Part shown: positions 1 through 64,000 of the stretch, piece after piece | Layout of the letters: every line of letters starts with the position of its first letter | Numbering within the stretch: the stretch's first letter is position 1 | Virus record (IMG/VR): IMGVR_UViG_3300033144_003384 | Span: 1 to 64,000 of that record | From: a virus | DNA length: 64,000 nt | Direction: 5' to 3' (one strand) | Translations under genes and position numbers: made by a program | The notes under the pieces: model-generated | Seen by the model: the letters and a program-made list of their open reading frames with translations, nothing else | Databases searched by the model: none | What the model was told of the DNA's origin: nothing

Positions 1-1
1 C

Positions 2-571
2 CACGGACAGACGTTGAATGACGGTTGGATTAATGAGAACGATTGCAACTTCTACCAGTTCGACAAGGTTGACGGCTTCCATTGCCACGACCTGAAGGGC
101 CGTTACGGCAACACCGAGGATGTGTTCAGCCATTACATGTCTAAGAATGGTGTCGTGGAGCGCCTGCATTTTGAGGGCGCAGTCTCTACTAGTCAGCCTA
201 CGACTGATGGCCGTCCGTCTACACCGTGGACATCGAATTCCGGTACTGGTATCATTTTGGGTGATGAGGGTGGAGAGAATGTGCGGGTGTCTGATTGTAC
301 GATGGTGAATGCCGGGCAGGTTCTGTTTCAGGGCATGGGCCGGGATCAGGGTTTCGATTCGTGTATCGGGTATGGTGAGGGTGGCACTAGTCAGCCGTGG
401 AACGTCGGTACTTCTACGTGGGGTAGTAATTGTGGCGGCTTGTATGTGACGAACACTCGCATCTGGTATGTGAACAATCATGCCTGGTGGGGTTGTATGG
501 TGCCGGATACTGCTGGCTCTGTGTTTGGTGATTCGTCGCTCGACATTGAGGACTTGAGGGTTGCTTTGTGA
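2..571 (+). CDS. Right-handed beta-helix (pectin lyase-like) protein, 5' end outside window
   Basis: Frame open from window start; G/N/S/T-rich beta-strand repeats (GTGIILGDEGGENVRVSDCTMVNAG). Confidence 0.5.
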   Translation, partial: HGQTLNDGWINENDCNFYQFDKVDGFHCHDLKGRYGNTEDVFSHYMSKNGVVERLHFEGAVSTSQPTTDGRPSTPWTSNSGTGIILGDEGGENVRVSDCTMVNAGQVLFQGMGRDQGFDSCIGYGEGGTSQPWNVGTSTWGSNCGGLYVTNTRIWYVNNHAWWGCMVPDTAGSVFGDSSLDIEDLRVAL

Positions 572-948
572 CGGAGTATGATTATGACCAGATTGCGTGG
601 GGTGCCGGAATCATTATCGCTACTTCACAAGACACAGAGGTTTACGGGAACCTCGTCGAAGACAACTACAACGGTATCACCGTTACGCAACAGGATCGCT
701 ATGAGCCTCCTGGCGGAACATACTTCATGCGGTACGGAGAGTGGCGCGCCTATAACAACGTGATCCACAACAACACGATTATCAACAGTGGCTCTAATGG
801 TGCTGTTGAAGACGATGGTGACGACACGCTTTTCGGCAACAACTCCTGGTATGGCAATACGTATGTTGGTCAAGGCGACTTTGCTTGGAACAACCAATGG
901 GGAGACCTTGCTTACTGGCAGGGATTCCACCCCCTAGATGGTGTATAG
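568..948 (+). CDS. Parallel beta-helix repeat protein (NosD/PbH1-like)
   Basis: GIIIATSQDTEVYGNLVEDNYNGI and NNVIHNNTI repeats; GTGA overlap with upstream stop. Confidence 0.55.
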   Translation: MTEYDYDQIAWGAGIIIATSQDTEVYGNLVEDNYNGITVTQQDRYEPPGGTYFMRYGEWRAYNNVIHNNTIINSGSNGAVEDDGDDTLFGNNSWYGNTYVGQGDFAWNNQWGDLAYWQGFHPLDGV

Positions 949-977
949 CGCTCGCCGAAATCGGTAAAAGTTGTATA

Positions 978-1466
978 TCAGGGCAGCTCCTGGGCCATCG
1001 TTTCGGTCAAAAACGGGTCAATCGTTGACATTTTGACGTCAGAAACGTCACTTACCTCTCTAATTGCCTCTAACTGATCTATTGCCAGAAGCAGCCGCCA
1101 AATATCGGGATGACCGAGCAAGTCCTCATACTCAACCCGATATTGGTTCCTCCGACCAACACGCGTACGCTGCACGATCCCGTGTCTGACGAGCGACGAA
1201 ACGGCACGCTGCACGTTCGACTCAACGGTGCCCAACCGAACGGCAATCTCCCGGATCGTGAGGTCCGGGTTCTCCACGATGACGACCAACGTTCGCCCAG
1301 CTACAGTTAGTAAGGGCAGTATGTCTTTACGCTGATAGGATATGAGCCTCACATCGGACAGAGCCAGCATGACATCGTTGGTTATAGACTCATCCTCTAT
1401 GCCGTGTTCCTTCAGTACGGCCGCAACTGCGTCCGCTACAATATGTGAGCGTTTTCCTTCAGTCAT
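978..1466 (-). CDS. Winged helix-turn-helix (MarR/ArsR-like) DNA-binding protein
   Basis: PDLTIREIAVRLGTVESNVQRAVSSLVRHGIVQRTRVGRRNQY. Confidence 0.8.
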   Translation of the reverse strand: MTEGKRSHIVADAVAAVLKEHGIEDESITNDVMLALSDVRLISYQRKDILPLLTVAGRTLVVIVENPDLTIREIAVRLGTVESNVQRAVSSLVRHGIVQRTRVGRRNQYRVEYEDLLGHPDIWRLLLAIDQLEAIREVSDVSDVKMSTIDPFLTETMAQELP

Positions 1467-1570
1467 GTTCGCGAAATCCTTGCTTAGTGGTTTGCATATG
1501 GTTAGCGTTCTGGTTAGCGTTCAGAGCCTACCGCAAATCGAAGCGGTATCCAAATGAGAGGTAGGGCTTC

Positions 1571-1837
1571 TTGAGTAACGAACTTCAACAGTTACGTGAT
1601 CGACTTGGCGTACTGTCTGGGAATAAAGAAGGTAGGTGTCCGATGGGCAGACTGCTCGACGAACTTGATGAAGAGACACGCGGATTGATACAAGCAGCTT
1701 TGGATAACCAGACAGTTGGCTACACACGCATACAGGCCGAACTTCGGGGTGCAGGAATCCCGATCAGCAAAGACAGCGTGAAGTGGCATCGCATGGGTGT
1801 CTGCTACTGCCCGAACCCTGTGGGGAACGATGCCTGA
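1571..1837 (+). CDS. Small phage protein with Cys/His motifs, coupled to the phosphoesterase
   Basis: RBS GAGAGG; C...HR.G.C.C pattern; overlaps next gene. Confidence 0.6.
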   Translation: MSNELQQLRDRLGVLSGNKEGRCPMGRLLDELDEETRGLIQAALDNQTVGYTRIQAELRGAGIPISKDSVKWHRMGVCYCPNPVGNDA

Positions 1838-3077
1838 TAAGAACGAAGAACTCAACTCACGCCTGAAGAGACTCAAAGAGGTAACGAGTTACCAGGAAAC
1901 GAAACCGCAAGCCTCTGTCCCTCAGGGGTGGTCACCTGGCGTTGAGTGGAAAGACGGCAAGGGCGTCATCACGTCCAGCACGTTGGACAAACTGCCAGAA
2001 AGCACCAGTGACTGGGAAGAGCTTTTCAAAGAACGCGGACTGAACCTAGACGTCTATGAGGTCGCTAGCGAAACCGTCAAATGGGCGTCCTACGATAGCT
2101 GGAAACGTGACGATCCCGACGAGCCCGCCTATTCAGCACTTGGCTTCACTATCAGGGCAGACATTCGGTTGAAACAACCCTTTGCCGAATCAGCCGACTA
2201 CACCGCCCTATACAAAGAGGCGAAGAAGGCTAAGCCACCGAAACCAGTAGAGGGCGACACCACATTCTTTGTCGGACTGTCAGACTGGCAGATTGGAAAC
2301 AGTGACGGCGGTGGAGTTGAAGCACAGGTGATAGCGCTCGCCAAACTCGCCCCACTACTGAAGCAACGACTTGCCGATTTACGCAAAACTGGTAGGGAAA
2401 TCGACACGATAGCTATTGCTGGTTTGGGTGACCTGTTCGAGAACTGTGAAGGCTTCTACGCCCACCAGCTATTCACTGTCGAGTTGAGCAAAAGAGAACA
2501 GGAAACGATTATCCGGCAAGCCCTGTTCGACCTCATCAAAGAACTCGCCCCACTGGCAGAGAAAGTCATCGTCATGGCTGTCGGAGGAAACCACGGAGAG
2601 AACCGCGGCTCCCGCAACCGATACGTCACCGATAAGGGCGACAATGCTGACGTAGCAGTGTTCGAGCAGGTACGCGACATCTGTGCAGCGAATCCGGAAG
2701 CGTTCGGGCACATCGACTGGCGACTCCCCAAGCATGAGCTTGCCATTTCAGCAGAGCTATCAGGTCAGTACGTTGCGATCACACATGGACACATTGCCAA
2801 CTTCCGCACCACTGCACTAAACACACTGTGGACCTGGTGGGAGAAACAGGCCATGGGTCGCTTTTACCCTGGTGTGGCAGAGTCAGATATTCTCATCGCC
2901 GGACATTTCCATCACTACAACGTGAAGGAGCAGTTGGGAAGGACCGTGTTTATAGCACCGTCACTGACCGATGTGTCCGACTACTTCGGAGATAAGAACG
3001 GCGTCATGACGTCACCGGGAACGTTGACTTTGACGATAGCGAATTCGGGATGGGCTGACGTCCAGATTGTGAGATGA
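1830..3077 (+). CDS. Calcineurin-like metallophosphoesterase (Mre11-like phage nuclease family)
   Basis: Motifs SDWQIG, GLGDLFE, GGNHGE, THGH, GHFHH. Confidence 0.85.
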   Translation: MPDKNEELNSRLKRLKEVTSYQETKPQASVPQGWSPGVEWKDGKGVITSSTLDKLPESTSDWEELFKERGLNLDVYEVASETVKWASYDSWKRDDPDEPAYSALGFTIRADIRLKQPFAESADYTALYKEAKKAKPPKPVEGDTTFFVGLSDWQIGNSDGGGVEAQVIALAKLAPLLKQRLADLRKTGREIDTIAIAGLGDLFENCEGFYAHQLFTVELSKREQETIIRQALFDLIKELAPLAEKVIVMAVGGNHGENRGSRNRYVTDKGDNADVAVFEQVRDICAANPEAFGHIDWRLPKHELAISAELSGQYVAITHGHIANFRTTALNTLWTWWEKQAMGRFYPGVAESDILIAGHFHHYNVKEQLGRTVFIAPSLTDVSDYFGDKNGVMTSPGTLTLTIANSGWADVQIVR

Positions 3078-3083
3078 TAACTA

Positions 3084-3548
3084 TTGGCTAAGGGAGTTTC
3101 ACCCAATCCCAACCCCCTAGCCACTATAGTTCAGAATACCAAACAAAAGCAACGCAACAGAACGAACAAACCCGAGCTACATGAATCAAGTCTTCCAAAT
3201 CCGTTACTTCAAACAAACGACTGGCAGGAGTTTGCTAACTGTCGTGGATCGGGCCACCACATGTTCCCGAGAGGGCACAAAGACATCAGCTACATCACGA
3301 AAGCCAGACAGATTTGCAGGGAGTGCGAGGTGCGGGAACCATGTCTCATTGATGCCCTCCAGTGGCCTGCAACAGACATGAACGGCGTATGGGCCGGGTT
3401 CACCCCAAGACAGTTAGCTCAGAAGCAGAAAGAGTTGGGCATCGTCCCGACGCGACCAACGATTGCGCAGATATGGAACGACCTGACAAAGAACAGACCG
3501 GAAGATCAGGGGTCCATTCCGATGCCGCCCCTCGAACCGCTCATTTAG
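3084..3548 (+). CDS. whiB: WhiB-family Fe-S transcription factor
   Basis: WQEFANCRG...MFP...ARQICRECEVREPCL...GVWAG: four Cys plus G(V)W(A)G turn. Confidence 0.9.
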   Translation: MAKGVSPNPNPLATIVQNTKQKQRNRTNKPELHESSLPNPLLQTNDWQEFANCRGSGHHMFPRGHKDISYITKARQICRECEVREPCLIDALQWPATDMNGVWAGFTPRQLAQKQKELGIVPTRPTIAQIWNDLTKNRPEDQGSIPMPPLEPLI

Positions 3549-3753
3549 GCGAGAGCGTGTGGGTCATCGGATATCACAACACCATCATCGAGCACGGCTA
3601 CGAAATAGCGGGCATCTTTTCGAATAGATCAATTGCGAAAGTGGCTGGCGATATGGTAAAGGAACACTTCGCAGGTGTTTTCGTTGCTCCCGCCGAGCTG
3701 GACACCTTCATCCCGGCAATAGCCGACGAGTATTGGGGCGGCCTCGAATGGTT

Positions 3754-4212
3754 ATGACCTACTACGAGTACCGTGCCAAGAAGCTTGAAGACCCCGAGTT
3801 CGCAAAGGAGTATTGGGCCAACGTCAAACAGTGGGAATACTGCGAAGAGCGGTACAAAACCGACGAGTGTCACCATGCGTATGGGAATCCATCCAAGCCG
3901 TGCAACAGCGAAGCGCATTCCTGGTGCAAACCCGACCATCCTCTCGATTCGTACTGCGCCTACGAAAGATTCCACGGACCATGTTTCTGCGGGTCGTGCT
4001 ACTGGTCTTGTGATCGTTGCGGCGGCACGTTCTACACTGACGGTGGGCTCCGATGGTTCAATGCAGACCAGTTCGTACCGCCGATCATCCCTGCCGAATG
4101 GGACTCTCACTATGTTGGGGACTCCAACGAAATCGGTCCCGATGGTATTTCTCTCTGCCATTGCTGCACCATCACCGCCAAAAAAGAGGAATTGATCAAA
4201 TATGGCCCCTAA
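3754..4212 (+). CDS. Cys/His-rich hypothetical protein
   Basis: Multiple CxxC motifs; ATGA overlap with upstream ORF. Confidence 0.55.
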   Translation: MTYYEYRAKKLEDPEFAKEYWANVKQWEYCEERYKTDECHHAYGNPSKPCNSEAHSWCKPDHPLDSYCAYERFHGPCFCGSCYWSCDRCGGTFYTDGGLRWFNADQFVPPIIPAEWDSHYVGDSNEIGPDGISLCHCCTITAKKEELIKYGP

Positions 4213-4903
4213 CAGCCTCTCCCGCGAATTCCTGCACGAGCGAGACACCCGCATCTACCAACTGCGCTCCACGGGAATGACACCCGAACAGATAGCCAAA
4301 CAGTTCGACATCACCCCCAGGACAGTGCACAGCGCCATCCGGCGACGCATCTCCGAAATAGGGAAGTCACAGCTCTCCACATACCCCGAGATTATCCTTA
4401 TGGAACTAGAGCGCTACGACAAACTCCAAGCAGCGATATGGCCATACACCCAGCCGCGACGAGTGACCCTGGATGACGACACGCAGATCACCGTAGACCC
4501 CGATCCCAAGTTCGTGCAACAAGTACTCGTCATCATGAAAGACCGCCAGAAGCTACTCGGATTAGATATTCAGCGTATGGACATCCAGTCGTCCCCAGAC
4601 CCCGCCGATGTGCGGCACGGGCTCCACGGCGACGAGGAAGCATTCACCACGAACTACGAAGACGAATCGAAGCAGATGATTGCCCTAGCAGCGAAAGCAG
4701 GAATCATAGACTCCGATACAGCGAACGCCCTACTCGGCAATCAGGTTACAATTGATGCAGACGTTGTGGAAGCAGAGGTAATTGATGAACCCACACGAAT
4801 ACAAGAAACAGAAGCCAGTGAAGAAGAGGGGCCTGTACAGAAAAGCCCGAAACGACACGGCCTATCCGCAGACATCGAAGATCAAGGGAAAGACGCCTCG
4901 TGA
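4202..4903 (+). CDS. HTH DNA-binding protein, possible terminase small subunit
   Basis: N-terminal HTH (LRSTGMTPEQIAKQFDITPRTVH), ELERYDKLQ and R.KLLGLD motifs typical of actinophage terS-like proteins. Confidence 0.55.
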   Translation: MAPNSLSREFLHERDTRIYQLRSTGMTPEQIAKQFDITPRTVHSAIRRRISEIGKSQLSTYPEIILMELERYDKLQAAIWPYTQPRRVTLDDDTQITVDPDPKFVQQVLVIMKDRQKLLGLDIQRMDIQSSPDPADVRHGLHGDEEAFTTNYEDESKQMIALAAKAGIIDSDTANALLGNQVTIDADVVEAEVIDEPTRIQETEASEEEGPVQKSPKRHGLSADIEDQGKDAS

Positions 4904-5878
4904 CATCGAAACCAAATAGCTTCTCCAACGACCGTCTCGACGACCACGAAGACCAGTTGAACGAACTAAGGGAACGGGTGGAAGGGCTCAACCAGATCGT
5001 TGCGGAGCTACATGACACAATGCAGACGGTACGTCATAGGTTGGGACTCATTCGAGAGGAATCCGAACCAGCGACTTGGGGCGGCAACAAGCAGTCAATC
5101 GGATACAACAACAGGATCGGACAATAACTATGGAAGAATTCAGCATCGCATTAGTGGTGGCTTGCACCGTGTGGGTCGCCACCATCTGGGTAGGGGCCAT
5201 GATCTTCTCAGACCGGGAACTATCCCGATGGGACTACAAGTGAAACCAGTCAACCAACTTAAAGTCGCGTTACTTGTCTACGCCGCTGCCGGTGCGACAC
5301 TCATCGTCATCATGACACTATGGAGTGTGTAGTGCCGCCGTTAGCACGGCGACAATCAACAAACCAATGATTCCAAGTCCCACGATCCCCCCTACAGACA
5401 GAACCATGAAACCGAACGCCTCAGACCCACAATTCATACCAAACCGACGAGCAGGCAAACCAGACCCCAACTGGCGCATAGGCGGATACTGCCCCAGGGA
5501 AGAATTCGACCCCCTACCACCAGACGACGCCTACAAAGACTGGGACTACATCGGCACCACCAACTACAAAGATCAACTAATTCGCTGGTATGCTAGACCC
5601 AGAACAGAAGAGGAGCAATAGATGCCTTACGGAGACTTCCCCCACCCATCTAACCCCCACTTCGTCTGCAACTGTAAAAGCTGCCAATGGAAAAAAACCA
5701 CAGTTGACCAAATCATTAAACACGCAGCCAAAGCCAAAGCAGCCGACATACACAAAGACCGCAAACAACCACCCCGCCCCAACCCACCCATCCACCCAGG
5801 CCCCCCAACAAACCCAACCCACACAACATGAACCCATTCACCCAACCAGCAAACCCACTGATAGCAAAAGGCAAAAAC

Positions 5879-6289
5879 ATGACCAAAAAAGGAAAGACCA
5901 CCGAAACACCCGCCGGAGCGCCCGCCAGCAACTCCGCCGAATTGAATGACAAATCGTCACCGTCTGACGAAGGGCTTGTTGACAAGTCTGTTGGGGGCGG
6001 TTCTGAGCTTGATCCTTCGGTGGTTGAGCGTGCGTCTGTGCAGGTGTTGGTGAGGGTGTCTGAGGGGGTTCGTTCTGAGTGGCAGAGGGTTGCTGCGTCT
6101 GTGGGTGAGTCGATGTCTGAGTTTGTTCGTGTGGCTGTTGGTGATCGGGTGCGGGTGTTGACTGAGTGTGAGCATCGTCGGGAGTGGTTGCAGGTGTATC
6201 GTTGGCAGACGACTTGTTTGAGGTGTGGGGTTCGTATTGTGGAGGAGGGGGCTGCTCCGATGTCTTCGACTGGGGATGTGGCCAGGTAG
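5879..6289 (+). CDS. Ribbon-helix-helix protein with C-terminal Zn motif
   Basis: VQVLVRVSEGVRSEWQRVAASVGESMSEFVR; CEH...CLRCG. Confidence 0.65.
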   Translation: MTKKGKTTETPAGAPASNSAELNDKSSPSDEGLVDKSVGGGSELDPSVVERASVQVLVRVSEGVRSEWQRVAASVGESMSEFVRVAVGDRVRVLTECEHRREWLQVYRWQTTCLRCGVRIVEEGAAPMSSTGDVAR

Positions 6290-6302
6290 CTTTATCGTTT
6301 GT

Positions 6303-6569
6303 TTATTCTGCCTGTGTGATGTTGTCTACCGTGGTGTGAATATTGTCGACCTGGTTTCCAATATCGTTGACCCTTACCCGTAGGGCTTTGACGTCTTCGG
6401 TCAGTTCGTGTCCGGCTTCGCCTAGCGCCGTCACGTTCGTTTTGGTGCTGTTGCGTATATCGTCGATAAGGCGGTTGGTTATGGAGAGGCCGTCTTCGAG
6501 GTTGCGGAGCCTTGCCAGGATATCGTCGATGGTGCCTTGTTTGATTGATCGGTGGATGTCTGTTGCCAT
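6303..6569 (-). CDS. Coiled-coil hypothetical protein
   Basis: RBS AAGGGAG; heptad pattern. Confidence 0.55.
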   Translation of the reverse strand: MATDIHRSIKQGTIDDILARLRNLEDGLSITNRLIDDIRNSTKTNVTALGEAGHELTEDVKALRVRVNDIGNQVDNIHTTVDNITQAE

Positions 6570-6982
6570 GTTGTCTCCCTTTATGCGTCTATGCGTATAT
6601 TTCGAAGTATGCGGCCACGATTGCTGCAACGGCTACCGTCAACATTATCGCTACGGTAACGCCTATCCAACTCCCACCGTAGGCGAATGCTGCCCAGGTC
6701 GCTGCGACCAATATCGTTATTGACGCTACGGCTGTCATCATGACGATAAAGATGGCTACGACAAGTTTGAAGAAGTTCATGCGGTCTTCCTGGTTGGTCA
6801 TCGTCGATTCCTTTCGCTAATATCGTTGTCGTAAGGTGTGGGCCCTGGCGGGGCTTCCCTGGTGGCACCGTTTAGTTTGGTGACACTGTTTCGTTTGGTG
6901 GCACTGATCCGCCAGGTGGCACCGTTGAAGGAGGCTCCTGGCAGCCGAGGAGGCCGTTCCCAAATATCGTTGATGATGTTCT

Positions 6983-7327
6983 TCAGTCCCATTTGATTCT
7001 TTCGTTCGTCACCGCTGTAATATCGCTGCGGTGTACTTCGATGGGGGGCCCGATGTACCGTCGGCTCCTGTTGTAGACAATCTGTTGCTGATGGTTTTGG
7101 GTCGATTTGCTGTATATCGGTTGCACGAGGGCCCGGTTGTGGTCGATCTTCTCGACGAAGACGACAGGTCGCCGCTTCTCACCGTGACCGTTCTCGTCGT
7201 CCCAGGCGACGTTGGCGAACAACACTTGGCCTTCTTCCATCCACTTCAGGGATGGGTTGTTGACGAATTTGCGTGTGACGACTTTGGCTTTGTTGTCGTG
7301 ATGTCGTGGTGCTTGCCGTTTCCCCAT
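6983..7327 (-). CDS. PemK/MazF-like fold protein
   Basis: GQVLFANVAW...KRRPVVFV...LVQPIYS matches the PemK G.V...K.RP.VV...V.P.TS pattern. Confidence 0.55.
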   Translation of the reverse strand: MGKRQAPRHHDNKAKVVTRKFVNNPSLKWMEEGQVLFANVAWDDENGHGEKRRPVVFVEKIDHNRALVQPIYSKSTQNHQQQIVYNRSRRYIGPPIEVHRSDITAVTNERIKWD

Positions 7328-7333
7328 ACGTTA

Positions 7334-7819
7334 CCTTCTCTTAAAATCGTTTGGACTTCTTGCAGTTGGTGCACACCTTGACACGCGGTCGGTCCTTCAC
7401 CTCATAGTGATCGTATAGCCATCCTTCACCGCACGCCGTCTCGTTGTCATATCGACGCACGTCTATGGGAGCCAATTTGTGACCGATTCCTGTCATCTTG
7501 TTGACCAGGTATTGCATTGTCACCTTTTCTTAAAATCGTTTCTTCGGGATGCGGAGGAACACGGTGTTGCCTTCTAACCGAACTTCGGCACCGCACGCTA
7601 TCCCCACTTTCCGATATATGCGTCCGTATACGTTGGGACTGGAGCTGGAGTTGTCGGTTTCGATCGACGCCCATTCGCCTCGGTTTTCGATCGCTGCGTC
7701 GACGAGGATATCGTCCTCTACGACCTTGGCTCTATTTCCTTGCTTGGCTAGGGGTCCGGTTCCGATTGTTGCTGTTTTCTTCGTCATGATAGCTCCTTTG
7801 CCTTTTCTTAAAATCGTTT
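7334..7819 (-). repeat. Three copies of 19-bp gene-junction repeat AAACGATTTTAAGA(A/G)AAGG
   Basis: Plus-strand ccttYtcttaaaatcgttt at 7334-7352, 7523-7541 and 7801-7819. Confidence 0.9.
7530..7787 (-). CDS. Hypothetical protein ending KRF* inside the junction repeat
   Basis: RBS AAAGGAG; stop lies in repeat copy 2. Confidence 0.6.
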   Translation of the reverse strand: MTKKTATIGTGPLAKQGNRAKVVEDDILVDAAIENRGEWASIETDNSSSSPNVYGRIYRKVGIACGAEVRLEGNTVFLRIPKKRF

Positions 7820-8102
7820 AGGGGACAGGTAGCCCCGTTGGCTCCTCGTCTCCTTGAAGGATCGACGCCTTCAGGAGGTTCCCGATGGGGTAGATGTCTG
7901 CCAGGTATCTTTGAGGCTGTGATCTGCTGACGAGGACGTATCCCGCCGTCAACCATTCCGCCCATTGATCTTGGACATAATCCTTTACCCTACCGTCGGA
8001 TATCCATACACCCTCTCCGAGGGGGATACTGAACTCGATGGTCGCAGTAGAAGATGGGCCCCTTGTGATGGAGCCCTCTAGAAAGTACTTGTGCTTTGGC
8101 AT
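7818..8102 (-). CDS. Hypothetical protein, probably leaderless
   Basis: TTGACT-17-TATACT promoter 8 nt before ATG. Confidence 0.6.
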   Translation of the reverse strand: MPKHKYFLEGSITRGPSSTATIEFSIPLGEGVWISDGRVKDYVQDQWAEWLTAGYVLVSRSQPQRYLADIYPIGNLLKASILQGDEEPTGLPVP

Positions 8103-8151
8103 GTCGTATTAGTATACTGGAGGACGTCCTCAAAGTCAAGGGATTTGTTCC

Positions 8152-8328
8152 ATGGACATGAAACCAAAAGTTGGTCGCCCTCCGAAACGTGCAATCGGAC
8201 CCGACTATACGACATTAACTATTCGCATACCTCCGGAGATCAAAAACCTGATGATTGATCAGGCAGACGCATACGACATGACGATCACGGAGTACCTGAT
8301 CGCTTTGGTAACCAGGGATGCCTCGTAA
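8152..8328 (+). CDS. Small ribbon-helix-helix protein with GRP (AT-hook-like) motif; below ORF-track cutoff
   Basis: Hand translation MDMKPKVGRPPKRAIGPDYTTLTIRIPPEIKNLMIDQADAYDMTITEYLIALVTRDAS. Confidence 0.75.
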   Translation: MDMKPKVGRPPKRAIGPDYTTLTIRIPPEIKNLMIDQADAYDMTITEYLIALVTRDAS

Positions 8329-8668
8329 GCCCCGACGCTATCCGGATGAGCAGGTGACGCATCTTCAGATTCGGATGCCCGGCTGGCTACACAACCAGAT
8401 AGCTGATGAGGCGTCCAGGCGGGGCTTGTCGATGAACAAGTACACAGCTCACGTATTGTTCGCAGCTCTCCTTGAGAAGAAATATCCGGACGCTCCTCCA
8501 GCTGCGGGCCCGAAACCAACTTCAGAAGATGTGGTGAGAGACTACATCATTGGGACTGAAACCCTTGAGCCTTGTGGTCGGGTGGCTCCTTGTGAGAGGG
8601 CAGAAAGCGGGACTTCCCTGGTTGATGGCGGCGAGTGGTGCAACTTTTGTGGGATTCGGGTCGAGTAG
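8318..8668 (+). CDS. Arc/HicB-like ribbon-helix-helix protein with C-terminal Zn ribbon
   Basis: LQIRMPGWLHNQIADEASRRGLSMNKY; PCG..C, WCNFCG. Confidence 0.75.
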   Translation: MPRKPRRYPDEQVTHLQIRMPGWLHNQIADEASRRGLSMNKYTAHVLFAALLEKKYPDAPPAAGPKPTSEDVVRDYIIGTETLEPCGRVAPCERAESGTSLVDGGEWCNFCGIRVE

Positions 8669-9457
8669 CCCCGTTTGGGTCGTTTTTTGGCGGGGCTCCC
8701 CCAGGGAACGTGCAAGTTGATCGTGGTGTGGAGGGACTCTGACAAGAGTGTGATCTGAAGTAGTTTAAAGATTAGGAAAGAGTTGGTTCAGAACCAAGAA
8801 CTCTAGTTGATTCTGAATTCACTTTGAGCCTTTGGACTTACTCTATAGAGAATGAGTAGTGGACTCTACAGGGCGTAAAGCCCCACAGCTCCGTCGGGTA
8901 TAGCAATGCTTGCCCTTGATGGGGTTGTGAGGCTTGGAAGATGCGCACTTCGTTTGTCCGTTTCGGACTGTAGTACGTGGGTGTTGCTAATGCAAGCAGG
9001 TCGACATCATTTGACGTCTGGGTTGCCCATTGCTTGGTTCATCATGGTGTCGAGCCTTTTGAGGAATGCCCGTTCTTCGTCAGTTTTGGATGCGAGCCAT
9101 TCTTCCTTTGTCGGCTCGACTACGATGCGTGTCAGTTTGGTGGTGCCGTCGTCGTATTCGATTTCGATGTAGCGAATCTTGCTCATGTCGTGATCCTGAC
9201 TTCGCCTTCGTGGCTTTGCGAGATGTAGTTGCAATTCAGGCTTGCGTCGGAGATGAACCGGAGCCCGCAACTGGAGTCCCAGCATTCCTTCAGTTCGTTG
9301 ATGGGGAAGAAGTCGTACCCGTAGCCTTCTAATTGGTCGCGGGATTCTTGGTCGGTCACGATGTAGAGCTTGTGGCACCCGTCCCAGGCGAACTCGTCTG
9401 CCCAAATCCTGGTGTCGTTTATCTCTACCGTCTGTCGCTTTTGGTGTTCCCTTACTT

Positions 9458-9916
9458 TCATATTTGTCCTTCCAGTTCTTTGAGTAGGCGTTCTTGCGCC
9501 CAGGCGTATTGCATGATGGCGTCCACGGAGAAACTCTCCAGGAATGCCTGCTCGTATTCTTCCTCGGTGATGGGGAGAAGAACGGAGATGTGGTTGTCGC
9601 CCAGTTCGCCCTCGGTGACCCACGCTGAGTACCAGTTTGCGAATCGGTAGCCTCGGTCGTAGGACGACTGGTAATGGTTGCGAACATCTTCGAGGTTTAC
9701 GTAGGGGTCGTTGAATTTGGCTTCTGCTGCGACGATCTCGTCGACCGTCATGACTTTGCCGAAAACGAGTAGTCCGCTTGCGGTGTCGAACGACATTGCG
9801 TAGGAGCCGCCGACAACTTTCTTGTTCTCGTCGGTTGCGCGACCGTTTGCAGCTGCTTCTGCTTCACGTAGGTGTGCGTGCATTTCTTCCATTGTGTTGA
9901 ATGCTTGAAATGTCAT
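9458..9916 (-). CDS. Hypothetical phage protein
   Basis: RBS GGAGGA; ATGA overlaps with neighbours. Confidence 0.6.
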   Translation of the reverse strand: MTFQAFNTMEEMHAHLREAEAAANGRATDENKKVVGGSYAMSFDTASGLLVFGKVMTVDEIVAAEAKFNDPYVNLEDVRNHYQSSYDRGYRFANWYSAWVTEGELGDNHISVLLPITEEEYEQAFLESFSVDAIMQYAWAQERLLKELEGQI

Positions 9917-10254
9917 GACGTCCTCCGTGACTCTTTCTCCATGATCTTCTTAATGCGTTCGCCTGCGTCGAGCACGGGAAATACCTTGTCCATTACTTCG
10001 GTTGCTGATCGTTCGTAGTTGGAGTTTTCGTCGGCAACAATGCGTGTGCATACGGAGCCGTCATCGACGTATTCGGTTACTTCTCCGGGGTTGCTTTCCA
10101 ATACGTCGATGCGAACCAGTGGTTCATCATCGGGGTTGGTTTCGTCGTATTCGCCTGACCAGCCTTCGCCGATCCACACGAACTCGACACGAACATCCCC
10201 GCCGTTCGTTTTTTCTCTAACGATTTGCGTTAGTACGGTGTCATTGTCCAACAT
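9913..10254 (-). CDS. Hypothetical phage protein
   Basis: RBS GAAAGGAAGGGA; upstream TTGACT-17-TACAAT promoter. Confidence 0.6.
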   Translation of the reverse strand: MLDNDTVLTQIVREKTNGGDVRVEFVWIGEGWSGEYDETNPDDEPLVRIDVLESNPGEVTEYVDDGSVCTRIVADENSNYERSATEVMDKVFPVLDAGERIKKIMEKESRRTS

Positions 10255-10540
10255 ATTGTCCCTTCCTTTCTTTATCTATTGTAACACGTAAGAGCCTGAA
10301 AGTCAAGCCCTATTTAGATGGTCTTGGACTGCTTCCAGATATCCCGTTGCCGCTGCGTCTGCGTTGTCCAACACCAAGGTGAGCCCAATTGAGGCCAAGG
10401 CGTCGAGGACGTCGGGGCCACTGATCTGCTCCATCTCCAAAATCTCGAAGTTGAAGTAGCTGGCAAATGCTTCTGCGTATTCCTTTGTCCCTAACATGTG
10501 TTCTCCTTTCAAGAAAACAAAGTGGGGGGAACCCCGGCTT

Positions 10541-12088
10541 TCACCGGAGTTCCTTTCCCACTCGGTGGCGATAGGCAGTGCGCCACGCTCTCGGGAAATG
10601 CCGCCTATTACGTCGGCCCTTCCCCAAGTCTTTCAAAACCGTTATCGCCTCATCTGCGTTGGATGCCAACAGTACGTTCTCCCGAAGGACCACCTTGATG
10701 CATTCCATCTGCGCCGATTCGTTCACGTAATAGCCACCCTGCTTATCGTGGGTTAGGCCGTCCGTTATCCAAATGACAGGAACCTTGGACGCTTCTTTAA
10801 GGTCGACAGCATATTGGATTGCTAGACGATCGTTGGCATTCGTCATGCCCCTAAACGACGGCAGGTCGGTGACCATGCGGTTGCCCTTGCCAAGGACGAA
10901 CATGTTGTCATCATTGATCTTGTGTCCATTTTCGCCGTGAGCTATCACGGTTGCGCCCGGTGACGCTTCCAAGATTGCCTTGACCTGATCTGCGGTGATG
11001 TGCATGGAACCCGACACGTCGATGAGGACAACGCCACCTGCGTGCTTGATGTTTCGATCAAACACTCGACGGTGCGGGTCGACCAGTAGTCGCTTGATGC
11101 GTCGGGGATTCTTGCCACGGTTCGTTGCTACACGCCTGCGTGCGATCGCACCAGGAACGTGCCTGTTCAGATCGGTGTCTGCGAATCGTAGCTCTTCCCA
11201 TTTGGATGGAGTCTCGTTCGGTCCGTCACCGTAACGTCCTTTGCGACCTTTACTTTCCCGATCCATTTTGATCTTGGCGATCTGTTCGACGTTCATTTTC
11301 GGTGCAGGCTTGTTGTCCTCTGCAACAGTATCGCCATTGCCCACGACAACGTGAACTACGACGACAGGCTCGGGTTCCCATGGCTGATCGGTGTCATCTT
11401 CTGGCGGTGCGGGAGGATTCGCGATACGGTCAAGGAACTCGGCAATATCTTCTGTGTACGTGTACCCAATCGTTCCGATAGGGTTCTTCTTGGGCCACGG
11501 CTTCGTGGACCGGAAGTCGCCGTTGGAGTTCTTGTCCATTTTGGCAACAGACTTTTGGAGCCTCTTTGCCAATGCCCGCAGGGAGTCGGCCCACTCGGGG
11601 TTTATCCTGCGAACACCGACGATGAACTTGTTGAGGCTTCCGGTGTATAGGCAGGCACCTACGTAGTAGACGCATTCTGCCCAATTTTCGGCCGTTGCAA
11701 GCTGTTCACCTACGGAAGTATCGTTTAGGTCAACGACGTTTTTCATGTTGAATCCTGCTTTGGATGCCAAGTAGTTCACTCGGATTTCCTCAGCCGACTG
11801 CATGCCTTCGTCTGTCGCACGTCCACGTAGCACCCATGGCTCGCGGTCTCCCGTCGATACCTTGGCGTGCATCATTTCGTGTGCCCGTATCGCTCGGGAG
11901 GTATCGTCGTCGCCTAATGGCACGTTCATTTCTCGACGGACAATGGCTGTGAACGGGGAACCCCGTTCTGCCGCGCATGCCGTCACGTCCCATTCGCCGT
12001 TTCCTTCACGGTAGAACTCGTGGTCCTTGTGAAGCTCGACGTCGTCTCGCCTGAGTAGTTCGGGTAGCGGTCTCATTTGTGCAACCAT
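10541..12088 (-). CDS. VWA-domain protein with N-terminal HExxH motif (CobT-like MoxR partner)
   Basis: MIDAS DVSGSM and WITDG; AHEMMH; translationally coupled to the AAA gene. Confidence 0.8.
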   Translation of the reverse strand: MVAQMRPLPELLRRDDVELHKDHEFYREGNGEWDVTACAAERGSPFTAIVRREMNVPLGDDDTSRAIRAHEMMHAKVSTGDREPWVLRGRATDEGMQSAEEIRVNYLASKAGFNMKNVVDLNDTSVGEQLATAENWAECVYYVGACLYTGSLNKFIVGVRRINPEWADSLRALAKRLQKSVAKMDKNSNGDFRSTKPWPKKNPIGTIGYTYTEDIAEFLDRIANPPAPPEDDTDQPWEPEPVVVVHVVVGNGDTVAEDNKPAPKMNVEQIAKIKMDRESKGRKGRYGDGPNETPSKWEELRFADTDLNRHVPGAIARRRVATNRGKNPRRIKRLLVDPHRRVFDRNIKHAGGVVLIDVSGSMHITADQVKAILEASPGATVIAHGENGHKINDDNMFVLGKGNRMVTDLPSFRGMTNANDRLAIQYAVDLKEASKVPVIWITDGLTHDKQGGYYVNESAQMECIKVVLRENVLLASNADEAITVLKDLGKGRRNRRHFPRAWRTAYRHRVGKELR

Positions 12089-12867
12089 CAGTTGACCTGG
12101 TCGACCGTGATTGCGTCCACGAAACCTTGGGCTTCCTTGCCAAGAAGTAGGCGCGATGCCTCTTCAAGGCCGATCTTGTCCATGAGCTTCGCAATATCGT
12201 AGAACTTGCGCAACGAAATGCGCTTGCTGCCTGCGTCTGCCATTTTGTCTGCGTAGTCACGGAACTCGCGGGGGAGTCGCCGTAGCGCGTCCGGATGTGG
12301 ACGGTCGACGCGAACGGTTGCGGGGAATCGGTCGATCAATGCTTCTGGCAAGTCGGCCGGATTTTCGACGTTTGTTGTCATGATCACGGTGAACCCGTCA
12401 CGTGGACGGTGGATGCGACTTGTCTTGGGGTGCTCCCATTGTGCTGACTCTGCTGAGTCGGTCATGGCTAGAAGTAGCGCAAGTACGTCTCCGGATGCGC
12501 GATCAATTTCGTCAATGACGAGACGTCCGCCTGCTAAGCCGTCGCCTTCCCATGCACGTATTGCTGCACCTTCGTGATATGCCCATTCCGCACCTGCTGG
12601 CATGAAGCCACCGATGATATCGAAGTCGGTCATATCTTCTGTGCAGATGAGGCGATGGGCACCGCGGTTGGTGTCGCCCATGTTGAGACCCGCGTGGGTC
12701 TTTCCTGTTCCTGGGGGGCCGTGTAGGATCATTCGATCAATGCCCGCGTTGAGCATTATGTCGACATCTTTCCAACATTGTGGCGCTGTTTCTGAAAGCA
12801 TGTTTTTCCTTTCTGCTTCCTCTTTGCCTATCCCTTTAACCTTACCACAGTCAATATCGTATGTCAA
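12088..12867 (-). CDS. MoxR/CobS-like AAA+ ATPase (AAA_5)
   Basis: Walker A GPPGTGKT, Walker B LVIDEIDRA, TTN sensor, LPEALIDRF. Confidence 0.9.
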   Translation of the reverse strand: MTYDIDCGKVKGIGKEEAERKNMLSETAPQCWKDVDIMLNAGIDRMILHGPPGTGKTHAGLNMGDTNRGAHRLICTEDMTDFDIIGGFMPAGAEWAYHEGAAIRAWEGDGLAGGRLVIDEIDRASGDVLALLLAMTDSAESAQWEHPKTSRIHRPRDGFTVIMTTNVENPADLPEALIDRFPATVRVDRPHPDALRRLPREFRDYADKMADAGSKRISLRKFYDIAKLMDKIGLEEASRLLLGKEAQGFVDAITVDQVN

Positions 12868-13566
12868 GGAATTGTTTCAAAGAGAAGGACCCCCCAACCG
12901 GGAGGCCCTTACTCAACTCGCCTTCGTCCTATTATCGTTGGACCACCAAGTCCGACAAACGATCTGCCTTCACCCATCGCTCTCCGTCTCCCTCCATTGG
13001 GGTCACCAATACGTCGAGGTTGCCGTACCTGTTGCGTACGTCATTGCAGAACACCGTCACCGTCAAGCCTTCGATCGGCAAGCTGGCCGTGTGCCCTACG
13101 TAGTCCCTTCTCACGTCGTCGCTTGGGGGCGGCGGTGCGGGGACAAACTTCTCCTTCTCGTTCTCTGGCATCTGTATCCTTTCTTGTGCTCGGATGCACT
13201 TGACACTATCTAAGATAACAGATATCCCTGTCCTTGTCAAGGGTTAAATTGGAGACTATCCTGTGAAGATGCTTCAGCTCATCAAAGACGCAACCTTCTG
13301 CCCAGCCTGCGGCGCAATAGCCCCGGTTCTGAGGAAGACACGCATTCCGATCCAGACTGCCAGGTGGGTGTGTGGGTCCCGCTGCTACTCGACCAAGTTT
13401 TTCGATCCGGGGCTCAACGAGGAGTTGGATGTCGAAGAGGTGTTGGATGTTGAGGCTCTGGAACAATCCGCCGGGGCTCTCCCGCCCGAACTCCGAAACC
13501 AACTGGACGCAAAGAAAGAGGGCTCCTCGGGGGAACCCTCTCTCGATCTCGATTCGTTGTTGTAGG

Positions 13567-13980
13567 TCAGGCAGCCTTTGCTTCCGTTCGGGCCAAAGCC
13601 TCCTTCAGCGCTTGTAGCTGGACGTCGAACGCCGTTCCCTCGGTGATCAGATTCTCCAATGTCATCACGGAGATGTTGGTGTACTCGTCGCCCTCGAATA
13701 GGTCGCCCCAGATGTTCGATGCGTCCACAGTCTCCATGTCGCCTGCTTCTGCGTAGTCGCCAACGATCACAACCCGATCGCCGTGCCAGCGTCCGGCAAC
13801 GTCGTTCTGTGCGAAGTCGCCACCGCCTCTCGGCTCCGGGCAGACCATCAGCATGAACATTCCCGCTGGCGTGGTGTACGAGTTTGCGGCCTGTTCCCAA
13901 GCCTTCGCACCCGAACCCATGTCCCACGGGGAAATGAACTCCTTCTTGTCTAAATTGACCACTGCGTGGTATTGTCCCAT
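13567..13980 (-). CDS. Conserved phage hypothetical protein
   Basis: MGQYHAVVNLDKKEFI...GRWHGDRVVIVGDY; own promoter and RBS GAAAGGAGG. Confidence 0.7.
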   Translation of the reverse strand: MGQYHAVVNLDKKEFISPWDMGSGAKAWEQAANSYTTPAGMFMLMVCPEPRGGGDFAQNDVAGRWHGDRVVIVGDYAEAGDMETVDASNIWGDLFEGDEYTNISVMTLENLITEGTAFDVQLQALKEALARTEAKAA

Positions 13981-14026
13981 TTGTGGCCTCCTTTCTCTTA
14001 CAGTATACAGTATCGCCTAGCGTTTG

Positions 14027-14161
14027 TCAAGCGATAAAAGAGGAAAGCCCCCGAAGGGGGATAGCTTCGTAGGCGTACTGGGAGCATGACGGTCGAAACC
14101 GACAGTGGCTCCCGATACGGGGGGAGACGATCTTTTGATACTTGCGGATCGACCAGAGCAT
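14027..14161 (-). CDS. yidD: Truncated YidD-like protein (membrane protein insertion efficiency factor), 44 aa
   Basis: [30 protein letters not shown]...G fits the YidD signature; TGATG coupling to upstream gene; lacks the C-terminal RC.P part. Confidence 0.7.
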
Positions 14162-14757
14162 CAGTGAACCCTGAAGCCGCCACGCTCGGTAGCAAGAATC
14201 AGCCACTTGATCCACTGACGCCAATGGTCGTTCCAACCATCGGCGTTCTCTTTGTCCATCGGCTCAGGCTTGTAGCCGTATTCCGAACCCACCTTGAACG
14301 GCAACTTGCCTTCGAAGGCGTCGTAGGCGTCCAAAGCAACGTTTATCTCTTCCGGCGTCACCAACCACCCGCTGTTATCACACAGCTTGTAAAGCTGGAT
14401 ACCGCCACCCTCGTAGCTCGCTAACGCCCTCTCTTGCGCTCTGCGGTACTCGGGCTGGTAGTCCTTGTCCTCGTGGTAGCGGTCGAAGTCCATGCTCTCT
14501 GGAGCCTCCGGGAATGCGGAATGGTCGGCCTCGGTGTTCACCATGCCGAACTCGTCCATAACCTCACGGACGATAGCCATACCCCAAATGTTCAATCTGA
14601 AGTACGTGTTGGCTTCCTCTTGCTTGGTGTTGAAGTCCTCCCACAATGCGTGGATTTCCTCCCTGGAAAGCTCTCCGGCCTGTTCCGCCGTCCACCAGAC
14701 GTCCGACGCCTTCTCAGTATCGGGGTCTCCTATTTCGTGGTTCATGTCGTAACCCAT
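14161..14757 (-). CDS. Conserved phage hypothetical protein
   Basis: YFRLNIWGM...[10 protein letters not shown]...GGFRV; RBS GAAAGGAGG. Confidence 0.7.
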
Positions 14758-14863
14758 TTACGACCTCCTTTCATGATTGATCTTATCACATATCTCTAAA
14801 CTTGTCAAGGGTAAAAGGGACAGGGCCCCCCGAAGGGGGCCCATTTATCGGACTGATATAGGA

Positions 14864-15286
14864 TCAGCCAAACTTCACTGTGCCTTCCTGGTTGGCAACC
14901 CTCTCGCCGCCCAGAACCCACCGCCACTGCTCCCCCTCTTCGCCCAACATTTGGACGTAGCCTTGCATGTACGGTGATAGGGCATTCCAAAACTGGTCGT
15001 CGTCGCCAAACTTCTCGCCATTGAAGCAGACTACAGAGTAGCCGCCCCGATCGTTACGTTCAAGCTCATATCGCCAAGCCTCAAACAGTTCCTCGATATC
15101 GTCGGTGTCTACCCAGTTCTCGGCCACCCATGCGAACCAATGCCGCTGTGGCTGATCTTCGCCGTAGTACCCGCCGCCAGATTTGTTCCCGGTCTTGTCA
15201 AGGAGTTTCAGGGCAGCGACAGCGCCCGGAATGTTCTCATCGGCTATGAAAGCCGTGGCCTCCACCATGCTCATGCAATAACCCAT
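14864..15286 (-). CDS. Conserved phage hypothetical protein
   Basis: GEKFGDD...GEEGEQWRW; followed by hairpin terminator. Confidence 0.65.
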   Translation of the reverse strand: MGYCMSMVEATAFIADENIPGAVAALKLLDKTGNKSGGGYYGEDQPQRHWFAWVAENWVDTDDIEELFEAWRYELERNDRGGYSVVCFNGEKFGDDDQFWNALSPYMQGYVQMLGEEGEQWRWVLGGERVANQEGTVKFG

Positions 15287-17171
15287 CAGAATACCAATGA
15301 GCTGACGAACACCGTCAGGGCAGCCACTACGCCCACTATGGGGAGTAGGCAGCCCGGTATGCCGCAGCCAACGAATGGCTCGATGCAGCCGCCGTTCTCT
15401 TCTAGCAGTAGTTGTTCTCTGATTCTCTGCTCTCTGTCCATGTCTTCCTTTCTGTCCATTACATCTTATCATGTGTAGGAGCGGGTGTCAAGCCTTCTCT
15501 GGATAATTGTTCATGCGCTCGGTAATCATCGTGTCGATGATCTCCCAGCCTCGCTCGGTGAGAATGTCTTGGACGCCTTTGTTCCAGTACCATGAATCGA
15601 GGATGTGTGTCTTGATTTCTTCAGACCATTCCGGCCAGCCCTCGTCTTCTTGGTACTGCTCGTAGAGGGATTCCACATCCCCCGGCGAGAAGACCGTGCC
15701 AGCCCCGTCGATTGCACGGATGATCGTATGGAGTTGGTCGTTCAGTGTGTTCATTTCGTTTTCACCTTTCCTTGGGCGATTGCCCGTCTAAGTTGGGGGC
15801 ACCTTCCGACGTGCTGTCCTAGTTGCGCTCCCCTGATTCGTTGCCCGCAGTAGCACTGGAACTCAGCCATCGTATCCGTCCTCCGCTTTGACCTCTTCAC
15901 GCTCGGTGACCATGATGGCCATTGCGTCCTCTGCGTTGATGACCCTGATGGGTTGGCGTGGGTAGTTGTGCCAGTCGGCATCGTTGTCCCAGACCTCCTG
16001 TGTCTCGGCTTCGTAGATGTCACGGAAGTCTTTGCCTTCGTTCTCGGTTGGGAACACGACCACCAGCGGTGCGTCCCCGCTTTGCTCGATGACCACGGCG
16101 TATTTGATGATGGGGATGTATGCCATCAGAATGATCCTTCCGCAATAGCGTTCCTCTTGTCTTTGAGCATTTCCACGAAGTCGTCCCATTCCCAGCCGAT
16201 GCTTTCCATGTGCATATCGTGACCATCGTGGTCAACGAGGTACAGGTCGATGATGACGCCTTCGCCGGTCACGGACATCGTGACGGACTCACCGCTCTCG
16301 ACGTTGTCGTACACATAGGAGATATCGCCGTCGTGATTGACCTCAAGCACCCGTTGCTCTAGGTTCTCTTCTGGTGTCAGTAGCGTTTGCTTCATGGTGT
16401 CCAGTCTCCTGACTTTGCTGCGTCAATCGTGACAATGACATCCTGAGCCTTGCGACGCTCATCGGCGCGGCTCCAATGTGTCTGGGTGTCCACGATCCAT
16501 TGCATCGCTGTCTCGATTGTCTCTAGGTCGTCGGAGTCAAGCCCAACGAATAGGATGTCGCTCATGGTGTCTCCAATACGATTCGGTCGGGGAGGATTAC
16601 TCGCGTGATGATGTTGACGTAGTGCCAACCTAGAAGGACGTCGCCGCCTTCGCCGTTGACGTACTCGCACGTTTCCTCGTCGTGCTGTCCATCGGTGTAC
16701 TCGGGGTCGTCCTCGTCCATGATGCATTCGCAATATCCTTCGTCCATGACGGACACTAGGCGATTGTTCTTACACAGGTCGTTGACTCTTGGGTCGTTGT
16801 GGAAGATTTCGTCGGCGTCGTACGGGTTGAATCCGTGCGTGTCGATAAATGCGTCCACCGTGAGAATATCGTAGGTCATTCTTCCACCCTTATGATTTGC
16901 GTGTCGTATCCCCAATGCTTGTCGCCAATGAAGATGGGGGCGTTGTTCTTGAAGTCGATTTCGGTGACGACCTCTGTTACGATCTGGCCACCGAATAGCG
17001 ACCATGTCACCGTGTCCCCAATTTCGTAGGGGCGTTGCGGTGCGGTGTAGTCGTATTCCCAAGTCGTTTCGTTGAGGGTGTGTCGTTCTGGTGCGTATGG
17101 GTCTTCTGCCATTTCGGCCTCCTTATGCTTATCAGTATATAGGATGGGGGAGGGTATGTCAAGGATTATCT

Positions 17172-17444
17172 TTACTGTTTGTGGCCGCTGACGAATATCG
17201 TAGGTATCGCACGGGACACGGGGTCAACGATCACCACAAGCCTCGTATCTTGACCGTGGTACTTCCATTGATGCGGATGCAGCTTGCTGGCGTAGGTCAT
17301 CGAGGGGTTCCGAAGAGCGTCCCTGATTATCCTTACCGCCTCATCGACGGTCTTAGCAAACCCGCGCTCGGGGTTAAGGGCAGCGTTCAAAGCGTGCCTC
17401 GTAATCCGATAGTTCTCGGGATGCCGAGGGGGGAGGTTGTTCAT
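17172..17444 (-). CDS. DUF4258-like small protein (possible RelE-like RNase fold)
   Basis: ITRHA...ALRNP...LVVIVD...IPTIF. Confidence 0.45.
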   Translation of the reverse strand: MNNLPPRHPENYRITRHALNAALNPERGFAKTVDEAVRIIRDALRNPSMTYASKLHPHQWKYHGQDTRLVVIVDPVSRAIPTIFVSGHKQ

Positions 17445-18353
17445 CCAATTATCCTTTCAGGTATGAAACGATGCGGATAACCACATATGCGATTCCGCAC
17501 CATAGGCCGAGGCCGACAATCACCTGACCGATTAGGTGGTGCCGCGGGATGCCGAGGTGTGATCGTTGTCGGTACTCGTGGCGTCCCGCCATCAGTATCC
17601 GATCCTTTCTCCGAGGTCGAAAACACGTTGCATTAACGCACCCCAACCGCAGTAGTAGTGGGCGGCGGTGAACCGCTTGGTTTTGGGGTAGTAGGTGATG
17701 GTGGCGTACGCTTCGTCGGTACGCATATCGCCCTCACCAGGATTCAGCTCATAGGGCTGGTCGAGGTTGATCCCGCACGAACCGCACGGAATATCGCCCG
17801 CCACGCTCAATGGCATGTGAATCATCAGGGACTTGCGGAACCGCTTGGTTCCCTCCCTGATGGCGTCGAAGCTGTCAGCCTCGTGGTATGCCTTGGCTCC
17901 ATGTTCCCATGGTCGCCGGAAGGCTGGTTTGGAAGTGGTAGTAGTCACTTTGCTCCTTTCAGGCTTGTTGACTTACTCCTTATAGTATGCCATACCCCCG
18001 ACAGCTTGTCAAGAGATATTTCGGATTGTTTTGTTCCGAACATACGTTCGACGAACACCCGTTCGATTACCGTCAGCCAATCACCCGAGGAGAGAACATG
18101 GCCTGCACTTACTGCGGCACAGACTTCGAAGAAGCGGGACTGGAGGAGTGTCCCAACTGCGATCCGCCGGAGGAAGCTCTTCCCCTCGTTGAGCCCCGAA
18201 TTTCTTCAGATTTGGCGGGGCTTGCCAGGTGGACTCGTGGTTGTTGAGCTGGGAACATGGCTCTTCCTCGGGTGGGTGTTTTATAGGGTCAGTAAGTCCC
18301 GGCAGTACAGGTAAACCCCCGCATCACTCGGATACGGGGGTTGCTCCTTCGGC

Positions 18354-18557
18354 TCACTTGATAACGGTGAATCCGTCGATTCCAACCAACATGATGAGGT
18401 TCGATCCGTCATCCCACTTGACTCCCACTTGCTGCGGGTCGCCATATCGGGATTCGGCTCCGACGTAGTTGACTACGCCTTCATCGCCGGATTTCAGGTG
18501 GGTGTAGGCATCGTCCGTGTAGTCCAGACGAACCCTTTGCTCTTTCCTGTAGGTCAT
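18354..18557 (-). CDS. DUF4314 protein
   Basis: RVRL..TDD.Y..L..G.EG.V..V...VKWDDGSNL....G.D.F. Confidence 0.75.
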   Translation of the reverse strand: MTYRKEQRVRLDYTDDAYTHLKSGDEGVVNYVGAESRYGDPQQVGVKWDDGSNLIMLVGIDGFTVIK

Positions 18558-18740
18558 TTATTCTCTCCTTCGCAATAGACGTATGCCCAATTGAAGTCGT
18601 AAAGCTCGTCAATGTCCTGCTGGTCAAGGAGGTCCGACATGGCTTCCTCAACCACGACTGCTGCCTTGTCCGCCCCTTCGTCGCATTCCATAACGACAGT
18701 TACCTTCACCGTCTTCATTTCGCTCTTTGTGGTCCTCATT

Positions 18741-19100
18741 TCACTCCTTGTAGTTGTCGTCGTCGGTGACACCGGAAGCTCCTATGAGGTTCAGGCTGTC
18801 GTATGCGTCGCTCGGGTCGTCGCCCCAAGTCATGCCGCCGGTCAGATAGTACCATCTGCCGTCGAAACGCATCTGCACAACGTCACGCCGATCGCCGGAA
18901 ACGATGTCCCAAGCTTCGACCAAGTATGCCCGTATCTCCGCAATGGCTCCTATGTCCGTGTCTTTGTCCTCCATCACCCACGGTGCGTAATCGTCCACTA
19001 GGTCCAAAAGCTTGTCTGAATCCAACGTGTCGATCCTGTCCGGTACCGTGGATGGGTCTTGGGGGACCGCTGCGGCAACGAGGATTAGGTCAGCGCCCAT
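18741..19100 (-). CDS. Hypothetical phage protein
   Basis: MGADLI...TGGMTWGDDPSD; RBS GGAG. Confidence 0.6.
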   Translation of the reverse strand: MGADLILVAAAVPQDPSTVPDRIDTLDSDKLLDLVDDYAPWVMEDKDTDIGAIAEIRAYLVEAWDIVSGDRRDVVQMRFDGRWYYLTGGMTWGDDPSDAYDSLNLIGASGVTDDDNYKE

Positions 19101-19816
19101 ACTGAATCTCCGCAATGATGTCGCCGTACAGTCGGTTGCTGTCGGCCCACGCCATTTCACCCTTGAAGGTCTTGGCGCGCCGGTATGACTGTCCGGTTGG
19201 GTTGTCGGTGGCGGTGACCTTGTAGGCACCGTTCGTCCATGCCCACGGCTTTCCGTCAGCATCGTTTAGTCCTATCTCTACTAGGTCGGCAACCTGCTCG
19301 GTGATTGTTACGTCACGTTGATCGGCTGCCCACCTATCAGAAACAACGCGCTGCTGTCGTGCAACGCGCCATTCCTGGATTTCGTATTTCGGCATCACTC
19401 TCCTTTGGTAATCCGTATCGCCGTGTATGGCGTGCGGGTGATCGCGGCTTCGACTTCGACTGCATCCTCGTGGATGAGTCCAACCTCTACGGCTGCGTCG
19501 AATGCTTTGTGGTTGACGGCGACCTTTGTCACTCTGTCAAAAACGTCTGCGGTGAGGAACACTCGTAGCCTGTCGGCGTTGATTGTCCGTCGGTCTGCGT
19601 CGATCCTTGTCACCAAGGTTCCGTCGGGAAGCTCTACGGATACGTCTAGCGCCTTGAAGGCGTCCTCGGCGTCCTTGAGCATTTCCTTGACGTTGGCCAA
19701 GGCGGTGCGTGCATCTAGTACACGCTGGGCAGCGACCAAGCCCTCTTGGGCTTCTCGGTCGATGTTTAGGGGTAGTGCCATTGGGTTCTCCTTTTGTTGC
19801 ACTCCTTATGCTTATC

Positions 19817-19897
19817 AGTGTATAAGGTCGGCGCTCTCTTGTCAAGTCATTTATCTGAAAAGAATCACTTGACATACTGTCCCCAATAGTGTATAAT
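19817..19897. promoter_or_regulatory. Back-to-back sigma-A-type promoters
   Basis: Minus TTGACA(19845-40)-17-TACACT; plus TTGACA(19869)-17-TATAAT(19892); ATG 6 nt later at 19904. Confidence 0.85.
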
Positions 19898-19903
19898 AGA
19901 GGT

Positions 19904-20254
19904 ATGAGAACAAGAACAGAAACGCCCCAAATTGGAGCGACCATCAAAGACAAACGGTGGCACTTCATCCCCGAAGGTAAGTGGCTCTGGTCTTACTGCG
20001 GCCTGCGCCTAACCGACGAACCGCACCTAAACAAGCTACTCGACCACCTAGCCCCAAGCTGGGACACCACGATGAACGCTTGTGATGAGTGCCTTCAGGC
20101 TCACAAAGACTGGCTGGAAAGCCCGACCGAATACGAACAAGAGAGAAAGTGGGCGAACAACCATATGGCATCCATCATGGGAACCCCAGCGCCAAGCTTC
20201 GATGACTTCGGGGATTGGCTTCAGTACGACGACGAGGACGAGGAAGCTGCGTGA
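19904..20254 (+). CDS. Hypothetical Zn-binding protein, leaderless
   Basis: H...YCG...CDEC; terminator hairpin follows. Confidence 0.6.
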   Translation: MRTRTETPQIGATIKDKRWHFIPEGKWLWSYCGLRLTDEPHLNKLLDHLAPSWDTTMNACDECLQAHKDWLESPTEYEQERKWANNHMASIMGTPAPSFDDFGDWLQYDDEDEEAA

Positions 20255-20573
20255 CAAAAGGAGATTTGGCCCCCTGCTCCGGCGGGGGGCTTTTCCTGTG
20301 CCGCCGGGACTGTTGGAGTACACTGAAGGCATGAAGTACAAGAAGTGCGACGACTGCACGAGATATGTCCCCGCCTCCCAGGTAGCCCCGATCGGGGCAC
20401 TCCTTCGGTGCGATGAATGCACTGATTTCGAGACGATGACAAGGCTTCTCCCCCGCCAACCGGAGGAAACGTGGGTCGAGATGTGGGACCACGAAAACCC
20501 TTTCAGCCCATACGATGATGGCCGTGGGTATTACGCTCCAGTATATGTGGCGTAGCCGGGGCTAATTGGGCAC

Positions 20574-20605
20574 AAAAGAAAGGCCGCCCGCTAAGGCGAC
20601 CCTTC
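20574..20605 (-). terminator. Intrinsic terminator closing the ncRNA operon
   Basis: Minus GAAGGGTCGCC-TTAGCG-GGCGGCCTTTC followed by TTTT. Confidence 0.7.
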
Positions 20606-20651
20606 TCGTTTTGCTCTGACCCGTTTTGCTCCAGTTGGAGTGGGTACTGGC

Positions 20652-20731
20652 TGGTGGAGCTGGCGGGAATCGAACCCGCTTCCAGACATTTGCACTTCGG
20701 CATTTCAGTCTGTCGAAACCATTACAGCCCC
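20652..20731 (-). ncRNA. ssrA: Mini-tmRNA: tRNA-like domain only, 80 nt, no tag ORF
   Basis: GGGGCTG TAATGGTTTCGA CAGAC [20 nt] GTCTG GAA GCGGG TTCGATT CCCGC CAGCTCC ACCA; G3-U70 pair, tmRNA-type D-loop, P2a, T-arm and encoded CCA. Confidence 0.85.
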
Positions 20732-20732
20732 T

Positions 20733-20812
20733 TGGTGCCAACCTGCGGAATTGAACCGCAGCCCCTTTCCCGATATCACTCGGGGGTTACCTTGGGTGTT
20801 TATCCCGTTGGC
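20733..20812 (-). ncRNA. Atypical tRNA-like RNA (acceptor stem, T-arm and ACCA; no canonical anticodon arm)
   Basis: GCCAAC...CTGCGG TTCAATT CCGCAG GTTGGC ACCA; internal CCCGA-GTGATA-TCGGG has a 6-nt loop. Confidence 0.7.
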
Positions 20813-20813
20813 A

Positions 20814-20986
20814 TGGTAGTTGCTCGATCCCCCTCCGGAGAGTGGGGGCAGTAGGGAGGCTATCCGCGTCTTACCTTTTCAGCAGGGCTCGTATTAGGTT
20901 TCCCCGCGCAGTCCCCGTTGGGGGCGATGCGGGTTTCGCTGCCGGAGGTTCACTCCCGTCCCCACACTCAGGGTGGGGATCGAACT
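20814..20986 (-). ncRNA. ~173-nt rod-shaped structured RNA (6S/Ms1-like candidate) ending in ACCA
   Basis: Nested pairings GTTCGATCCCC/GGGGATCGAGC, GAGTG-GGGG/CCCC-CACTC, GGGAG/CTCCC, GGCAG/CTGCT, CCCC/GGGG. Confidence 0.6.
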
Positions 20987-20990
20987 GTCA

Positions 20991-21051
20991 CTATTCAGTT
21001 GTCAAGGTGCTTTACTACCTATAGTGTCTCACATAACCACCCTCTTGTCAA
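20991..21051 (-). promoter_or_regulatory. Promoter plus rrn-type boxA-like antitermination sequence
   Basis: TTGACA-17-GACACT, then GCACCTTGACAACTGAATAG resembling Gram-positive rRNA-operon boxA. Confidence 0.6.
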
Positions 21052-21119
21052 GGGTTATCTCGGATTGTTTTATCTAATAAGCACTTGACACACTATGCTC
21101 AGTAGTATACAATGGATGT

Positions 21120-21347
21120 ATGCTACTAACTACTATGACACTCCGAGAGACATACGCCGCGCTCCCGTCTGCACAGACGGAACGGGTAACACGCTTCTGG
21201 TTCAAGTCGCCGTGCTACTTCGTAAGAGCAATCGACGTCGCCATTCACATCACGCTACCAGAGTTGATCGACGGCTTCATGCCGATATCGGCTGCGTGGC
21301 TCCGAAAGGAATCGCCACGCTGGGGTCGAAGCTGGAGAAGTTGGTGA
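21120..21347 (+). CDS. 75-aa hypothetical protein, paralog of 30101-30328, leaderless
   Basis: TTGACA-17-TACAAT-6nt-ATG; ends SPRWGRSWRSW. Confidence 0.8.
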   Translation: MLLTTMTLRETYAALPSAQTERVTRFWFKSPCYFVRAIDVAIHITLPELIDGFMPISAAWLRKESPRWGRSWRSW

Positions 21348-21867
21348 AAGTACCCAAAGTCGAGGGCCCCTCCGGGGGCCCTTTTCTCGTGGCCCGGTAA
21401 GCCCCGGCTTCGCCTCATCTTGGCGTGCAAGGGAGGTGCGATCCAGGTGATCCGGCGGGGCTCGACGAGGAGGGGAGGGCCATCCCTCCCCAGCCACTCG
21501 TTCTTCAGCTCCTCGCCAGCTCCCGCATGAAGTTGGCATACTGGTTGAGATAACGGTCGATCTCGGGGTTGCCCCCGACAAAGATGACCCTTTCCTCGGT
21601 GCCTTTCGAGTCCTGACCGCACGGGCAGTCATCCATCGCTGGCGGGCGATATGACGGTTGCTCCTGCCCGCAGGTAACGCAGAAGTCCTTTGTGATAGTG
21701 CTCATACCCTTCCTTTCCTATTCGGGCTTACTCCCCCATCATATCAGGGGGGTGCGACAGCTTCTCATCCTGAGCGCCTACTTCACGTTTCAAACAATTC
21801 GATATTGCCCCTAGTAATTGTCACACCCCCGTGATACACTAGTACTAACAAGAGCAAAGGAGGCAAA

Positions 21868-22092
21868 ATGATCAACATGTATCACGACCCAGAGGTACCG
21901 GCAGGGTATCAAGATGCGGACCTCGAAATGAGGGACTTGCGGGAAGCCGCAAACGAATCGTACGAACAAGCATTCAGGGGACGGTGCATTGACTGTCACG
22001 GCAGGGGCGGATATCAGGATTACAACAATCACGGTAGCCGCAGAAGCTACCAAATCTGTTCGACCTGCGGTGGTGCTGGCGAACTGTTCTGA
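21868..22092 (+). CDS. Small DnaJ-type zinc-finger protein
   Basis: CIDCHGRG and CSTCGGAG; RBS AAAGGAGG. Confidence 0.65.
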   Translation: MINMYHDPEVPAGYQDADLEMRDLREAANESYEQAFRGRCIDCHGRGGYQDYNNHGSRRSYQICSTCGGAGELF

Positions 22093-23012
22093 TCCACCAA
22101 ACTCGAAGCCCCCGCTCCGGCGGGGGTTTTCTTGTGGGCCCAGCACGCCCCGCCGATCCGCAGTTCGTCGAACGACACGAAGGTAATAGACATGGTTGTT
22201 TGAGTATGCTTACCTGGCGAAGGCGGGGCTCGCCCGGTGCAAAGGAGCCGAGTGCCCAGTTCGGATCGTTTTACCCGGTAAGCCCCGTTGACGCAAAGAA
22301 AAAGCCCCCCGACGGGGGCTCCTCCTTGTTCTTCAGCTCAGTTTGTTGTGTCGTAGTCCTTCTTGTCGAGTATTGCGTCGCAACTGATGCACTCGATCTC
22401 AAGCACTATCCGGTCAAGCGGCACAGCGTTTGCCTCGTCCATGTCGAGCCGTCCGTCCTTCGTGCTTGCTGGGACGTTATTCACATCCTCCACGAGAACG
22501 TAGACAAACTCGTGCTTGCATTCGCTCATGCTGCTACTTTCTGGCCGAGTACCAATCCGAGTACGACTGCGTCTAGGTAGTCGATGAAGTCTTGATATGT
22601 TCTCCGCCTGTCTCCGAACTTCGACGTTGATACACCTCCGTGGTCGGAGCCTTCCTCCAACCGCCAACCTCCGTAGGTGGAGTTGTAGTCGATGGTGAGT
22701 TCGAGTCCTGTCATGTTGGCGATGTTGCCAACCTTCAGGTTGATCGTCTCACGCTTGGCTTGCTTGCTCATATGCCTCTCCTGTCCATGCCACCAAGCTT
22801 TGGCTCGGTTGGCTTTCCTTGCAGGTGGCGGAGTGCCGTGAAGGTGTCCACGACGAACATGCAGTCTCGGGCAGCGTTAGCGTCGCCCTCTTCCTCGAAC
22901 ATGATGGCCATAGCCCGGAAACGCTCGATGCGTTCCAGCGATGGTGTGCGCTTCTCTATGAAGCGTCCGATCTGGTCGTGGTTTGTCATGTTGTCTCCTT
23001 TCCTTTGTTCTA

Positions 23013-23088
23013 AGTATACCAGTATTCAGGTTGGATGTCAAGTGAATAAACAAAAGGACTTGACAAAAGGGGTCCAATGCTGTATACT
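23013..23088. promoter_or_regulatory. Back-to-back sigma-A-type promoters
   Basis: TTGACA-17-TATACT on both strands. Confidence 0.85.
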
Positions 23089-23756
23089 GTAAGTAGGAAG
23101 GAGGCCACACTATGACAAAGTTTGACACACCGCTAGCAGAAAAGCTGTACGGAGAGATGCCAGACGACGAAAGCGGGTCCGTACAGGAACTCGGCTGGTA
23201 CGGACGCTACGACAGCGAGCTGGTCATCCTCAACGAAGACTCCGATGGGTTCGTCAACACATTCGAAGCAATCGACAAGGCAGACCTCGACCGATTCTGG
23301 AGCCTAGTAACCAAGGAATACGAGCTGTACTACAGCATCTCCTGACCATCAACCAAAAGGAGGAGCCTCCCTCACGGGAGGCTTTCCTTGTGTCCTCGGC
23401 AAGTCCCGCCCAGGTCAGAACAAGGGCTTCTCGGACCAGGCCACTTCGCCACGCTTCTTCGTGATGTCGATGCAGTTCCCGTGCGCCCACCCGGTTGGAC
23501 TCGAAGCCAAAGTGATCGAGTTTCCCCCGCCCTGCCTCCGGTTCTGCACCCACCCGACAACACGACGATAGTTCCCATTCGCCTTCGTGTCCACAGGCTC
23601 CTTACAGAACTCGCAATTGATGTTCGGTGTCATGTCGGTACCTTACTCTCATCAGATTTGTCCTACAACAACGACGCGGTTGCGCCATCGTTCTTGCAGA
23701 ATCCGATATCGCCGGGGCTCCAAGAGGAGGGGGCCCTTTCGGACCCCCAGCTCTCA

Positions 23757-24758
23757 TCAGACCAGATTCAGAATCGCCTGCTCGGCGACCATCTTCTTCT
23801 GCGACACCAGTGACGTTGAGTCCATGGATGCCATTGCACGGGCGATGCCCGAACCGCTGCGTCCGTGGTCTAGATACTCGGTGACAGCGTTGTACAGCCC
23901 CCATCCGTTGAACCCGACCAGACCAGCGTTGCGGTTGTTGTTGAAACGTACCCTGACGTCCGTCAAGATTTCGTCACGGTTTCGCTCTTTGCGATCCGTG
24001 TCGGCATCTGCGGCTGGCCATAAGGCGTTCAACACGACATCCACATTCTGCGATGCCTGCGGCACCGGGATGCGTAACAGCTCTTCGGCACGAGCCTTGA
24101 AGGCTTCCGCCCACTCGGTCGATATCTGCAACACCGCCTGTGCCTCTTGCAACGTGTCTTCGTAGTTCGGCGTGTGCCTTGCCTTGAAGGTCGATCGGGC
24201 CATCTGGTGGCCAAACCTGCACGTGTTGGCGCATACTGGGCGTATGTCCGTGTTTGAGTAAACGATCGGCATGGTTCCGTCGTGTGACGTTTGTACCAGC
24301 AAGAATCGGTCGATCTTGTCGTTGACACCGACGGGGTCGATGATCAGCGAGCCAAGGTCGATGGATGCGAAAAACTGGCGTCCGTCTTTCAGGACACCTA
24401 ACGTTTCGATCACAGCATCTCCGTTGGACGCGCCAACGACCGCTAGCGCCTTTTCAAGCACCACGGCGTTCTGTACTACCCGATAGCGCTTCTTCATAAC
24501 CTCGAAAGGCACCAGCGTTCCATCATGGTTGACCCGTGTCGTTGCGAAACGATCCGTGATCTCGATGAACTCACCAGCGTCATTCTGAACGAAGACAGGA
24601 CGTAGGTCGACGTGATAGTTGGCGTGTGCGATCTCAAGCATTTGCTCGGCTGATTGCAACCCAACGACTGGCGTCCCTAGTCCGTGCCATGGTGTACCAG
24701 ACTCGATGTTGTAGGCGAAGTTTGCCTTACCGTTTACGATCTCTAGTTCGTGTGACAT
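23757..24758 (-). CDS. DUF932 / TIGR03299 phage-plasmid protein
   Basis: PWHGLG, YRVVQN, SHDG, IRPVCANT, RHT, WGLYNAVTEYLDH. Confidence 0.9.
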   Translation of the reverse strand: MSHELEIVNGKANFAYNIESGTPWHGLGTPVVGLQSAEQMLEIAHANYHVDLRPVFVQNDAGEFIEITDRFATTRVNHDGTLVPFEVMKKRYRVVQNAVVLEKALAVVGASNGDAVIETLGVLKDGRQFFASIDLGSLIIDPVGVNDKIDRFLLVQTSHDGTMPIVYSNTDIRPVCANTCRFGHQMARSTFKARHTPNYEDTLQEAQAVLQISTEWAEAFKARAEELLRIPVPQASQNVDVVLNALWPAADADTDRKERNRDEILTDVRVRFNNNRNAGLVGFNGWGLYNAVTEYLDHGRSGSGIARAMASMDSTSLVSQKKMVAEQAILNLV

Positions 24759-24867
24759 GTGGTTTCTCCCCTCCTTTCCTTTTGTGTCTTGTTTAGATAA
24801 TATCACATTGAACAAACGATGTCAAGTACTTGTTGCACTCGAACACCTGTTCGGTTAGAGTTTCAGT

Positions 24868-26925
24868 ATGAAACCAGCCCAAGAGTCACAGGTTCTCCTC
24901 GCCCAAGACCACCTTGCACTCCTCTTCCCATATGTACCTGACCAGATCAAAGAACTGAAGGAGATACCCGGAGCCAAGTGGGACAAGCTCTCCCGAACTT
25001 GGCGAGTCCCGCTACGCCAGCTCGCTGATGTCAAGCGATTCGCCGAAAAACATGAGTTTTGGGTTGACCCAGATGTCCTTGCCATCCGAATGCCCGAAGA
25101 ACCCTTCGGCACAGCTCAGTTCTACCACGAGAACACCTCCTTCTACGTCGAGTTCTCCTATGACCCGGTCATGGTCCAGTCCATCAAAGAGATCACCGGA
25201 GTGAAATGGAACGGAAAAGAGATGCGCTGGTCCGCCCCCGCCTCGGCCCTCATCGAAGTCGTCAGTTGGGCCGATCGTTTCAAAGTTCCAGTCCCAGAAG
25301 ACATCCGACAACTCATCGAAGGAGAAGCCGGACTTCGAGAACAGCTCGTCGACCTGTCCCGATCAACGGGACTCGACGCCCCCATCGAGATCGCCGGGCT
25401 CGAAGGAGAGCTGATGGGGTTCCAACATGTCGGAGTGAAGTATGCCCTCGAAACCAAGAGATGCTTCATTGCGGACGAAATGGGCCTCGGAAAGACGCTG
25501 CAAGCCATCGCTGCCCTCCAAGTCGGCAAAGCGTGGCCTGCTGTCGTCGTTTGCCCACCCACACTGACCCTGAACTGGGTGTACGAGATACGAAAGTGGC
25601 TACCCGAACTCACCATCAGCCACATCCAAGGCATGGCGAAGGCTGCATACTGCTCCAGTGTCCTGGATGCCTGGGACAGTCCCGTGTCTCCGCCAGGTAA
25701 AGAAGGCTGGTTCGAGGTGTCGTCGAAGAAAGACGCCAAGGAAACTGCGGGGCTCCTCTCCTCCTCGGATGTCGTCGTCCTCGGATACTCAACCCTCGGA
25801 AGCTGGCTGCCCGTTCTCGCCCGATTCGCTACGTCAGTTGTGTTCGACGAGTCGCAATACATCAAAACGCCCACCGCCAAGCGCACCAAAGCCTCCATCA
25901 AGCTCGCCAAGGGGTGCCAGAGCGATTCTTCGATGGTGTTGTGCCTCACAGGTACCCCAATCACCAATCGGCCCGCTGAGTACGTCCCACAGCTTCAAGC
26001 CCTCGGACGCATAGACGACTTCGGTGGCGCATGGCCGTTCTACAAGAAGTTCTGCAACGCCTTCAAGGACAGGTGGGGGCAGTGGCATCTCGAAGGAGCG
26101 AACAACCTCGAAGAACTCAACTACCGCCTCCGGGCCACATGCTATGTGCGTAGGAAGAAGAACGAAGTCCTCAACGACCTCGACGAGATCAGGTACTCCG
26201 TCATTCACGTCGAAGGAGACCCGGCGGTCATGTCGGAGTACCACAAAGCGGAGCGGGACATAGCGACCTTCATGGCGAACCGGGCGGCGGAGATTGCGAG
26301 GGAACTCGGAACGAACCCTCGGTCTGCGGCTGTCCGTGCGAGAATTCGGGCGGAGTCTGCCGAACATCTCGTAAGGATTGCTGCCCTCCGTCGGCTAGCG
26401 GCAAAGGCGAAGATGAAGCCCATCATGGAGCTGGTCGATTCCCACATTGAGGACGGATCGAAGGTTGTGTTGGCAGCTCACCATCGTGATGTCGTGGATG
26501 AGTTGGCCAACAAGTACGGCGGGTACAAGATTCAGGGCGGGCAAGCCCCGGAGGAGGTTGAGCTGTTTAAGGATCGGTTCCAGAAGATGCCCGTGGATGA
26601 GGTTCCCGTGATGGTTCTTTCGATTCAGGCTGCTAAAGCGGGCCATACTTTGACGGCTGCCCAAGACATCGTGTTGGTCGAACTGCCTTGGACACCTGCG
26701 GACGTTGACCAAGTGATCGCTCGGCTTCACCGCATTGGACAGGAGGGGTCGGTGATGGCGACGTTCATGTTGACTGAAGGGACGATTGACGAGAAGCTGT
26801 ATGCCCTGTTGCGTGAGAAACGCCGCATCGTGGATGCTGCCACGGAGGGTGGCGAGCTTGTCACGGGCGACGTCCTCGGTGATTTGGTTATGTCGTTTGC
26901 TGAGATGGGCCTAGCTGATCTGTAG
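24868..26925 (+). CDS. SNF2-family helicase with two N-terminal HARP-like repeats
   Basis: IADEMGLGKT, FDESQ, LTGTP, Q..ARLHRIGQ; repeats FPY.P....LKEIPGAKW and FSYDP....IKEITGVKW. Confidence 0.9.
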   Translation: MKPAQESQVLLAQDHLALLFPYVPDQIKELKEIPGAKWDKLSRTWRVPLRQLADVKRFAEKHEFWVDPDVLAIRMPEEPFGTAQFYHENTSFYVEFSYDPVMVQSIKEITGVKWNGKEMRWSAPASALIEVVSWADRFKVPVPEDIRQLIEGEAGLREQLVDLSRSTGLDAPIEIAGLEGELMGFQHVGVKYALETKRCFIADEMGLGKTLQAIAALQVGKAWPAVVVCPPTLTLNWVYEIRKWLPELTISHIQGMAKAAYCSSVLDAWDSPVSPPGKEGWFEVSSKKDAKETAGLLSSSDVVVLGYSTLGSWLPVLARFATSVVFDESQYIKTPTAKRTKASIKLAKGCQSDSSMVLCLTGTPITNRPAEYVPQLQALGRIDDFGGAWPFYKKFCNAFKDRWGQWHLEGANNLEELNYRLRATCYVRRKKNEVLNDLDEIRYSVIHVEGDPAVMSEYHKAERDIATFMANRAAEIARELGTNPRSAAVRARIRAESAEHLVRIAALRRLAAKAKMKPIMELVDSHIEDGSKVVLAAHHRDVVDELANKYGGYKIQGGQAPEEVELFKDRFQKMPVDEVPVMVLSIQAAKAGHTLTAAQDIVLVELPWTPADVDQVIARLHRIGQEGSVMATFMLTEGTIDEKLYALLREKRRIVDAATEGGELVTGDVLGDLVMSFAEMGLADL

Positions 26926-27870
26926 CTCCTTGGCGTCTAGCCCGTCACCGCAGATGAGGCAGTACACCGCTTGGTCGATGCCTCCCTCTACGAACGTGCC
27001 TTTGTCCCAGTCCACGGTCACGGAGCTTCCGTACCTCTGGGCGTTGTATGCCATGCGCTCGGACTGCAAGACCTCCACGTACTTGTGCGGGCAGTCGGGG
27101 TCAACGGTAGGTGCGTCCTTGAACTGGTCTTCCCCGTAGTTGCCTGTGATGTACCTGTCCAGTGCGGGTCCGTCGATGGTCATGTTCGTGTCCTTGGGTT
27201 GACCATTGGGATCGGCGGGTCGATCTGTTCGTGGTCCATGATTTCGATGGCGTAACCCCCGTGCAAGTCCCGTTGGAATTGCTCGATGGCTTCGTCGATG
27301 TCGTCTGCTTCGATTGTGATTTCGACGACTAGTGCGTATGTTGCCATTTCAGCCCCTTATTTCCATCGTTCGATTGTCGGTGAAGTTGTCGAAGGCTCGG
27401 AACCCGCAGGGTTCGTATCCTCCCGACCATACGACTAGGTGTATCTGGTGGTGTTTCGGGTTGTATGTCATCCTGCGTCCTTTCCGCAGATGAGGTTGCC
27501 CATGGTTTCGCAGTTCCACCGCGGGTCGTCCTCTTGGATCGTTTGGCAGTTTGTTTCTTCGTAGCCCGTGATGCAGTTGTCTCCTTGCTCTGAGACGAGC
27601 CACAGTGCGGCCAGAAAGACCACAATAGCTAGTGCGGTTAGTGCCTTTGCCTTCACGACTTGCTCCTTGCGTCCATAGCGGCTAGGCAGAACCCTGCTAC
27701 TAGCTTGTCCCACTCATCAGCTATGTGGTTGGTGAATAGGAATTCGTTTGGCCCTTGTGTCTTTGCTGCTTCTCGGAGCCAGTCGCTTACTGTGTCTACT
27801 GGTACGGCTAGGTCGCCGTTGCGGTTGAAGTAGGGTGCTTGTGCCATGTGTCCTTTCCTTTACTCTCTAT

Positions 27871-27951
27871 AGGATATCAGGTTTCGCCCCTTTTGTCAAG
27901 GATTATTGGTTAGAACAATCACTTGACATCCCTCTCGCCATACTGTATACT
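27871..27951. promoter_or_regulatory. Back-to-back sigma-A-type promoters
   Basis: Minus TTGACA-17-TATCCT; plus TTGACA-17-TATACT. Confidence 0.8.
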
Positions 27952-28773
27952 ATGAAGTACAGAAAGAAGGGAGACAGAATGACCTACAAGATCGCAAGCA
28001 TCCTCATCATCGGAATGCGAATCGCATCCGTCACCGCACTCACGGTCGGCATGTACTTCGCAGGACAGGCAGGCTGAAACGAAGACTTCTCGTACAAGAG
28101 ATGGGTTGAACAAACAAAGCTGAAGGGGCCTTCGGGCCCCTCTTCTTTTTGGCCGCCGGGGCTCCAGGGGTTGACAACCAGCTTGTCCAGTGATATGTTG
28201 ACGACATGGAGAACAAACTCGAACGCACCCCCGACGGGTACTTCCTCATCTGGGACGGAAGAAAAGACGGCCACGATCGGGCCAACCAAAACGCTGCCCT
28301 CGTCCTCAACTGCAATCGGGACAACGGAGTCATCCCCTCGGACTACGAACTCCGCCAATATGACTCTCGCCTCGAAATCCGCACCCAATCTGAAGCCACA
28401 ATGGCCGCCATCATCCGGCTACTACTCAAGAAGCCCCGTGATCGGGGTGTTGCGTCAGCCACTGGCCAAGAACCGCAGCAGACCGCATGAACACTTCCTC
28501 CACCGCAGCAGCCCACGCTGCACGCACTGGCCGATTCATCTCAATGCTCGGCATCTCTGCGTAAGGGATCGCCACGATGACACGGCTTGGGTCTGCGGTC
28601 GTGATGATCTCGAACTCGGCTATGCCCGGAGAGGGAACAAGTATCCCGTAAACGTCGATTTGGTTTGCGAGTCCGGCGGGAGCTTGCACTACTCCGAGCA
28701 CATCTTCCCCGTCAATGTGTTCCATTGGTTCTACCATCGGCATGATCTTAGTACCGGGGCTCCTGGGGGCGGA

Positions 28774-29043
28774 TCACTCCTCGGCAGCTCGGCGTTCCCG
28801 TCGGAGCCGATCCGCTACTACACGCCGATATTTCCTGCGAGGGTCCGGCAACATCCCGCCCCACACACCTGCTTCTTGGTTGGTGTGCACCGCATACTCC
28901 AAGCATTCGTGCCGCACGCTGCACTCGGCGCAGTGCGCCATCAGCCGCTCCTGTCGTGCGGGTGAGCCAAGGTCGAAGAAGTCCAGTCCTGACTCGGCGC
29001 ATTCGCCTAAGTCTCTCCACGTGATATCGAGTTGGATAGCCAT
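28774..29043 (-). CDS. whiB: Second WhiB-family transcription factor
   Basis: WRDLGECA...FF...CAECSVRHECLEYA...GVWGG and basic tail. Confidence 0.9.
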   Translation of the reverse strand: MAIQLDITWRDLGECAESGLDFFDLGSPARQERLMAHCAECSVRHECLEYAVHTNQEAGVWGGMLPDPRRKYRRVVADRLRRERRAAEE

Positions 29044-30100
29044 GTCAAGCATTGTCGCAGCTCAACGAGGGGTTGTCAAGTCCCGTCGGCAAAGAGAAAG
29101 CCCCCGCCGGAGCGGGGGCCGTTGCTTACTTTCGGGGCCACTTTCTGCACTCGGTTGTCGGGTGCGGCTTCCCATTAGCGGGAACGTGGATTCCCATTGA
29201 TCATTCCTTTCTCTTGGCCAATCCTGCTTCGCAGTGCCTTCCCTGTCCTGTCTCTAGGCAAGTCCACTCGGCCTGCCTGTCGTCATTGCACCACCACGAC
29301 ACTGTTTCGTGTGTCTGGTTGCTTTCGTGTGATGTGACGGTGAACCTGCGTTCGGAGAGGCGGTTGGGGTTCGCGTGCTCAAGCTCGACGCCTTCGCCAC
29401 GGTGTCCGCATCCGCATCCCATGAAGTTTTTGGGTGGTGCGCCCATTGCGCCTCCTTTCTTTGTATGTTCTCATTGTACACTACGCCCTGTAGTGTGTCA
29501 AGCTTTTATTCTGAAAACCCGCCAGCGTTGTGCTCGTCGCAGCCTTCGCCATCGAAGCAGCGCTCTCCGCAATACTCGCACGGTGCCCTGTCGCACTTGG
29601 CGCATATCTCGCCGAACCTGTAGCCCAGTGTCTTGGGCAGCATCGGGAACTCGGTGCGTGTCGTCGCTCCGCATTCTTTGCATAGCGGTCCGCTCATCAG
29701 AAGTCCGCCCGATGTACCACTGGCACGCCATCGACCTCTGCCAGCATGACATGCACTAGATGACGCTTGGCCTTACTCGGCCTGAAGTGCTCCATAGCCT
29801 TCAGATGTGCGTGATAGGATGTGTCGCTCCATATCTCGACTTGCTTGCCGTCAAACATTGCGATATAGCCGTTCATACGTTGGCTCTTCCGAAGTCCCAC
29901 GTTCCGGCCTCGATCAGCTTGTCGCACACGCCGTCAAGCCTGCCGACGAAACGGCGCAGTAGCTCGGTGTGTCCGTTGTGCTTCTCAATGGAAGCGATGA
30001 GCTTGCGCGTGCGCTGTTGGTCGCTTGTGATGGCCTGTAGCACGGTCTGTGCCTCGGCGTCTGTCAGTGTTACTCGTACCATGTGTCTCCTTGTGTCTCC

Positions 30101-30328
30101 TTACCAGTTTCTCCAGCTTCGGCCCCATCGTGGTGATGTTGACCGTAGGTAGCGTGTGAGCTTCGGTGCTAGTGCCTCTGTTAGTTCGGGCAGTGCGATG
30201 TGTACTGCGATGTCGATTGACCTTACGAAGCGGCACGGTGAGCCGAATGCGAATCGGCTCTTGGGTGCTTGCTCAAAGTAGGGCAGTAGCTCAAGTGTTT
30301 CGGTGAGTGTGAATGTGCTTGTAAGCAT
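30101..30328 (-). CDS. 75-aa hypothetical protein, paralog of 21120-21347, leaderless
   Basis: TTGACA-17-TATAAT-7nt-ATG; 40/75 identical ungapped by hand count. Confidence 0.8.
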   Translation of the reverse strand: MLTSTFTLTETLELLPYFEQAPKSRFAFGSPCRFVRSIDIAVHIALPELTEALAPKLTRYLRSTSPRWGRSWRNW

Positions 30329-30335
30329 GAGTACA

Positions 30336-30427
30336 TTATAACCTGTAAAGGCTAGGGTTGTCAAGCGATTGTTTGGAATAAATAATCTGAGAAAACACTT
30401 GACAAACGCTCCCCCATAGTGCATACT
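30336..30427. promoter_or_regulatory. Back-to-back sigma-A-type promoters
   Basis: Minus TTGACA-17-TATAAT; plus TTGACA-17-CATACT. Confidence 0.8.
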
Positions 30428-33400
30428 GTCACTATAAGGCATAAGGGAAAGGAACCCAAATGACCACCACCCTCAACGCAATGACCACCACCGAAAACAT
30501 CAACGGTGTCGAAGTCAACATCGAAGGTGAATACGGATACGGATACGTCGTAACACTCTACAAGAACAACGGCGAACACCCCAACGGCCCATACTTCGAA
30601 GAAAAGGAATACGAAGTCGGAACCTTCTCCACAATCGACGAAGCCCGTGACGAAGCCCGAATGACAATCGGCTGAAACACTCAAGCGAAAGCCCCCCGTG
30701 AAAGCGGGGGGTTTCTTCGTGCGTCAGCTCACTCCAACAACCAGATGGCGGGACTTATCAGGGAACAGTCGCCCGGCGGAGTCGAACAGCTCGAACACTC
30801 GGTTACCCCCCTGGAAGAGCCCGGAGAGCCCCGACGAAGCGCAAAAAGTCTCGATCGTGCGCGCGCGGGGGCCCGTTTAGAAAAAATGGGATTCTCAGTT
30901 TTGTCAAGTGTTATTTGGCCAGGTGTAGTTGATTGGGGGTGTGGCGTCTGGGTTGAGTTGTAGGATTGTGTTTCGTGGGATGTGGGGGTTGAGTTCGGTT
31001 TCTATGCCCATGATTACGTCTAGGGGTGATGTTCGTGAGGGGTGGCTTGCGGCTTTGAGGTCTTCCCATGTTTGTGGGTGCATGTGTAGTGGTAGTGGTT
31101 TGTTGTTGTGGTCGCGGAGTAGGTTATTCATTGTCGTTTGTTGTGTCGTTTGATATGTAGGACAGGATTTCGTCGTAGATTAGGCTTTCGATTCTGTAGG
31201 TTGTTTCTGATGTCAGGTCGTTTGATGTGATGATCATTAGTGTGCCGTCGAAGTTGTTTTGCCACTCAGCCTCGGTCTTTAATCGTTCGCTTCCGTATTC
31301 ATGGGTGATGTGCTGAACAATTCTCCAATTTTCCAAAGACAGGATAAATCTATCGTTCTCAAATAGGGCATGAACATTCAGTGCATCTTTTCTTGTCGGT
31401 AGGTCACTCATCGTTGTTGTCCTCGGTGAGAGCATCCGGCGGTCTGAACGGCTTGTCGGCATCCATAACCCACGACGGCTCACGTTCCTCCTCGGTGATG
31501 AAGTCGTGCAGACGGTCCAACGCTGCAGTCCCTTCCACAAACTCACGATGCTCTTTCATGGACATCGGCGTGATCTCCAACCCTTCTGTCCACACAATCC
31601 ATTTCTCGTCACCTAATTGTCCGAAGCAAAACACACAAATGTCTGAGTTGCGCCACGTATGCCCCGCAACAGCATCGAAGATATGGTCTGGCGACCAGAA
31701 CCCCCAACCACGGCGATTACAGCGGGCGCATACTTGTCGCGTAGGATCAGTCATCGTCTGTCCCCTCCAACCATGCGCTCACTGCCTTGTCCAAGGCTGT
31801 TCTTGTCCAAGGCTGTGTTTCTTGTGTGATGCGGACCAGCTCAGCGTTGGCGGTGTAACGTCGTTCGTTCTCGTAGATGTCTCCACCAGCGAGACGGTCG
31901 AGAACCGATTTGAATCTGTTATTCATTCGTCTGTCCTGGTTGTCTCCCCATCGTTCTGTTGCTCCGCAGATTTTGCATTCGAATATGGTGGCGATGACTT
32001 CGTTGTTGTCGTTTTTTTCGAACCAGACGTCGTGTTTGGTGCTTGGGCAGTTTTTGCGTGGGCATTCGGTGGTGCCGTTGATGTTTGTGTATCGGATGAT
32101 TGGGTGGCTCATGGTTGGTATGTGATGATGTGGCAGGGTTGTTTGATCCAGTTGTTGCCGTTGCACATGATGGTGCCTTGTGCTTGTTGGTGGTGGGTGT
32201 GGCACCAGGATATTGTAGGAGGCATATGGGGTTCCGTTTGTTTAATCGCTAGTTGTTGATGGGCTTACAGGGTATGTCGCCACATCTGCTGCCAAAAGCT
32301 CATAATTGTCGTCGGCATCCTCCAGGTCACAGTCCCCACGATGACGATGATCGCCACAGAACGCACGCACAGGGATGCCATAGTCGCGCACCATTTTGTG
32401 GCCCCGCTCGGAATGGGTTGTCCACTCCTGCTTGATGCGGTAAAGGACGGTGGGTTCGTTCATGCATCGCGGCTGAAAGCACAGGGTGATATCTCCAAAC
32501 TTTTCAACTAAACCGAAATATGGGCGATGGTTCTCAGCAATGAATTTGCCCAAAATCGAGACAATGTCGAGGTCACGGTATTCTCTGACTGTTCGGTTGT
32601 TGGTGTTGTGGTTCAGAAATGTCTTGTTTGGGTTTCTTCGCACAACGGTGAGGATACGTGTGTATCGCCATTCGTCGCCAGATAGCTCCGATTCTTTCCA
32701 ACGTGGAAGCATTTCGTATTCCATGGATAGGATGCCGTCGTCTTCAGGTAGCGGCTTCAGGTAGTAGTTCATGTGGTTTCCTCCCAATCTACAGTTCCTG
32801 GTGCAGACGTGATGGTGGCTATGTAGTGTGTTGAGCAGAAATGTCCTTTGGGGTCTTTTATGGGTGTGAATGCTCCTTCTTGGTCGCATTTGTCGCATTT
32901 GGGGGTTGGTGTTGCGTTGCTGGTGCCTGTTATGCGTTGGTAGGGGAAGGGTATTATGTCTGGCATTGGCGTTATTGGCTTCGGGCCTCTTGCGCATCCT
33001 CTACGATGTGGTGATAGGCACCGTATTCGTAACCGAAGCAGTGGTTACAGAAATGAAACCAGGAGTAGTCGTCTTTCTTCTCTTCGGGGGCGTCGTTGAT
33101 TGTGTCTAGCCATTCTTGGGCGTTTCGTGCGTCGTGGACGCTTTGCCATTCCGGGGACGTTCCGTTGCATCGTGTCTTGTATCCGTCTTCTGTTGGCTTA
33201 ATGCGGTGCAGCGTTTGTAAGCCCAGGAAATATCCGTGATAGGTCATGCCCCATATGGGGGTTTCTGTGCCGTGAATGGTTAGTTCCATCATGGGTCAAT
33301 TTTCCATTCTCTGTCAGGGAGGATCATTCCTGTCTGTCGATACATCTGGAGGTCCATTCGTTGGATTGTGTTCCAGGGTGAAGTGGTGGAATACCATGTG

Positions 33401-33704
33401 GCTTGGACAGTAGCGGTTGAGCCCCGCCATGTTTGAGTGAGCGTTATTCGGGAAGGGTGACTCGGCACGTGACGGCGTTCCCTTTGATTGTCGTGATTTC
33501 GAAACTGAGTCCTTCGAGAATGATGTCAGTCACGTTCGCTAACCCTTCGCGGTCGTCCTCATAATCCGGGCTTTCTTTATCAATTTCTGCAAGGTCGACA
33601 AGGACGTCGGTGATGTAGTCGTGGATTCGGAGACGGATAATGTCATTTGATACTGTTGCCATAATGCTTGACATTGTAGCAGAAGTCGGGTACGGTGTCT
33701 ACAT

Positions 33705-34226
33705 ATGGATTACGTACAGATAACCGGATGGCAAAACGAAGTTACCGGCAAAATTCACGGAACCAAAGGTCCCCCCCATTCTACAATGGGATTATGCGGC
33801 AACGGCGGGTGGCTACTCGACGGTTTACGCAACAAAGACGTCGGGGACTTCTACGACACACCCCAGACGCAACGGTGCGAAAAGTGCAACGAAGCAGCAA
33901 AGAAACTCAACCCGTTCAGGATTACCAGGAAATTGGTCGAAGCGTTCAAAGAAGATGTCGCAAAGGAAGGGGCCACGGTGAGGGTGAATGTCGCCTTCAG
34001 GGACGTAAAGAATCTCCAAAAGTTTTACAGGACAGAGAAGTCGGTTGTGGTGTATAGAAAGCTGCCCGACAATCAGACAATGTCGTCCGACCATGGGCAC
34101 AGCTATCCGGCGACCATCTATCAGTGGGTGAGGGAAGACTGGAAAGGGAAGGTCAACACCTTGCATTCGTGGTCTGGGAGTCCCGAGAATGTGTGGGTTG
34201 ATCGTCGTGGGGATATTGATGATTGA
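33705..34226 (+). CDS. Hypothetical protein heading a rightward gene cluster
   Basis: TTGACA upstream; H...CG...CEKC motif. Confidence 0.6.
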   Translation: MDYVQITGWQNEVTGKIHGTKGPPHSTMGLCGNGGWLLDGLRNKDVGDFYDTPQTQRCEKCNEAAKKLNPFRITRKLVEAFKEDVAKEGATVRVNVAFRDVKNLQKFYRTEKSVVVYRKLPDNQTMSSDHGHSYPATIYQWVREDWKGKVNTLHSWSGSPENVWVDRRGDIDD

Positions 34227-34431
34227 CTACGAAGCCATGAAAGAAGTGCTTGCCATTCCTGATGAATCTGGAGCATTCTTCAAGTGGCACAGTACCGAAC
34301 AACTAGAAGATGCGCTGTATGTTGGGCTGCCCGACGGGCCGTTGTACCGACGCAAGTGTGGGTTCGGACATGACGAGGATTGTCACCCGTTCTATGTGCA
34401 GGTGTGGCCGGAGGTAGGCAACGATGATTGA
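34219..34431 (+). CDS. Small modular protein (MIDYEA...YVQVWPE family), copy 1
   Basis: Shares N- and C-terminal motifs with next gene. Confidence 0.65.
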   Translation: MIDYEAMKEVLAIPDESGAFFKWHSTEQLEDALYVGLPDGPLYRRKCGFGHDEDCHPFYVQVWPEVGNDD

Positions 34432-34696
34432 CTACGAAGCGGCGGCACTGATGATACATCAGCTTCGCAATTTGGGATCACCACCGAAGCGACTACCGGA
34501 CATTGATGCAGCGAAGCGCATAGTAGGTGCTGCGTTGGGTGACACCGTGCTGTACTGCTTAGAACAACACAAGACATATTGTGACGATTACGAGGGGGCA
34601 ACCGAGTTTGGTTGTCGCGGGGGTCATGTTGAGCGCCGTTACGTTCAGGTGTGGCCGGAAGGGGATGGCGAATGGGTGAACCAAAAGTATGGGTAG
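34424..34696 (+). CDS. Small modular protein (MIDYEA...YVQVWPE family), copy 2
   Basis: RBS GGAGG; shares terminal motifs with previous gene. Confidence 0.65.
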   Translation: MIDYEAAALMIHQLRNLGSPPKRLPDIDAAKRIVGAALGDTVLYCLEQHKTYCDDYEGATEFGCRGGHVERRYVQVWPEGDGEWVNQKYG

Positions 34697-35907
34697 GGGG
34701 CGCAGTTTGATGAAAACGGAGTACCGCCTTTGTGTCACCAGGGGAACTAGCAAGCGTCCAATGCGCTACGGGAAACGCGACAGGAACCACGCTGAAACCG
34801 ATGCAGCGAAATACGCTACACCTTTGGAGCGTGGGCTAGCGGAGCGGGTTTGGATCGAATCGAGGCAGGTAAGTGAATGGAAAGAAGGGAACAACGATGA
34901 CGGTTGAAGAACCGTGGGAGTGTGCTTGCGGAGAGACAGACATCACGAAGCACGATCTTGGCATGGTGATTTCACACACGTTCGACATGTCGATGCAGGA
35001 AGGTCGGGATATGCTGGTTCGTATTCGTAATCGTGCTGGTGTCGAAACTGCCGATGAGGACAGGATATTTCCGGATGCTCTCACGAAGGAGAACACAGAT
35101 GGGTGACCTGTATGAATTGCGATGGCATGACGGTCTCCTGCCTCGTCCCATTCAGCAGCAAATTGATGACGGCATTTGGGTACTTGTTGAGCTATGTGAA
35201 CACGATCGGTCGAAAGGCCATTGGGTTACAATGATATGTCGTTGTAGTAATTGGCTCGGTAAAGCGTTTGGGCGGTGGGTTGATTCTGGGGAAGAATATG
35301 TGCCTGGCGAATGGGTGGAGTGTGATCATGTTTGGTGTGAGGGTGCAGAGTTGAGGAACGGGTAGACCCCATAGAATAATGCTTGACATTCGGTAGGTTT
35401 CCTGTACGATGTCAATATGACGTTAGATACTAAAATCATCATCTCCGGAGTAGACCTCGACCCCGAGTCTGTGTTCCTATACGCGGCAAGCCTTCTTGGG
35501 GCAGACGACAACTACCAATACGATATTGACCCCGAAACGTGGATGACGAGTGGCTACTACGCGTCCGTCATCTCCGCAAAGCCAGGACAGGGACTCCCCG
35601 CATGGCTCATCGTATCCGTCGAACCTGCCGGACTCATCCGAATCTCATACGACACCGCATACGGTTACAAGATGGACAACGGGGCTGGGTGTGGCGACTT
35701 GCACGCATGGCTCATCGCCCAACTCGCCCTGAAATACGCACCCAATGCCACCATGCTGTGGCAAAACGAATTCAACGGCAACTGGCAAGAAATCATTTAC
35801 GACTATTTACAAAACGAACAAGACTGGGAATGGTTCCTCGACAGTTTTGAAGGCTTCGGCAATCCTCGCAAAGGGGCCCTGGAATTTGGGAAACGACTGG
35901 AAGTAGC

Positions 35908-36501
35908 ATGACTTTTTACGAACTATGCAGAAACGCAACAGACCTAGACCTGGAACTGATCAAACAAGTCTGTTCAACTGGCGGACTAACCCCAATTACC
36001 TTGGAAGATATTGTTCTTGGCCCAATAGCAGGTTTGGTTGGTAGCGGGCTAACCGCCGACGACCTCGAAATAACCTACGACGAAGGGTACGACGCCGGAA
36101 TTCTTGATGCCGCCTACGTAGGAAATGACATAGAAGTCGCCCTAGCTCCTTTGTTTAAACGGGTAAAGGACGGAAACTACATAGGGATAGGGACCGGACC
36201 CGGCTGGTGGCCACTGCTACTCAAGCTCGACTCGCGCCTAGCCATTACAGACCCCGACTACACCATCGGGCAAGTCAAAGAGAAGTTCGGCACCCTACGG
36301 TTTTACACCGGGCCACTGACCGAAGCAGGTCGGGCCCTAGTTCAGGCAGCCGAAGCCGCAACAGCGACCACCTGTGAAGAATGCGGCAAACCAGGCACGC
36401 TAGACGCTAGCGATTACTGGATGAAAACGCTGTGCGAAGCACATCAGCAATTGCGGGCGGAGAAGCGGAATGCGCAGCGGGCGGAAGAAGCTAATGACTG
36501 A
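35908..36501 (+). CDS. Conserved phage protein (QVKEKFG.LRFY family)
   Basis: GPGW...QVKEKFGTLRFY...TCEECGKPG...KTLC. Confidence 0.75.
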   Translation: MTFYELCRNATDLDLELIKQVCSTGGLTPITLEDIVLGPIAGLVGSGLTADDLEITYDEGYDAGILDAAYVGNDIEVALAPLFKRVKDGNYIGIGTGPGWWPLLLKLDSRLAITDPDYTIGQVKEKFGTLRFYTGPLTEAGRALVQAAEAATATTCEECGKPGTLDASDYWMKTLCEAHQQLRAEKRNAQRAEEAND

Positions 36502-36704
36502 CAGGCTCACAAAAAGGCAAGCACAAATCGTTGGTGCCTTCACCGGAATTGTTGCCGGTCCCTTCCCGGAACTCCACGAATACATTCAAGAGATTCTGGG
36601 TCGACCAGTATTTACAATTGAGCTAGGAAACGAAGAGATGGCAGACAGAATCAGTGCCGCAGCGAAGGAAGATTTCCTCAATCTCGTAAGAACCGTAGAC
36701 GACG

Positions 36705-37277
36705 ATGGGTAGGGAAATCAGGCGAGTGCCGATCGGGTGGGAACACCCCAAAGAGAACAATTACAACCCGTACACCGACACCGTCACGTCTGATTACGTC
36801 GCCCTGTACGACGGGTCATTCGAGGCCGAAGCTCAAGAATGGCTTGACGGGTGTGTTGAGTGGGTGGCCGGGAAGCACAAAGATTTCGCTGAAGATTCTT
36901 GGGCTCGCGGATATCATGCGAAGAAGTTCGAAGAGACGGGCGACGAATATCATCTGCCGGAGAATTTTCTTGCCAAAACATACGTACGGTTTTGTGAGTT
37001 TCGTGGCAATTTCCCCAATCCCGACGATTACCGACCGGACTGGCCCGAAAGGGACATGGTGGCATACCAAATTTACGAGACGGTGTCTGAGGGGACTCCA
37101 GTGTCTCCCGTATTCCTAACGCACGCCGAAATGAAACGGTGGCTGTTCAGTCAGGGGCATTCGGAAGTTGCTGTATCGAAATTCATCGAATATGGGTCAG
37201 CGCCGTCGATGATCATGTTCGGCGGCCCAGGTGGCGTATCGTTGAAGTCAAACATCGACGCATTGGAAGACTTGTGA
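36705..37277 (+). CDS. Conserved phage hypothetical protein
   Basis: MGREIRRVP..WEHP...YQIYETVSEGTPVSPVF. Confidence 0.7.
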   Translation: MGREIRRVPIGWEHPKENNYNPYTDTVTSDYVALYDGSFEAEAQEWLDGCVEWVAGKHKDFAEDSWARGYHAKKFEETGDEYHLPENFLAKTYVRFCEFRGNFPNPDDYRPDWPERDMVAYQIYETVSEGTPVSPVFLTHAEMKRWLFSQGHSEVAVSKFIEYGSAPSMIMFGGPGGVSLKSNIDALEDL

Positions 37278-37690
37278 CGAAGAGATGTCATGTCAAGATT
37301 CCTGACGGCGGGCGTGGTAGATACAAGACGTTCATAGGTAAGTCGTGTCGGAACAGGGCGTGGCGTAACGGTTATTGCAAAACTTGTTACGAACATCACG
37401 TATCTCAAGTGCTTGCTGACTATGAAGAGATGTATGACGCATTTAAATATGCTTTGGAGAACGATATTGAGCCATTTAAATTGAAGTGGGAAACATGAAG
37501 AAGCCGAAACCAGAGCACACGATCCAGCACACCATCACCACGCCAAGGGGCGAGTTCAACATTCCGTTGGAGTTTCAGCTTTGGAAGGACGGCACGGTGA
37601 CCTGGAAACGCAAGCCGGTCAAATTGACTAGCTGACGTTTCTGTATTCCTAACACTTGACAAACCTATGTGAATATGGAATACTGAAACC

Positions 37691-38095
37691 ATGCCCGTGA
37701 ACCGATACAAGAAACTCCAAGTCGTCGTGAGCGCCATCGAATGGCTAGGCGACGATAAAGTCAACCACGAAGAGACCATGAAGTTTTGTGAAGGCAACGC
37801 ACGCCTCAAGGGAGACTTCCTCATCATCGACACACTGGAAGGCGGAATGCAAGCCTCCTGGGGCGACTTTATCGTCAAAGGAATTGAGGGAGAGTTCTAT
37901 CCCGTCAAGCCGAGCATCTTCTGGAAAACATACCGAGAGCTTGGCGATGCCTGCGAAGAGGGCGTCGTCTATCTCGACGCAGAATCCTATGACGCCCTAA
38001 TGGCTGACCTTGATGTGCCACCCCAAGAGTTACCCGGACTCAAAAGACTGTTCGAAGCCGACGTGTTCTCGGACGAAACAACACAGGGAAGCTAA
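37691..38095 (+). CDS. Conserved phage protein with DUF1778-like C-terminal tail
   Basis: IDTLEG.M.A..GDFIVKG.EGEFYP.KP.IF.KTY followed by LDAESYDALMADLD.PP...PGLKRLF. Confidence 0.7.
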   Translation: MPVNRYKKLQVVVSAIEWLGDDKVNHEETMKFCEGNARLKGDFLIIDTLEGGMQASWGDFIVKGIEGEFYPVKPSIFWKTYRELGDACEEGVVYLDAESYDALMADLDVPPQELPGLKRLFEADVFSDETTQGS

Positions 38096-39981
38096 TGGGA
38101 CATGATAGGCCATCTAAGCGGTACAACTATCAAGGCACATTCATCACTGGCGGAACACGGCGTTACAACTATGTGTGCTTCGACTGTCGCTACACGTCAC
38201 GGGAAGGATCAAATTGCCCAACTTGCGGCAACAGACTTTGGTTTGCCAGAGACAGATGGCGAGTACCGCCCAAAAAGGACAATAAGGCTTGGACCGAATA
38301 CAAAAGACAAACCATCGCCATCAGAGACAACTGGAACGATAGGTACACACCGGAGGGGCACGCCCTGTGGCGAGGCCGTCGACTATTAGCGAAATGGAAA
38401 CGGAAATGACTATTACGGAAGCACCAGTTACATGGAAAGAACTTGCTGCACTCGGAGGCGACTTCACCCAATTCGTCCAGTGGATAGTTCAAACCCACGG
38501 GCCGCTCCCTGACGGCAACATCCAGCAAGCCGACTACGAACGATACAAACAACTCTACGAGGCAAAAACATGACTTGGCCATCAGAAAAATTTGTTGCCA
38601 ACTTCGAAATTGGCGACCACGTTGGAGACCTTCCCACCATGAGAGCTGTCGTTGCCGCAATGGAATCTGCCGAAACTATGCAGAAAAACATGATGGAAGC
38701 TGCCGGAGACACTCACGCCGAAAATCTGTGGCTGGGAGCAATCCCCATCCTTTACGACGTAGAGGTTATGGGGTACATTGTGTTTGAGGACTTCGGGTCC
38801 ACGTATTATAAGGCCAAAGAGAAGGAGGGAAAATCGTGAACATAAAGGACACGACATGGGGTGGCAACATCATTCAAGACAACTGGATACAAGGAGACCA
38901 AGTGGGACTTAACAACCTGTCATTTGCCGTAGGGACGGTCAAAAGGGTCGTCGTAGAGAACAAAGAGAAACACGCCGCCGAATTCCATGCCGCGTATGTG
39001 GGTTGGGTAGAGACGTGTAGACAATCAGCCACGACCATGATGGAACGTTTCGATGCTAGTGCTGAACCAGACGAGATGTTCCGTTTCCCTACCGCACCCG
39101 TTTCCCATGAAGACGACTACAGCCGCGTAGTCGACATGCTCGAATACACGACGGACAGCACCGTAGCGTTGACAGAGTCCGAGTTCGAACAATACATGCG
39201 CGACCAATGGTCGTGGTCCGCAGGACATCAGGCTTCGTTCATGGCTTACACGCAGTAATGAAAGAGTTCAACTGGGTAGCAGCTTGCGGGTTTGCTTTCT
39301 GGACATTGCTGGTGTTTCTCCTGGGCTACATGGTTGGCATGTCGTGAGCCACAAGCACCACTTCAAGTGGAGTGTTAATCTGGACGGCTGGCTTTGTCTG
39401 TGCGGCAGTTTGTATCAGCGGAGCGAGCGGTTCAGTGGCGTGTGGATCGAGACGATGCAGTTCGACGAGAACTTTGTTGGGTCAGACGATGAGTAGGACT
39501 CGACGCAGGAAAATGTGGTACAAGGGGCCGGGCTTTGAGTTTTGGTCCAGGCGTCCGTACTTCGGGGAAGGCAAAGAGGGGAAGCGGGGGACTCATCGTC
39601 AGGAGCGTCACGTTGAGGCAAAGAAGGAAATTAAGGATCAATTGAATGAGTGACTGCAACATGTTTCCGATACCGCCGCCGCCAACAGATTCGGGGAAAT
39701 TCTGGTTGGTGATTGGGGTGTCTGTTACGTTGTTCATCATAAGCATATACGCCATTATCTCATATTTCGGTGGCTCTACTTCGGTAGTCCTTGACTGCGT
39801 CATCGTTGATAGCATCCAATATTGCCGATGAACAACCGAGTATTCTGGCTCATCTGCTTCGCCGTTGTCTTGGGCCTTGTCCTTCTCTACTTCGTGCAAG
39901 TCTTATCACCCTACTGATTTGACACCGCCATCTTCTTGGCGTACACTCCCTACGTCGGCTAGCGCCACGAAAGGAGCGCCC

Positions 39982-40311
39982 ATGCCAGATGTCTTACATC
40001 TCTTCCCCGTCCCCGAAGAAGAAGCCTCCCCGGTGGACACCATCTTCGACCATTGGGTTGAAATCACGTGGCCCAAACGTGGCCCGCGTCCCCGCCTCAC
40101 CGACCAACGCCGTCGCGCCATCAAGCGTGCCTTGAAGGACTACAAGCCTCAAGACTGTCTCGACGCAATCGACGGCATCATGCTGTCCGACTTCCACACG
40201 GGCCACAACAGCAGCGGAAAGAGGTACCTTGACATCGGGCTGATTTTGAGAGACGCAGAACACATCGAACGATTTGCCATGATGAAACACGAAGAAGGGG
40301 ACCTTTGGTGA
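39982..40311 (+). CDS. Replication-associated helical protein (initiator C-terminal-like)
   Basis: LTDQRRRAIKRALK...AIDG...S.FH.G.N; first gene of replication operon. Confidence 0.55.
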   Translation: MPDVLHLFPVPEEEASPVDTIFDHWVEITWPKRGPRPRLTDQRRRAIKRALKDYKPQDCLDAIDGIMLSDFHTGHNSSGKRYLDIGLILRDAEHIERFAMMKHEEGDLW

Positions 40312-40736
40312 CGAAGGAAGAGCTACAAGCGATCGTCGACCGCGTATCAATCAACTGGAATGTCTACGAGATGCCAACACGACGCAAAGGTGCTTACAAG
40401 GTTTGGTGGCATTTTCTTAGCGACCTCGACTTTGACCTTGTGTCAAAGTATGTTGACGAACGCGCCCTGGCGGGCGACTACCCACCACGACCCGGAGACG
40501 TACGCGGCGAATTGATTTATCGCAAGACAGGTATCGCGCCGCCAACGAAACAAGCGTGGGTTGAGTTTCAAAAAGCTCGCAGCGACCTTGAGTCCGGGGT
40601 TGATCCCGGCAACCTCGACCCTATCGTAGCCAAAACGATGAAGGAGATGGGGCGGAACAATCAGAGGGACGTGTTTTTTCGCCTGTACGACGACAACCGC
40701 GGGGAATATTTTGCCAATGAATTGGACAGCCGATGA
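40308..40736 (+). CDS. Putative helicase loader/inhibitor (G39P-like)
   Basis: W...L.DLDF.LV...V......YPP.PGD...QAW; located before primase-helicase. Confidence 0.5.
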   Translation: MTKEELQAIVDRVSINWNVYEMPTRRKGAYKVWWHFLSDLDFDLVSKYVDERALAGDYPPRPGDVRGELIYRKTGIAPPTKQAWVEFQKARSDLESGVDPGNLDPIVAKTMKEMGRNNQRDVFFRLYDDNRGEYFANELDSR

Positions 40737-42415
40737 AAGGCATTCCTCCGTGGGCTGACGGAGTTTTCGATCGCTTCAAGGGTGTTAAGACTTCCGGCAA
40801 CGGCTGGTCGGTCATATGTCCTGCTCACCCAGATTCACACCCGTCTATGTCGATCTCTATTGGTACCGATGGTGACAAGCTGATTTTCAATTGTCATCGT
40901 GGCTGCGCTGTTGACGATATTGTGAAGTCTGCCGGACTTGAAATGAAGGACTTGTGGAAGCCGGGCTCGTCTCGCGACCGGAAGAAAAAAGAGTGGATAG
41001 CCAATTACGACTATACCGACGCTGAGGGCAATTTGATCTTTCAGGTAACCCGCTGGATCGAGGGCGACGGTCGTAAAACGTTCACGCAACGCAAGCCGAC
41101 GAAGGCTGGTGGCTGGGAATATTCGACTACGGGTTTGAAGAAGCCGATTTACAGGTATCCGCAGATCAAGTCCGCTATTGAGCAAGGTCTCCCGATCTAT
41201 GTTGCCGAGGGTGAGAAGGACGTTGCAACGTTGGTGACTGCTGGGGTACAGGCAACTTGCAACCCAGGCGGTGCCGGGTCGTGGCAAGCAAATCACACGA
41301 AAGCTTTAGCTAAGGCGTCTCAGGTGTTTATTGTGCCTGACCGTGATGCTGTAGGCATGTCTCACGCAGCTCACATCAAGGGCGAATTAGAAGACCTAGA
41401 TGTTGAGGTTCACGTTGTTGGTCCCCCTGAGGGTAACAAGGATGTGACGTGGTTCTTTGAGAACGCTGGCGGTTCGCTGGCTGGTCTTGTGAGCATTGAG
41501 CTGTCGGCAGAGAATCAGGACCCGTTTGTTGACATCTTGACAGAGCTTCGCAGCTTGTCTAAACAGAACATGGCGTTTGAGAAGAAGCTGCACCGTGCCC
41601 GCTCAATGCTTGATATTGCAGAGTTCGACCCTACGGATTATGGGCGGCTGGTGAAGTGGGAAGATTTCCTAAAAGAGGGAGTCGATGATTACGATTGGGT
41701 AATTCCGGGGTTGTTGGAACGGCAGGAACGCGTTATTGTGGTTGCTGCGGAGGGTGTCGGCAAGACGATGCTTGCGCGGCAAGTTGCACTAATGTCGTCT
41801 GCTGGCATTTCCCCGTTTCGTAAGGATTCGATGCCGAAGGTTGCGACGCTGTTTGTTGATTTGGAAAACCCTGAGCGGATCATTAAGCGTACGTCTGCGA
41901 AGATTTTGGAGCGCATTCGTTGGGTCAAGCCTGACGTTGGTCCGCTGGATGCTCACCTTCTGGTGAAGCCAGATGGCTTGGATTTGCTAAAGTCTGAGGA
42001 TCGTGTCCTGTTGGAGCGCATTGTTGCCCAAACTGAGCCCGACATTATCTTCCTCGGTCCGCTGTATAAGGCAATGGTTGATCCGGGTGGCCGTACTGCT
42101 GAGGCTGTGACGACTGAGGTTGCAAAGTTCTTCGACTATATCAGGGATCAGTACAACTGTGCTTGGTGGTTAGAGCATCACGCTCCTTTGGGTTCGTCGG
42201 ATTCTGGTCGTCCGCTTCGTCCGTTTGGTTCGTCGGTGTGGTCTCGTTGGTCGGAGTTTGGTATCGCGCTGGCTCCCGATCCGATGATTCACCATAGGTT
42301 TGAAGTGAAGCACTATCGTGGCCAACGTGATGAGCGAGAGTGGCCTGCTGCGTTGGTGCGTGGCGATATTTGGCCGTTTGAGGCTGAATGGGTTGACAGT
42401 CACGGCACGATTTAG
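40733..42415 (+). CDS. DNA primase-helicase (Zn finger, TOPRIM, AAA_25/RepA-like)
   Basis: CPAH.D..PS...CHRGC; AEGEKD; PDRDAVG; AAEGVGKT; LEHH; RPFGSS. Confidence 0.9.
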   Translation: MKGIPPWADGVFDRFKGVKTSGNGWSVICPAHPDSHPSMSISIGTDGDKLIFNCHRGCAVDDIVKSAGLEMKDLWKPGSSRDRKKKEWIANYDYTDAEGNLIFQVTRWIEGDGRKTFTQRKPTKAGGWEYSTTGLKKPIYRYPQIKSAIEQGLPIYVAEGEKDVATLVTAGVQATCNPGGAGSWQANHTKALAKASQVFIVPDRDAVGMSHAAHIKGELEDLDVEVHVVGPPEGNKDVTWFFENAGGSLAGLVSIELSAENQDPFVDILTELRSLSKQNMAFEKKLHRARSMLDIAEFDPTDYGRLVKWEDFLKEGVDDYDWVIPGLLERQERVIVVAAEGVGKTMLARQVALMSSAGISPFRKDSMPKVATLFVDLENPERIIKRTSAKILERIRWVKPDVGPLDAHLLVKPDGLDLLKSEDRVLLERIVAQTEPDIIFLGPLYKAMVDPGGRTAEAVTTEVAKFFDYIRDQYNCAWWLEHHAPLGSSDSGRPLRPFGSSVWSRWSEFGIALAPDPMIHHRFEVKHYRGQRDEREWPAALVRGDIWPFEAEWVDSHGTI

Positions 42416-42427
42416 TATCCTTGCAGC

Positions 42428-42524
42428 AGGAGAGGCTCCTGACAAAGCCCAAGGCCCCGGATGCGTGTCCCCCCCGCAGGCATTCTGCGGCCGCCCCTTC
42501 TATCCTGTCAGGGGTCTCTTCTTC
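42428..42524 (+). ncRNA. Candidate ~97-nt sRNA: multibranch fold with C-rich linkers
   Basis: TTGACA(42393)-17-TATCCT(42416); closing stem AGGAGAGGCTCCTGACA/TGTCAGGGGTCTCTTCT with G-U pairs on the plus strand. Confidence 0.65.
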
Positions 42525-42594
42525 TGTCTTGACTTGTCTTGCCGAGTTGCTATAATGAACTCCTGTAAGGCTCTAGACGATTAGGAGTTAGCCG

Positions 42595-43005
42595 ATGAAT
42601 TTGAGCCCAATTACGCTCGTAGGTAATGCAACTGCCGACCCCGAGGTCACTACGACCCCAGCCGGACACAAGAAGGTCACCTTCTCCGTCGCTGTTGAGC
42701 ACCGTTACAAGCAAGGGGAAGAGTGGGTATCGAAGCCTTCCTTCTTCAATGTTGTGACGTGGCGTCAGACTGCCGACCGTGTCGAAATGCTGCTTGAGAA
42801 AGGTATGGGCGTCATCGTGACGGGCCGCCTTGATCAAAGATCGTGGGAGAATGACGAGGGCCAGAAGAGGTCATTCGTTGAGGTTGTTGCAGACAACGTT
42901 GCGATCAACGTGTGGACGGTTGATTCCGTTACGCGTCGTCAGCGTCAGTCTGCTCCTGCTGGTGCTTCCGCTCCCAGTGGTGCGCCCGCGGATTCGCCCT
43001 GGTAA
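42595..43005 (+). CDS. ssb: Single-stranded DNA-binding protein
   Basis: ITLVGNATADPE, FFNVVTWR, KGM.VIV.GRL.QRSWE, acidic DSPW tail. Confidence 0.95.
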   Translation: MNLSPITLVGNATADPEVTTTPAGHKKVTFSVAVEHRYKQGEEWVSKPSFFNVVTWRQTADRVEMLLEKGMGVIVTGRLDQRSWENDEGQKRSFVEVVADNVAINVWTVDSVTRRQRQSAPAGASAPSGAPADSPW

Positions 43006-43137
43006 CGAGTCAGCTCGAATAGGGAATAAGGGGCCCCGTGAGGGCCCCTTCTCTTTGCCCTCAGGGCACACTTGACTTTTCTGTAAATTTGGGCTACAAT
43101 ACGTAGCAAGGACGCCACAGAAAGTAGGGAGAGACAC

Positions 43138-43857
43138 ATGAGAAGGTATTTGCTATTAGGGGCAGCGATCTTGGCGATAGTCGTATCGACTTTGCCCGTG
43201 TTGGCTGCGACCACGGAAGAATGCCGGGGATACAGCAACCACAGTGGGGAAATTCCCGGTCGTTATGACGTTGCTTACTTCTTTGAAAATGGTCACAACA
43301 ACAATGAGTGGATCGGCCCTATCGTCGTTCCGGATGGTGGGCTGAGCTATCCGCCACCTACCGGACGTAGGTCGTGGGACACAGTCAAAAAGTGCTACGT
43401 CACGGTGACAACCACGACCACCACCGAACCGCCAACTACGACGACGACGGTGTCGGACACGACCACCACCGAACCGCCAACCACTACGACGACAGAACCA
43501 CCGACAACCACAACAACAGTGCCGAACACAACAACTACAACGGTGCCGGACACAACAACAACAACAACAACAGTGCCGAACACAACTACGACGACGGAAT
43601 CGCCAACGACCACAACAGTTCCCGATACGACCACAACGACAGACCCGCCAGCGACTACCACAACGATTCTTCCCGAGAAATGTGATGACGGTCTTGTTGT
43701 GAACGCCAACGGGGAGTGCGAACTCCCGGCAACAGGTTCGCCAGACATGAGCCTTTGGGCAGGGGTCGGCATGGTTGCCCTTTTGGTTGGAATATTGCTT
43801 CTAGCCTTGGGACGCAACAGGAGACTCAGCGAACAAGAACGGGTTGACATTACGTAA
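43138..43857 (+). CDS. Thr-rich sortase-anchored (LPXTG) surface protein
   Basis: Signal peptide (VLA-AT), Thr/Pro stalk, LPATG, hydrophobic helix, RNRR tail. Confidence 0.85.
   Translation: MRRYLLLGAAILAIVVSTLPVLAATTEECRGYSNHSGEIPGRYDVAYFFENGHNNNEWIGPIVVPDGGLSYPPPTGRRSWDTVKKCYVTVTTTTTTEPPTTTTTVSDTTTTEPPTTTTTEPPTTTTTVPNTTTTTVPDTTTTTTTVPNTTTTTESPTTTTVPDTTTTTDPPATTTTILPEKCDDGLVVNANGECELPATGSPDMSLWAGVGMVALLVGILLLALGRNRRLSEQERVDIT
43400..43665 (+). repeat. Coding Thr-rich tandem repeats (TTTTEPP / TTTTVP[DN])
   Basis: ACN codon runs within the LPXTG gene. Confidence 0.9.
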
Positions 43858-43878
43858 CTTGCTTGCTATGCTAGAGAC

Positions 43879-43968
43879 AAGCACCTAACGGTGTGGGTGA
43901 GTCCCAGTGACTGATCCTCCTTTCTCGGAAGCGGAGGGGCCTTAGCGGGCCCCTTCTTCCGTTCCGGG
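43879..43968 (+). ncRNA. Candidate ~90-nt sRNA with exposed anti-SD GATCCTCCTTTCT
   Basis: TTGACA(43844)-17-TATGCT(43867); hairpins GCACC/GGTGT and TGGG/CCA-type, long 3' hairpin; no convincing ORF. Confidence 0.65.
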
Positions 43969-43993
43969 GTATTTACGGCTAGACTGCACGATT

Positions 43994-44953
43994 ATGCAAT
44001 CCTGGCTAACACACGCAGAATCATGGCCTGCCGTAAACGCTCGCGGCGGTGCTATCAATGGAACTCCATTTCAAGAAGGCCCTACTCGCGTTGCCGTAGA
44101 CACTTCGAACGCCGTCTCCGTACGGATAGCCGCACTGTCTTATGGCGAGAGCGGACGAGTACCGCACTTCACACTTGACGCAACCACGGAAACCGTGGCA
44201 CAACATCTCGACATTCAGCTTGCTCCCGTGAGTGTTACTGATTTTCCGGTTGAGCCCCACAGGTTCGGTCACAACATTTGGGTTACTGTCCTTACTCCCG
44301 CAGGGGAAACGCCTACAGCGAAAGAGTCAATGTGGCTGGGTGGCGAAGTCGCGAAAATCGCAGCCGCCGCAGGCTCGCTCACCGAGCTGTATAGTGGCGA
44401 TCCGATGGGTGTCGGCGAATGGTTGCGATTCGAAGGAGTTGCGTTTACTTCCGAAGTTCCACTCACGCATGCAAGCGATACGCGTGTCGACAAGGACATG
44501 TTCCTCCTCGGTCTTTATGGCAGTCCCGTTGCCTCGGGATTTGAGATTTCAGACGAAGACATTTCGCCTACTGTCGCCCAAACTTTGGAAGAAATCGAAA
44601 ACGGTGACGTTACTACTGTTACGTCGATCGAAGAGTTCAGGGCTGCGCTCGATGATGTTGATACGATCGAGACGGAGACGATCATGGTCACCCCGGTAGT
44701 CAACGAACCAACTGCTGTTGCGACAAACGAAGAGACTGTTCTCGGCAAATTCCCTGGTCGCAAAGTCCAAGTTGGGTCCGGCGGCAAAGCGGTTGCCACC
44801 ATGAAAGAAGCATTCGGCTTAGGCAAAGGCAAGTTCGATGAAGAGCTTGAAGATCACGTAAAGATGATTCAGGAACTGGCTGATCTTCACGTGGACGGCG
44901 TGGTAGATTCTGACACCTGGGCAGCAATTGACACACACCTCCTGGAGGAGTAA
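43994..44953 (+). CDS. Degenerate amidase-like protein with C-terminal peptidoglycan-binding domain
   Basis: VPHFTLD...VAQH; C-terminal VK.IQ....L.VDGVV...TWAAI; expected Zn-binding His absent. Confidence 0.6.
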   Translation: MQSWLTHAESWPAVNARGGAINGTPFQEGPTRVAVDTSNAVSVRIAALSYGESGRVPHFTLDATTETVAQHLDIQLAPVSVTDFPVEPHRFGHNIWVTVLTPAGETPTAKESMWLGGEVAKIAAAAGSLTELYSGDPMGVGEWLRFEGVAFTSEVPLTHASDTRVDKDMFLLGLYGSPVASGFEISDEDISPTVAQTLEEIENGDVTTVTSIEEFRAALDDVDTIETETIMVTPVVNEPTAVATNEETVLGKFPGRKVQVGSGGKAVATMKEAFGLGKGKFDEELEDHVKMIQELADLHVDGVVDSDTWAAIDTHLLEE

Positions 44954-45107
44954 TCGTGGAAAAGGAATACGACTATTTGAACCCTCCCCCCGAGGGCATT
45001 CCTGCTGATCCTCTGCCTGCCTGGAAGCAGGAGGGAGAAGCAGATGACACGGAGAAATGGGACTGGTCGGACACGCCGCCTAACCCAACAGAAGGGAGGG
45101 CCGAGTA

Positions 45108-46112
45108 ATGGGTTACGAACACTCTTCACTTCTTTGGCTTCCCGACGCAATGCGTGCCGAGGGTCTGAACGTAATTGAACTCGATGGCTGGAAAGAGAAC
45201 GAGCAGGGCTACTACTGGTCACGCCTTCGCGAGAGTGACGGCAGGCAGGTTCACGACGGCTACATCGGCGATCCTCGTGGCTGGGTTTGGCACCACACGG
45301 CCACAAACGGATACACCCCATTTGTGAAAAACGGCCTGGGCCAGACGAAGGCAAATATTTTCATGGGCATGTGGCAGGGTGGATCGAACTACAGGCTGTA
45401 CAACAGTGATGCCGGGCAGCCGACCGCTGTCATTGTCTCGGCTGGCCCCTCTGATTACAGCAACGGATCGGGATATAAGCCAGTGCTTATAGATCACGTT
45501 GAAGCCGACATAAGGTTCTACGGTCCCCAGAAGAATTCAGACTCGTATCCGAAGTTCTACGGAAACCGCTTTATGGGTGGCACCGAAATCGTTCACCCCG
45601 GTAACGGAAGTCCCGTAAACCAAGGCGTGTTCCGTATGGCCTACATTACGGCGTCGCTTCTTTCAGAACATTACGAGTGGTCGATTTATCGAAACATCGG
45701 CCACCTGGACTGGAGTCGCAGAAAAATTGATCCAAGATTTGAACAGGGTTCGCCCTACACGATGGGCCTATTCCAAGACGCGGCAGAAGGCTTCACAGCC
45801 GGAACAGTTACACCGCCACCAACAGAACCAATTCCACCCCCGACAGGAGACTACGAGATGCATACAGTCGTGAGAGGCGACGGGTACAACAGCAAGGGCA
45901 CGGCAGAGAAGCGCCCTACGGTGAAGGCAGCACAGCTGATGCTTGCCCACTGGGGCTTCGCTGACAAGAGGTCCGAAGACGGTACTTGCGCAGCAGATGG
46001 CATTTTCGGTTCTGGTACGGAGTCCGCAGCCAAGAACTTCCAGGTCGCCAAGGGCCTCGTTGTTGACGGCAAGGTCGGTCCGGTTACCTGGGCACAACTA
46101 GAAAGCTGGTAA
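45108..46112 (+). CDS. Endolysin: N-acetylmuramoyl-L-alanine amidase with PG-binding domain
   Basis: VWHHTA, GTE, IGHLDWSRRKIDP; DGIFG.GT......FQ..KGLVVDGKVGPVTW. Confidence 0.9.
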   Translation: MGYEHSSLLWLPDAMRAEGLNVIELDGWKENEQGYYWSRLRESDGRQVHDGYIGDPRGWVWHHTATNGYTPFVKNGLGQTKANIFMGMWQGGSNYRLYNSDAGQPTAVIVSAGPSDYSNGSGYKPVLIDHVEADIRFYGPQKNSDSYPKFYGNRFMGGTEIVHPGNGSPVNQGVFRMAYITASLLSEHYEWSIYRNIGHLDWSRRKIDPRFEQGSPYTMGLFQDAAEGFTAGTVTPPPTEPIPPPTGDYEMHTVVRGDGYNSKGTAEKRPTVKAAQLMLAHWGFADKRSEDGTCAADGIFGSGTESAAKNFQVAKGLVVDGKVGPVTWAQLESW

Positions 46113-46119
46113 TCCCGAC

Positions 46120-46452
46120 ATGTGGGGAACTGGGCTCAGGCTGGTAGTTGCCTTTGCGTGGCTGACGGCTGGCTTTGTTTATTGGCGCGCCTATCGGTTC
46201 GAAACCACCACGGTATTCCGTCCCATGCGAATATATGCAGTTGGGGTGTCCTTTGCGTGGGGAATCTGGGAAGGGTACATCGGGATATATGGCGGGCTCT
46301 TGGGGCACGACCTTCCCGAAGCGGTGAAAAATGGGTCGATTACTCTCGGCTTACTGGTCTCTACGGTGGCATACTTCTTGTTGGCTGGGTACATTACCCA
46401 CAGGGTCGTACAGGCTTACTTCCCTCCCGACATGGAGGACGATGATAGCTAG
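46120..46452 (+). CDS. Three-TM membrane protein in lysis cassette
   Basis: Three hydrophobic segments; follows endolysin. Confidence 0.65.
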   Translation: MWGTGLRLVVAFAWLTAGFVYWRAYRFETTTVFRPMRIYAVGVSFAWGIWEGYIGIYGGLLGHDLPEAVKNGSITLGLLVSTVAYFLLAGYITHRVVQAYFPPDMEDDDS

Positions 46453-46892
46453 TGTTGGAACAATTTGGCGATCAGCTAATAGCCGTAGTTGTCGCACTCG
46501 TCGGTCTTGGCGGTGCGGCTTTTGTCGGACGTTCTACCAATCGCAAACTCGATCGTGAGGGTGCCGACGCAATCTCGCGTGCCGCGGTGCAGCTTGTCGA
46601 TCCACTAGAGCAACGCCTCGACAGGTCGGACAGCGAGAACGAGGGGCTTCGCATGAGGATTACCGCCCTTGAGGCAGAGGCCAGAGACCTCGAAACATTC
46701 CGATTTGAGAATCAGCACTTGCGTGAACGCGTGAAGTATTTGGAGATGCAAGTTGATCTCTTGAGGGAGCGCGCCGACTATCGTGAGGAGTTGGAAAGGG
46801 CAATGGCTTCCGCCAAGGAAGAGATTGTTCTGCTCAGGGATCAGATTAGGTCTTTGGGCCATGACCCGGTAACCGAACAAGGGACTGATTGA
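46452..46892 (+). CDS. Membrane-anchored coiled-coil lysis-cassette protein
   Basis: N-terminal TM followed by long heptad region. Confidence 0.7.
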   Translation: MLEQFGDQLIAVVVALVGLGGAAFVGRSTNRKLDREGADAISRAAVQLVDPLEQRLDRSDSENEGLRMRITALEAEARDLETFRFENQHLRERVKYLEMQVDLLRERADYREELERAMASAKEEIVLLRDQIRSLGHDPVTEQGTD

Positions 46893-47143
46893 TGTCAGAC
46901 TTCGTAATTGCTCAGATTCGGACATATGTTCCGATGGGCGTTGGGATGCTTTTGTCTTGGTTGGTCGCCCAAGGAATGCTCGATGAGGCAACTTCTATGG
47001 AAGCTGTCGCAGCGATTTCCGCTGGCTTGACTGCCGTTCTCGGTGGTCTCTACTACTTTGTTGTCAGGATGGCAGCGAAGAGGTGGCCAGGCGTGGGTGT
47101 CCTTCTTGGATATAACAAAGCTCCTGCATACACAGAAGAGTAA
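46892..47143 (+). CDS. Holin
   Basis: IRTYVP..VG..L.WL...YY.VVR...KRWP..GVLLG...P.Y, typical actinophage holin. Confidence 0.85.
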   Translation: MSDFVIAQIRTYVPMGVGMLLSWLVAQGMLDEATSMEAVAAISAGLTAVLGGLYYFVVRMAAKRWPGVGVLLGYNKAPAYTEE

Positions 47144-48850
47144 CGCTAGGAGGTGGCGGATTTGTTGGGGCTTCGGCCTCAGCTTTTCCGTCTCCTTTTC
47201 CGTTTCGGGATAGCTGGCTTGAGGTCTTCGTGACGGTAGAACCTGCTGCGTCCGTCGTTGTCTAGTAATTGGTATCCAGTTAGCGCACCGTCTTTTTCGA
47301 TGAAGCGCATGATGGTCATGATGCGATTGCTTCCGTCTTTTGCTTTGACCTTGTCCCCCGGTACGAACGTGTTCATGAACACCACCCTACCATAGTGTCA
47401 AGGAATTGTCAAGCCGTTCGGTTCTTCGGGAACATCAGCGGGTTCGTAATTGAGGACGAATCCGGCACGCTCCATCGTCTCCATAGCTTCGGCCAGTTCT
47501 TCCTCTGTTGGGGGGCTCCCGAGTTCCAGAAGCTCGTCCATGGTTTTCAGTACGTCATCGACCTTGTCGCTGACTTCTTCAAGTAAGCCTTTCACATCTG
47601 CTGGCGTTGTGGTGATCCTCAGCCAGTTCAAGATTGGGCTCCTTGCGAACTTCAGGATTATGGCGAGGGCAGCAAGCAGGGCGGCTACGGTGACGAGCCC
47701 GCTTGATAGCGAGTTTAGGAGTTCCATTTGCGCAAGCCTTTCCAGTGGGTTATCAAGCTTCTTGGCCGAATTCGGTGAGGGCTCCGCCGAGCCCATGGGC
47801 TGAATCAAGGTGCAGGATGTACAGGTCTGCGACAATCTCCCACATAGCCGCTACGTCTTCCCTGACTTCGTGTTTCGATACGATTTCTCCGCATCCGATG
47901 TATTCCTCGATGGAGCCGTTTGTTCTTTCGATTGCTATGCGTTCGCCTGCTTCGCATCGCAAGGTAACCGTGCTGCCTGCCGTGACCGGAAAGGAACTTT
48001 CGTACTCCTTGGCCATTGTGTCGCGGATGTAATTGATCTCTTCTCTGGTCAAACTCATCGTATTAACAGGCTAGCCGCAGGGATTGCAACCGAGGCTTAC
48101 TTGCCTGCGAGTTTCCTAACTTGAGTTCCGCCAAGCACAACCATCGCTGATTGAACTTTCGGTCGCCCCCCAACCATGCGCGCTTCGATGGTTACACTTT
48201 CTTGAGTAATCTCAAGGGCGGATGCGAGACGAGCCCTTACATCGGACGTATAGGACATGAGAGTAGCCTCTTCGTTGATTTCCACGGTGTTGTCCCTGTC
48301 ATAGGAACATAGGCCACAGCCAATCTTCTTGCCTGGAGCTTTTCTCTTACGCAATTCCAGATGACCGCACTCCATCCAGTGCTCCCACCAGACATCGGGA
48401 TAGCCGCCAGTTCTGACGATATCGACGACTCTACGCTTTGGCGCGTGTCTTCGTGTCAAGATATTCCTCCGCGCTTTCGATGGCGTCGTAGAGGTTTTGT
48501 GACCATGGCGACATCAAGGTTTCCGACCAAGGCGTTCCGATCCAATCCGGGTATTCGACCGGGTTGCCAGAAAGGATTTGCTTTGTCGTAGGGGGAGGCG
48601 CTGCGACAACCATCTCTTGGTAGAGGGCGAGAGCTTTTTTCTGAAGTTCGTGCTGTTCGTCGACCCATTCGAAATCTCGGTCATGCGGTTCGCCTTCGAC
48701 CTTCAACATGGCACGCAACCCTGGCGAACCTTGTGGGGGAAGCCAACTTGGGTCGTCTTGATATGCCAGGAGAGCAATCATTAGTTCATCTGGCAGATGT
48801 CGGTCGGTCATAGTTTCTTTCCGGCTGAGTTCATGCTATTACCATAGCTC

Positions 48851-48963
48851 GGGTGAGGCCGCTTCGGAAGGGTTTCCCTTCCTCTTCCCTGTCCAGCCGG
48901 GGTGGCCAGAGCGAAGGGTCTGGGGTGTAGCGTTTCCTCCTTTCCGCTGCATCCCAGGCTCTT
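48851..48963 (+). ncRNA. Candidate two-hairpin sRNA (6C/cuckoo-like) with anti-SD loops
   Basis: Hairpin 1 48857-48907 loop TTTCCCTTCCTCTT; hairpin 2 48914-48963, 19 bp, loop TTTCCTCCTTTC; -10 TACCAT at 48840. Confidence 0.75.
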
Positions 48964-49483
48964 ACTTATCGGGAGTCTTGGGGCGCTCAATCTGGATGCG
49001 CTCAACCTCCCCCTTCGTTTCCACAGGAACCCATGCTTGACTATATTTGTGTTCTTTCATCTTTTTGCGCTTCAGCAAGTCGCCTTCAGCTAGCACCTGG
49101 AATTCGTCCACAGTCATATTGAGGATCATGCGCAGTTCGTCTGTGCTGTACTTTTTGCTGCGCACTACACGCTTGATGAGTCGGGATAGGTCTTTCGCCA
49201 CTATCTGTCCTCGTCCGCGGTTGAGCTGTACGTGCTTCAACATGGCATTGATCTCTGGGCCACACAGCCACACAACAGGTATAGGAAGGATCGACGGTTC
49301 GTCTTGCGCTATAAGCCACCGCGCATATCCGTCAATGATGTAGCCGTCCTCATGGGCCACGATTGGCGCAAGCCATCCGGCTTTTAGCGAGGCCGTCAAT
49401 ACCTTCAAGTCTGGTCGAAGAATATGGGTAGTTCTCCAGGGGGCTGGTTTTAGGTTCTCTGGCTGCACATATTCAATGTTCAT
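48962..49483 (-). CDS. IbrB-like ParB/Srx-domain protein
   Basis: LKPAPW...GWLAPIV...IIDGYARW...HVQLNRGRG. Confidence 0.8.
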   Translation of the reverse strand: MNIEYVQPENLKPAPWRTTHILRPDLKVLTASLKAGWLAPIVAHEDGYIIDGYARWLIAQDEPSILPIPVVWLCGPEINAMLKHVQLNRGRGQIVAKDLSRLIKRVVRSKKYSTDELRMILNMTVDEFQVLAEGDLLKRKKMKEHKYSQAWVPVETKGEVERIQIERPKTPDK

Positions 49484-49804
49484 TCCGATTCCTTCAACCA
49501 TCCGCAGTTCTTGCAATACTCGCCACCTGAGACGAGTTCGTTCGACATGTCAATCCATTCGTGTTCTGAGCAATCATCGAGGACGAGGTGACGTTTAGTG
49601 GAGTCGATTGCTGCCCACAGTTCGTATGACTTTTTGCACACAAGGTGAGTACACAGCTCATACACGTCACAGACCATTCCAACGGAATACTGGCCTAGCT
49701 CGATCACGTTCAGTAAGGCTGTGATGGACTCGTTATTGGGGTCGATTCCTTCTTTGTCCCATAGCGGATCGTCGTAGGTTGCCGAAAAGCGAACGGGTTT
49801 CTTT

Positions 49805-50200
49805 TTACTTCTCTTGAAGCCCATAGGTTCCTTCATAATCTACATAAACGAGATGCGGGATGCGTTTCGTTGCGAGCAGCTTGATCATGCCTTTTGTGCC
49901 GTGGCTTTCTCCGTCCCACAGGACGAACGCGAAGTCGGGCGGGACGTTCACCATTTCGTTGTTGCGAATATGTCCTGCCTTTTTGCCGTACTTATTCCAG
50001 TCGGCTGGCATGTACAAAATCTCATGCTTGTGGGAAAGGGCCCAGTGCTCGCCCGAAGTGTCTACGCCCCCGGCTGTGCCGGAGATGATTACGTGTTGCG
50101 TGTAGAGACGCTGTTCGGAGTCTAACGACCCGAGGGCGTGGTCGATTAGGCGCACTGGTGCGTATCGGTTTCGGCTGCCTGCGATAAGGAATCTTGCCAT
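49805..50200 (-). CDS. SLOG / YspA-like (DUF2493) protein
   Basis: IAGSR, IISG.A.GVD, PADW.KYGKKAG.IRN.EM, WDGES.GT..MI. Confidence 0.9.
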   Translation of the reverse strand: MARFLIAGSRNRYAPVRLIDHALGSLDSEQRLYTQHVIISGTAGGVDTSGEHWALSHKHEILYMPADWNKYGKKAGHIRNNEMVNVPPDFAFVLWDGESHGTKGMIKLLATKRIPHLVYVDYEGTYGLQEK

Positions 50201-50251
50201 AGCCAAACCCTACCCGATCGTCAAGGAAATGTCAACACGTACGGTAGTGTT

Positions 50252-51415
50252 CTATACGGTATCGTCGAGGAGGTCCATGTTGTTGGCATCCATGACCTCC
50301 TGGTGAGCGACACGCATTGTGTTCGCCCTTGTCTTGGGGCCGACCGGGGTAGGGGATGACACGAAAAACTCATTCAGCAACAGTGTTCGAATCAAATGAT
50401 CCAGTGGGTACGAATACGGGTCTGTGACGTGTTTCTTGCGGTACTTCGACACGAATACCTTCGCCCCTTTCTGTAGGCCAGGGGTCAACATATTCTCTTC
50501 AATGCACATCTTCACGCCATCCCATCCGAATGATCCGTACGTTTCGATGAGGGCCTGGACGTCAAACTCCCCCCACAGTCTGCGCTGTGCGTCGATCTGG
50601 GGGAACGCCGTAACGAGCCTGTCGTAGAACTCCGGTTCCGTAACAACAACGTCGTTGAGCCTGCGCGCAGCGATTGAGTGCAACGGAATTCCGACCCTTG
50701 GATTTGCTGTCGTCATATCGGCGTAGTCGTAGAAGGCACAGTAGTCGGCACCGTGTTCGTCAATGATGAATTTCATGACGTCATCCGACGTCCAGTCGTA
50801 GATGATTTTGGCAAACCTGAGCGGTACGGCTTTCGACATCCGATATGGGCGATTGATGTAGTTCTCGTGGAGCTTCTGTGTCACGGACCTGTATCGGATC
50901 ATCGACTCGTTGGCGCGTACCCCCGTGATGAAGGCGGTCATGCCCTCTTTGCCCTGCATCGTGTAGTAGTCCACGGATTTCGGAACAGGCTTGTTGCGAT
51001 CAAGCCCAAAGTCGGATGCCATGATGGCCCCCTCTGGGATTGGCCGGACAAGGCGGCCTTCGGCTTCTCTCTGCGCTGACCACAGCAGAACGTACTCTCG
51101 CCTGCCAAGCACCCAAACTTCTTGCCCCATTGGGAGGCAATACCATTCGAGGTCGATCCAGCTATAATCACGTACACGTTCAATGAAGTCGATTACGGAA
51201 GGCGAAACCATTTCTTCGTCTCGGAAGATGACCTTGACTGGCCCCAGCCCGCGTTCTTCGTGTATCTCTTTGGCAAGATAGATAACAGCAGTGGAGTCTT
51301 TGCCGCCAGAGAATTGGACAGCAACGGTGTCGAATGTGTCGTAGACGTGCCGGATGCGTTCCCGAGCAGCCTTTAGGACGTTTGTGTGGTCCAGGAATAG
51401 CCGTTTCCGAGCCAT
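50252..51415 (-). CDS. IbrA-like PAPS-reductase-family protein
   Basis: NV..AARERI...FD...V.FSGGKDS, F.DEE, GVRANES..R, IYDW...DV. Confidence 0.88.
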   Translation of the reverse strand: MARKRLFLDHTNVLKAARERIRHVYDTFDTVAVQFSGGKDSTAVIYLAKEIHEERGLGPVKVIFRDEEMVSPSVIDFIERVRDYSWIDLEWYCLPMGQEVWVLGRREYVLLWSAQREAEGRLVRPIPEGAIMASDFGLDRNKPVPKSVDYYTMQGKEGMTAFITGVRANESMIRYRSVTQKLHENYINRPYRMSKAVPLRFAKIIYDWTSDDVMKFIIDEHGADYCAFYDYADMTTANPRVGIPLHSIAARRLNDVVVTEPEFYDRLVTAFPQIDAQRRLWGEFDVQALIETYGSFGWDGVKMCIEENMLTPGLQKGAKVFVSKYRKKHVTDPYSYPLDHLIRTLLLNEFFVSSPTPVGPKTRANTMRVAHQEVMDANNMDLLDDTV

Positions 51416-51927
51416 TCTTTACCGTCCTTGACATATACCACGGGTTGTTCGTGGTCCTTTAGGTCTATGGCAATATCCCTCAAGATGGTTTCCCAGAACT
51501 TTTCGTGATCCCCAAAGTCGGGGTCGTCGGGGATATAACTGATCCCGATGCTGCACGGTTCTTTAGTCCAACCCAAAATCTTATCATCGTCGTCGACGTA
51601 GATTTCGTGAAGGTTGTCGTCGTGCCAGGTGCTGCTTTCGGTTTCCGTGATGTTGCGAACGATTCCGTAACGCCAACGCATCAGAGTCCTTCCGGTACGT
51701 GCATGATGGACGGGGTGCCCTCTCCTGCCCATAAGCATTCGATGTTATGTCCGTAATAGTCCAAGGCTTCCTCGTAGGACTGGCCTTCGTTGATCAAGAT
51801 AGTAATGATCTTCTCGTAAGAGTATACCACACGAGTTGGCTGCGTATGGGTGTGCGCAATTCCAAGAATAGCGTCGTCGAGCCCGTCGAAAACGATTAGC
51901 TCTTCTTCGGATATGTTTGCGTATTCG

Positions 51928-52680
51928 TCAATCTGTTCGCGAATTCCCACCGAATATCTCCTTTTCCAGATACGCAACAAGTTGCGCTCCTGTTGTGTTG
52001 CCCGGATAGTCGTCGCTTCTTGCCTTTAGCCACCGAATAAAGTCGTACCAGCGTGCCTGGTGGTTTTGGGATTCAAAGACGAGCGTGTATTGTACGAGGT
52101 GTCTCTTCGATCCGGACAGTCCAGCGGCAGTAGAGCCAGACGTGACTAGGTCTTTCTCCATGTCTTTGTCTCCGGTAAAGTGGAGCTGTTCGTCATCTTC
52201 GCTGATGAGTTCGGGCGGTTGCCATCCGACGTTCGCTGGCGAAGGCTCCGGGTTGAGGACTGGCTCCATGGCCGCCATCTCATATTCGTCCCAAGCTAAT
52301 GCCTCGAATACGTCTCCGTATTCTTCAAAATGCTGTTCTAGCATCTCGTACACAATGTTGGTGTCGATGGTTCCGAGTTCTGATGTACGGTTGTCGGCTA
52401 AGGCATATGCGGCGGCTTTGCTGTCGTCGAAAGGAACCCTGGTGGCTGCTATGTGCGTCCAGCCTAGTTTGATTGCACCCTTCAAAGAGGTATTTCCGGC
52501 AATGACGGTGAGGCCCCCGTCGGTGTCCTCGACCACCACGACGGGTTTGGTCTGTCCGAATCTGTCATAGGATGCGGCAACCGCGTCAACGTCACCATGC
52601 CTGGGGTTGATCGGCAACAGCTTGATTGTGTTGATTGGCGTGATTAGCGATAGCAGGTCTTCGTGGATTTTGTGCTTCAT
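51928..52680 (-). CDS. ParB N-terminal domain protein
   Basis: NPRHGDV..VA.S..RFGQ.KP.VV...VIAGN...LGW...A.ALADNRTSEL. Confidence 0.88.
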   Translation of the reverse strand: MKHKIHEDLLSLITPINTIKLLPINPRHGDVDAVAASYDRFGQTKPVVVVEDTDGGLTVIAGNTSLKGAIKLGWTHIAATRVPFDDSKAAAYALADNRTSELGTIDTNIVYEMLEQHFEEYGDVFEALAWDEYEMAAMEPVLNPEPSPANVGWQPPELISEDDEQLHFTGDKDMEKDLVTSGSTAAGLSGSKRHLVQYTLVFESQNHQARWYDFIRWLKARSDDYPGNTTGAQLVAYLEKEIFGGNSRTD

Positions 52681-53043
52681 AGCTTTTTCGTTATGCATGT
52701 GCAGCAGCGCCATTCGATAAGCTTTCTACCCGCTGGAGCGTAGTCAAAGACAACTTCAACCCATTCGCCACAGCTAAAGCACTGAAACTCGCCGTTCTCG
52801 TTCATACTGTGCTCGACCAGCCTTCGTCTTCGATGAGGCCCGGACACCAACTACCAACATAGTCTTCCTGAAAGTGGCCCAAAGCTTCTGTGTCAGAATG
52901 TTCGCAAAGCCAGTACATTTTCTCTGGTTCGCCGAGTGCTATGAGGACAGCTTCTTTGAAGTCTTCGCCAGCAATTGTCTCACCGTTTTTCCACCGTTCG
53001 AAGTCTTTTCCAAACAGATGCCTAGCACCTCTGTTGTAATTGA

Positions 53044-53388
53044 TCACGTTTGTGCCCTTACGTTTGCCGAAAGCGTCCGGAGGGCATCAATGGAAGTCCG
53101 GAGACCGTGCATCTTTTCGCGCTTTGCTCGCATAAGAGCATCGGCGACCTTCATGTCAAACATCTCGTCGGCGTTCTCATAATCGGCCCACGCCTCTTTC
53201 TCCTTGACTGACCCTTCCTTCTTTGCCAAAAACGTCATGGCCCACTGTTTCTTGAAGCGTGCCTGTTTCTTTGCTTCATCTTCTGCCGCAATAGCAAAGT
53301 CGTCGGTTTCTTGTTCAAGTAAGGCTACGAGCCTTACAAGTTCTTCTTCGATCTCAATTTGGCTAATCGGCCTATGGTTGGTCGTCAT
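53044..53388 (-). CDS. Helical hypothetical protein
   Basis: GSVKEKEA...IDALRTLSANVR; coupled to ruvC-like gene. Confidence 0.6.
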   Translation of the reverse strand: MTTNHRPISQIEIEEELVRLVALLEQETDDFAIAAEDEAKKQARFKKQWAMTFLAKKEGSVKEKEAWADYENADEMFDMKVADALMRAKREKMHGLRTSIDALRTLSANVRAQT

Positions 53389-53923
53389 CTTGTCCAGTAT
53401 TGTCGATTTCGATGCCCCAGTCAACTGCCTCCAACGCAGAGAGGTTCACTTTCGGCCACGTTCTGTCTGATTGCCCATATGCAACCATTCCCATTTCTTG
53501 CAAAATCCATGCGTCACACTGATCGTCGGCACCCTTGCCGCTGAACGTCATGCCCGTACGTGCAGAGATGGCAGACACAACTTCGGACTTGTTGGCATTG
53601 CCCTTTCCGGTTGCGAATTTGGCGCGGTTCGTTGGCGGCACGATAATAACTTGCCAATCGTTTTCGTACCAAGACAACTTCATCACCCCGCCAAGTTCTC
53701 CGATGGAATGTGCTTGGCTGTGCCTGGCTGCGAAAGAATATCCCTCGACAACGATGACGGGGTTTTCATATCTTGCGATAAAGTCGTTCACCTCGCGTCG
53801 GATAGCGAATAGGCGGACAGCACCTTTCTGCTTGGGTTGTATGACTTCGAGCTTTCCGTCAGGTAACGCAAGGCCCGTAGAGGTAAGGGATAGGTCTACC
53901 CCGATGATTGTTGGGGGGGTCAT
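53372..53923 (-). CDS. ruvC: RuvC-like Holliday junction resolvase
   Basis: IIGVDLSLTSTG, VVEGY, ELGGV, KFATGKGNANK, DDQCDA. Confidence 0.9.
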   Translation of the reverse strand: MTPPTIIGVDLSLTSTGLALPDGKLEVIQPKQKGAVRLFAIRREVNDFIARYENPVIVVEGYSFAARHSQAHSIGELGGVMKLSWYENDWQVIIVPPTNRAKFATGKGNANKSEVVSAISARTGMTFSGKGADDQCDAWILQEMGMVAYGQSDRTWPKVNLSALEAVDWGIEIDNTGQDDDQP

Positions 53924-54309
53924 GTTTCGCCTTTCAGCCACTCGGGAGTAGCTGGCTCGCCGCTTGTCCATGACAGACGAACGTGGTATGCCTCATCATA
54001 CATCCAGTCGTGTGCCCAACCGGGGAGGGCGAGCCCGAGGGATTCCGATAGTGCCGGGTTGTTGCCGATGTTCGTATGGCACTGTCGGCAGATTGACAAA
54101 AGGTTGCGCTCTTCGAGAATGGAGCCACCTTGCGACCGTCGCTTTAGTTCGTGGATATCGGATGATGGCCGCCGGTTGTACACCACGGCACCATCGTAGG
54201 CGGCAAACACGGGGCAGGCTTCACATGCCGGTCGCTCTCGTAGGAGTCGCTCAACGAGGGGTCGCCTTTGCCTGTAGATGGTTTCCTGCTTTTTGGATCG
54301 GTACCTCAT
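53920..54309 (-). CDS. HNH endonuclease
   Basis: CEAC...DIHELKRRSQGG.....NLLSICRQCH. Confidence 0.85.
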   Translation of the reverse strand: MRYRSKKQETIYRQRRPLVERLLRERPACEACPVFAAYDGAVVYNRRPSSDIHELKRRSQGGSILEERNLLSICRQCHTNIGNNPALSESLGLALPGWAHDWMYDEAYHVRLSWTSGEPATPEWLKGET

Positions 54310-55385
54310 GCGAGCGAAGCTATCAGTCCGTCCCATTTCGCTGCGCCCCATTTGGCGTCGAGCGGCTCTAGGGCGACACGTTGGCGGTCTGCCTCTTCTT
54401 GTCTGACTGCTGGATCACGAAGTTCTTTGAAGTGCTTAACCCACTGGGCGTTGTTTTTGGCTGTGCGGCCAATCTTGTATTCTTTCTTCAGTCGCTTGTA
54501 TTCGCCAGAGTCGGAGGCTACGAACGGGATTCCTGCAGCTGCGTACTCGATACCTTTGATCCAGCTTTTCGATTCATTGAATGGTGATTTGCGAATCGGG
54601 ACGACCCCGATGTCGAACCGCATGAGGTCGTCGAGTCGTTCGGGTGGTACGGGGAGGAGGATGGTGACGTCGTCTTTCCCGAGCCCGACGACGTCGTAAA
54701 AGTGTGGGTGATATCCGACGTGGCCTGAATGGTGGTATCTCCACCCTTCGGTGCCGATCGTTCGGTATAGGCTTTTCAATATGTCGAGGTCTCCGGATGT
54801 GCGGTGTGCTGTTGATCCGATCCATCCGACAGTTGGCCGGTCTTCTTCTTCGTGTACATGTGGCGTGAATTTGTCGAGTTCTACATGGTTCTCCATGATG
54901 TGAATTTTGTCGGATGCAACGAATTGACTTAGTCTTTTCGCTAAGTAGGGGGTGGATGTGATGACGGCGTCCGACACGGCGAGCGTCTTGCGATAGTGGT
55001 CGGTGTTTTCGTTTGGGTGGGCTCTTGGGTGTGAGGCGTAGTAGGCGAGATTGCCCGGTCCGAGGCCCCAATACCAGTCGTCGATGTCGTTAACGATTAC
55101 GACACCTTTCTTCCTAACTGTTTTGATCTGTTCGGGAATCGAGGCATGCATCCATCGCTGCATTACGATCATGTCAAGCCCGTAAGTGAGGTCTTCCGAA
55201 TCGAATTTACGGATGGCGAATTCTTGAACAGCCGGGTCCCAGGCGAGTTCGCCGAGCACGTAGTTGTGGTTCGTGTATCGGAGGTACTGACCGAGACGGA
55301 TATGTCCGGCTCCGCCAAGGATTTGCGATCCGTCTAGGCGAACTGCTTCTGTTACGAAGTCGCCGGTCGCAATCCCGACTTTCAT
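54306..55385 (-). CDS. Glycosyltransferase (GT-B, GT4-like)
   Basis: DIDD, VGWIGS..H, FDIGVVP....FN.SKS.IK.IEYAAAGIP.VAS. Confidence 0.9.
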   Translation of the reverse strand: MKVGIATGDFVTEAVRLDGSQILGGAGHIRLGQYLRYTNHNYVLGELAWDPAVQEFAIRKFDSEDLTYGLDMIVMQRWMHASIPEQIKTVRKKGVVIVNDIDDWYWGLGPGNLAYYASHPRAHPNENTDHYRKTLAVSDAVITSTPYLAKRLSQFVASDKIHIMENHVELDKFTPHVHEEEDRPTVGWIGSTAHRTSGDLDILKSLYRTIGTEGWRYHHSGHVGYHPHFYDVVGLGKDDVTILLPVPPERLDDLMRFDIGVVPIRKSPFNESKSWIKGIEYAAAGIPFVASDSGEYKRLKKEYKIGRTAKNNAQWVKHFKELRDPAVRQEEADRQRVALEPLDAKWGAAKWDGLIASLA

Positions 55386-55888
55386 TCCAAGTCGGCTTCT
55401 GTGATTTCGTCGAACACCCACGTACCACCAAGTGATGCCCATAGCGCTTCATCTATGACGTTGTAGTCAACGTCGTATTGCTCAATGAGTGCCTTGTGCT
55501 TTTCGATGGACTTTTGAAGGAACGCAGTCATGGACATGTCCTGTTCGGATGTTTCTCCGAGGGCAATGAGGCGGTCTGCTTCGGTGAGGCGTTGCTCTAC
55601 GTAAAAGCGAAACCGTTCAATTTTCTTCTTGCGTTCACTGAAGTTGTGACGCGCTTCGAAGAGAAGAGTTTTCCCGGCTTCGCCCATAGCGTTGTATCGC
55701 TCTCCGGCGACTTTCTCTTCCTTCTCGATTTCATACACTTGCGAGTCGAGGCTGTTGAGAAGCCGCTTGGCTTCTTTCCTCCAGCGTCCTCGCACGTCGG
55801 GAGAACGGAGGTAATCTTTCTGTTCGTCAGTAGCTCTGTTCTTTACGTCTTCAGCTACGAGACGAGCAAATGCGTCGTCGTTTAGCAC
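55382..55888 (-). CDS. Coiled-coil hypothetical protein
   Basis: RBS AAGGA before GTG; helical composition. Confidence 0.6.
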   Translation of the reverse strand: MLNDDAFARLVAEDVKNRATDEQKDYLRSPDVRGRWRKEAKRLLNSLDSQVYEIEKEEKVAGERYNAMGEAGKTLLFEARHNFSERKKKIERFRFYVEQRLTEADRLIALGETSEQDMSMTAFLQKSIEKHKALIEQYDVDYNVIDEALWASLGGTWVFDEITEADLE

Positions 55889-55901
55889 TGTTAGTTCCTT
55901 G

Positions 55902-56681
55902 TTAGTTCCAAGCTGGGCAACGGCTCTTGTAGGCGCACCAGTCACATAGCTTTGATGTTATTGCTGGGAAGTCGCCAGTCTGGCATGACTCCGTCAGATT
56001 TGCTTGCGTGTCCCGCACGAGTCCGTACATGTATTCGCGCGCATCCTTGGTCGGTTCATATGTGACGATTTTCTCACCCGAAATGTACCACAGTTCCATC
56101 CGGTCCACTTCTTGTCCGGTGTCGGTTTCGGTGAGGTCGGCGTACACCATCAGCGGGAATTCTTTGTCCCGATCCCATGGTGACCCTCGGTCGTACGCCT
56201 TGCCAGTCTTGTAGTCCTGGATGACAAGCTTGCCGTCCTCTTCAACGATACGGTCGATGATGCCACGGACTCGGATGCCGGAGATGACCGTTCCGTCTAC
56301 CCACGTTTCCAGGGCAACTGGTTCGGTCTCGTTCGGGTCTTCCATTTTGAGGTAACTCTCTATGAGCCACCATGCTTGCCATCGGAAGTCTCGCTGAGCG
56401 TTTTCTCCCTGTACGATGCCGGTGAGTCTGCCCTTCCATTTCTTTTCCCACAAGTCGCGTGAGATAGTTTTTAGGACGTCTTCGTTCCGGTCGCCTTTAT
56501 CTATTGTCTTGAACAGAACTTCCAGGATTTCGTGGACGAAGGAGCCTTTCAGGGATTCCTGCGTTCCGGGGTCTTTGATCTTGTCGATTTTTGCAAATTT
56601 CACTTTCAGCGGGCATTGGTTGTAGGACAAGATCGTGGATGGGGAAAGGATGGGTGTTGGTACGGGGGTCCAGTCAGTCAT
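55902..56681 (-). CDS. PD-(D/E)XK RecB/Cas4-like exonuclease
   Basis: LSPS...QCP, GSFVHE.LE, RGIIDR, DYKTG, CDWC.Y...C. Confidence 0.9.
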   Translation of the reverse strand: MTDWTPVPTPILSPSTILSYNQCPLKVKFAKIDKIKDPGTQESLKGSFVHEILEVLFKTIDKGDRNEDVLKTISRDLWEKKWKGRLTGIVQGENAQRDFRWQAWWLIESYLKMEDPNETEPVALETWVDGTVISGIRVRGIIDRIVEEDGKLVIQDYKTGKAYDRGSPWDRDKEFPLMVYADLTETDTGQEVDRMELWYISGEKIVTYEPTKDAREYMYGLVRDTQANLTESCQTGDFPAITSKLCDWCAYKSRCPAWN

Positions 56682-57339
56682 CTGTTTCTCTTCTCGGTGC
56701 CGTAAACGCATCTACTTTGCCAGCAGCTTTCTTGCGATGCTCTTCGTTGTCGCAGTAGTAGCTGTATGTCGTCTTGTTTGTGGTCCGGTTGAACGGACAT
56801 GTGCATTTAGGCAAGGTGGTCAATTGGGCAATCCCCTCCGTTGTAGCAAACGTGCCTGATCTTGTTTCCGTACCCGTCGCCCTCCGTCCATTCCACCGCT
56901 GCGCCCGGCTTGTGTTCGCGTGAGGTTCCGCACGACCCTGTATCTGTGGCGCACCACGTGTTTCCGAGGTCCGGCATCGGGTCGCCCGTGTTGGGTTGCG
57001 CGTATGGCGTATATGGTGGTTGTGGAACTGACGGATAAGGATGAGGAGTCCACGGATATGGATTCGGGTCAATAGGTGCGGGCGTGTACGGTGGCGTGTA
57101 TGGACGCGGGAATGGGCCCGTCGCTTCCTCGACCTCAGCCTCATCTTCGTCACGGCCTACGGTTCGATTGTGGCCGACCTTGATGTCGAATATCCCCGAC
57201 ATGGTCAGTTCTGACCACGTATTGAAATCAACAGTAGCGAGGTGGTAGTAGACGCCGCACTCGTCATTCCAGTAGTCGATGTGGTATTCGTCCAGCTCTT
57301 CCCCGTTGTGGTCTTGCCTGGCAATTAGAATAGTCGGCA

Positions 57340-58014
57340 CTAGAACGGCTCCCCGTTGACAACCTCTGCCCCGAGAGCGGTGGCTACAGTCTCGGCGCTC
57401 GTGTCGAGTTTGGTTTGGTCACCGTTCTCCGTTAGCGACTTCACGTAAGTTCCGAACGCTTTGAACAAATCCAACGTCATGGATGCGTACTCCGGCTTCG
57501 GGGCATTCCCGTTCTCAGCCCACCAATCCTGCGCAACCTGAACCTTCTCCGGAGGAAGTCCCTTCAACACGTCAAGCATCTTCTGCCAGCTATCCCCACC
57601 AATGGCCGGGTTCGGATCGACAGGCTCAACCTCTTCGTGAATAGCGAGATGAAGGCCGACACCAAGACGCTGACACGCTTTCTTCAACGCATCCGAATAG
57701 GCGGATTTGTAGTCCTTCCCCAAGTCAAGAATCTCGTTGGAATCTCTGCGAGTCGTGATTTGCGACCCGCCGACAGCTTCGGCAATGCACACATTTCCAT
57801 CAATGTTTGCTGTGATCGAAATGTGGGCGACAACGTAACCATTCGATTCGAACACGTTCGAGATGCGTGACGACCAGTTCCCCGTGCCGAGCACAGAATT
57901 CATACGGTTCACGACCTCGCCGACAGGCACATAGTCCATGCCCTGAATTTGTCTGATCAGGTCATCCGTATATGCCTCTTCAAGTTGCTGTTGTTGTTTT
58001 CTCTCGTCAGTCAT
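57340..58014 (-). CDS. Rad52/Rad22-family single-strand annealing protein (Sak-like)
   Basis: YV....V.NRMN.VLG..NWS, KSA.SDALKKA...LGVGL.L. Confidence 0.88.
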   Translation of the reverse strand: MTDERKQQQQLEEAYTDDLIRQIQGMDYVPVGEVVNRMNSVLGTGNWSSRISNVFESNGYVVAHISITANIDGNVCIAEAVGGSQITTRRDSNEILDLGKDYKSAYSDALKKACQRLGVGLHLAIHEEVEPVDPNPAIGGDSWQKMLDVLKGLPPEKVQVAQDWWAENGNAPKPEYASMTLDLFKAFGTYVKSLTENGDQTKLDTSAETVATALGAEVVNGEPF

Positions 58015-58024
58015 GGGTCCCCTT

Positions 58025-58543
58025 TCAGACCTTGGGTTTCCTGATTGAAACCGATACGGTGCCTTCACCTAATTCGCAGTAGTTGTTTGCATCAACCCCA
58101 AGCTTTTTCAACTGTGTCACACGCCAATAAGACGGTGCAGCGTACTGAAGCATCGAAGTCATCATTTCCTCGGCAGACATCAAAATCTCGCCAGTGTCCA
58201 TGTCTATGGACCTGTCGTGGATTCTGTGCGCCACCTCTCTACCCAATTTCTTGTGGTTCCACTTTTTCCTCGGCCTGCCCTCTTTGCGTTCCACGATGAA
58301 GCCGCCAGGCATCTCGACGAACGGTTTGCGTTCCATGTCGTGAGCGACCACTGTCTCGTACTGTTTGTAGGCGGTGGTGAAGGTTGCCTTTGCAAGATTG
58401 AGGTCGATTAGGCGATTGATAGATCGTTCCGGATCGGATTCGTCTTCGGCAGAAAGCAACGTCAGTCGCTCTAGGTGGTTGACTAGCCGACCTATTTCGG
58501 AAACGGTTTCGTCAAGAGTTAGGTTTAGTGGATCAGTAGGCAT
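58025..58543 (-). CDS. Hypothetical protein heading the recombination operon
   Basis: PRKKWNH...SYWRVTQLKKLG.D...YCE. Confidence 0.65.
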   Translation of the reverse strand: MPTDPLNLTLDETVSEIGRLVNHLERLTLLSAEDESDPERSINRLIDLNLAKATFTTAYKQYETVVAHDMERKPFVEMPGGFIVERKEGRPRKKWNHKKLGREVAHRIHDRSIDMDTGEILMSAEEMMTSMLQYAAPSYWRVTQLKKLGVDANNYCELGEGTVSVSIRKPKV

Positions 58544-58646
58544 AGCCTACATGATAGTCGAACCCTGTGACAGAATCAAGGGTTGTATCTCTTTCATCGA
58601 GTTGCCCGCTTCGTACATCTTGTCGACCATCTGAACTTCTTGCGTT

Positions 58647-59711
58647 CTATCCGTCCAGCCATTCTAAGTTGTTCATCGTCCACTCGACTATTTGTTTCAA
58701 AGATTCGTGGATGTCCATAGGCGGAGCCCAGCCTGCGTTCCTCAAACGAGAACCATCGAGGCTATATCGAAGGTCATGTCCAGGACGCGACGAGTGGAAG
58801 TCAACCATCTCATACTTGAGAGGCTTCCCAATGTAGCCAGCGATTTCCTGAGCGATTTCAAGATTGCTCAGCTCCTCGTCACCAGCGATGTTCCACCAGT
58901 TGGGATGGTCGGAGTAGTCGCCGTCCATATACATGGAAGGCTCATCGTTTTGGAGAATCCACATCAGAGCATCAGCGTGATTCCGAGCATGTAGCCAAAC
59001 CCGAGAGCCAATCTCCCAATGCGTGATGTCTGTGTACCCCTCATCTTCCAGGCTCTTCATCTCTGCTGGATGGGGCTTACCGTGAACCTCAACCGTTTCT
59101 CCGTTGAGGACCTTCTTCATGACCATGGGCACATATTTCTCCGTGTCCTGCCTCTCGCCCACGTTATTCATCGTCCGTGTCAAAATCACGGGAACATCGT
59201 AGGTTCTCCAGTATGCGAAGGCAATTTGTTCTTGCGCTGCCTTCGATGCGGAGTATGGGTTAGAAGGACGAAGGGGGTCGTCTTCTTTGTGCGACACTCC
59301 GGCTGGTGCTGGTCCAAATATCTCATCGGTCCCGATCTGAATGAACTTTTCGGGTTCGGCGAACCTTGCGTAATCGAGCATGGTCGTCGCCAAGTTGACG
59401 TTGTTGCGGATGAATGGCCCAGGGTTCACGATTGACCTATCGACGTGAGAGTCTGCGGCCATGTTCACGATGTAGTCAAAGTCGCCCATGCGGCTTAAGG
59501 TCAGGGGAGTGAATTGCACGTTCAGGTCGTGCCAATGAACAGTCACCCTATCGGGGTCGTATTCTTCGATGTCTGTGAGGCGTTCGATTCTTCCGGCGTG
59601 CCGCAAGGAATCTATTACCACGATTTCCCAGTCAGTGTTTTTGAGCCAATGCTCAACCGCGTGACTCGCTATGAACCCGAGCCCGCCCGTAAGCAGTACG
59701 CGTGTACTCAA
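58647..59711 (-). CDS. rmlB: dTDP-glucose 4,6-dehydratase (RmlB-like)
   Basis: TGGLGFIASH, AADSHVDRSI, TDEIFG, PYSASKA, RPGHDLRY. Confidence 0.92.
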   Translation of the reverse strand: MSTRVLLTGGLGFIASHAVEHWLKNTDWEIVVIDSLRHAGRIERLTDIEEYDPDRVTVHWHDLNVQFTPLTLSRMGDFDYIVNMAADSHVDRSIVNPGPFIRNNVNLATTMLDYARFAEPEKFIQIGTDEIFGPAPAGVSHKEDDPLRPSNPYSASKAAQEQIAFAYWRTYDVPVILTRTMNNVGERQDTEKYVPMVMKKVLNGETVEVHGKPHPAEMKSLEDEGYTDITHWEIGSRVWLHARNHADALMWILQNDEPSMYMDGDYSDHPNWWNIAGDEELSNLEIAQEIAGYIGKPLKYEMVDFHSSRPGHDLRYSLDGSRLRNAGWAPPMDIHESLKQIVEWTMNNLEWLDG

Positions 59712-60164
59712 TCTGTAATCCTCTCAACGGTTGTTCCCTCAGGTGCATTGATAGCCAACATCGTGGAGTAGTCCTTGGAGTAGTGCGGGCGTTTAATTCT
59801 AATGTCCCACTCAGGGATAGGGAACCCGTCCTCCAGTGGCTCAACTCTTACTCCCCACAGGCCATCCTTGCTGTACGCGACCTCGACACGCAAACCATCA
59901 ACCGCCCCAGCAGGGTCTTGGTACTTGACGTCGAACAGTTCCGGCTCGTCGTAGTTGGTGTTGATCTCGTCCAAGTTGTCGACGCCACCGACTTCAACGA
60001 GGTCGTCACTGGTTCCATAGAATGTTATTTCAGTAGTCATGGCCACATTCTATGTGATTTGCATTGTCTCGTCAAGTCGTGTATGGTCGCGCGATGTTTG
60101 CAAAGATTTCATAACGCTGACGAGCTTCAGTTAGATGTTGCGGCGGTGGGTTCACTCGCTAAAT

Positions 60165-60364
60165 CTGGCAGTAGAAGAAGCTCCGGTACGGCTAGAAGGC
60201 AGTCTTAATGACCGACCTCCCGAGACCACATGGAGCGCCAGCGCAGTTCCCAGCGATATGGGGGAGAGTGACAGGACCGAACTCATACAGTCCTGTTGGG
60301 CCAAGATACATTTAACATCCGGATCAACCACATAGCTACCGGAAGCATTTTACCCCATTGCCAG
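60165..60364 (-). ncRNA. Candidate ~200-nt rod-like structured RNA
   Basis: Minus pairings CTGGCAATGGGG/TTCTACTGCCAG, GCTTCCGGTAGCTA/TAGCCGTACCGGAGC, hairpin ACAGGACTG/CGGTCCTGT; -10 TACACT at 60383-60378. Confidence 0.5.
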
Positions 60365-60728
60365 CAAATGGGTGGGTAGTGTATGGCTTACGCTACGAAG
60401 TGGAAGGTTCCTTGGAGTAGGTATGGCGACAGAAGAAATCCTTGAAGAAGTTCCCTGCGACGAGTGCGGCAAGAGCCTCCGCATCATGTTCGCTGGAAAT
60501 GGGCTCGGCCCGCCAGATACGGCCTACAAGCAAGTCGACGGCGGCCTGTGCCTTAACATGGTCGGGCATTACGGCGGCTACACAGACGCACGGTTTTATG
60601 TAGACGATCCGTGGATGGTTCTATGTGACGACTGCTGTGACTGTCTGGTTGAGATGTTCCCGAAGGCGATGGGGCCGTTTGTGTGTTTCACCCGGTTCGG
60701 TGTTGACATCGTTTGACTTTTGGGGTAC

Positions 60729-61442
60729 CTACTCCGTAAGCCGCCGATCGTAGAGAGCCCGTTCTTCCCACAGGATGAGCGGACGGCCAAAATCGGACTT
60801 GGAATGAACCGCCTGCCCCCGGCGGTTCTTCCATTTGGTGGCATAAGGCTCAGGCCATTCGGCATAGTAGTCGCAAGTCTTCTCCCACTCTTCAACAGAG
60901 ATCGCCTTGCCGTAGTGCTTCACATATCCGTCACGCAAGACGTTCTGGCTGCCGCGCACCGTCATCTCTCGTTGGTCGTAGTGCTGATACCGCATCTGCG
61001 GTTGTAGACGGTACATCATTAGGATTTCCCGATACTCCGGCCCTATCCACTTGCGCTCATGCCACGGCTTGTCGACGTCCTCTTCCGTGATGTAGAAATC
61101 GAAGAACCTCATCTTGACGCCGTCGTATTTCCACCAGTTGTCCGGTAGTCCGTCGATGCGTTCATCGGCATCGAAGCAGATCACCCAAGTGGGGTTGTCA
61201 ACACGGGCAGCAGTCAGGGCGACCTGCCTGTTGCGTGCCTCCGCACGTGGACGGTTCGGGTCTAGGTTTGTGCCACGAATAACCGTCTTCACGGCAGGAT
61301 GTGCTTCACAGATATCTGGCGTGTCGTCTGTTGAGAAATCGTCGTACACGTAGATGCCGTCACACCACTGTGCATAATGGTTCAGTGTGTCTTTGATAAT
61401 GTGCGATTCGTTCCGGACTTTGGTGATGCCTGCAACAAACAT
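60729..61442 (-). CDS. Glycosyltransferase family 2 (GT-A)
   Basis: VRNE..I, VYDDFSTDDT, WVICFDADE, VKHYG. Confidence 0.9.
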   Translation of the reverse strand: MFVAGITKVRNESHIIKDTLNHYAQWCDGIYVYDDFSTDDTPDICEAHPAVKTVIRGTNLDPNRPRAEARNRQVALTAARVDNPTWVICFDADERIDGLPDNWWKYDGVKMRFFDFYITEEDVDKPWHERKWIGPEYREILMMYRLQPQMRYQHYDQREMTVRGSQNVLRDGYVKHYGKAISVEEWEKTCDYYAEWPEPYATKWKNRRGQAVHSKSDFGRPLILWEERALYDRRLTE

Positions 61443-61457
61443 ATGTATGCTTTCGTG

Positions 61458-62150
61458 ATGGCCTATTCGAACAAAGATTATCAGTCAGATTTATCCAACC
61501 CGGACATGTTACACCTCAAAACCAGAAAGAGATTTCAGGCATTCTACGATCAATGTGCCTTAGGGTTAGCGAAGCACATTAAGTATGAGGCTGAACGCAT
61601 GAACTGGATATCGTTTCGGCCCAATTCTAGGCTCATCGAGCTGGGGTGCTGCTCTGGTCAAAATGTCGTTGAATGGTTATCCCGTTACCCGACGCTGAGA
61701 TACACGGCAGTTGACGTTTCTCAAGGTTTTGTTGACGAAACGAAACGCAGAGTTGAAGAGGCGGGTTTCGGAGATCGGGTCGTATATCACGTGGGTTTCA
61801 TAGAAGACCTTCCTGGCGGTAACGTTTCTGGGACCTATACGGATGTTGTTCTTACGGAAACACTTGAACACGTTCAAAACCCACTGCCTGTTCTAAAGGT
61901 AGCTTGGTCTCTCGTATCGGATGGTGGAAATCTTTGGATTACGGTGCCGTCACGCAGGGTTGGGACTTATTCTCATGTGCGCGGAATAGCCCCTAAGGAG
62001 CTAAGGGTGCTGTTAACGAAGGCAGGTATAGGTGAAGTTCTATTGTTGGATAAAGTTTCCGACAGAAGCACCGGATTGGCAACCAGGTGTCACGTCACAA
62101 AGACAGGCACTGCCCTACGCCCTTCCCAACGAGTCAGGTCTTCGGGGTAG
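61458..62150 (+). CDS. Class I SAM-dependent methyltransferase
   Basis: LIELGCCSG, AVDVS, DVVLTETLEHVQNP, GG.L.ITVP. Confidence 0.9.
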   Translation: MAYSNKDYQSDLSNPDMLHLKTRKRFQAFYDQCALGLAKHIKYEAERMNWISFRPNSRLIELGCCSGQNVVEWLSRYPTLRYTAVDVSQGFVDETKRRVEEAGFGDRVVYHVGFIEDLPGGNVSGTYTDVVLTETLEHVQNPLPVLKVAWSLVSDGGNLWITVPSRRVGTYSHVRGIAPKELRVLLTKAGIGEVLLLDKVSDRSTGLATRCHVTKTGTALRPSQRVRSSG

Positions 62151-62806
62151 TCGAAGTCGTCCGTCCAGTCATCTATGTTGACAAACCTGCGAACCTCATC
62201 GAAGCATTCGAGCGTGTGGGGTTCCTTTGGCTCACCGTGGTTTACGCATTCCCCGAGGGCGTGTTGTTTGAGGGGGATACCGTTCATCTGCCGGTAGTGT
62301 TCCCATCCGCCGCAGCGCGACAGCTTCTTTTCGCTGCGGTACTTTGCTATTTGGAGCAGAGCGGTTAGGTGTTCTTGGATGTGTTCAGACCAGAAAGATT
62401 GGGCGAAACATTCGCTGCCGCCGCCCGTGACTGCTGAGAGGCCGAATCTGGCGAACAACACCCAGTCTTTCGATTCGTAGTTGGCGATAGTGTTGATGGC
62501 GTCGTCGGAGAACCACACGTCTCCGTAGGCCACGACGGTTCTGCCATCTCGGCTCCAAAGAGTTTGTGTGTCTAGAAACTTAGAGGCTTCCCTCCATGCC
62601 GAATTTCGCCGTGGGCGAAGGAATCGAGCGCCGTCGACTTTGTATCGTTCGTCGTGTCCAGCAACGATGACCTCGCCGTGTTTGAGGAATTGTCGGACGG
62701 TACGGTCAAGGAGTCGTTCGCCTTCTACTTCGACTAGGTGCTTGGGGGTGTTTCGGAAGTTTTCCCAGCGGGTGCCACCCCCAGCGGCGATGATAATTGT
62801 TCTCAT
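62090..62806 (-). CDS. Sugar-phosphate/choline-phosphate nucleotidyltransferase (LicC-like NTP transferase)
   Basis: IIIAAGGGTRW...PKHLVEV.GE.LL.RT, YGDVWF, DFDYPED. Confidence 0.85.
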   Translation of the reverse strand: MRTIIIAAGGGTRWENFRNTPKHLVEVEGERLLDRTVRQFLKHGEVIVAGHDERYKVDGARFLRPRRNSAWREASKFLDTQTLWSRDGRTVVAYGDVWFSDDAINTIANYESKDWVLFARFGLSAVTGGGSECFAQSFWSEHIQEHLTALLQIAKYRSEKKLSRCGGWEHYRQMNGIPLKQHALGECVNHGEPKEPHTLECFDEVRRFVNIDDWTDDFDYPEDLTRWEGRRAVPVFVT

Positions 62807-63612
62807 AGTGCGAGGTACCTTTGGGCGACGTCAACGACGTTGTTGTTCTCAATAATGTACTCACGAAGCTTCGGACCCAGTGTTGGATCGTACTCCATGA
62901 TCGCCCGTTGCAAATCTTGCTCACTCCAGTTAAGGCCATATCGCCGACCGGAGCAGTTGTTCTTTCGAAACTCCAACATTGACTCCGGTGTAATGATTCC
63001 GTCTGCCCCGTTGTAATCCATTACGATAACGTTTCGCTCCATCGACATGGCCTCATAGCATCCACGCCCCAACGAAATCACGTGACTAGCTCCGTCCAGC
63101 TCTTGAATCAAATGAGGTTGTGAGGTTTGTGAGGCACCGCCGTAGCGTTGATAAGGAAGTTTCAGTCCCTTGATAGCGCGGGCGATTCTGTGCGTTACCC
63201 TTGGCGGATTGTTTGAGAGAACCAACACCTTGGCGGGAGCTGTGGGTATGGGTCGGGTTCTAACGAACAGATTTGTGTCAATTGGGTTTCGTATCACAAC
63301 AGACCCATAACCCTTCGCTGCGAGACTTGCCTGCACTTCTTCAGAAACAGACACGTAAACGATTCCGTGAGACGTGCAGATAAGCCGACCTATGTTTGCC
63401 TTACGAAATTTGATGAGGTTCACTGCGTGATTAATGATTCCAAGGTCGTAGTGCTCTCCGTCATAGTGCGGCATTTCGGGCCACACCTTATTTGGTTTGA
63501 TCGAAAAGACGTGGACTTCATGAGTTTTCGACAGCTCATCAAACATTGTTTTCGTCCAAGTTTCTGATCCGCCCAACCTTTCGAGCGCAATATTTGCTAG
63601 TAGGATTCGCAC
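62803..63612 (-). CDS. Glycosyltransferase (GT-B)
   Basis: MRILLAN.....GGSETW, YVSVSEEV, IRNPID, GRGCYEAM. Confidence 0.85.
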   Translation of the reverse strand: MRILLANIALERLGGSETWTKTMFDELSKTHEVHVFSIKPNKVWPEMPHYDGEHYDLGIINHAVNLIKFRKANIGRLICTSHGIVYVSVSEEVQASLAAKGYGSVVIRNPIDTNLFVRTRPIPTAPAKVLVLSNNPPRVTHRIARAIKGLKLPYQRYGGASQTSQPHLIQELDGASHVISLGRGCYEAMSMERNVIVMDYNGADGIITPESMLEFRKNNCSGRRYGLNWSEQDLQRAIMEYDPTLGPKLREYIIENNNVVDVAQRYLAL

Positions 63613-63622
63613 AGGCACCACC

Positions 63623-64000
63623 ATGAGCTACGTTTACACAGATGAAGAATACCAGAACGATCTTCAAAATCCAGAAATGCCACACCTGGATAGCGCCGAT
63701 CGGTTCAAAGCGTTCTACGAGAAGTTAGCCGAAGGCTCGGCGAAAGACATCCAATATCCGGCAAGTCGCATGAATTGGGTCAAGATCGAACCGGAAGCTT
63801 CCATCATCGAACTCGGATGTCAGTCCGGCTATAACGTCGTTCGCTGGCTACAACAACATCCTTCTTGCACAGTTGTGGCAGTTGACGTATCGGGCAGAAT
63901 GTTGACGAACACGATGGCGCGAGTTAAGGCTGAACTACCGAGCTACATACAAGACAACGTGTCCTACGTTGAGTCGTTTATCGAAGAACTGCCGAAACTT
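63623..64000 (+). CDS. SAM-dependent methyltransferase, paralog of 61458-62150; runs off window and is absent from the ORF track
   Basis: Hand translation MSYVYTDEEYQNDLQNPEMPHL...RMNW...IIELGCQSGYNVV.WL...AVDVS. Confidence 0.88.
   Translation, partial: MSYVYTDEEYQNDLQNPEMPHLDSADRFKAFYEKLAEGSAKDIQYPASRMNWVKIEPEASIIELGCQSGYNVVRWLQQHPSCTVVAVDVSGRMLTNTMARVKAELPSYIQDNVSYVESFIEELPKL

Follow-up and report, generated by a model that had tools for sequence, protein, structure and literature searches.

A plus-strand hairpin with an exposed anti-Shine–Dalgarno loop in an intergenic gap of an uncultured phage: a candidate antisense small RNA

What is encoded by a gap of 150 nt (48812–48961) that separates two minus-strand ORFs in the 83.8-kb genome of an uncultured phage? 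We addressed this question in a stretch of 64,000 nt, referred to as the window (positions 1 to 64,000 of IMG/VR record IMGVR_UViG_3300033144_003384). A first-pass annotation, made from the sequence alone, had placed here a small RNA (sRNA) with two hairpins displaying anti-Shine–Dalgarno loops, located among minus-strand genes and antisense to its gene cluster. Both the gap and the antisense orientation of a plus-strand element within it are as described. On one side, the gap adjoins a gene for a ParB-like (IbrB-like) protein with 23 relatives (identity 36–62%; P0002, at 62%, is on a contig of 22,406 nt), whose stop codon overlaps the final two bases of the second hairpin. On the other side lies a gene of no known family, for which we found a single other homolog among 5.8 billion proteins (P0026, 65% identity, on a contig of 2,010 nt) and no relative in IMG/VR. 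Compared to related loci, the gap is larger by about 100 nt, and the element has a GC content of 0.62 versus 0.52 in its surroundings. The nearest cultured relatives of the phage primase–helicase are actinophages (144 of 165 records by our own tally of the genera named), and the host is probably an actinobacterium; an exact 32-mer from a tmRNA-like stretch of the phage, used for host search, had no match in genome contigs. Contigs of a single DNA run cover positions 47500–47535 and 49496–49893 only, and the element lies outside of both. All features are compiled in Table 1.

Table 1. Features of the gap and its surroundings (window coordinates).
Feature	Position	Strand	Basis or remark
Putative RNA of ~115 nt, from predicted start to T-rich tail	48852..48970	+	both ends inferred
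Symmetric −10 element, TACCAT on plus (48840–45), TATGGT on minus (48846–41)	48840..48846	both	tentative, from sequence
Domain 1, outer stem 48857–62/48902–07 around a 7-pair palindromic hairpin	48857..48907	+	predicted fold
Hairpin 2, 19-pair stem with 4 G·U pairs and 12-nt loop	48914..48963	+	−31.6 kcal/mol
Anti-Shine–Dalgarno loop UUUCCUCCUUUC; minus-strand reading GAAAGGAGGAAA	48933..48944	+	unpaired probability ~1.0 on both strands
ParB-like (IbrB-like) gene	48962..49516	−	phrog_2159, E 6.5e-23
126-aa gene without known family, 3' of the gap	48431..48811	−	
Operon promoter, canonical leaderless, TTGACA-17-TAGGGT	50207..50235	−	its operon crosses the gap
Mini-ORF, 8 codons, MNSAGKKL	48808..48834	−	ATG 6 nt past TATGGT; TGA overlaps ATG of next gene (ATGA)

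The stem of hairpin 2 is built of 19 uninterrupted pairs, including G·U pairs at 48917·48960, 48919·48958, 48925·48952, and 48928·48949. All four of these non-Watson–Crick positions turn into A·C mismatches on the minus strand, as the first-pass annotation had noted for its G–U pairs, which supports a plus-strand reading. The plus-strand fold clearly exceeded its shuffled controls (z −7.26, 0/200 shuffles), whereas the minus strand reached only −15.9 kcal/mol (z −2.16, 6/200 shuffles). On a genome-wide scale, the stability of hairpin 2 by itself is not beyond chance: it ranks sixth among all 60-nt windows of the genome, and the best 60-nt windows in five Markov-1 genomes ranged from −30.1 to −34.5 kcal/mol. 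The stem is the longest in the genome, but its length was reached in 2 of 40 Markov-1 genomes. Among hairpins carrying CCTCC or GGAGG in a loop of 7–16 nt, the next-longest stem has 11 pairs (84 kb of the phage's own DNA and 740 kb of related loci). The conjunction of a 19-pair stem, a non-coding gap, and a loop with the phage's own 9-mer is not chance.

This loop, TTTCCTCCTTTC, consists entirely of pyrimidines, contains the anti-Shine–Dalgarno core, and is exposed on the plus strand (unpaired probability 0.99–1.0). It is perfectly complementary to the phage's four GAAAGGAGG ribosome sites (13987, 14764, 24770, and 29451), which bears out the complementarity proposed earlier; these sites lie 4–11 nt before minus-strand ATGs and downstream of canonical promoters, and the duplex amounts to −13.4 kcal/mol. 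The underlying 9-mer CCTCCTTTC occurs six times in the window, always on the plus strand, compared to 0.51 copies expected in 64 kb on both strands, and six copies were reached in 0/100 shuffles. GGAGG itself shows no enrichment in the window (126 vs. 137.6 expected), and strong Shine–Dalgarno sites are few, with at least six matching bases at 12 of 148 crude gene starts of the phage. Across IMG/VR, an 18-mer of the loop region was found in 7 loci and a 16-mer in 35, all unrelated and nearly all ordinary ribosome sites; by our own reading of the contexts, the 16-mer serves simply as a ribosome site, on the other strand, in 32 of the 35. The longest stem flanking either oligomer in these loci has 8 pairs.

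Only the second of the two long hairpins withstood closer analysis. The entire stretch 48851–48970 folds with −59.4 kcal/mol, and the plus strand of 48851–48963 is more structured than the minus strand (z −3.6 vs. −1.3). Domain 1, however, is not significantly structured on either strand (plus z −1.79, 9/200 shuffles; minus z −0.97, 35/200). In its minimum-energy fold (−26.4 kcal/mol), GGAAGGG (48866–72) pairs with CCCUUCC (48876–82) across a UUU loop, followed by a C/U-rich single-stranded UCUU (48883–86). The structure of the first-pass annotation, with TTTCCCTTCCTCTT as an open loop, is 4.5 kcal/mol worse (−21.9 kcal/mol), and the unpaired probability of CCCUUCC is just 0.03–0.06. As loop 1 is thus sequestered, the element does not display two loops. 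Even with up to three mismatches allowed, the palindromic ATGCTATTACCATAGCTC has no second copy in the genome. Regarding the proposed targets of loop 1, the variant TCCCTTCC is indeed present at 10259, but it is not enriched (4 matches vs. 2.39 expected; 23/100 shuffles reach 4).

A plus-strand RNA calls for a promoter. The phage has 37 very regular canonical promoters, TTGAC(A)-N16–18-TAnnnT, 12 of which are leaderless, and none of the 37 lies within 1 kb of the element on either strand. The best local plus-strand score of the position weight matrix (PWM) was 4.7, i.e., rank 213 of 167,442; upstream regions inspected by eye for late or alternative promoter motifs yielded nothing usable, and a combined promoter and terminator scan of 44.5–64 kb returned the shuffle expectation. 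What the gap does hold is the symmetric −10 element, in which −11A and −7T coincide reciprocally and from which two starts separated by 18 bp are predicted, 48852 (+) and 48834 (−). The base of the structure follows 6 nt after the end of TACCAT. Both hexamers are weak, with PWM scores of −1.6 for TACCAT and −2.5 for TATGGT compared to 20.3 at the 99.99th percentile, where the training promoters sit, and a bare TAnnnT is expected by chance about once per 64 nt.

In PMC10268837, bidirectional promoters are described as overlapping TAnnnT elements on both strands, with a divergent RNA that is non-coding and antisense (Warman et al. 2021, as cited there), and 18 bp is given as their commonest start spacing. 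The element resembles them in sequence geometry only, i.e., in the reciprocal −11A/−7T and the spacing of starts predicted from sequence; it differs in its weak hexamers, which lack a −35 or an extended TG. For Mycobacterium tuberculosis, PMC3898074 names a bare TANNNT as the main promoter determinant, present at 76% of antisense starts. Furthermore, an extended −10 is found on the gene strand in 54 of 68 distinct post-ParB gaps of relatives, compared to about 5 expected, so that having a promoter at this junction is normal for the family. On the minus strand, the position of the mini-ORF's ATG relative to TATGGT matches the leaderless geometry of the phage. As TAnnnT-N6-ATG is not enriched genome-wide (23 observed vs. 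19 expected), this placement may be due to chance.

At the 3' end, hairpin 2 resembles a terminator on the plus strand, where its tail, TTACTTAT, has 5 T in 8 positions if the two terminal A–U pairs are omitted, and only then. The hairpin was not called in our terminator scan, since the scan allows loops of 3–8 nt, which is also the usual range for intrinsic terminators; the 12-nt loop lies outside of it. On the minus strand, hairpin 2 does not have the features of an intrinsic terminator ending the ParB operon, given its four A·C mismatches, its lower stability, and a tail (CGCTCTGG) that is not T-rich.

We searched for relatives of the element at several levels. No match was obtained by blastn with 1,201 nt against 50,697 phage records, and the ParB-like protein alone as query recovered no IMG/VR locus. 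An alignment of the 23 ParB-like proteins, used as query, led to 80 viral and 80 metagenome loci, and the element follows the ParB gene in none of the 158 related loci with enough downstream DNA. Their post-ParB gaps measure 19–65 nt, mostly 40–65 nt, and contain a −10, a ribosome site, and ATGCC. A single-sequence covariance model found only itself in the window and 915 kb of sequence (160 related loci; next best 8.5 bits, E 6.5) as well as in the whole 83.8-kb genome, and nothing in three whole related viral records. A profile search of genome contigs with the ParB-like alignment gave no relative either. The element is a singleton among the data searched, and as no homolog was found, there is no covariation to draw on.

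Our leading, though tentative, explanation is that the gap encodes a plus-strand RNA of about 115 nt that masks ribosome sites of the GAAAGGAGG type. Transcription would start near 48852, on the divergent side of a weak promoter made up of the symmetric −10 only, and would end at the RNA's own 19-pair hairpin with a modest U-containing tail. The product would be non-coding and antisense to the surrounding operon. Its loop, held out single-stranded, may pair with ribosome sites of phage or host; in the phage, the targets would be the GAAAGGAGG sites of promoter-proximal accessory genes. Such pairing would block 30S binding and spare the many leaderless mRNAs of the phage. Besides the strand asymmetry of the stem, we count in favor of this explanation the exposed loop, the enrichment of the 9-mer, and the lack of any rival stem above 11 pairs; the placement of the symmetric −10, the family promoter norm, and the role of TANNNT in M. 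tuberculosis; and the actinophage relatives, the T-containing plus-strand tail, and a further 9-mer copy at 43916 within a promoter–terminator unit. Against it we count that no canonical promoter is nearby and a bare TAnnnT is common by chance, that the loop exceeds the terminator range, and that homologs and covariation are missing. GGAGG is unenriched, few gene starts have a strong Shine–Dalgarno site, and the 16-mer is elsewhere a plain ribosome site, with a minus-strand copy right here inside an operon; these points also count against it.

If the plus-strand RNA exists and masks ribosome sites, it would act as a general repressor of Shine–Dalgarno-led translation that is encoded by a phage. 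Combined with many leaderless mRNAs, it would offer a simple, RNA-only means to time early genes or to shut off the host, comparable in its aim to T4 RegB, which cuts Shine–Dalgarno-type ribosome sites. It would also extend the sRNA design of anti-Shine–Dalgarno loops, as in cuckoo RNAs, 6C, and RNAIII, to actinophage-like viruses; our literature search returned no paper on a phage-encoded anti-Shine–Dalgarno sRNA.

Several known systems invite comparison. The 3' hairpins of RNAIII from Staphylococcus aureus and sRNAs of the RsaE/RoxS type pair with Shine–Dalgarno regions through C-rich loops, and the terminator hairpin of RNAIII itself carries such a loop. Hairpin 2 would likewise combine a terminator with a Shine–Dalgarno-pairing loop, but differs in sequence, host, and genomic setting. 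The first-pass annotation had pointed to cuckoo and 6C RNAs, a likeness that Rfam covariance models did not support; the Rfam scan gave no fitting family at all. Cuckoo RNAs (CcsR1–4, RSs0680, RF02791) of Alphaproteobacteria comprise 2–4 adjacent hairpins, each with CCUCCUCCC in its loop, according to PMC4615179. They share with the element a hairpin loop of the CCUCC anti-Shine–Dalgarno type, a variable G+C-rich stem, and a proposed occlusion of ribosome sites. Here, in contrast, one loop is open, its motif is UUUCCUCCUUUC, and the element is phage-borne and single-copy, with a probably actinobacterial host; the CcsR model (RF02791) scored 12.9 bits (CcsR1; E 0.63–2.6) against a gathering threshold of 65.3 bits. 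The 6C sRNA of Actinobacteria is reported to use C-rich hairpin loops for binding mRNAs, with no chaperone involved (PMC6486639). The likely host phylum is the same, and the element, too, would be a small RNA that binds mRNAs through a hairpin loop. The loop found here, however, is a U/C mixture with a CCUCC core and no C-run, its would-be partner is closed, so that loop 2 alone is open where 6C exposes two, and the element is phage-encoded and antisense within an operon. The Rfam model of 6C gave no match at gathering, nor with queries of 601 nt and 146 nt at E up to 10. Since the second C/U-rich motif is sequestered, the tandem-loop design of the known anti-Shine–Dalgarno sRNAs is absent, which counts against the plus-strand RNA.

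The first-pass annotation did not weigh the gene-strand reading of the loop, which is a perfect ribosome-binding sequence inside an operon mRNA whose production is almost certain. The main rival explanation, possible but rather unlikely in our view, starts from this reading: the hairpin would act in the minus-strand mRNA by showing the Shine–Dalgarno sequence GAAAGGAGGAAA in its loop without a start codon. With the next start codon about 125 nt downstream, it could hold a bound 30S subunit that shields downstream cistrons from 5'-to-3' decay, similar to a STAB-SD, whose letters are presumably those of the 9-mer of this phage. As variants, the long stem might be cleaved beforehand, or the site could be a ribosome decoy or standby site. 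The minus strand would be transcribed here provided that the canonical leaderless promoter at 50235 works and transcription meets no terminator on the way. On this strand, too, the entire loop is unpaired, and no ATG, GTG, or TTG occurs in the 19 nt following GAAAGGAGGAAA, i.e., the 3' arm. The phage's four GAAAGGAGG ribosome sites all lie on the minus strand, the 16-mer works as a ribosome site with this same orientation in 32 of the 35 other IMG/VR loci, and in some relatives, the post-ParB gene has its ribosome site in a hairpin loop on the gene strand.

The polypurine stabilizer of Hue et al. 1995 is reportedly of phage origin (SP82). Like a STAB-SD, the gene-strand site is a strong Shine–Dalgarno sequence that starts no ORF and could bind the 3' end of 16S rRNA. 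Precedents are the STAB-SD of Bacillus thuringiensis cry3A, which, as described in PMC4113751, sits near −129, directs no translation start, binds the 3' end of 16S rRNA, and blocks RNase J1, and a polypurine stabilizer reported in mycobacteria (PMC2358910). GAAAGGAGGAAA, unpaired on the minus strand, qualifies as a Shine–Dalgarno-like sequence that does not direct initiation. A STAB-SD, however, acts near the 5' end and needs no long hairpin, whereas the site here belongs to the loop of a stem with far better pairing on the opposite strand. On the minus strand, the four A·C mismatches halve the folding energy, and we estimate that all four mismatches would be G·U-compatible by chance with a frequency of ~(2/10)^4 for random mismatch types or ~1/16 for random transitions. 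Moreover, spacings of 125 nt and 65 nt exceed what direct delivery of ribosomes allows, and the element is not conserved in relatives. If this explanation applied, the hairpin would be a phage example of a ribosome-site decoy or stabilizer inside an operon.

Less probable still is that hairpin 2 is a plus-strand terminator or insulator and nothing else, halting divergent or pervasive antisense transcription before the ParB-like gene, with a short product devoid of function and a loop sequence that is incidental or serves the other strand. G·U pairs on the plus strand alone would fit, as would the symmetric −10 at a distance of 70 nt upstream, and the base and tail resemble other terminators of the phage (AAGGG...CUCUU with a tail containing U). 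However, loops of 4–5 nt are found in the other strong terminators of the phage; the 12-nt pyrimidine loop that matches the 9-mer of the ribosome sites would go unexplained, and the additional 50-nt first domain would have no role.

Even lower we rank an element acting at the DNA level, e.g., as a protein or single-stranded DNA site for ParB-like binding, replication priming, or packaging, or a relic of a lost cassette of promoter, ribosome site, and gene. The element adjoins a ParB-like gene, G·T pairs are tolerated in hairpins of single-stranded DNA, and the longer, GC-richer gap looks like an insertion. As duplex DNA, however, the arms are complementary at just 15 of 19 positions. Neither a second copy of the arms nor any repeated 12-mer or longer exists in the genome; blastn-short with the gap against the phage's own genome gave no match of more than 11 exact bases, or more than 14 with one mismatch. 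A relic would not have kept a 19-pair stem around the motif, and no start codon or ORF remnant fits.

Protein-coding, with the hairpin inside a real ORF of 65 codons (48808..49005) or 37 codons (48839..48952), is highly improbable: the 65-codon frame is open across the entire gap and has an ATGA overlap with the next gene, but its sole start, a TTG directly abutted by GGAGG, falls 44 nt into the part of the ParB-like gene that encodes the conserved C-terminus, its product is of low complexity (rich in R, P, G, and S), and the gaps of relatives (19–65 nt) leave no room. We also considered a small toxin–antitoxin pair, a retron, CRISPR, IS200/IS605 ends, a CsrA sponge, and read-through or frameshift of the ParB gene, and dropped each for want of a supporting neighbor gene, repeat, or motif.

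Returning to the plus-strand anti-Shine–Dalgarno RNA, a wider version of it, which we regard as speculative and quite improbable, makes hairpin 2 one arm of a phage program that re-aims host translation through several plus-strand mimics of the anti-Shine–Dalgarno tail. Members would be 48852–48970, a promoter-to-terminator unit at 43844–43975 with the same UCCUCCUUUC, and perhaps 42393–42530. The mimics would soak up Shine–Dalgarno-led mRNAs of the host and of early accessory genes of the phage, and leaderless operons (12 of 37 promoters) would keep translating. In a bolder variant, the tail mimic could be a decoy substrate for host defense nucleases that cut the anti-Shine–Dalgarno region of 16S rRNA, a region that is cut by a mycobacterial MazF toxin. 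The phage's three small-RNA candidates gave no alignment with each other, and the two besides the present one have canonical promoters. The 9-mer copy at 43916 is the only other copy outside of ribosome sites; it is located on the plus strand, in the unit with both a canonical promoter and a terminator.

The 19 uninterrupted pairs of hairpin 2 close a loop, UUUCCUCCUUUC, with an unpaired probability of 0.99–1.0. Four of the pairs are G·U on the plus strand and thus A·C on the minus strand, and the 50-mer folded at −31.6 kcal/mol on the plus strand (z = −7.26; 0 of 200 shuffles) compared to −15.9 kcal/mol on the minus strand (z = −2.16; 6 of 200 shuffles). This hairpin is real and strand-specific, as claimed by the first-pass annotation, which had described it as half of a two-hairpin small RNA with anti-Shine-Dalgarno loops. 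The other half, a hairpin 1 with an open loop, did not hold: in the minimum-energy fold, GGAAGGG and CCCUUCC form a hairpin of their own (7 pairs, 3-nt loop), the proposed loop 1 motif is 94–97% paired, and the proposed structure is 4.5 kcal/mol worse. Folding of this first domain was no better than that of shuffles (z = −1.79 on the plus and −0.97 on the minus strand), and the object is therefore one exceptional hairpin after an unremarkable G+C-rich stretch.

Features of the element, its surroundings, and other candidate structures in the window
Feature	Position	Strand	Remarks
126-aa protein	48431–48811	−	No family; downstream of gap
Mini-ORF MNSAGKKL	48808–48834	−	8 codons; stop TGA overlaps ATG of 126-aa gene
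Gap	48812–48961		150 nt; contains hairpin 2
−10 hexamer TACCAT	48840–48845	+	Predicted start 48852, foot of structure
−10 hexamer TATGGT	48846–48841	−	ATG 6 nt further on
First domain	48857–48907	+	
Hairpin 2	48914–48932 with 48945–48963	+	
ParB-like protein	48962–49516	−	184 aa; phrog_2159, E 6.5e-23; upstream of gap on gene strand
Operon-like run	48962–52713	−	
Canonical promoter	50235–50207	−	Heads operon crossing the gap
TCCCTTCC	10259		8-mer
9-mer copy	43916	+	
Non-coding unit	43844–43975	+	
Predicted 103-nt RNA with promoter	42393–42530	+	
tmRNA-like stretch	20652–20731	−	80 nt
T-arm/acceptor-like piece	20735–20775	−	
Long imperfect hairpin	8876–8935	+	60-nt window

The loop of hairpin 2 contains the phage's own over-represented 9-mer, CCTCCTTTC, which occurs six times, always on the plus strand, compared to 0.51 expected copies. 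Four of the copies are placed shortly before minus-strand ATGs located after canonical promoters, confirming the proposed complementarity of this loop to phage ribosome sites. The variant site put forward for loop 1, TCCCTTCC, is present, though not enriched. The minus-strand block of accessory genes (8–30 kb) carries GAAAGGAGG-type ribosome sites, not leaderless promoters. Hairpin 2 ranks sixth in stability among the genome's 60-nt windows on both strands, the others being mostly ordinary terminators. Since a 19-pair stem (G·U allowed) was reached by 2 of 40 Markov-1 genomes, and the best 60-nt windows of five such genomes ranged from −30.1 to −34.5 kcal/mol, stability alone is not decisive. 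No other stem of more than 11 pairs showing CCTCC or GGAGG in a 7–16-nt loop was found in the phage's own genome and 740 kb of related loci. What is decisive against chance is the conjunction of a long stem, a CCTCC/GGAGG-type loop, and the phage's own over-represented 9-mer. Hairpin 2 is a real and unusual singleton with a meaningful loop, and a putative RNA. Second in stability among the genome's 60-nt windows (−35.3 kcal/mol) is the long imperfect hairpin at 8876–8935, which includes G·U pairs and lies where two convergent genes leave a 338-nt gap; its shape is not that of a short-loop terminator.

The source record is linear, 83,756 nt long, and 56% complete by CheckV, the window being its first 64 kb. 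An actinobacterial host is likely, because 144 of the 165 records matching the primase-helicase belong to actinophage genera (our own count of genera in the organism tally); the protein is about 30% identical to its counterparts in Arthrobacter, Microbacterium, Gordonia, Curtobacterium, and Streptomyces phages. The gap with hairpin 2 lies within a run of minus-strand genes. Downstream, the 126-aa protein has a sole relative among 5.8 billion proteins (65% identical). Upstream on the gene strand, the ParB-like gene is preceded by YspA/SLOG-domain (PF10686) and PAPS-reductase-like (phrog_2302, E 1.4e-73) genes, which share one operon-like run with it, an IbrA/IbrB-like module.

An alignment of the 23 relatives of the ParB-like protein (36–62% identity) was used to fetch 160 loci. 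The gap after the ParB-like gene is usually 40–65 nt in these relatives and contains an extended −10 (TGnTAnnnT), followed by a ribosome site and ATG. This −10 was present on the gene strand in 54 of 68 distinct gaps, compared to about five expected by shuffles and five on the opposite strand; a junction promoter after the ParB-like gene is the family norm. The two-hairpin stretch followed the ParB-like gene in none of the fetched loci, and a single-sequence covariance model gave no match in 915 kb of loci, three whole related records, and the rest of the phage's own genome. The element resembles a ~100-nt insertion (G+C 0.62) between the ParB stop and the junction promoter. In one subgroup of the fetched loci (L033, L039, L040, L046–L048, and L066; e.g., L039 near 3550–3600), an 11-pair hairpin on the gene strand, with 4–5 G·U pairs, has GGAGG of the next gene in its loop and the start codon in its 3′ arm.

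Membership in known small-RNA families was not borne out. Permissive Rfam scans with queries of 601 and 146 nt yielded generic microRNA-precursor hairpins and CcsR1 with 12.9 bits (cut-off 65.3 bits), and 6C was absent from both. As defined in PMC4615179, the cuckoo family has 2–4 adjacent hairpins with CCUCCUCCC in each, unlike the hairpin 2 stretch. The element is not a 6C or cuckoo member and has at most a similar way of working. At gathering thresholds, the sole Rfam match in the window was the tmRNA-like stretch elsewhere (71.9 bits; cut-off 47), which aligns with the model at its two ends alone, a tRNA-like domain with a terminal CCA and no message part; a second T-arm/acceptor-like piece directly upstream likewise ends in CCA. 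ARAGORN called no tRNA or tmRNA in the whole window, and an exact 32-mer from the stretch was absent from the genome contig collection.

In the window and the adjoining 64–83.7 kb, we identified 37 promoters of nearly identical sequence (TTGAC(A)-N16-18-TAnnnT), and the spacer measures 17 nt in 30 of these. The leaderless type, with ATG or GTG 5–8 nt after the −10, accounts for twelve, and other canonical promoters precede GAAAGGAGG-type ribosome sites. Neither strand has a canonical TTGAC-N16-18-TAnnnT promoter close to the element; on the plus strand, the top PWM score there was 4.7 (rank 213 of 167,442 positions). The two −10 hexamers are symmetric and bare, with coinciding −11A/−7T positions and predicted starts 18 bp apart, the layout described in PMC10268837 as the commonest of bacterial bidirectional promoters. 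For M. tuberculosis, PMC3898074 describes bare TANNNT without a −35 as the main promoter signal, with a mapped start at about one-fifth of all copies. As a promoter, the symmetric −10 is suggestive only. The mini-ORF may serve leaderless coupling or be due to chance; the genome shows no enrichment of TAnnnT-N6-ATG (23 observed vs. 19 expected).

The plus strand is favored by the four imperfect pairs of hairpin 2, all of the kind that pairs on it, by the twofold better energy and the terminator-like base and tail of the hairpin on that strand, by a −10 suitably positioned for a start there, and by the only other 9-mer copy outside ribosome sites, which is also on the plus strand, inside a unit with canonical promoter and terminator. 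We tentatively favor a putative plus-strand small RNA masking ribosome sites. The trans-acting repression of Shine-Dalgarno-led mRNAs proposed by the first-pass annotation remains the leading reading, though weakened, since the first motif is sequestered, a canonical promoter is missing, and no relatives of the element were found in the loci and records searched. The minus-strand copy is almost certainly transcribed, because a canonical promoter heads the operon through the gap. Its loop is a perfect, exposed Shine-Dalgarno sequence without start codon, ~125 nt before the next gene, resembling STAB-SD, the 5′ mRNA stabilizer of cry3A, as described in PMC4113751, and 32 of the 35 other IMG/VR loci with the same 16-mer show a plain ribosome site in this orientation. 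Set against the plus-strand pairing and energy, a sense-strand decoy or stabilizer in the operon mRNA appears unlikely. The plus-strand tail after hairpin 2, TTACTTAT, has five T in eight positions with two terminal A-U pairs discounted, and the minus-strand tail is not T-rich; the 12-nt loop exceeds usual terminator loops, and a terminator scan made no call there. A plus-strand terminator with no further function is improbable. A DNA-level or relic element is less probable still, and a hairpin within coding sequence is very unlikely.

The evidence for a candidate small-RNA gene is much stronger at the unit around the 9-mer copy at 43916 than at the hairpin 2 element. Downstream of its TTGACA-17-TATGCT promoter, a ~97-nt non-coding unit (−45.6 kcal/mol, z = −3.31) with a canonical terminator at its end includes UCCUCCUUUCU in partly unpaired form. 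A TTGACA-17-TATCCT promoter located where the primase-helicase gene ends precedes a predicted 103-nt RNA (−47 kcal/mol, z = −4.24; 0 of 200 shuffles) with a long closing stem including G·U pairs and seven consecutive C at the apex.
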